Part shown: one piece after another, positions 1-27,968 of the stretch | How the letters are laid out: each line of letters starts with the position of its first letter | How positions within the stretch are numbered: the stretch's first letter is position 1 | DNA from: Candidatus Heimdallarchaeota archaeon | GTDB taxonomy: Archaea; Asgardarchaeota; Heimdallarchaeia; Heimdallarchaeales; Heimdallarchaeaceae | Length of the DNA: 27,968 nt | NCBI GenBank assembly: GCA_018238545.1 | Contig: JABCTC010000042.1 | Span: forward strand, 1-27,968 | Reading direction: 5' to 3' | The notes under the pieces: model-generated | Databases searched by the model: none | Told to the model about the DNA's origin: nothing | What the model saw: the letters and a program-made list of their open reading frames with translations, nothing else | Translations under genes and position numbers: made by a program

Positions 1-171
1 AGATATAGGGCACCAGGAGGACATAAAAATAGAACTCCAGGACCAGGAACACAAGCAGCATTAAGAGCACTGAAAAGATCAGGAATGAGAATAATAAGAT
101 TAGAAGATGTGACCCCATTGCCTCACAATGGATGCCGCAGAAAGGGTGGCCGTAGAGGCCGTAGAATGTAG
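1..171 (+). CDS. rps11: 30S ribosomal protein uS11, 3' part (truncated by window edge)
   Basis: Manual frame-1 translation: [56 protein letters not shown], the archaeal/eukaryotic uS11 C-terminus. Confidence 0.97.
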
Positions 172-205
172 TTTTACTCTTTCACACTTTTCTTTTATTT
201 TTGTA
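172..205 (+). terminator. Oligo-T archaeal terminator-like tract after rps11
   Basis: T-rich run (ttttactctttcacacttttcttttatttttg) directly after the stop codon. Confidence 0.5.
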
Positions 206-251
206 ATATTTGGGTTTATATTCTATTTTCCATATTTTTATTTGAAGGTTC

Positions 252-1424
252 ATGATAGATATAAAGCCAAAAGAGTTCACTTGTGAAATCTGTGGAAAGA
301 AGTTTGGAAGAAAGGATAGTCTAGGGAGACACAATAAAACAGTTCACTCAAAATCGCAGAAATACAAATGTGCAGAGTGTAACCGTTTCTTTTCTCGTAA
401 AGATATTCTAGATCGTCATGTCAATGAGGTTCATAAACAAATACGGAAACATGTTTGTGATTTATGTGACGAGAAATTCAAACAGGCAGGAGCCCTAAAA
501 AGACATATTCAAACAATGCACGAAAAAAATACAATCTATGAGTGCCCAGATTGTGATGCCATATTCCCTCGAACAGATTCGTTGAAACGTCACATTGATA
601 CAGTTCATCTCAATCTTCGTCCTCATATTTGCGACGAATGTGGTGCAACTTTTCAATTACCAAGCCATCTAAAGGATCATATAATTTCTATTCATACTAA
701 CCAACGTCAATACATCTGTAATGAATGTGGTTTTGTATTCAAACTCCGTCAGCATCTTAATGATCATATCAAAGTTGTTCATCAGAATCATCGACCTTAT
801 ACTTGTGAAGAATGTGATTCTACCTTTGCTCATGCACGTGGGTTGAAACTTCATATTATTGCTATGCACACTGATGAACTCCCTTATGTCTGCGATAAAT
901 GTAAGAGGGGTTTTGCCGATCCTAGTCATCTGTACAAACATGAACAAGCTGAAGCCTGTTGGTTTACTACTACTACTGCTTACAAATGGGAAGAGCTTTG
1001 TAAAGAGATAGCTGAGATACTGTTAGAAGATAAGAAGTGGAGATGGAAACCTACTATCGAAACACCTGAGTTGGTTGAGCAGACTAGAGTGCAACCTGAG
1101 ATTGTTATCTACAATGATGATGGTACGATGGATTTTATCGATGCTAAGAGGTCTACTTACGCTATTTTCAAGGAGAAGGATCTGGTAGTGTATCCTAAAC
1201 TGGCTAGGAAGGTGGAGTTCTGGTGCCTCTACGGTAAGACCGAGGGGTTGTTTGAGGAGGAAGAGGGAATAGAAGTAAAATCAAGTGAGGAAATTATAAA
1301 AGATCTAAAAGAGAATAGTAAAAAAAATCGTTCAACAACAGATAGAATAGTGATGAATATTATAATGCTCAAGAAAGGTAAAGTGTACAACGGACAACGA
1401 ATTCTTACAAATCAAAAATTATGA
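252..1424 (+). CDS. Tandem C2H2 zinc-finger array (7 C2H2 + 1 C2HC) fused to a C-terminal PD-(D/E)xK-like nuclease domain
   Basis: Eight C-x2-C-x3-F-x5-L-x2-H-x4-H(/C) units at exact 29-aa spacing (aa 11-236). The C-terminus has WEE...QPEIVI...FIDAK. Confidence 0.85.
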   Translation: MIDIKPKEFTCEICGKKFGRKDSLGRHNKTVHSKSQKYKCAECNRFFSRKDILDRHVNEVHKQIRKHVCDLCDEKFKQAGALKRHIQTMHEKNTIYECPDCDAIFPRTDSLKRHIDTVHLNLRPHICDECGATFQLPSHLKDHIISIHTNQRQYICNECGFVFKLRQHLNDHIKVVHQNHRPYTCEECDSTFAHARGLKLHIIAMHTDELPYVCDKCKRGFADPSHLYKHEQAEACWFTTTTAYKWEELCKEIAEILLEDKKWRWKPTIETPELVEQTRVQPEIVIYNDDGTMDFIDAKRSTYAIFKEKDLVVYPKLARKVEFWCLYGKTEGLFEEEEGIEVKSSEEIIKDLKENSKKNRSTTDRIVMNIIMLKKGKVYNGQRILTNQKL

Positions 1425-1489
1425 GTGAATTTTAGTGCTGTAAGATTTTTGGAAAAAGTATATCTATAAAGTAGTACATAGAATCAACT

Positions 1490-2407
1490 ATGTTGGATGA
1501 ACATAGGATGGGCGTACTAAAAACACTTCGAAATTTGAGATATCCTTACATTGTGGAAGGAATGATTAAAGGACGTCTAGAACGAATAAAATATTCGAAA
1601 ACTCATCATGGCGAATCTCATGGACATTTCTGTTATGCAAGATTACAAATGTACGAAGCAAATATTGTATGCTTGCAAGAGATAAGAAGAAGAATAATAA
1701 AAGAAGCAAAACTAAGCGTTGCATTTTCTTCTGAAGAATCTAAAGAAGAAATAATGAAACGTGTTGTGGAACTCAAGAATAATACAAATAGGAGAGTACC
1801 TGAAGTTCAAGCAAAGGTTTCTTTTCCAGAGAGTGGAGAAGAAATAAGAAAGTTAGCATATGAAATTGCGCTATATTTTTCACAAGGATATGAAATGTAT
1901 AAAACCTCTATGGATATGGATATTAGTTCAAGTCCTATTTTGGAATATTATGCTTTGTTACAGATTGTTAAAGGGATTATCCTTCTTGAACTAGAAGTGC
2001 ATCCACAGGAATTTCTTGGTGCGCATGGTTTGGAAAGAAGAAAAGCAAATGATGAGTCAATACTCCAAGTGAAGGTAAAAACACATGGAGTGTTCGCAGC
2101 CTTATTGCTTCGTACAAGTATGTTGTCAGAAAATAAGGAGGGGATTATATCATCTAAATTGGGAAAGCAATACTCAGATTATTTCCCCAAATTTGAAGAT
2201 TTAGTCGATAAACAAATTGTTTATCGTGATATTCCTGAAACTTTCATTTTTGCATGGATACTTTCAGAGATTGCAAGATATCAACCAAAAAAATGGAGAG
2301 AAATCTGTTTAGGAGAAAACAACAATTGGATCAACAGCATTAATGATTTCAGAGAAGAAGGAATACCAAAAGCAATCTTTGCTTTAATTGATGGATTCTG
2401 TAACTAG
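1490..2407 (+). CDS. YaaC-family protein
   Basis: Motifs SPILEYYALLQIVKGII, HGL, HGVF and ILSEIARYQPKKW resemble YaaC-family conserved blocks. Confidence 0.7.
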   Translation: MLDEHRMGVLKTLRNLRYPYIVEGMIKGRLERIKYSKTHHGESHGHFCYARLQMYEANIVCLQEIRRRIIKEAKLSVAFSSEESKEEIMKRVVELKNNTNRRVPEVQAKVSFPESGEEIRKLAYEIALYFSQGYEMYKTSMDMDISSSPILEYYALLQIVKGIILLELEVHPQEFLGAHGLERRKANDESILQVKVKTHGVFAALLLRTSMLSENKEGIISSKLGKQYSDYFPKFEDLVDKQIVYRDIPETFIFAWILSEIARYQPKKWREICLGENNNWINSINDFREEGIPKAIFALIDGFCN

Positions 2408-2484
2408 TTTCCCTAAATCATTATTTTATTGGATTCTTGTTTGACACTACAGGTTGATTCTTCTCTTTTAAAATAGATATTTGA

Positions 2485-2768
2485 CTTTCACAGGAAGAAC
2501 ATGATAAAGTAACATTTGTAAATGAAAACGTTAGAACCTTTCTGGAAAATCTTCAAACAGAAGAAGATGTGTGGTTATTAGGAGGGGGGAAAAATCATAG
2601 AGGCATTTCATAATGAATCGTTGATTGATGAATACATAATATCGATAGTACCGAGTGTTATAGGACAAGGGATGCCATTATTTAGACAATCAGTAGTTGA
2701 AAGCAATCTAGAATTAGTAAAAAGCCAGCAGTTCGATTCAGGAATTGTAAATTTGTATTATAAGAAAA

Positions 2769-2779
<11 letters not shown>
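2485..2779 (+). pseudogene. 5'-truncated, frameshifted dihydrofolate reductase / RibD C-terminal-domain family gene
   Basis: Translates as ...EDVWLLGGG [frameshift in the ggggggaaaaa run near 2584-2594] KIIEAFHNESLIDEYIISIVPSVIGQGMPLF...DSGIVNLYYKK*. In-frame stop at 2482 and no N-terminal half. Confidence 0.8.
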
Positions 2780-3780
<1,001 letters not shown>

Positions 3781-3852
3781 TTACTCATTTAAATCTACTC
3801 TCTCGCCCAAACTTTTTTTTATCACTACGCTAGTTTTATTTAGGGTTATTCA

Positions 3853-4689
3853 ATGTCAATAGAAAAAATCAAAGAAAATGTTTATGCAATTACTGATGGT
3901 AGTACACGTGGAAACGTAACCGCTTATGTTTTACCTACACAAATCGTCTTTGTTGATTCAGGGATGCATATACCAATGATAAAGAAATTTAGGGAACATG
4001 TTGAAAAAGAAACTGGCAAAAAGGCTTCTATCCTTTTTATCACTCATGAACATGGAGATCATGTTTTTGGTAATCAAATATTCACAGATTGTGAGATAAT
4101 TACATCAGAATTAGCAAATGAAGCCATGATAAAATCAAAACAAAATGATTGGACACCTGAGAACTTGGAAGAATGGAAGAAAAATGCAGAAGACCCAACT
4201 GCATTAGAAGGGTTACAAATTGTTTTACCCAATAAAACCTTTGTAGATGAATATGAGATGGTAGATGGGAATGTAAAAATCATAGTTAAAAGAACAGGTG
4301 GTCATACTGAAGGGTCAAGTTACGTTTATTGTCCAAACTACAAGGTAATGTTCGCTGGTGACAATTTATTTAATCACAGCTTTCCTTGGGGTGGGACACC
4401 TACTGCCGACCCTTTAAAATGGATCAAAGCCTTAGAAGAATACCTCTCGCTTGATGTGGAGCATTATATTCCTGGACATGGTTCAATATCTAACAAGGAA
4501 CCTTTAGAGGAATTTCATGCTTATCTGAACAAGGTTGTTACTCTTATGAAGAATATGTCTGCAGAAGAAAAGAGTGAAGAAGAAATTCTTGAAAAAGCTG
4601 ATAAGATAGAATATTACCCTCCTAGAAGGGAGCAGTGGAAGGCTTTAACGTTAAAGAAATGGTATGATGTTGTGTTAAAATTAATCTGA
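3853..4689 (+). CDS. MBL-fold metallo-hydrolase (cyclase-like)
   Basis: THEHGDH, GGHT, AGD and PGHG motifs. Confidence 0.9.
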   Translation: MSIEKIKENVYAITDGSTRGNVTAYVLPTQIVFVDSGMHIPMIKKFREHVEKETGKKASILFITHEHGDHVFGNQIFTDCEIITSELANEAMIKSKQNDWTPENLEEWKKNAEDPTALEGLQIVLPNKTFVDEYEMVDGNVKIIVKRTGGHTEGSSYVYCPNYKVMFAGDNLFNHSFPWGGTPTADPLKWIKALEEYLSLDVEHYIPGHGSISNKEPLEEFHAYLNKVVTLMKNMSAEEKSEEEILEKADKIEYYPPRREQWKALTLKKWYDVVLKLI

Positions 4690-4838
4690 TTTTTCTCATA
4701 TTGCTCTTTATAACTATTTTTTCGCGGAGATAATACTTAGAAAAAAGAAATTTTTGTCAGATTTTTATTTGTGGTCTTTTAGTTGTTATTCACAATATAA
4801 TAGATAATCTGATACGAGTGATGCAAGCAGATGACCTT

Positions 4839-4901
4839 AAAGAAGAGGACCAATGAAGAATCCTTTCCCTTCAGCAACCCACAATGGGGGTCCTCTTCCT
4901 T
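4839..4901 (-). ncRNA. Candidate structured RNA (three-way junction)
   Basis: 13-bp closing stem AAGGAAGAGGACC/GGTCCTCTTCTTT with two internal hairpins. G-U wobbles work only on the minus strand. GC-richer than the flanks. Confidence 0.35.
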
Positions 4902-4962
4902 CTTCCACCATAAAAAAATCTTAAATAGAAGCAAGATAGGTCGATTTTATTCGTGGTAAACT

Positions 4963-5712
4963 ATGTATGAAATAGAGTTTGTACCTAAAATTAACGAAAT
5001 TGGACTCGATGAAAAAATCAAATTCTCTTCATTTATTGATTATATGCAACATACAGCATACATGCATGCAGATCAATTAGGAGTGGGGCACCATCAGATT
5101 TTTCATAAAAATTTAACTTGGTTGCTTCTAAGATATGCGGTGGAAGTTATTCGTTATCCCACTTTAGATGAAAAACTTAGGGTCGTTACATGGGTAGCTG
5201 AGTCTGAAAGCCCAAAATTCACTTTAAGAGATTTTGAGATCTATGATGAGAGAGATAATATCATTTGTAAAGCTACAACAAGCTGGTTGCTATATAACTA
5301 CAAAAAAAGACAGATTATTGATTTTGTAGATTATTGGTCAAATTATGATGCAAGAGATAAAAGAGCTTTGGACTATGATTTTCCTAAACTAGGATTACCT
5401 GAAAAAGTTTCTACAAATAGAACTATTAAGGTCAGACTACATGATTTAGATATTAATCAGCATGTAAACCACCGAATGTATATAGAATGGATAATAGAGG
5501 GAATATCTCAAAAAATATTCAAAAAATATGAATTGGAAAAACTGGAAATTAGTTTTAAGGATCAAGCACTCTATGAAGATGAATTATTGGTTGAAACTGA
5601 AATAGAAAAGATTCAAGGTACAGGACAAATAACAGCGATTCATCAGATAACAAAAGGTAAGAAAAAAAGCCTTGTTTCCAAAGCTGTCACTTATTGGAGA
5701 ACACGAGAATAA
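4963..5712 (+). CDS. Acyl-ACP/acyl-CoA thioesterase (FatA/FatB-like, double hot-dog)
   Basis: DLDINQHVNH..YIEW catalytic motif. N-terminal hot-dog pattern W.L.RY.VE..RYP...E...V.TW. Confidence 0.9.
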   Translation: MYEIEFVPKINEIGLDEKIKFSSFIDYMQHTAYMHADQLGVGHHQIFHKNLTWLLLRYAVEVIRYPTLDEKLRVVTWVAESESPKFTLRDFEIYDERDNIICKATTSWLLYNYKKRQIIDFVDYWSNYDARDKRALDYDFPKLGLPEKVSTNRTIKVRLHDLDINQHVNHRMYIEWIIEGISQKIFKKYELEKLEISFKDQALYEDELLVETEIEKIQGTGQITAIHQITKGKKKSLVSKAVTYWRTRE

Positions 5713-5768
5713 ATAGAAAGACCTCTAATGTGAAGTAGATTTATATTATAGATTGTTATAAACAAGTT

Positions 5769-7562
5769 ATGGGTTATGAAGCAATCACCTTTCTATTATT
5801 TGCCGCTTATTTGCCGCTTGTTTGGATTCCAATCCGTTTAGCAATCAAAAAGCAAATAGGATACAAAATCGCTCCCGTAATTCTTGCCCTCTTTTTGATG
5901 GGTGTATGGATAGTTGGTTTTGTTTTTCGAACAATGTTAGTTACAGCTATTGAGCATCTAATGTTTGCTGGAGCGCTTTCTATTCTAGCAGTAATTACTT
6001 TCGAGATTGTTAGAGGTAAAACTAGATTTCTCAATAGGTTCAAGACAAGAAAGCGTTTTACAGGACTTATCATAATTGTTCTTATAATTGTAGTTGGTGG
6101 GAATTCACTATTAGGTATAAACAAAACCATGCAAAGTGCAAGATATTTTGAGAACATGGTTACCTATGATTCTACTAATTTACCATTTGTTATTCTCGAT
6201 GAGGTAAACGAGATAGATAAGAATATACGACTTGTCACAAAAGAATTTGCAATAAGCAAAGCAGAACAAAATAAAGCTATTTTTGGTTCTAATGCTGAAT
6301 TGATGGAAGCTAACGTCATATTTGTTAATAATTCTATTTACTGGTGTATGATTTATGCACCGAAAAGTTCAGCACAATTCTGGACTCCAGGACAATTTAA
6401 CCATGCTTGGGGATTGATACTAGTTGAAGTTAACAATCCAAACGCTGAACCAGTAACAATTAATTTTCCAGAAGGAGAGTTTAATTATGCTGATGGATTA
6501 TGGCGTAACCACAATATTGTTCTTAAAAATTACCGTCGGGATCAAGGGGCAAAATACTGGCGCTCATATCCAGCTTGGACAGGCACTGAATGGGTTTATG
6601 TTGTTACTCGAACTACTAGAAATGTTTATGGAGCATGGTATTCTGATGGAATAGATGTTCTCGATATTACAACAGGTGGTCTAATCACGCATTATACAGC
6701 TGCAGAATTAGACACAACGCCCGACTATATCATGCAAATTTATTCTGAAAGATTGGTTGAAGAAAAATGGATTTGGAATTGGGGTGATAAACGAGATACA
6801 ACAGCAGAAGGTAACATACGTTTCTTCAGTGGTTTTCCATTTTACAGTTCAGATAGGATTGGTTTTTATGGAGACGGAGTTGAAGATATCCGTTATGTGA
6901 AATATCAAAATTCTACTTTAGCCTTCTTTGCTACACATCCTTTTGATTCTTCAGAGACTCTAGCAGGCATAGGTGTAATGACAAAAAGTGATGTTACATT
7001 TTATGACCTTAGAAATCGAGGATTTATTTCAGCTAATACAGCAGCTACACTAGCTGAGGGGCAACTTACTGCACCAAATGAAGGTGGGTATATTGTTCAA
7101 ATGCCAGTGCCATATACACTTAATACTTCTATTGGATTGAGATTGGCTTGGTTCATACCCATCTATTGGCAGAGTGGTACCATACAAAGATTATCTCACG
7201 TCTGTGTTATTGATGCTTTAGACTCAAGTTATGTAGCTATTGCTGAGGCTGAAGGACTATCAGGATCTCAAGTAGTAAAAGAAGCACGATTGCAATTCAA
7301 GTCCTTTTTCACAAGTGAAGTTGTAGAAGACCAATATGAAGTTGCACAAATAGAAGATGTTGGAAGCTATGTGGAAAATGGTGACAGTATCTTTATTTTC
7401 CAATTGAATGATAGTCGAACAATACGTTGTTCCCAAGATTATCTGAATGTAACTCATTGGAATCAGGTTGTTCTAGCAGATATAGGAGACGACATACGAT
7501 ACACATTCACAGAAGATGACGAAGGGATATTTTGGGCCACAGAGTTCTTCATTTTAACTTAA
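5769..7562 (+). CDS. Hypothetical membrane-anchored protein (about 4 N-terminal TM helices plus a large soluble domain)
   Basis: 597-aa ORF with hydrophobic segments in aa 1-115 and a beta-rich, aromatic remainder. Confidence 0.75.
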   Translation: MGYEAITFLLFAAYLPLVWIPIRLAIKKQIGYKIAPVILALFLMGVWIVGFVFRTMLVTAIEHLMFAGALSILAVITFEIVRGKTRFLNRFKTRKRFTGLIIIVLIIVVGGNSLLGINKTMQSARYFENMVTYDSTNLPFVILDEVNEIDKNIRLVTKEFAISKAEQNKAIFGSNAELMEANVIFVNNSIYWCMIYAPKSSAQFWTPGQFNHAWGLILVEVNNPNAEPVTINFPEGEFNYADGLWRNHNIVLKNYRRDQGAKYWRSYPAWTGTEWVYVVTRTTRNVYGAWYSDGIDVLDITTGGLITHYTAAELDTTPDYIMQIYSERLVEEKWIWNWGDKRDTTAEGNIRFFSGFPFYSSDRIGFYGDGVEDIRYVKYQNSTLAFFATHPFDSSETLAGIGVMTKSDVTFYDLRNRGFISANTAATLAEGQLTAPNEGGYIVQMPVPYTLNTSIGLRLAWFIPIYWQSGTIQRLSHVCVIDALDSSYVAIAEAEGLSGSQVVKEARLQFKSFFTSEVVEDQYEVAQIEDVGSYVENGDSIFIFQLNDSRTIRCSQDYLNVTHWNQVVLADIGDDIRYTFTEDDEGIFWATEFFILT

Positions 7563-7674
7563 TCGTTTGAGTTTAACGATTATTTTTTTTCTTTCTTCTT
7601 ATCACTTAACTTTTTTATATTTTAAATCTAAATTAATGCATAGAAAGCGTTAACAAAAAAGGCGTTGAAAATCG

Positions 7675-8697
7675 ATGAACAAGGAAAAGAAGATATTTGA
7701 TTTGGTAAGTCTAGGATCTTGCACTATGGATATGATTGTTTCCGTTGAAGATGTATTAAGAATGGAACTTGTTGATAAGAACCTAGTTGATAAAAAATAT
7801 TTAGCAATTGAGCATTCTTCAAAATTAAATGTTAGCAATATTAAATTTCATCCTGGTGGTTCAGCAGCAAATATCTCCTGTGATCTATCCAGCATTGGTT
7901 TTAATACGGCGTATATAGGAGGAGTTGGAGAGGACTCTAATGGTAAAGCATGTTTAGAAGATATGCAAAACCATGGAGTAGATACTTCGGGTGTTAAAAT
8001 ATTTGGTGAGGATGTAACAGCTGTTTCTGTAATCATACTAACACCGTGGGGTAGAGATAGCTCAATATTAGCCTACAAGGGAGCAAACAACCTCTTCTCT
8101 GAAGAACACATACTAGATGAGATGCTATTATCTACAAGATGTTTTGTTTGGACATCATTAACTTCTGATAATGGAATCAAAGCAATAGAAAAATGCATAA
8201 AACTAGCTAAATCTACAAATGGTTTAATTGTGGGGGCACCATCGACATCTATTATAAAAAATCGTTCAGAGGAAGTAATTAACCTGCTTCAACAAAGTGA
8301 TATAATAAGTTTAAATGAAGAAGAACTTATTGCTCTCACTAATGAAGCAGATATAAAGAAAGGAATGGAGAAATTGTTTGATTTAGGCATTAAGATTGTT
8401 AATATCACATTTGGAAAAGAAGGACAGTGGTTGAGTGATGGAGAGACAATTATAAAGACCAAGCCTCCAAAGGTTTTTGCTGCCGATACAACAGGGGCTG
8501 GTGATGCAACTATCAGTGGTATTATTTATGGTATGTTAGAGGGAAAGAGTCTTGCTGAGACTGCTAGAATAGCTGCTTCATTAAGTGCAATGGAGATTGA
8601 ATCACCAGGTGTGAGAGTAGGAACACCAGTAAAGTATACAGAATTAGAAGAATTTATGAAAAAGCATCCAATTACTCAGACAATAGTAGATTTTTGA
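7675..8697 (+). CDS. PfkB-family carbohydrate/nucleoside kinase
   Basis: PGGSAAN, GGVGEDSNG and DTTGAGD signatures. Confidence 0.92.
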   Translation: MNKEKKIFDLVSLGSCTMDMIVSVEDVLRMELVDKNLVDKKYLAIEHSSKLNVSNIKFHPGGSAANISCDLSSIGFNTAYIGGVGEDSNGKACLEDMQNHGVDTSGVKIFGEDVTAVSVIILTPWGRDSSILAYKGANNLFSEEHILDEMLLSTRCFVWTSLTSDNGIKAIEKCIKLAKSTNGLIVGAPSTSIIKNRSEEVINLLQQSDIISLNEEELIALTNEADIKKGMEKLFDLGIKIVNITFGKEGQWLSDGETIIKTKPPKVFAADTTGAGDATISGIIYGMLEGKSLAETARIAASLSAMEIESPGVRVGTPVKYTELEEFMKKHPITQTIVDF

Positions 8698-8771
8698 ATG
8701 AAAATAAATGCAAAACAATCATAGATAAGGTAAATTTCATCCAAGATTTATTACAACTTCAACCAATGTGT

Positions 8772-9500
8772 TCAAGTTCCAGGGAACAGATTTATCAAAT
8801 CAACAAGTGATGAAATTATAAAATCAGGTTTTTCTAGCTCAAGGCTCGATCGAGTAAAATTTCCAAGGTCTCCTAAGATTCCCACAGTTTTTGTTCCTGC
8901 AGCTTTACCAGCTCTGATATCTTGAGGAAAATCTCCAATCATAGCACACATTGAGGGATCCTTACCTAGTTCCATACAAGCTAGTAATAAAGATTCAGGA
9001 TAAGGTTTGATTTTCTTAACTTTATTTCGTGTAATTATGACATCAAAGTTGTTTAAGAATTCGATATGTTTCTTTACTCTGTTAACAGTCTTGTCACCAG
9101 CATTTGTAACAATAGCTAAATCGTAACCTCGGGAATGAAGAACTTCCAAGACATCATTTACACCATCAAGTGGAACTATGTTTTTAAAAGCCATTGGATC
9201 AGATTTAACATTTCTTAGAACCTTAACGACATCAAAAAGAGACAGTCTTAATGCTCGGGCGGACTTCCACACCATTTGTAGCTTTAATAGTTTTGAACTG
9301 CCTTGTGAGGTTTCCATTACTTGGGTTATCATGTTATCTAGAACCTCTTGCCGTTTTTGTTTATCAAAATCTGGTTTAACCTTGTCAAAAGCTCTTATGA
9401 ATGGGTTCCACCATCTTTCACCAAGATCAATAAGTGTACCATCCAGATCAAAAAGCAGAGTATTCACTTCAGCTATTGGCATCATTTCTAACTGAACCAA
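8772..9500 (-). CDS. HAD-superfamily hydrolase (phosphoglycolate phosphatase-like); start may be near 9485
   Basis: FDLDGTLID, VTN, KPYP and MIGD...DI.AGKAAG motifs. Confidence 0.92.
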   Translation of the reverse strand: MVQLEMMPIAEVNTLLFDLDGTLIDLGERWWNPFIRAFDKVKPDFDKQKRQEVLDNMITQVMETSQGSSKLLKLQMVWKSARALRLSLFDVVKVLRNVKSDPMAFKNIVPLDGVNDVLEVLHSRGYDLAIVTNAGDKTVNRVKKHIEFLNNFDVIITRNKVKKIKPYPESLLLACMELGKDPSMCAMIGDFPQDIRAGKAAGTKTVGILGDLGNFTRSSLELEKPDFIISSLVDLINLFPGT

Positions 9501-9591
9501 AAGTATGATTATAATAATGTTATTAATCTATCAAAAACATCTAATTTGTTAACCAGAAGTCTTTTTAGATAACACTATTTGTGTTGTAACA

Positions 9592-10305
9592 ATGTCAGAT
9601 TCTTTAGATAATCCAAGAAATAGTGAATTAATAAACTGTATTGCAGATGAAAAATCGGACTGTATTGAGTGTGAGTTAAATGGGAAACTACTCTGTATAA
9701 TTGATAAGAAATTTGCAAACAGATTTCTAATAGGGAATATTACGTACCGAATATTAGCACTAACAATATTTGTGATGTCAGGATTATTAATCGGGCACTG
9801 GTGGATGTTGATTTCATATGCAATTATATTGCCTTTAACTTTTTTAGTTATTGAACCACGATTATTGTGCAGCTACTGTCCATTTTATGAAAAAGAGGGT
9901 AAATGTCTAAAATGTTGGGCCCTAAGAGGGATGCCAAAATTATGGAAATATAGACCTGGTCCAGCCACAAAAATTGAGAAAAACGTAATGCTGATTTTTG
10001 GTACGTTTATTGATGTGTTTCCTTTTGTTGGATCAATATGGGGGATTATTCACTTTGCATTAAACACAACCAATAATCTATTTGCGGGTATCAGTTTAAT
10101 AGTTATCACAATTCTTTTCTTAATCGTGGCAACTTACTTCAGTAAGATACTTTTAGGGAACGCCTGTAAAAAATGTGCAAATTTCTCTTGTTCTATGAAC
10201 AAAGTTCCCTATGAAATCGTAAAAATATTCCTAGAAAAAAATCCAAAAATGAAGGAAGCTTGGATTAAAGCAGGTTGGAAGGATGAACGAGCTAATTCTA
10301 AATAA
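9592..10305 (+). CDS. Cys-rich 4-TM hypothetical membrane protein
   Basis: Clusters CIECEL....C, CSYCPFY.....LKC and CKKCANFSCSMN flanking hydrophobic helices. Confidence 0.75.
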   Translation: MSDSLDNPRNSELINCIADEKSDCIECELNGKLLCIIDKKFANRFLIGNITYRILALTIFVMSGLLIGHWWMLISYAIILPLTFLVIEPRLLCSYCPFYEKEGKCLKCWALRGMPKLWKYRPGPATKIEKNVMLIFGTFIDVFPFVGSIWGIIHFALNTTNNLFAGISLIVITILFLIVATYFSKILLGNACKKCANFSCSMNKVPYEIVKIFLEKNPKMKEAWIKAGWKDERANSK

Positions 10306-10372
10306 CAGAACATAAGGAAATCTATTATCCGAAAAACTTTTTTGCTTGCTTTTAAATTTGAATTGTAAAACA

Positions 10373-10993
10373 ATGAAAATCTTTATTCTAATAGGATTAC
10401 AATTAAGTGGTAAATCGTCTCATGGTTATAGACTAAGAGTAGAAGAAGACATACCAATGATAGAAACAGGACATGCGGTCTATCATGAGCTGAAGCGATT
10501 GAAACTAGTAGTAAATCATAAGAATAGTAGTAAAGTCATCATTGGATTGTTAGCCCAAGATCCTACAGCTTTTACACGTACAATACTAGATTATGAAAAA
10601 GAAACGTATGAAGGAGCTAAGTGTCTTATTTTAAATGGTGTAAAATCACCAGCTGAAGTTAAATATGTACAGAACCGTTTTGGTAAAGACAGTGTAACAG
10701 TATTTGGGTTTCATTGTAGTCAACACACACGTTTTAGTAGAGTAACTAATCCAGATAGATTCAAGGTTTCTGGTCAATACCACGAAAAAACCCAAGAAGA
10801 TCAAGATTTAGCAAAATGGGAGAATTTCAAAAGTAGAGATATAAGAGAGATTGGTCTAGGTATAGGAAATGCTCTCGCTTTTGCGAATGAAATAATCAGC
10901 ACAGAGGATAATTTCTGGCCCTATAATTCATTTGAGAGTTCGTATAAACAGTTTCATAAGAATGTTTTTGACAGATTAACAAGGTCTACATAG
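10373..10993 (+). CDS. Archaeal NMP-kinase / dephospho-CoA-kinase-like P-loop protein (UPF0200-like)
   Basis: MKIFILIGLQLSGKS P-loop, GVKSPAEV, RD.REIGLGIG.A.AFA. Confidence 0.75.
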   Translation: MKIFILIGLQLSGKSSHGYRLRVEEDIPMIETGHAVYHELKRLKLVVNHKNSSKVIIGLLAQDPTAFTRTILDYEKETYEGAKCLILNGVKSPAEVKYVQNRFGKDSVTVFGFHCSQHTRFSRVTNPDRFKVSGQYHEKTQEDQDLAKWENFKSRDIREIGLGIGNALAFANEIISTEDNFWPYNSFESSYKQFHKNVFDRLTRST

Positions 10994-11014
10994 CAATACA
11001 ATAATCTGAGAGCA

Positions 11015-12025
11015 TTATTTTTTTGGAGAACTTGGATAGGTTCCAATAGGCATTAACACGCGCTTTGTACTGGAAACTATGCCATTTTCCTTTTCAGGAA
11101 GAGTTATTGCATCAATCTGTGCCTCACCTAATGCTACCAATTCATTCTTCAAGGTATAAATTGCTACCATTTTCCCTGCTTTAAATTCTTCTGAATACTT
11201 TGAAACACCCGGTAAAGCTAATGGAGCACCATGACAAAGAGGATTAACTGCGCTATCCTTGATATTAATTTTTGGAATATGTTTTACCCCATATTCCATT
11301 GGTAGAATTATATTTCTCAAAGGATTTTCATCTTTTTCTTCTTTGTACCATTCAAAAGCATCATATAAATCATGGAGAGTTGATAGGAAATCAGTTTCTG
11401 AAAATGGTCCAGAGCGTGTTCTTCTAAGCTCCTTCATATGAGCTCCACACGATAAACTTTGTCCAATATCGTGACAATACTTTCTCACATAAAATCCTGC
11501 TTGGCTACTTATTCTGAAAAGAACTTCTCTTTCCTTTATATCAAGAATCTCTGAATTATAGATGGTTCGAATTCTCAACACTCTTTTTACACTTGCTCTT
11601 AATGGAGGTCTTTGATACAAATCACCAACATAATCTCTGATAATTGATCTTATTCTTGATTCATCAATATCTGAATGTAATCGCATATTTCCAACATATT
11701 CTTTTCCAGCGAGAAGAAGTGTATCCAATATTCTAGTTGCTTTTCCTAAAGCTGTAGGAAGAACACCAGTTACTTGTGGATCCAATGTTCCAGAATGACC
11801 TGCCTTTGGAATTCCAAGAATTTTTTTTACATAACTAACTACTTCGTGGCTTGTTGGATTTGGAGGTTTGTCCAAGTTGATAATACCATAATTCAACAAT
11901 TCAGCAATTGTTCGATTTGAAGGTATTTTTCCCCACTTAAAGTCAGTTGTATCTCTGGAAAGTATCTTTAGGGGTTGTTTAGGGTTGTCAAATGATAACT
12001 TGGGGGGGGAAAAAACTAATGTCAT
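11015..12025 (-). CDS. cbf5: H/ACA RNA-guided pseudouridine synthase Cbf5
   Basis: NLDKP.NPTSHEVV, GHSGTLDP.VTGVLP, YQRPPLRASVKR and a PUA domain. Confidence 0.97.
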   Translation of the reverse strand: MTLVFSPPKLSFDNPKQPLKILSRDTTDFKWGKIPSNRTIAELLNYGIINLDKPPNPTSHEVVSYVKKILGIPKAGHSGTLDPQVTGVLPTALGKATRILDTLLLAGKEYVGNMRLHSDIDESRIRSIIRDYVGDLYQRPPLRASVKRVLRIRTIYNSEILDIKEREVLFRISSQAGFYVRKYCHDIGQSLSCGAHMKELRRTRSGPFSETDFLSTLHDLYDAFEWYKEEKDENPLRNIILPMEYGVKHIPKINIKDSAVNPLCHGAPLALPGVSKYSEEFKAGKMVAIYTLKNELVALGEAQIDAITLPEKENGIVSSTKRVLMPIGTYPSSPKK

Positions 12026-12077
12026 GATATATCAACACGGAGTACAAAGAAAAATAGAGATATAAGGTTTGAGGAAC

Positions 12078-12359
12078 TTAAATCTGTGGAACTACCACTT
12101 CTTCCATGAATTCCTTTAAACCTGCTTTATCGATAGCTGCAGAAACATCGTCATCGCTTGCATCTCGTTTTACTGAAACCAGTTTATCAGTTGGTTCCAA
12201 ATGCATTACATTGCATTTTCTTCTTCTAACTGATGTTAGTGCTTTTGGACCTGAAACTAAAACATAATTTTGATTAATTAAATCCACAATCACAGCTTTC
12301 TTTCCTGCTTCTCTTCCGTTTGTTTTTACTATTATTCTTCCAATTTGAATTGCAGTCAC
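12078..12359 (-). CDS. rpl14e: 50S ribosomal protein eL14
   Basis: IGRIIVKTNGREAGKKAVIVD....VLVSGPK..TSVRRRKCN..HLEPT. Confidence 0.96.
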   Translation of the reverse strand: MTAIQIGRIIVKTNGREAGKKAVIVDLINQNYVLVSGPKALTSVRRRKCNVMHLEPTDKLVSVKRDASDDDVSAAIDKAGLKEFMEEVVVPQI

Positions 12360-12361
12360 TT

Positions 12362-12910
12362 TTATTCACCTTTTGTTATTTTTTTAACTGATGCCATTAT
12401 TATATCAACACACTCAGCTGCATCATATTTTTTGGTGTTGATTATTACATCATAGATGGACAAATCAAAGATATTAATATTATAGAGTTTTTGATATCTG
12501 TCTCTTTCTGATTCTTCTCTCATCAATGTCTCTTTTTTGATTTCTTCCATAGATCTATTTTCTCTTTCAGCAATGCGTTGGATTCTTGTCTTCACCGGTG
12601 CTGTAATATAGATTATCAAATCAGCAACCTTTCTTAGAATCCATCCACCTAATTGAGCGTCAACTATAATACCGTCTTCTGTTTGTGCAAGCTCTAATGT
12701 CTTTTTATCGATATGTCGATCAATTTCTTCATCGACTTCTGCACATTCACTAAATTCTTCAAGATTCATTCCTTTTTCTCTGGCCATTTCTCTAAATAGC
12801 TGTCCAGCTGATACATATGTATAATTCAACAACTCTGCTACAGTTTTTGCAGCTGTGCTTTTTCCTGAACCATGCGGACCAGAAATAGCTATTATTGGTA
12901 AAATCGCCAC
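12362..12910 (-). CDS. cmk: Cytidylate kinase
   Basis: ISGPHGSGKST, SAGQLFREMA and RYQKLYNI. Conserved position between eL34 and eL14. Confidence 0.94.
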   Translation of the reverse strand: MAILPIIAISGPHGSGKSTAAKTVAELLNYTYVSAGQLFREMAREKGMNLEEFSECAEVDEEIDRHIDKKTLELAQTEDGIIVDAQLGGWILRKVADLIIYITAPVKTRIQRIAERENRSMEEIKKETLMREESERDRYQKLYNINIFDLSIYDVIINTKKYDAAECVDIIMASVKKITKGE

Positions 12911-12915
12911 TTCCT

Positions 12916-13173
12916 TTATTTTCGAACATTCGCCTTAATTGCACTTTTTAAACATTTTGAGCACAAATGACCTGCATGTTGTCTACTAGGGAGATGTTCA
13001 GAGCGGGACATTTTTCTTACTTTGACTTGAGGTCCAAATGCGACTCCATGGAGGATAGCCCCACATTGCGAACAATGTGGTTTTTTAGTTCGTTTGGAAA
13101 TTTTCTTTAATCTAGTTTCAGATGGGGTTCGTACTAATCTCGTTTTTGAAACACGTAATGATGGTCTAACCAT
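12916..13173 (-). CDS. rpl34e: 50S ribosomal protein eL34
   Basis: MVRPSLR...RLVRTPS...CSQCGAILHGV...PSR..AGHLCSKC. Start set at ATG 13173 rather than the longer ORF. Confidence 0.92.
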   Translation of the reverse strand: MVRPSLRVSKTRLVRTPSETRLKKISKRTKKPHCSQCGAILHGVAFGPQVKVRKMSRSEHLPSRQHAGHLCSKCLKSAIKANVRK

Positions 13174-13183
13174 AAATTTCTCC

Positions 13184-13885
13184 TCATTTGTTAGTTTTAG
13201 ATTGAAGTTTGTTTTTTGCAAGTTGTTCTTTTTTAGAAACAGACGCTTGCTTCAAAGGTTCAATTTTCTTTCCTTTCTTCTTTGTATGTGTTGCTCCTGA
13301 GGGAGTTGCACCAAACATTCTACTAAGCAATGAACCAAAAGCAAAAGATACCATAAAATACCAGAGGGTAAAAGGTACTTTTGAAAATCCATTATAAGCT
13401 GGGTCTTCCCATCCTGCAGATGTTTGGAACCATGGTGTTCCTATCCAGGGAAAACCACCAAGATTAAAGGGTAACCATGCATAATTATGACCAAATTCCC
13501 CACTTGGAAAAGCGGATCTAAGTATAGCAAATAAAAGCAGGAAAGGAATGGTTGTGAAAAGCATTGGTTTCATTCTTTTAAACATCATTGAGGATTGAAG
13601 TTTCTTTACTCTTTCCTCATCTCTTTTAACACTCAACCATAATTTCTTATCAGCAGTTTGCATTGCGGTTTTTCTTTTCTGATTCCAATCGTTAACTTTC
13701 TGCATACTTTCCTTTAATGCATCAGTATCAAGAATCAATCTGGTAGCAAATGTAGAGATACTTGCCAGAAAAACTGCAGTAAGTGCTATGAATAGTGCGG
13801 ATGTAGGAAGCTCATTCCAATTATTACTGGATATCCAATCTGCAATTCCCGAAAACCAATCATCATAGAAAGCCATATAAACCAC
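13184..13885 (-). CDS. EMC3/TMCO1 (DUF106, Oxa1-superfamily) membrane insertase
   Basis: TM - coiled coil - MKPMLFTTIPFLLLF - WYFMVS topology. Canonical position upstream of eL34. Confidence 0.9.
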   Translation of the reverse strand: MVYMAFYDDWFSGIADWISSNNWNELPTSALFIALTAVFLASISTFATRLILDTDALKESMQKVNDWNQKRKTAMQTADKKLWLSVKRDEERVKKLQSSMMFKRMKPMLFTTIPFLLLFAILRSAFPSGEFGHNYAWLPFNLGGFPWIGTPWFQTSAGWEDPAYNGFSKVPFTLWYFMVSFAFGSLLSRMFGATPSGATHTKKKGKKIEPLKQASVSKKEQLAKNKLQSKTNK

Positions 13886-13961
13886 TTATTTTGCTTACTT
13901 ACACCAAAAATAACTTACTTTTAAAAGCTTTTGTAACTAGAGTTTTTGATAATTAAAACCT

Positions 13962-14708
13962 TTAGACACTAGACGGAGAATCTTTTTTCAACAAAACAAA
14001 GAAGTTATCTTTTCCGCCTTTCCCACCGCATATCGAGAAATCAATTATGTATAGATCAGTTTTTTTTATTATAGACACAAGTTCTCTTTTAGTAAAAAGA
14101 TGGTAATATCTTCTAGCAATGATATTTTTGTTTTCATCGTGCCAAGGTAGATAAATATCTCCAAGTCGCCAATACTTGTTCTTCAATTTCTTGATAGGGT
14201 AGGTAAAAAAATCACTAATCAGTTTTTTACGAGTATCTGATTTCCACCTTCTCCAACAAGATAAAATAAGATATCCATCGTCTTTTAGCAAGGTTGATAG
14301 AAGTTGAAGACATGAAATTGTTTCTTTCTTTTCTCGTAAATGATGTATAGTTGCAATTGATAAAACTAAGTTGGCGAAATTACTACGCAAACTTAAAGAT
14401 TTCATATCATTATTTATTGTAAAATGATTCCTCGCAGGAATATCAACTGAAGCTTGTAATAATTCAAAGGATATATCGGTAGCAATAAATTGCATGCTAG
14501 AACTGTTAAAATGAAGTAGGTTTCTGCCATTACCTGTACCAATATCAACAATGATACCTGAGGAAGGTAAAGAATAAAGCTCAGAAATCTTCTTCATGTA
14601 TTTTTGAAAATCTTTCCAAGGTCTTCGTTTAACTCTGGTGTATTTTGGAGAAATTTTCTTGTAAGCTTCTATTAGATCCTTATCACTATTTGAAATACTA
14701 GTAGGCAA
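13962..14708 (-). CDS. Class I SAM methyltransferase, Trm9/ALKBH8-like
   Basis: DIGTGNGRN, SIATIHHL, DIYLPW and RYYHLFTKREL. Confidence 0.75.
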   Translation of the reverse strand: MPTSISNSDKDLIEAYKKISPKYTRVKRRPWKDFQKYMKKISELYSLPSSGIIVDIGTGNGRNLLHFNSSSMQFIATDISFELLQASVDIPARNHFTINNDMKSLSLRSNFANLVLSIATIHHLREKKETISCLQLLSTLLKDDGYLILSCWRRWKSDTRKKLISDFFTYPIKKLKNKYWRLGDIYLPWHDENKNIIARRYYHLFTKRELVSIIKKTDLYIIDFSICGGKGGKDNFFVLLKKDSPSSV

Positions 14709-14819
14709 TTCATAGAATTTAGGTATACTGAGTATTTCAATTTTCTTCTTATTAATGAAATCTAAACAATGATTTTTATACTCAATAAAAAATCAAAATT
14801 TGTGTTTATGTGTTGAAGG

Positions 14820-14838
14820 CAAAAATGCTTATAAATAG
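14820..14838 (+). promoter_or_regulatory. BRE/TATA promoter of secY
   Basis: caaaaatgcTTATAAATA about 35-45 nt upstream of the start. Confidence 0.55.
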
Positions 14839-14877
14839 AAGCACATCATACACATTAAAGCCACGCCGGTGAATTTC

Positions 14878-16323
14878 ATGGTTTCAAAGTTCTTGATGCT
14901 ATTCAAACCGTTTCAACGTTTTACCTTTGAGGTAAAGAAGCCAGCAAGAAAACCTTCTTTTAAAAGAAAGTTAGCTTGGACCTTCGGAATCTTAGCCCTC
15001 TATTTAGCCATGCTAAACATCCCTATTTTCGGTATACCGGAAACAGGAGGAACCGATCCTTTCTTTGCCATGAGGGCAATATTAGCTTCACAAAGAGGGA
15101 GTTTAGCAGAATTAGGTATAGGACCTATTGTAACTGCTGGTTTGATTATGCAACTACTTGTGGGATCACAAATCATTAAAGTGGATTTCACTAATCCTGA
15201 AGAACGTGCTCTCTACACAGGATCACAAAAAATACTTGCCATATTGATGACAGTATTTGAATCTTTAGCATATATTTTTGGTGGAGCTTATGGAGAATTA
15301 ACTTTCCAAGCACAAATTATTGTTTTGTTACAATTAGTTGTTGCAGGTTTTACCATTCTTCTTATGGATGAAGTTATCCAGAAAGGTTATGGACTTGGAA
15401 GCGGTATTAGTTTATTCATCGCTGCAAGTGTTTCATATACAATCTTTGATGGTATGTTCAGTCTATCTCAAGAAACAATTGGAGGCTTTAGTTGGTACAG
15501 AGGTTGTGTTCTTGCATTCTTTCAAGGTCTCTTCAAAGAACCTTTAGATATATTAACACCACTCAGTAGACCTGGTAGAACTCCAGATATAATCGGTTTA
15601 TTGGCAACAATAGTTGTTTTTGCCATGGTCATTTATGTAGACTCTATGAAAATAGAGATACCTGTACAACACAGTCAATATAAAATGCCGGCCAGATATC
15701 CAATCAAATTCCTATATACATCAAACATTCCTGTAATCCTTGTAAGTGCTTTGTTTGCAAATATTTACTTCATTTCAAACCTAATGCACAATTCTTGGAG
15801 CAATATAACAACGGGTTATAAAGGATTCTTGGTCGACTTCTTTGGTAGATGGGATACAATAGAAGGCACGGATCAGCTAGCTCCAGTTTCGGGGCTAGCA
15901 GCTTTTACAACGGCACCGTATGGGCCAGAACAAATTGCTGAGCAACCGTGGCACGCCTTAGTGTATCTACTATTAATGATAGCACTTTGTGGTATCTTCT
16001 CGCGCATCTGGATAGACACGGCAGGAATGAGCTCAAAGAACGTCGCGAAACAACTGTTAGATGCAAATATGCAGATACCTGGGTTTAGGCGCAATCCAAG
16101 AATCGTAGAAAGATATCTAGAAAGGTATATTCCTATAGCAGCTTGGGTTGGAGGTTTCTTCATAGGTGTCCTAGCGGCAGTAGCAGACTTTCTAGGAGCG
16201 CTTGGTACGGGTACGGGAATTCTTTTAACAACGGGTATTCTCCGTCAGTACTATGAAATATTCGCTAGTGAACAAATTAGTGAAACTGTTCCAGCTTTAG
16301 CTGGAATGTTAGGAATAAAATAA
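14878..16323 (+). CDS. secY: Preprotein translocase SecY/Sec61alpha (GTG at 14869 is an alternative start)
   Basis: ELGIGPIVTAGLIMQLL, GLGSGISLFIA, YPIKFLYTSNIPVIL and GTGTGILL. Confidence 0.98.
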   Translation: MVSKFLMLFKPFQRFTFEVKKPARKPSFKRKLAWTFGILALYLAMLNIPIFGIPETGGTDPFFAMRAILASQRGSLAELGIGPIVTAGLIMQLLVGSQIIKVDFTNPEERALYTGSQKILAILMTVFESLAYIFGGAYGELTFQAQIIVLLQLVVAGFTILLMDEVIQKGYGLGSGISLFIAASVSYTIFDGMFSLSQETIGGFSWYRGCVLAFFQGLFKEPLDILTPLSRPGRTPDIIGLLATIVVFAMVIYVDSMKIEIPVQHSQYKMPARYPIKFLYTSNIPVILVSALFANIYFISNLMHNSWSNITTGYKGFLVDFFGRWDTIEGTDQLAPVSGLAAFTTAPYGPEQIAEQPWHALVYLLLMIALCGIFSRIWIDTAGMSSKNVAKQLLDANMQIPGFRRNPRIVERYLERYIPIAAWVGGFFIGVLAAVADFLGALGTGTGILLTTGILRQYYEIFASEQISETVPALAGMLGIK

Positions 16324-16375
16324 AATTCCTCCCCTTTTTTACTTCTTTTTTACTTTTATTTTAATTAAATCTCTA

Positions 16376-17326
16376 CTAAAGATTCAGGTCTATTACTTTG
16401 TTTTTCTCGATACTCTCAATAGAAGCGAGAGCAATCTTTAAAGCTTTAAGCCCATCAGTTGAAGTTACAACTGGTTGTTTATTTTCTAGACATGCTTCCG
16501 CAAAAGCATTCATTTCTCTGCTTAATGGTTCTTGCCAAGTTGATTTTGTATTTCGTAACCACTCATCATCTTCAATGATATATTCTTGTGTGATGTAATC
16601 AGCTTCCACTATTCCGCGCTCGCAAGTAAGCATCAATTTTCTGTGTCTATGAGGGGTTAAATAATTAGATTCAATGAAACCAGTCAACCCATTATCAAAG
16701 TCAATCAATATATCTGCATAATCAAGATAACTATGACGCAATTTTCCACCTCGTGCATACACTGAGATAGGATCCTTTGAAGTTATATATCTAAAAGCAT
16801 CAATATCATGAATACTCACATCACGAATAACATCAACATCTTTTAACCTATCAGGCCAATATGGGCCTAGTCTTCTTGCACTTAACAATACAAGTTCACC
16901 TAGTTCTCCACTTTCTATGAGTGTTCGCGATTTACTAACTATTGGATTGAATCGTTCGATAAAACCTACAGATACAATAACGTTTGAACTCTTAGCTGCA
17001 TCAATGATTTTCTCTGCTTCCACTAAAGTACTTGTCATAGGTTTCTCTATCAAAACATGTTTTCCATGTTCTATAGCTTTGAGCGCTATTTCTCCATGAG
17101 TAGAGGTAGGAGAAGCTATACTAACAGCATCGATATCTTCTAAACTCAATAGTTCATCTAAATCTGAAAAAGCTCTGGCACGATGCATTGTTGCTAGCTC
17201 TTTAGCCTTTTCAAGTTGAATATCGTAAATACCAATAAGATTTGTTTTTTTCATTTCTTTAAAGACTCTTGCATGGTTTTTACCCCAGCTTCCCACTCCA
17301 ATTACTGCAATATTGAGTTTTTTCAT
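16376..17326 (-). CDS. Gfo/Idh/MocA oxidoreductase (NDP-sugar 3-dehydrogenase-like)
   Basis: GVGSWGKNHAR, HVLIEKP, VGFIERFNP and D.SIHDID. Confidence 0.92.
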   Translation of the reverse strand: MKKLNIAVIGVGSWGKNHARVFKEMKKTNLIGIYDIQLEKAKELATMHRARAFSDLDELLSLEDIDAVSIASPTSTHGEIALKAIEHGKHVLIEKPMTSTLVEAEKIIDAAKSSNVIVSVGFIERFNPIVSKSRTLIESGELGELVLLSARRLGPYWPDRLKDVDVIRDVSIHDIDAFRYITSKDPISVYARGGKLRHSYLDYADILIDFDNGLTGFIESNYLTPHRHRKLMLTCERGIVEADYITQEYIIEDDEWLRNTKSTWQEPLSREMNAFAEACLENKQPVVTSTDGLKALKIALASIESIEKNKVIDLNL

Positions 17327-17445
17327 CTAATCACTACTAAGTAAAAAATATTTTTACTCGTTTTGAGTAAACAGTAGTGAATATTTAAAATTTATTATAT
17401 GGTATTCTAAAAAAAGATATAGTAAAGAAAAGAAAAGAAAAAAAA

Positions 17446-17895
17446 TTAGTCAGAGCTGCTTAGTTGGACTTTGCCACCAGCAGACTCTATTTTCTTTATT
17501 GCTCTTTCACTAGCTTCAGCAACTACAATGTTCATTGCGGTGCTAACTTCACCTTGAGCAAGAAGTTTAGTGTAACCAAGCTCAGTCAAATTAACTTCAT
17601 ATTTAGTTCCCTTCTTTGTGACTTTTCCTTCACGTTCAAGGGTTTTAATCATTGAGTCTAAATGAGAGACATTGATTACAACATTTTCTTTTATGGATTC
17701 TCTAGGACGGATGAAACCACGTTTTCCAATTGCAGGACGCAAACCTTTGATTGTTTGAATCCAGTGTGTTGACTTAGGACCAGCTTTACCTACTCCACCA
17801 CGCATACCACTTTTTCTGTGGGTTCGTACAATTCCCCATCCATGGGTTCTGTATCCGCGCTCTCTTCCGTGTTTCTTTTTTGTTCTAACTGTCAT
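17446..17895 (-). CDS. rpl15: 50S ribosomal protein uL15
   Basis: RG.RTHGWG....HRKSGMRGG.GKAG and A..KIESAGGKV. Confidence 0.96.
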   Translation of the reverse strand: MTVRTKKKHGRERGYRTHGWGIVRTHRKSGMRGGVGKAGPKSTHWIQTIKGLRPAIGKRGFIRPRESIKENVVINVSHLDSMIKTLEREGKVTKKGTKYEVNLTELGYTKLLAQGEVSTAMNIVVAEASERAIKKIESAGGKVQLSSSD

Positions 17896-17900
17896 TTTGA

Positions 17901-18389
17901 TCACGCCATCCTCACAATAAGCTCATTTATAGCTGAGCCCCTATAACCTAAATCTCCACCATCTGCGAAGTTTCTTTTAACAGATTTGTAACCCTTTCTT
18001 GCAGGATGTAGTCTGAAAAACTTCTTTAGTGTAGGAATCTTTTGAATTATAGTTTCTCCTTTAATTAGAGCTTTTGAAAGCGACTTTATAGTTGGATATT
18101 CAGTATTTTCCTTAACAATTTTATCAGTCAATCTAGTTTTTCCTTCAACCTCTCCTCTTTTCCTTAGTACATGCTCTAAAGCTTCTTGGTTTATTTCACC
18201 CCAAGTGACATGGTCTTTTGCACGCTTTAGCATACCAAGGGTAGAAAGAGTATTAGGAAACAATGACATATAATTTGTCTTTCGAATGTTTAACATATCC
18301 AAAGTTTGTTGAACCTTATAGAAGACATTAATTCTTCCCCTAATTCGGATAACTGCTAACAATTCTGGAGTATCTTGTTTTTCACTCAT
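17901..18389 (-). CDS. rpl30: 50S ribosomal protein uL30
   Basis: AVIRIRG, VTWGEI, FRLHPARKG and GDLGYRG. Confidence 0.96.
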   Translation of the reverse strand: MSEKQDTPELLAVIRIRGRINVFYKVQQTLDMLNIRKTNYMSLFPNTLSTLGMLKRAKDHVTWGEINQEALEHVLRKRGEVEGKTRLTDKIVKENTEYPTIKSLSKALIKGETIIQKIPTLKKFFRLHPARKGYKSVKRNFADGGDLGYRGSAINELIVRMA

Positions 18390-18403
18390 GTAAATCACTT
18401 TCC

Positions 18404-19045
18404 TTATCTTCGTGTCCAATCGTATGGAGCCATTATAGAATAGGTGTTCTTCAAAGCTTCAAAAGTTGCTTTTGCAAAATTTGAAGTAGTTCGTGTTTCA
18501 CCAAATGTTTTGCTCCAAACATCAGATATCCCTGCTAATTTTAAAACAGTTTTAGCAGTGTTTCCAACGACTAACCCTAGTCCTCTGGGTGCTGAATATA
18601 GAACAACCTTTGTAGACCCTACTTTACCTGTTACTTCGAAAGGAACAGTGTGTGGTTCTCCACAGTTGCATTCCCATGAACCGCATCCTCTTCTAACAGG
18701 TCTGATATTCAATTTTGCATTAACCATCGCTTTCTTAATAGCTGGACCTATTTCTTTGAGTTTTGCTTCACCTACACCAACATAACCGTTTTTGTTTCCA
18801 ACAACAACAGTTGCACGGAATTTTCGTTTTCGACCCGCGTCTGTTTGTCTTTGAACAAGGCTTATATCAATCACATCATCCTCTAGGGTGTCACCAAGCA
18901 GAATGTCAACTATTTCAGGTTCTGCTAAAGGAAGACCTTGTTGGAATAGTTCATCGATAGTTGTAATTCTACCTTCCTTTACTAATCTTCCAACACGAGT
19001 TCGAGGTTCCCATTCTTCTAAATCTAAAAACATATTTCTACTCAT
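18404..19045 (-). CDS. rps5: 30S ribosomal protein uS5
   Basis: [24 protein letters not shown] and GETRTT.NFAKATF. Confidence 0.98.
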
Positions 19046-19055
19046 TTTCTATACC

Positions 19056-19700
19056 TCATCCCATTGAATCAATTTTTGATTTTGTCTCTTCAAAATACTC
19101 GGTTATCTTTTCAGGTTTCTTACTTGCGGCCAAGTATTTAGCAAAGTATCTATCATACTTGGATTTATCTTCTTTAGCTAGAAGTTTTGCGTATGATTGA
19201 ATATGATCTCCTCTGATTCTAGATTCAGATGGCATCATGGTTTCATTACAAGGAACATTAACACCTGCGTCAACAACACCTTTGAGAGTCGCGAATATTT
19301 TTGTCCCAGAGTATGCAGTATGTGTTCCAATATCCAGAATAGCTTCTTTTATTTTAGCTTTCAAAGCTCTTTTTCCAGCAAGATAACCTGTTAGGTACGA
19401 TGCAGGTAAATTAGATGTTGCGATATCCCAACCATATTTTTTAAGATCGTCTGATCTTATCTGAATATATGTTTGATCTCCACCAATTTTTGACATAATA
19501 AATTGTACTAAAACTTGTTTATTCGATGTTCTTGCTACAACTCTTATTTTACCTGATTTCAATAATCTCTTACGCTGACCATAATCAGTCTTAAGCTCTC
19601 TTCGTCTTCTAAAAGGCACTCTATAGAGAGGTCCTTGACGTTTCATCTTTGGTTGTAATTTCCTTCTCTTCTTTGGTCCTCTTTTTCTTCTACTTGACAT
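19056..19700 (-). CDS. rpl18: 50S ribosomal protein uL18 with a basic N-terminal extension
   Basis: GP.YRVPFRRRRE.KTDY..R.RLL and N..ASYLTG. GAGGTG Shine-Dalgarno upstream of ATG 19700. Confidence 0.96.
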   Translation of the reverse strand: MSSRRKRGPKKRRKLQPKMKRQGPLYRVPFRRRRELKTDYGQRKRLLKSGKIRVVARTSNKQVLVQFIMSKIGGDQTYIQIRSDDLKKYGWDIATSNLPASYLTGYLAGKRALKAKIKEAILDIGTHTAYSGTKIFATLKGVVDAGVNVPCNETMMPSESRIRGDHIQSYAKLLAKEDKSKYDRYFAKYLAASKKPEKITEYFEETKSKIDSMG

Positions 19701-19713
19701 AACTTAACACCTC

Positions 19714-20178
19714 TTATAATTCAGGAAGTCTCTTCTTAGAGAGTCCATGTTCGGCCATATAATTTCGGAGATACCTCACAGAACGGAACAAACCACCTTT
19801 TGACTGCAAATACAGTTTTCGGTAAGTTGTAGTATCAATATAACCTTCGTCCCTTAATCGCTTCAAGAACTTTCTCTGGACACGGATTTTGCCAATCCAT
19901 CTGTCTTTCTTTGAAAGTCTGGAATATTTTGGACCTTTGCGGCTACCAACACCAATTCTTTGACCTCTTCTTTTTTTAGCTGCTACAGCTCGAGCTCGTC
20001 CTCTACTAACACCTACAATTTTCCTTTTCTTAATATCACCGTCATCAATATGACGTCTTACGTCTTCTCTAGTGATAGCAAGAGAAAGATCGTATAGGCT
20101 GTCAGGATTAATTTTGACTCTATTGGATCCAACTTTGAGGATTTTTGCTGCTAATCTTCTTTGTGTTTTAACGTCCAT
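19714..20178 (-). CDS. rpl19e: 50S ribosomal protein eL19
   Basis: QRRLAAKILKVG.NRV, AITREDVR, GSRKG and YRKLY..SKGG. Confidence 0.97.
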   Translation of the reverse strand: MDVKTQRRLAAKILKVGSNRVKINPDSLYDLSLAITREDVRRHIDDGDIKKRKIVGVSRGRARAVAAKKRRGQRIGVGSRKGPKYSRLSKKDRWIGKIRVQRKFLKRLRDEGYIDTTTYRKLYLQSKGGLFRSVRYLRNYMAEHGLSKKRLPEL

Positions 20179-20192
20179 ATTCTAACCTCAGT

Positions 20193-20738
20193 TTATTTTT
20201 CTGCCTCGTCAGAATCTGCTAATTCATCGAGTTCAAGATCTTCGTCTAATTCGAAGTCGTCTTCGAAATCGTCACCAATATCATCTTCAAGTAATTCGTA
20301 TTCTTCCTCAAGTGAAGTTGCGTCAAGCATATCACCAATTTCATCTATACTTGCAGGTGGGTTCAAAATCTTAAGTCCCAAATCAGCTGCATTGTCTAGA
20401 ATCATCTGCCTCTTACGAGCACCAACGGTGTGCTTAATCATAACTGCTTCAGTTTCTTTATCTATTTCTTCAAGTTCATAGATATTAGCAACATGAACTA
20501 CTTGATAACCCGAAGGATGCAGACCTCTGACAGCTTTTGGTCCTCGGTATCCTATGCTAACCATAGCAGGATAACCTTTACGCTTTTCTTTCATTTTATT
20601 ATCAATACCCTTAGGTTTACGCCAGCTTTTCTTTACTCTGTTGTAACGCCAACTTTCTTGCCTAACAAAGTTAGGTCTTCGAGCACTGATTTCCTTACGT
20701 TTTTTTAGTAAACGTTTCTTATCGTCTGTCATAGGCAC
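20193..20738 (-). CDS. rpl32e: 50S ribosomal protein eL32 with an acidic C-terminal tail
   Basis: F.RQESWRY.RV..SWRKPKGIDNKM and GYRGPK.VRGLHPSG, followed by an Asp/Glu-rich tail of about 55 aa. Confidence 0.96.
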   Translation of the reverse strand: MPMTDDKKRLLKKRKEISARRPNFVRQESWRYNRVKKSWRKPKGIDNKMKEKRKGYPAMVSIGYRGPKAVRGLHPSGYQVVHVANIYELEEIDKETEAVMIKHTVGARKRQMILDNAADLGLKILNPPASIDEIGDMLDATSLEEEYELLEDDIGDDFEDDFELDEDLELDELADSDEAEK

Positions 20739-20789
20739 TCACAGTAGAATGTTACCTTATTTTGGTTGTAAGCTATCATCTAGCTGTAG

Positions 20790-20814
20790 TTTTTAATACT
20801 TTTTATTGGTAAGA
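20790..20814 (-). promoter_or_regulatory. Promoter of the eL32...uL15 unit (copy 1 of the shared r-protein promoter)
   Basis: Minus strand TCTTACCAATAAAAAGTATTAAAAA, 24/25 identical to 25135-25159. Confidence 0.7.
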
Positions 20815-20899
20815 AAAACTAAAACGGAATGTATATACTAAAACAAGTCTCAAACACCATGCCCTATGAAAGATATAGATGAACTGAATAAAGAAAAAA

Positions 20900-20965
20900 T
20901 TAGTTAAGTAATAAAATAAATAATCAAGAAAAATCAAGAAAATAAAAAAAAGAAGAATTGGAAAA
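20900..20965 (-). terminator. Oligo-T terminator region after uL6
   Basis: Long T-rich tracts on the minus strand directly after the uL6 stop. Confidence 0.5.
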
Positions 20966-21517
20966 TTATTCGCTAGCCCACTTCCAAATTCCATCCATAA
21001 ATGTTTCAGGATCTTTCTTTCTTTTACCCCTTAACCTACAGATTTCTTTCATATTGGTAGTGGTTTGTCCAACAGCTTCTTTGTCAATACCTTCAATGAT
21101 AACATCATCTTTGTCAATCTTAACAGTTGTATCATCTCCTACAATGGGAACAATCAAATGTTTTCTACCTCCGTAGAGGTTCTTGATTGTTATTTGGCGT
21201 TTCTTGTTATCAGGTTCAACTGTAATTGGAAAGTGACTGAAGATTATTTTTGATCTATAGACATAACCTTGTGTTACACCTATCATCATGTTTCGAAGAT
21301 AGCCCACAACGGCAAGCATTTTCGCCTTTTTCTTTTTGTTAATGAAATAGGATTTGACATTGATTTTGTCTTTTGATTTCTTTAGCTCTACTTTGAAAAT
21401 TTCGAAGTCTTTGGTAAGTTTACCTCTTTTACCTTCCATGGAAACAACAGTTCCATCGATAGTTACTTTCAAATCTTCGAGTAATTCAACATCTCGTTCA
21501 ATATATACTTGCTTCAT
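20966..21517 (-). CDS. rpl6: 50S ribosomal protein uL6
   Basis: NMMIGVTQGY, FSHFPITV, IKNLYGG, GIDKEAVGQT and KDPETFMDGI. Confidence 0.96.
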   Translation of the reverse strand: MKQVYIERDVELLEDLKVTIDGTVVSMEGKRGKLTKDFEIFKVELKKSKDKINVKSYFINKKKKAKMLAVVGYLRNMMIGVTQGYVYRSKIIFSHFPITVEPDNKKRQITIKNLYGGRKHLIVPIVGDDTTVKIDKDDVIIEGIDKEAVGQTTTNMKEICRLRGKRKKDPETFMDGIWKWASE

Positions 21518-21526
21518 TATTATCAC

Positions 21527-21916
21527 CTAATATATGTAAGCTAATAGTCTTCCACCTATTCCACGTTCCTTTGCATCCTCGTGAGTTATTACTCCTTCAG
21601 ATGTTGTCATTACAAGGATACCAAAACCTCTTGCAGGTAGGTAGTTTCTTTCTTCATCTTCTAATTCATCATGTTTAACTGGAAATCGAGGTTTGATAAC
21701 ACCGCATTTGTTAATTCTTCCCATCAGTTGTATTTCGAACATTCCTCCACGATGATCTTCAATAAATTCAAGTTCACCAAGATATCCTGCTCTTTGGATT
21801 GTTCTGAAAACGTTCGCAATTATTTTACTAGCGGGTTTAACAGTGACGGTTTTCTTACCTGTTTTTTCAGCATTAAGTATTGCAACTAAAGCATCTGCTA
21901 ATGGATCCATTTGCAT
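21527..21916 (-). CDS. rps8: 30S ribosomal protein uS8
   Basis: [24 protein letters not shown] and GGRLLAYIY. True start at ATG 21916 after a GGAGGT Shine-Dalgarno. Confidence 0.97.
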
Positions 21917-21929
21917 TTTTATTACCTCC

Positions 21930-22097
21930 TTAGCCTCCTCGGCTTCCTGTTTTCTTGAAGCCGATTTTGGAATATATTTCTCTAATACAACGTCTGCAAA
22001 CATACAAACCACCACGTCTAATGATAGCTTGATGTGTTCCACATCGTCTGCATTTTCTTGAGCCTTTTCCATATTTAATTTCTCTTCGTTCTTGCAT
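21930..22097 (-). CDS. rps14: 30S ribosomal protein uS14 (Zn-ribbon type), not in the ORF track
   Basis: Manual translation [55 protein letters not shown]. Confidence 0.96.
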
Positions 22098-22106
22098 ATC
22101 CGTCAC

Positions 22107-22673
22107 CTAAATTATTTGTACCTCAAACTCTGTTCTAATAAATTCCATAGATTCAGAGGGGGTAAGTAAGTGCTTCTTTGGTACTTTCTTTCGTTTGTGT
22201 TGTCTATACTTCAACCTGTATCCTGGTCTTTCTAGCTTAACAACAACATTGAAACCGATTGTCCCTAACATTGGATCAAAAGGGGCATTTTCAATATCTA
22301 CGTGCTCAGTTATACCAAAAGCAAAATTACCTTGTTGGTCAAAAGATGATGCTTTCAGTTGATAATCATGAGCATAGAGAAGACGCTTCAACATTATCTT
22401 GGCTTCTTCGCCCCGTAATGTGATCAAAGCTGCAATAGGTTCTCCTTCTCGTATACCAAAACCTCTTTCAGATCTTTTTGCAACACGTTCAACTGGTTTG
22501 CAATTGGTTATTTGACGAAGAATCTCTCTTGTTCTTTCAAATCTTGGACCAGATTCACCAACACAACTATTGATGATTAAAGCTTTCAATCGAGGTTTTC
22601 GCATTGGATTCTTTTTCCATTCATCAGCATATTGCAAAGGAATTGGTTCTTGCTCAATTACTTCGTCACTCAT
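22107..22673 (-). CDS. rpl5: 50S ribosomal protein uL5
   Basis: NPMRKPRL, FGIREGEPI, FD.QGNFAFGI.EH and ERPGYR. Confidence 0.97.
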   Translation of the reverse strand: MSDEVIEQEPIPLQYADEWKKNPMRKPRLKALIINSCVGESGPRFERTREILRQITNCKPVERVAKRSERGFGIREGEPIAALITLRGEEAKIMLKRLLYAHDYQLKASSFDQQGNFAFGITEHVDIENAPFDPMLGTIGFNVVVKLERPGYRLKYRQHKRKKVPKKHLLTPSESMEFIRTEFEVQII

Positions 22674-23428
22674 TTCTTATCACCTTTATCACCAGCAATT
22701 GTTACACTTGGAGCATCATTGCCCACAATGAAAATATATCTGAACAGTGTAACGAAAATCTCACCATCAGGAGTTCTTATGGTAGCTGTTTTGGTTATTT
22801 GTTTTCCATGAGAACTGACTTCTTCAATGGTTCCATGTTTACCCATCCACCTTCCACTAGTCACAATACCATAATTACCGATTTTCAATTCGTACTTTTC
22901 TAAAATCTTTTGATCTGGTAAAGATATCTTAACTGTGTCATGTGTATGGTAAGGAACACTATCACTTTCTTTTTTCTGCAAGATTATGTTTCTACCATCA
23001 TGAAGATTTAATTGTGTTAAACCTCCTTTGAGTGTGGTTTTATTTTTAATCTGGCAGAGTTTAACTTTTGTCTCATCACCCTTAATTGGGATTGTCCTTA
23101 GACCTTTCTTTGGAGTATATATTAGTCTATAATGCTCTTTTATTTTGGGGAAGGAAACAACATCCATAAAACCTAGAGGGTATTTTCTGTTTGTTTTTGT
23201 TCTTCCATCTACGAGAACATTTCGTTCAACCAATATACGTTTAACTTCACTCATATTTCGGGCTACTTGGAACATATCACGGAGCATAATAGCCATCGGG
23301 ATGCAGTCATGTGCAGCATGAGGACCAGGGGAGGGTCTAACTGTATAAGTATTAGCTTTCTTTTCAATTGGTATATGTTTTGAAACAACAAATCTCTTTA
23401 AATGTCGTTTTCCACCGCCTTTTGTCAT
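22670..23428 (-). CDS. rps4e: 30S ribosomal protein eS4
   Basis: KRHLKR, RPSPGPH, VDGR......PLGFMDV and QLNLHDGRNI. Confidence 0.97.
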   Translation of the reverse strand: MTKGGGKRHLKRFVVSKHIPIEKKANTYTVRPSPGPHAAHDCIPMAIMLRDMFQVARNMSEVKRILVERNVLVDGRTKTNRKYPLGFMDVVSFPKIKEHYRLIYTPKKGLRTIPIKGDETKVKLCQIKNKTTLKGGLTQLNLHDGRNIILQKKESDSVPYHTHDTVKISLPDQKILEKYELKIGNYGIVTSGRWMGKHGTIEEVSSHGKQITKTATIRTPDGEIFVTLFRYIFIVGNDAPSVTIAGDKGDKK

Positions 23429-24201
23429 GATGATTCCTCCTTTTCATCTGTTTTCTTAGAAAGTAAATCTTCTGCGTTAGTTCTCATAGTTTTTGCTGTA
23501 CCAGAACCGATACCAGGCACTTTTGAAAGTTCTTCAGGGGTCGCTTTAGCAATCTTATCAACGGTATCAAAACCATTTTCTTTGAGAAGCATTGCGGTTT
23601 TAGCACCTACACCCTTAATCATAGATACGTCGATGTCAAGAACTTTAACCTCTTTCTTGGGAGTTGCTTTTACAACCTCTTCAGTAACAACAGCTTCATC
23701 AAGATCTTCAAATTCTTCAAAAACATCCTCATCAAGATCTTCATCTTCATCTTCGATATCGGTTTCTTCTAAAGGCTCCTCGAATTCATCAAATAAATCT
23801 TCAGTTAACTCTTCTTCAGTGATTTCTTTTTTAGAACGTCTCTTAATTATATCGCGTCTCTTCTTATCACGCAAATTCAGAGAAGTAATTAGGATGTTGC
23901 TTGGATGAACAGGAAAACTAGTGATTGTACCATCAGCTTTCTCCTTACTATGTCCTTCAACATGAACTGAATATTTCTGAGGTAAAACACGGAGTACTTT
24001 ACCTTTAATTTCTTGATCTTCAGATTTAGCTCTGAAAACTATCACTTTATCATCTTTATGTACGGGAAGACGTCGAATGCCATATTTAGCTCTCAACTCG
24101 CGTGAGAGAAGAGCTGTCATCTGGCGATTGCGGAGATGTAAAGGAGCATTATAATACCTCTTACGTTGTTTACGAGGTTGTTTTGTTTTTGTATACTTCA
24201 T
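23425..24201 (-). CDS. rpl24: 50S ribosomal protein uL24 fused to an acidic linker and C-terminal (HhH)2 domain
   Basis: QPRKQRK..YNAPLH, LSRELR.KYGIR and PVHPSN, followed by IKGVGAKTA..L...GF.T...IA.A..EELS.VPGIG..TA. Confidence 0.93.
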   Translation of the reverse strand: MKYTKTKQPRKQRKRYYNAPLHLRNRQMTALLSRELRAKYGIRRLPVHKDDKVIVFRAKSEDQEIKGKVLRVLPQKYSVHVEGHSKEKADGTITSFPVHPSNILITSLNLRDKKRRDIIKRRSKKEITEEELTEDLFDEFEEPLEETDIEDEDEDLDEDVFEEFEDLDEAVVTEEVVKATPKKEVKVLDIDVSMIKGVGAKTAMLLKENGFDTVDKIAKATPEELSKVPGIGSGTAKTMRTNAEDLLSKKTDEKEESS

Positions 24202-24212
24202 TTATATCTCAC

Positions 24213-24629
24213 CTATACTATTATTGAGGCTTGATGGGCAATCTTTGGCCACTTCTCAGCTGCCTCTTTAGCAATTGGTCCACGAATTTCGCTTCCTAAA
24301 GGATCTCCTACTTCATTGGTAAGAACAACAGCGTTCTCTTCGAATTGTATCCAATCACCAGATCGTCTACGGTATGGAGAACGTTGTCGGACAACAACCG
24401 CTGGAAAAATTTGCTTTCTCCTTTGTGGAGTTCCTTGTTTAACAGAAACGACAACCATGTCAGAAACAGAGGCTTTTGGTACTCTGTTTAGTCTTCCTCT
24501 ATAATTCTTAACTGCAATTATTTGAACTATTCTCGCGCCAGAATTATCGGCACTACGAAGTCTTGTTCCTACAATTAAGCCTTTAGTAATATGAACTTGT
24601 GTTCGTCCTACGGATTTTCTCTTCGCCAT
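24213..24629 (-). CDS. rpl14: 50S ribosomal protein uL14
   Basis: ADNSGAR, VVRQR.PYRR..G..IQFEENA and GPIAKEAAE.WPKIA. Confidence 0.98.
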   Translation of the reverse strand: MAKRKSVGRTQVHITKGLIVGTRLRSADNSGARIVQIIAVKNYRGRLNRVPKASVSDMVVVSVKQGTPQRRKQIFPAVVVRQRSPYRRRSGDWIQFEENAVVLTNEVGDPLGSEIRGPIAKEAAEKWPKIAHQASIIV

Positions 24630-24638
24630 GATAACACC

Positions 24639-25007
24639 CTAATTTAGTTTTTGAACCACAACAAAACTTACTGTTTTTGCAAGTGGTCTGCATTCTGCTG
24701 CTAAAACCATATCACCTTCTTTGACATTAAGGCAAGGGGGGTTGTGTGCAGAAATCTTTCCGTGAGCACGTTCATATCTACGATACTTTTTCACATACTT
24801 CAAGAAATCTCTTCTAATAACTACGGTACGTCTCATTTTATCGGAAATAACTTTTCCAGAAAAAATACGACCCCTTGTTGGAAGTTGCCCATGAAACGGA
24901 CATCTTGGGTCATCGCACTCAGTAGCGGGAGGTTCAACTCCTTGAATACCTACATTACGTACTTTACTCATTCGTTCTTTCACCTCGGTAATGCGTCTTT
25001 CACCCAT
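24639..25007 (-). CDS. rps17: 30S ribosomal protein uS17
   Basis: CDDPRCPFHG, KKYRRYER, AHNPPC and ECRPLAKTVSFVV. Confidence 0.97.
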   Translation of the reverse strand: MGERRITEVKERMSKVRNVGIQGVEPPATECDDPRCPFHGQLPTRGRIFSGKVISDKMRRTVVIRRDFLKYVKKYRRYERAHGKISAHNPPCLNVKEGDMVLAAECRPLAKTVSFVVVQKLN

Positions 25008-25046
25008 GATCCCCTATCGTTTAGAAGGACAGAGGAACAATCTCGG

Positions 25047-25062
25047 CTCCTTAATTAAGGAG
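25047..25062. repeat. Perfect 16-bp palindrome in the uS17 leader
   Basis: CTCCTTAATTAAGGAG. Confidence 0.85.
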
Positions 25063-25134
25063 TAAGACGTCAATCACCTATAACTGATTCACAGTTATTT
25101 TTGTGATATTAGCAATCCTTTCCCCGTTATAATC

Positions 25135-25159
25135 TTTTTAATACTTTTCATTGGTAAGA
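25135..25159 (-). promoter_or_regulatory. Promoter of the uS17...uL6 unit (copy 2 of the shared r-protein promoter)
   Basis: Minus strand TCTTACCAATGAAAAGTATTAAAAA. Confidence 0.7.
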
Positions 25160-25224
25160 GAAAAATATAGCAAGTGATACAAATGGAGATTGTGGTGATG
25201 GAATATCCCAAAGTATTTGTTATG

Positions 25225-25959
25225 TTAACCAAAAAAGGTAACCATACCCGATTGAATGAGAAGATATGTAACTAGATAAAGCAGTGCAAGGAAACAAAGA
25301 TAACCAATAAAAATAAAGGAGTACCGCATCCAATATTTGAGTTTTTTAAAATCTTCTACTTTCCTATGGGTTCTAAACAGCTTTGGCAAAAACATTCCAG
25401 TATTTAATCGGTATTCAACATATTCAGAACCAAGTTTTTTTGTCAGTTTCCATTCTTCATAGTCTGACCAAAGAAATAGGAATATGCTAAAAACTGACCA
25501 AGAGAGAATGTCTCCAAATTTGATACCAAAATCTGTTGACCAAGGAACAAAGAGGGAAAGAGATAAGGAAATGAGAATTAGACCTAGATGTTGAGGATGA
25601 CGGATGAAACTATAAGGACCGCTATTGACTAGTTTCTCCTTCTTAAGGATGGAATTAGTTAAAGAAATAAGTCCCCAAACAACTAAAACAAGACCAATTA
25701 TAAGCAACAAGAATTCAAAAATAATCAAAATAATTAGTCCAGGAGAATATTCAATGCCCTGTAAGACAATCCATGCCCGACCCCAATTTTCGTTGCTAAA
25801 GAAGTAAATAACTTTCCAAGATAGTAAAGCTAATGGATAGAGTAGAGACATAGGAACAAGTATAATGAGGATAGTATAAGTATAAGACCATACTATTGTA
25901 AAAGCATACAAAAATGTAGAAACTATGCGGCCAATTTTCGGCTTCAGAGATTCTTTCAT
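25225..25959 (-). CDS. Isoprenylcysteine carboxyl methyltransferase / PEMT-family membrane protein
   Basis: LV.SGPYSFIRHPQHLG and EE..L...LG.EY.EYR..TGMFLP, multiple TM helices. Confidence 0.88.
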   Translation of the reverse strand: MKESLKPKIGRIVSTFLYAFTIVWSYTYTILIILVPMSLLYPLALLSWKVIYFFSNENWGRAWIVLQGIEYSPGLIILIIFEFLLLIIGLVLVVWGLISLTNSILKKEKLVNSGPYSFIRHPQHLGLILISLSLSLFVPWSTDFGIKFGDILSWSVFSIFLFLWSDYEEWKLTKKLGSEYVEYRLNTGMFLPKLFRTHRKVEDFKKLKYWMRYSFIFIGYLCFLALLYLVTYLLIQSGMVTFFG

Positions 25960-26161
25960 GAATGTATTCTAAGTGTTTTAATGATATAAAAAACGTTCTA
26001 AAAACTATTGTGGGAGATAAGATAACTAATAAAATTGATCTCAAAAAAGCAATGTGTCTATAGATATTTATTAGAACTGAGAATTAGTATAAAATGATTT
26101 CACCATGGTAAGGTATTTCGAAATAGTTTCTAAATAGTGTTATTGATTAGAAAGAGAAGCG

Positions 26162-26181
26162 TAAGAAAAAACTTTTAAAAT
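26162..26181 (+). promoter_or_regulatory. BRE/TATA promoter of tRNA-Ile
   Basis: gaaaaaacTTTTAAAA about 30 nt upstream of the mature 5' end. Confidence 0.6.
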
Positions 26182-26209
26182 AATGATGCAACAAAACAAA
26201 TGCTAATGA

Positions 26210-26317
26210 GGGCCATTAGCTCAGTTTGGTTAGAGCGCTCGGCTGATAGTTTAACCGCTAGATGGCGTAGAATACGAAACCAAGAGGTCGCCAGTTCGAA
26301 TCTGGTATGGCCCACCA
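26210..26317 (+). tRNA. tRNA-Ile(GAU) with a 30-nt intron at 37/38 (26249-26278) and encoded CCA
   Basis: Acceptor GGGCCAT/ATGGCCC, D arm GCTC/GAGC, anticodon GAT at 26245-26247, T arm GCCAG-TTCGAAT-CTGGT, 3' ACCA. Confidence 0.93.
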
Positions 26318-26382
26318 CTCATTTTGCACATATTTTTTCTTCCATGTGTTGATAAGTGTAACACTCAATTCATTTACTGTAA

Positions 26383-27465
26383 TCATTCTTCTAAGGAATT
26401 TTTTCTTTTGAAAGTATTGAATTTTTTCTTTATTTTTCTAATCAGTTTTTTATGCAAAGTTGTTTTTCCATAATATCGTATCATGATTTTTTCAATTACA
26501 GATAAATATCGCAAACACGCTATTCCTAATTCAATTAGAAACATCATAAACTCCAAATCAGAAGAAATTGTTTCAAAACTTCTTGACATATATTTTTGAA
26601 TGAAACTTTGAACTTCAGGTATCTGAGGGAGATATTTATCAATTACTAGAACTAGCTTTTTGTTCGCATTGGCATATATATGGCCAAAGTTTTTCTTTAA
26701 TTCTCCAATTTCAGGTAAATAATAACCATGAGCTATTTCATTCCTTATATTCAAAATTACTCCAAAAGCCATTTTATCTTCGTACCATTTTCTATCTCTT
26801 ATTTTTAATATCTCATCTATAATTGTTGGTAATCTAGTTTCACGATCTGTTACCAATAACAAATTCTTAATCCTCTCATTCAATTTGTTACTTTTATTAT
26901 AATTTTAAAAAATACGGAATAGATCAATCTTTTTAGAAACGGAATCTGTGATAAACATGAACAAATCTTGAACATATGCATCCATAAAAGCATACAATCT
27001 CAGAATGAAATAAGACACTAAATGAGACAATAATTTTGATTCCTTAATTCCCATCCTTGATAAAAGATTTGTCTCCTCTGATTTATTATTGTCATCTAAT
27101 GTCATCTTTAGTAGCTTGATTAGTTCTTCTTTAGGAATTAATTGTAATTGTGACACCCAATATTCTTCTTTTTTCTCAGGTGTTTTTTCTAGTTCTTTCA
27201 GTATTTTTTCTCTTAATACAAGAATGTTATCTTTTATCAATAGCTCTTTTTTGATTGGTTCTAAATTAATCACAAAAACGATCAGGAAATTTATTAAAGA
27301 GACAAGTCCAATTAGTTCGTTAAAGTTTTTATGAAATTTTTCACCAAATTTAGATTCAAACAAATCTAACTGGTTTTCAAAAAGACTTTCTTCTATTTTC
27401 TCAAATTTATCAATACAATTATTGATTACTTTGGTAATATCTTCCTCTGAAACTGAAGTCATCAA
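26383..27465 (-). pseudogene. HEPN-domain protein (about 360 codons) interrupted by one in-frame TAA at 26905-26907
   Basis: ORFs 26905-27465 and 26383-26883 are in the same frame with 7 sense codons between them. HEPN-like helix YFILRLYAFMDAYVQDL lies upstream and RNEIAH (RxxxxH) downstream. Confidence 0.65.
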
Positions 27466-27569
27466 TATTATCTTTATAGAAGAACAAAGAAGAATTTTTC
27501 TATTATTAATACCCAGTTGTCTTTAATCATAAAGGGCTCTTGAGACATGTAATACTAAAACTATTATTC

Positions 27570-27689
27570 ATATCTATTGTAAATCTTATAAATCTAATTT
27601 GCAAACTAATGAATTATAATGGAAAAATAATCTGGGATAAAAGCAAACCAAATGGTCAACCCAGAAGATGTTTAGACACAACTAAAGCT
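27570..27689 (+). pseudogene. Fragment of a GDP-L-fucose synthase (fcl/wcaG-like) C-terminal region
   Basis: ISIVNLINLICKLMNYNGKIIWDKSKPNGQPRRCLDTTKA matches the family motif I.WD.SKPDG.PR..LD.SKA. Confidence 0.75.
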
Positions 27690-27968
27690 TATTTTCCACA
27701 CTTTTGGATACTTGAAAATGGTGAGTATTTTTACCGTACACTTAGTTCAAAAATAAAGATGCCACAAAACTTTCCTGTAGATGTAAATGCACTAGAACCT
27801 GAAGCTTTTTGTAACAACATAAGTAAGCGAGACTCAGTTAAGTATACACTTCCGAGTGAAGATGAATATGAAGCTATATGTAAAATGGCTGGGATTGATG
27901 AGATGCAAAGTGATAAAAAGGCAAACATAAACCTAGAGATAGCGAGTTCGTGTCCAGTAGATAAGTAT
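27609..27968 (+). CDS. Open reading frame running off the window (fcl fragment fused in frame to unknown sequence)
   Basis: No stop from ATG 27609 to the window end. Confidence 0.4.
   Translation, partial: MNYNGKIIWDKSKPNGQPRRCLDTTKAYFPHFWILENGEYFYRTLSSKIKMPQNFPVDVNALEPEAFCNNISKRDSVKYTLPSEDEYEAICKMAGIDEMQSDKKANINLEIASSCPVDKY

Follow-up and report, generated by a model that had tools for sequence, protein, structure and literature searches.

The stretch of DNA analysed here, which we call the window, is an entire contig (C30) of 27,968 nucleotides from a member of the Heimdallarchaeota (AB_125 genus), and it begins inside rps11, the gene for ribosomal protein uS11. Positions 1–171 (+) hold the 3′ end of this gene (PF00411 at 31–156, TAG stop at 169–171), which is also the predicted target discussed below. 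The stretch between it and the next gene (172–251, +) contains a T-rich segment just past the stop, a TATA-like motif (TTTATAT, 215–221) and GAAGGT before the ATG, elements that may act as terminator and promoter. The gene that follows (252–1424, +) encodes a 390-aa protein with an array of eight zinc fingers (F1–F8; aa 9–236, nucleotides 276–959, +) joined to a C-terminal domain that is predicted to adopt the PD-(D/E)xK fold (aa 237–390, nucleotides 960–1421, +). We refer to it as the nuclease; it is under purifying selection, with dN/dS values of 0.02–0.22 relative to its orthologues. Between the nuclease and a pair of metallo-beta-lactamase and thioesterase genes lies a variable islet, which in the window starts with a YaaC-like gene (1490–2407, +; PF14175, E = 9e-20) and continues with Imm5-like and AAA ATPase genes (2769–3765, −) that are probably passengers. 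The genes separating nuclease from thioesterase vary freely among relatives. The YaaC-like gene also lies 3′ of the nuclease in G024 and G034, two genomes whose fingers F1–F4 group with those of the window. By eye, a frameshifted fragment resembling the C-terminal part of a RibD/dihydrofolate reductase-like protein can be seen at ~2500–2777 (+), and the islet of L031 contains an intact-looking homologue of it.

Linkage of the nuclease to rps11, which the preliminary description of this DNA had proposed to check, is genuine: each of the 27 full-length orthologues for which context was available comes directly after rps11 on the same strand, and because that order recurs in 27 assemblies a chimeric contig can be ruled out. 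Of 23 other genomes in the genus, 19 contain a match to the C-terminal domain, 18 of these as a close orthologue; in 6 further members of the family, including two whose genomes are single contigs, no match was seen. Such frequent presence among congeners is high for a purely selfish gene, and may point to some benefit for the host. Five rps11 loci had no finger gene within the sequence covered, and at one of them, L054, the thioesterase gene directly follows rps11, as expected of an empty allele. Among the 28 filled loci, 15 carry a short finger ORF between rps11 and the nuclease and 13 do not; the window belongs to the latter, with no such ORF in 172–251. This short ORF is the only recurrent partner across the related loci, where we found neither a cognate methyltransferase nor a conserved downstream neighbour. 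The 5′ part of rps11 was found nowhere else in the assembly, and many related contigs likewise stop within ~1 kb upstream of rps11. In this genus the N-terminal extension encoded by rps11 is long, rich in Lys and Glu, of low complexity and variable in length (the ORFs measure 141–291 aa), which may be what breaks the assemblies.

The finger array is highly regular. First cysteines fall at aa 11, 40, 69, 98, 127, 156, 185 and 214, an exact 29-aa period, and Pfam zf-C2H2 matches the protein in eight stretches (E = 8e-39), bearing out the eight-finger periodicity reported in the preliminary description; the full-length structure model also predicts eight beta-beta-alpha units. The label given there, eight Kruppel-type C2H2 fingers, can be kept only in part. 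F1–F7 do satisfy the C-x2-4-C-x12-H-x3-5-H repeat of classical C2H2 arrays, whereas F8 terminates in a cysteine (C-x2-C-x12-H-x5-C) and is therefore a C2HC finger, whose ligands C214, C217, H230 and C236 are invariant among 33 close homologues. Classical arrays are joined by TGEKP linkers and have a 28-aa period; neither feature is present here, and the linkers (such as LNLRP and TDELP) and HX4H fingers of the nuclease are only loosely Kruppel-like. The paralogues P0033–P0036 and L049, in contrast, do carry TGE[KR]P linkers. From position −1 to +6, the recognition helices read RKDSLGR, RKDILDR, QAGALKR and RTDSLKR for F1–F4, and LPSHLKD, LRQHLND, HARGLKL and DPSHLYK for F5–F8.

For the C-terminal ~150 aa, a Pfam search and a PDB sequence search both gave no match. 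AlphaFold, supplied with an alignment of 41 homologues, predicted this domain with a mean pLDDT of 91 and a pTM of 0.84, and the order of the modelled elements fits the alpha-beta-beta-beta-alpha-beta core of the PD-(D/E)xK superfamily. E247 lies on helix 1, P282-E283 just before strand 2, D297-x-K299 on strand 3 and K309-D310-x3-Y314 on the helix following strand 3. VIA-align placed AF1548 first (Z 8.5, rmsd 3.0 over 107 residues, a moderate Z), and nearly all of its best 50 rows belong to the same superfamily, including Can1/Can2, BspD6I (Z 7.3 and 6.7) and FokI (Z 6.3, rmsd 4.0 over 111 residues). Foldseek agrees on a restriction fold, with the R2 retrotransposon endonuclease as its best match (9dou, E 2.7e-4). 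The Z values are moderate but the match list is consistent, and together with the model it supports the restriction-endonuclease fold that had been proposed for this domain. In the ESM Atlas, unnamed phage clusters (0.91–0.92) stood above PD-(D/E)xK families (0.88–0.89), which we treat as a lead only; a search of viral contigs with a single protein as query, which detects close relatives only, returned no relative of the nuclease.

The residues singled out earlier as candidate catalytic positions are where they were said to be (E247, P282, E283, D297, A298 and K299, checked in the translation), and conservation agrees with such a role. Across the 41 homologues, which are only ~30% identical, P282 and K299 are kept in all 41 and E247 in 36; position 283 is acidic in all (E in 26, D in 15), as is position 297 (D in 37, E in 4). 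The preliminary description had flagged the PE in place of PD as non-canonical. The glutamate is indeed there, but because E and D alternate at position 283 we read PE as a family variant of PD. In other proteins, of which the named ones are Asgard or other archaeal, the domain has different fusion partners: TGEKP-linked C2H2 arrays, other cysteine-rich repeats or repeats of helix-turn-helix-like type (as judged by eye); a nuclease domain combined with interchangeable DNA-binding repeats is typical of homing endonucleases. At L025, L026, L027 and L029 (in G018, G032, G034 and G024) the domain is joined to arrays built from a different cysteine-rich repeat, and at least two of these share a locus near a small GTPase gene. 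More distant versions stand behind other repeat types at L028 and L030 (G038:C57 and G024:C64) and in P0060, P0066, P0067, P0074 and P0075, in Asgard and MSBL1 archaea; the family is a broad one.

To predict what the array binds, we used a simple C2H2 recognition code, fixed before the first site scan and kept unchanged thereafter. Because simple codes depend on context (PMC4330361), single finger–base assignments are uncertain and it is the pattern across genomes that we take as evidence. When 17,954 positions covering the window's first 9 kb were scored, the best lay within rps11 itself, at 113–136 (−), where GGC ATC CAT TGT GAG GCA ATG GGG (F8 to F1) is the antisense of codons T-P-L-P-H-N-G-C-R, the Asn codon being Asn or Asp across relatives. 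This predicted recognition site gives a location to the potential ~24-bp target of the preliminary description. It ranks 6th of 7.26 million positions genome-wide, and only 0.03% of finger-order permutations score as high on it. Across the family the same register recurs: for 17 of 27 arrays the genome's own rps11 site came out on top of the 9,000–30,000 positions scanned for each, and for 22 of 27 once the middle base of every triplet was masked. An earlier reading by eye on the rps11 sense strand (a GGC CGT AGA repeat) fitted poorly at F4 and F1, and the scan gave the antisense register instead. Binding to rps11 mRNA in the manner of TFIIIA is unlikely because the matched strand is antisense.

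In this register the arrays are predicted to read their triplets antiparallel through helix positions −1, 3 and 6, and each finger is phased in the same way against the reading frame: +3 faces a codon wobble base, −1 faces position 2 of the same codon and +6 faces position 1 of the next. The outer contacts are nearly invariant and canonical: R−1 stands on G in 81/81 cases (F1, F2, F4), R+6 on G in 81/81 (F1, F3, F4) and D−1 on C in 26/26 (F8), and Q−1 pairs with A. The helix residue that varies most among orthologues is +3, the one facing a base that is free to change without altering uS11.

At these wobble bases, the nucleases and the short finger proteins show opposite patterns. Match counts refer to decodable residues (G, I, M, L and Y at +3 of the nucleases cannot be decoded), and expectations come from shuffling sites among loci, with 5000 permutations for the nuclease arrays. 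L047 (G026:C56), whose array is close to that of L042, was left out of these statistics since its rps11 end and its nuclease frame both look interrupted. Against their own allele, F1–F4 of the nucleases make 16 matches out of 82 where 30.9 ± 3.6 are expected, and none of the 5000 permutations was as low: N at +3 is over A in 0/15 cases, H over G in 0/12 and S over C or T in 1/22. R+6 of F8, which prefers G, sits over a resident T in 14/14. The predicted self-avoidance survives collapsing to 12 lineages (median P 0.012, maximum 0.035). It does not extend to the middle base in F5–F8, where the His+3 of F6 and F8 is mostly over A. For the window's nuclease, the code predicts mismatches with the resident allele at F1, at F4 and at the first base of F2, and none of the sampled alleles is a perfect predicted target for it.

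The short proteins (125–160 aa, with F1–F4 or F1–F5 only and their zinc ligands intact) match their own allele without exception: 57/57 at +3 of F1–F4, where 20.5 are expected, and 7/7 at +3 of F5. The individual pairs are N–A 19/19, H–G 12/12, K–G 4/4, A–T 6/6 and S–C/T 16/16. Collapsed to 7 lineages, the count is 26.7/26.7 versus 9.1 expected (P ~1e-13), and for 13 of 15 short proteins the own allele is first or tied first among 29. They evolve under constraint (dN/dS 0.09–0.19, with dS up to near 2), and the F4 residue changes with the site base, S accompanying T in L033 and N accompanying A in L035. Monophyly of these ~7 lineages is neither shown nor rejected (5 changes on the tree, AU p 0.24). 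We also considered whether the short protein shields the locus from the cassette's own nuclease, but this found no support: the mean rank of the own allele is 21 with a short protein and 23 without.

A second case comes from a distant eight-finger paralogue, L049 (L049:6371-7863, G024:C175), which has a 28-aa period and lies tail to tail with a ferredoxin-like gene. The best of ~29,000 positions for this array falls on the coding strand of that gene, at codons C-L-E-C-A-T-C-R, in a register different from that of the rps11 arrays: here it is +6 that faces the wobble base. The code fits at 14 of the 16 fixed positions; one of the others is a Tyr that cannot be decoded, and the single mismatch fits the Gly codon found at the same place in G027. 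At a like position, L175 (G027:C170) has only a broken nuclease remnant. For the paralogues L174, L183 and L050 no clear adjacent target was found, their contigs being cut or their best sites not distinctive.

The site and the fingers that read its variable bases also have a history of their own. We took SecY alone as the host tree, leaving out EF-2 because two paralogues were mixed, and built the F1–F4 tree with helix positions omitted. The latter rejects two host clades (AU p 0.017 and 7e-6), and its grouping of the window's genome (G000) with G024 and G034 conflicts both with SecY (rejected at 2e-44) and with the nuclease domain (4e-5), whose own tree retains the host clade containing the window's genome. 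Pairwise comparisons locate the exchanged segment. G035 and G023 have SecY genes that are 84% identical, yet a tract of ~1.1 kb, running from −45 to about +1060 as counted from the Thr codon of the site, contains just 5 differences; it takes in the site, the short ORF and roughly the first five fingers, and identity in its flanks is much lower. The window and G031 present the converse: SecY is 94% identical and the upstream sequence 99%, the site 76% and F1–F4 49–60%, and identity is back to 80–91% from about F5 into the nuclease domain. Alignments of this kind show the site and F1–F4 to have been exchanged between species as conversion tracts. In addition, 14 related loci have a second rps11 end 1.65–6.8 kb downstream; the window has none. 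The longest of these displaced ends start at +29, +29, +30, +31 and +33 from the Thr codon (position 112 in the window), that is, 5–9 bp outside the site, at the end that would face the nuclease domain, and none of them includes the site. From these relatives we place a putative cut zone at 141–143 in the window, 5–7 bp past the F8 end of the site.

We consider it probable that the nuclease is a free-standing homing endonuclease that cuts non-self rps11 alleles. Its gene lies outside introns and inteins and near a long predicted target in a conserved gene; there are filled and empty alleles (L054), lateral spread seen in the tree conflicts, and co-conversion of the target region. Of the two options raised in the preliminary description, homing is well supported and a defence nuclease poorly so, because the predicted target is a host core gene and no PADLOC model matches. 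In the mechanism that we propose, the eight fingers would bind 24 bp on the rps11 antisense strand, with helix positions −1 and +6 fixing the non-synonymous bases of the T-P-L-P-H-[N/D]-G-C-R codons and +3 reading the wobble bases. Because the position-3 residues of F1–F4 disfavour the resident allele, the enzyme would be expected to leave its own chromosome intact and to cleave synonymous variants in related strains or species. The C-terminal domain, if its predicted fold is a guide, would cut or nick ~5–7 bp downstream of the site, as the displaced ends suggest, and repair on the donor would copy the donor's rps11 end, site and fingers. Should the right end resolve within the homologous F5–F8/nuclease part of a resident copy, the outcome would be a swap of specificity; should it resolve illegitimately, the old rps11 end would be pushed downstream together with cargo. 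Both the conversion tracts and the displaced ends would then be products of homing. At about half of the loci, the window's not among them, a nuclease-free protein of four or five fingers may occupy the resident site and block incoming nucleases. Granted homing, we lean towards this guard role against foreign nucleases, with autoregulation as the main alternative. The full two-protein picture, in which the nuclease attacks non-self synonymous alleles, the finger-only protein shields its own, and swaps of site and finger module displace older versions, has in our estimation about an even chance of being right.

One competitor concerns the short ORFs alone: they could be relics of abortive homing (5′ halves left by nucleases that once targeted the resident allele and had to shed the nuclease part) or autoregulators of the cassette rather than guards, which we regard as a realistic if somewhat less favoured reading. 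They do correspond to F1–F4 or F1–F5 of a nuclease and sit where a newly copied 5′ part would land; the tree allows several origins, and 13 of 28 loci, including the window's, manage without one. Mere debris should not, however, retain its zinc ligands at the dN/dS values given above up to dS near 2, nor should its residues follow base changes in the site within a lineage, as F4 does in L033 and L035. This constraint and tracking exclude passive decay, and leave room for a regulatory role or an abortive-homing origin.

The remaining alternatives concern the nuclease itself. One is a barrier maintained by the host, in which the nuclease uses a universal marker gene to destroy DNA coming in from related species, as marker exclusion or kin discrimination, and conversion is a by-product. 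Near fixation in the genus (19 of 23), strong purifying selection and self-avoidance would all suit a barrier, and its biochemistry would be the same as for homing. We think it unlikely, since close relatives have had their specificity modules replaced and distant ones have theirs in common, the gene adjoins its own target and the displaced ends record insertion events; module exchange, target adjacency and displaced ends are expected of homing and unneeded for a barrier, and a single 24-bp site would protect little else. Very unlikely, in our judgement, is a catalytically dead or weak protein that uses a PD-(D/E)xK fold in another role, binding DNA to regulate rps11 or the downstream islet. 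The predicted site does lie ~80–100 bp upstream of the TATA-like motif, PE replaces PD, and the domain belongs to no Pfam nuclease family, but a regulator should match its own genome and the nuclease arrays avoid their own allele, K299 and the acids at 283 and 297 are each kept 41/41 in a family only ~30% identical, and the displaced ends start beside the site, on the nuclease side. An antiviral or antiplasmid nuclease at the edge of a defence islet, with an incidental rps11 match, would account for the YaaC-like, Imm5-like and AAA genes among the variable neighbours and for a fold that structure searches find in many defence effectors, yet it is highly improbable given that the match recurs in one register across 27 arrays and tracks synonymous changes, that paralogue L049 matches its own neighbouring host gene, and that no PADLOC 2.0 model matched at E 0.01 (2023 library, from which a defence system may well be absent).

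By analogy, a homing nuclease of this kind would work like the free-standing endonucleases of T4 and the fungal mORFs and would belong to neither protein family. In T4-like phages, the Seg and Mob enzymes bring about intronless homing and marker exclusion (PMC2988022). As in that case, an intergenic endonuclease gene lies beside a conserved target gene, the relative's allele would be cleaved and flanking sequence is co-converted; unlike those phage GIY-YIG or HNH enzymes, ours is an archaeal chromosomal gene with a PD-(D/E)xK domain, its modular C2H2 reader can be decoded finger by finger and is swapped among resident copies, and many loci encode in addition a finger protein that matches the self allele. 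The mORF elements of fungal mitochondria, known from Allomyces atp6 and from Glomus atp6, atp9, cox2 and nad3, supply a replacement 3′ end for the target gene and leave the old end downstream (PMC3630166), as at the 14 loci here; they encode LAGLIDADG or GIY-YIG proteins, whereas the nuclease has no such Pfam match and a different predicted fold, so that it is not a member, and the mORF paper describes neither a finger array nor a companion protein. With engineered zinc-finger nucleases the protein shares the order of C2H2 array and nuclease, the fold class of FokI and a cleavage position predicted to fall a few bases outside the last finger; it differs in being natural, in its eight HX4H fingers and in having a C2HC finger joined directly to the nuclease.

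R2 elements use zinc fingers to target a conserved site in the gene for a ribosomal component, and in their protein a cysteine knuckle precedes the nuclease. Their endonuclease (RLE) is the best Foldseek match to our domain; unlike R2, which targets 28S rDNA, the present system has no reverse transcriptase or RNA intermediate. PRDM9 offers an analogy only: there too a C2H2 array directs breaks and conversion, and its DNA-contact residues change fast, but PRDM9 is a methyltransferase, acts by recruiting SPO11 and erodes its own sites. Asgard Tn7 elements have TniQ proteins with tandem C2H2 fingers that apparently select conserved chromosomal targets (bioRxiv 10.1101/2025.07.27.667033); in contrast to the nuclease, TniQ recruits a transposase and has no fused nuclease, and we are aware of no code-level target match or self/non-self pattern described for it. 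Our literature searches, with most subscription papers beyond reach, found no published description of this family of C2H2-array nucleases.

If this reading is right, the nuclease would be a naturally occurring equivalent of engineered zinc-finger nucleases, its target readable from the protein sequence, and the guard role, if confirmed, would bring it close to a new kind of system. The comparative evidence suggests that Asgard archaea, which among prokaryotes are closest to eukaryotes, use the canonical C2H2 code, and the presence of long Asgard finger arrays in genetic conflict would make a mobile-element origin of eukaryotic arrays a testable idea. An arms race would be under way at synonymous sites of a ribosomal protein gene. 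DNA has been exchanged between Heimdall species whose SecY genes are only 75–84% identical, and in the AB_125 genus the 3′ end of rps11 departs from the host tree, which calls for caution. The 27 nuclease arrays, 15 short proteins and 29 alleles provide a full matrix of binding and cutting predictions, and the nuclease, being small (390 aa) and offering a non-FokI domain together with natural pairs of finger and triplet, may serve as a tool.

Some observations concern the rest of the window and its counterparts in relatives. The window's secY is at 14869–16323, and several congeners (G019, G029, G030 and G036) have a second, divergent SecY-like gene at ~50% identity. In G020, spc-cluster ribosomal protein genes come directly after the thioesterase gene (L045:3391 onward, G020:C148), and the block matching window positions 5769–11000 is absent or elsewhere. 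Two adjacent ORFs in a low-GC stretch at 26383–27465 (−) have weak RiboL-PSP-HEPN matches (E 0.014 and 0.021) and are possibly one split HEPN gene. Ribosomal proteins with additions are encoded at 21527–22072 and 23425–24201 (−): the uS8 ORF may have a long extension at its N terminus, and uL24 has an acidic linker and a C-terminal helix-hairpin-helix-like part; HHH domains also occur in rps4 of relatives.
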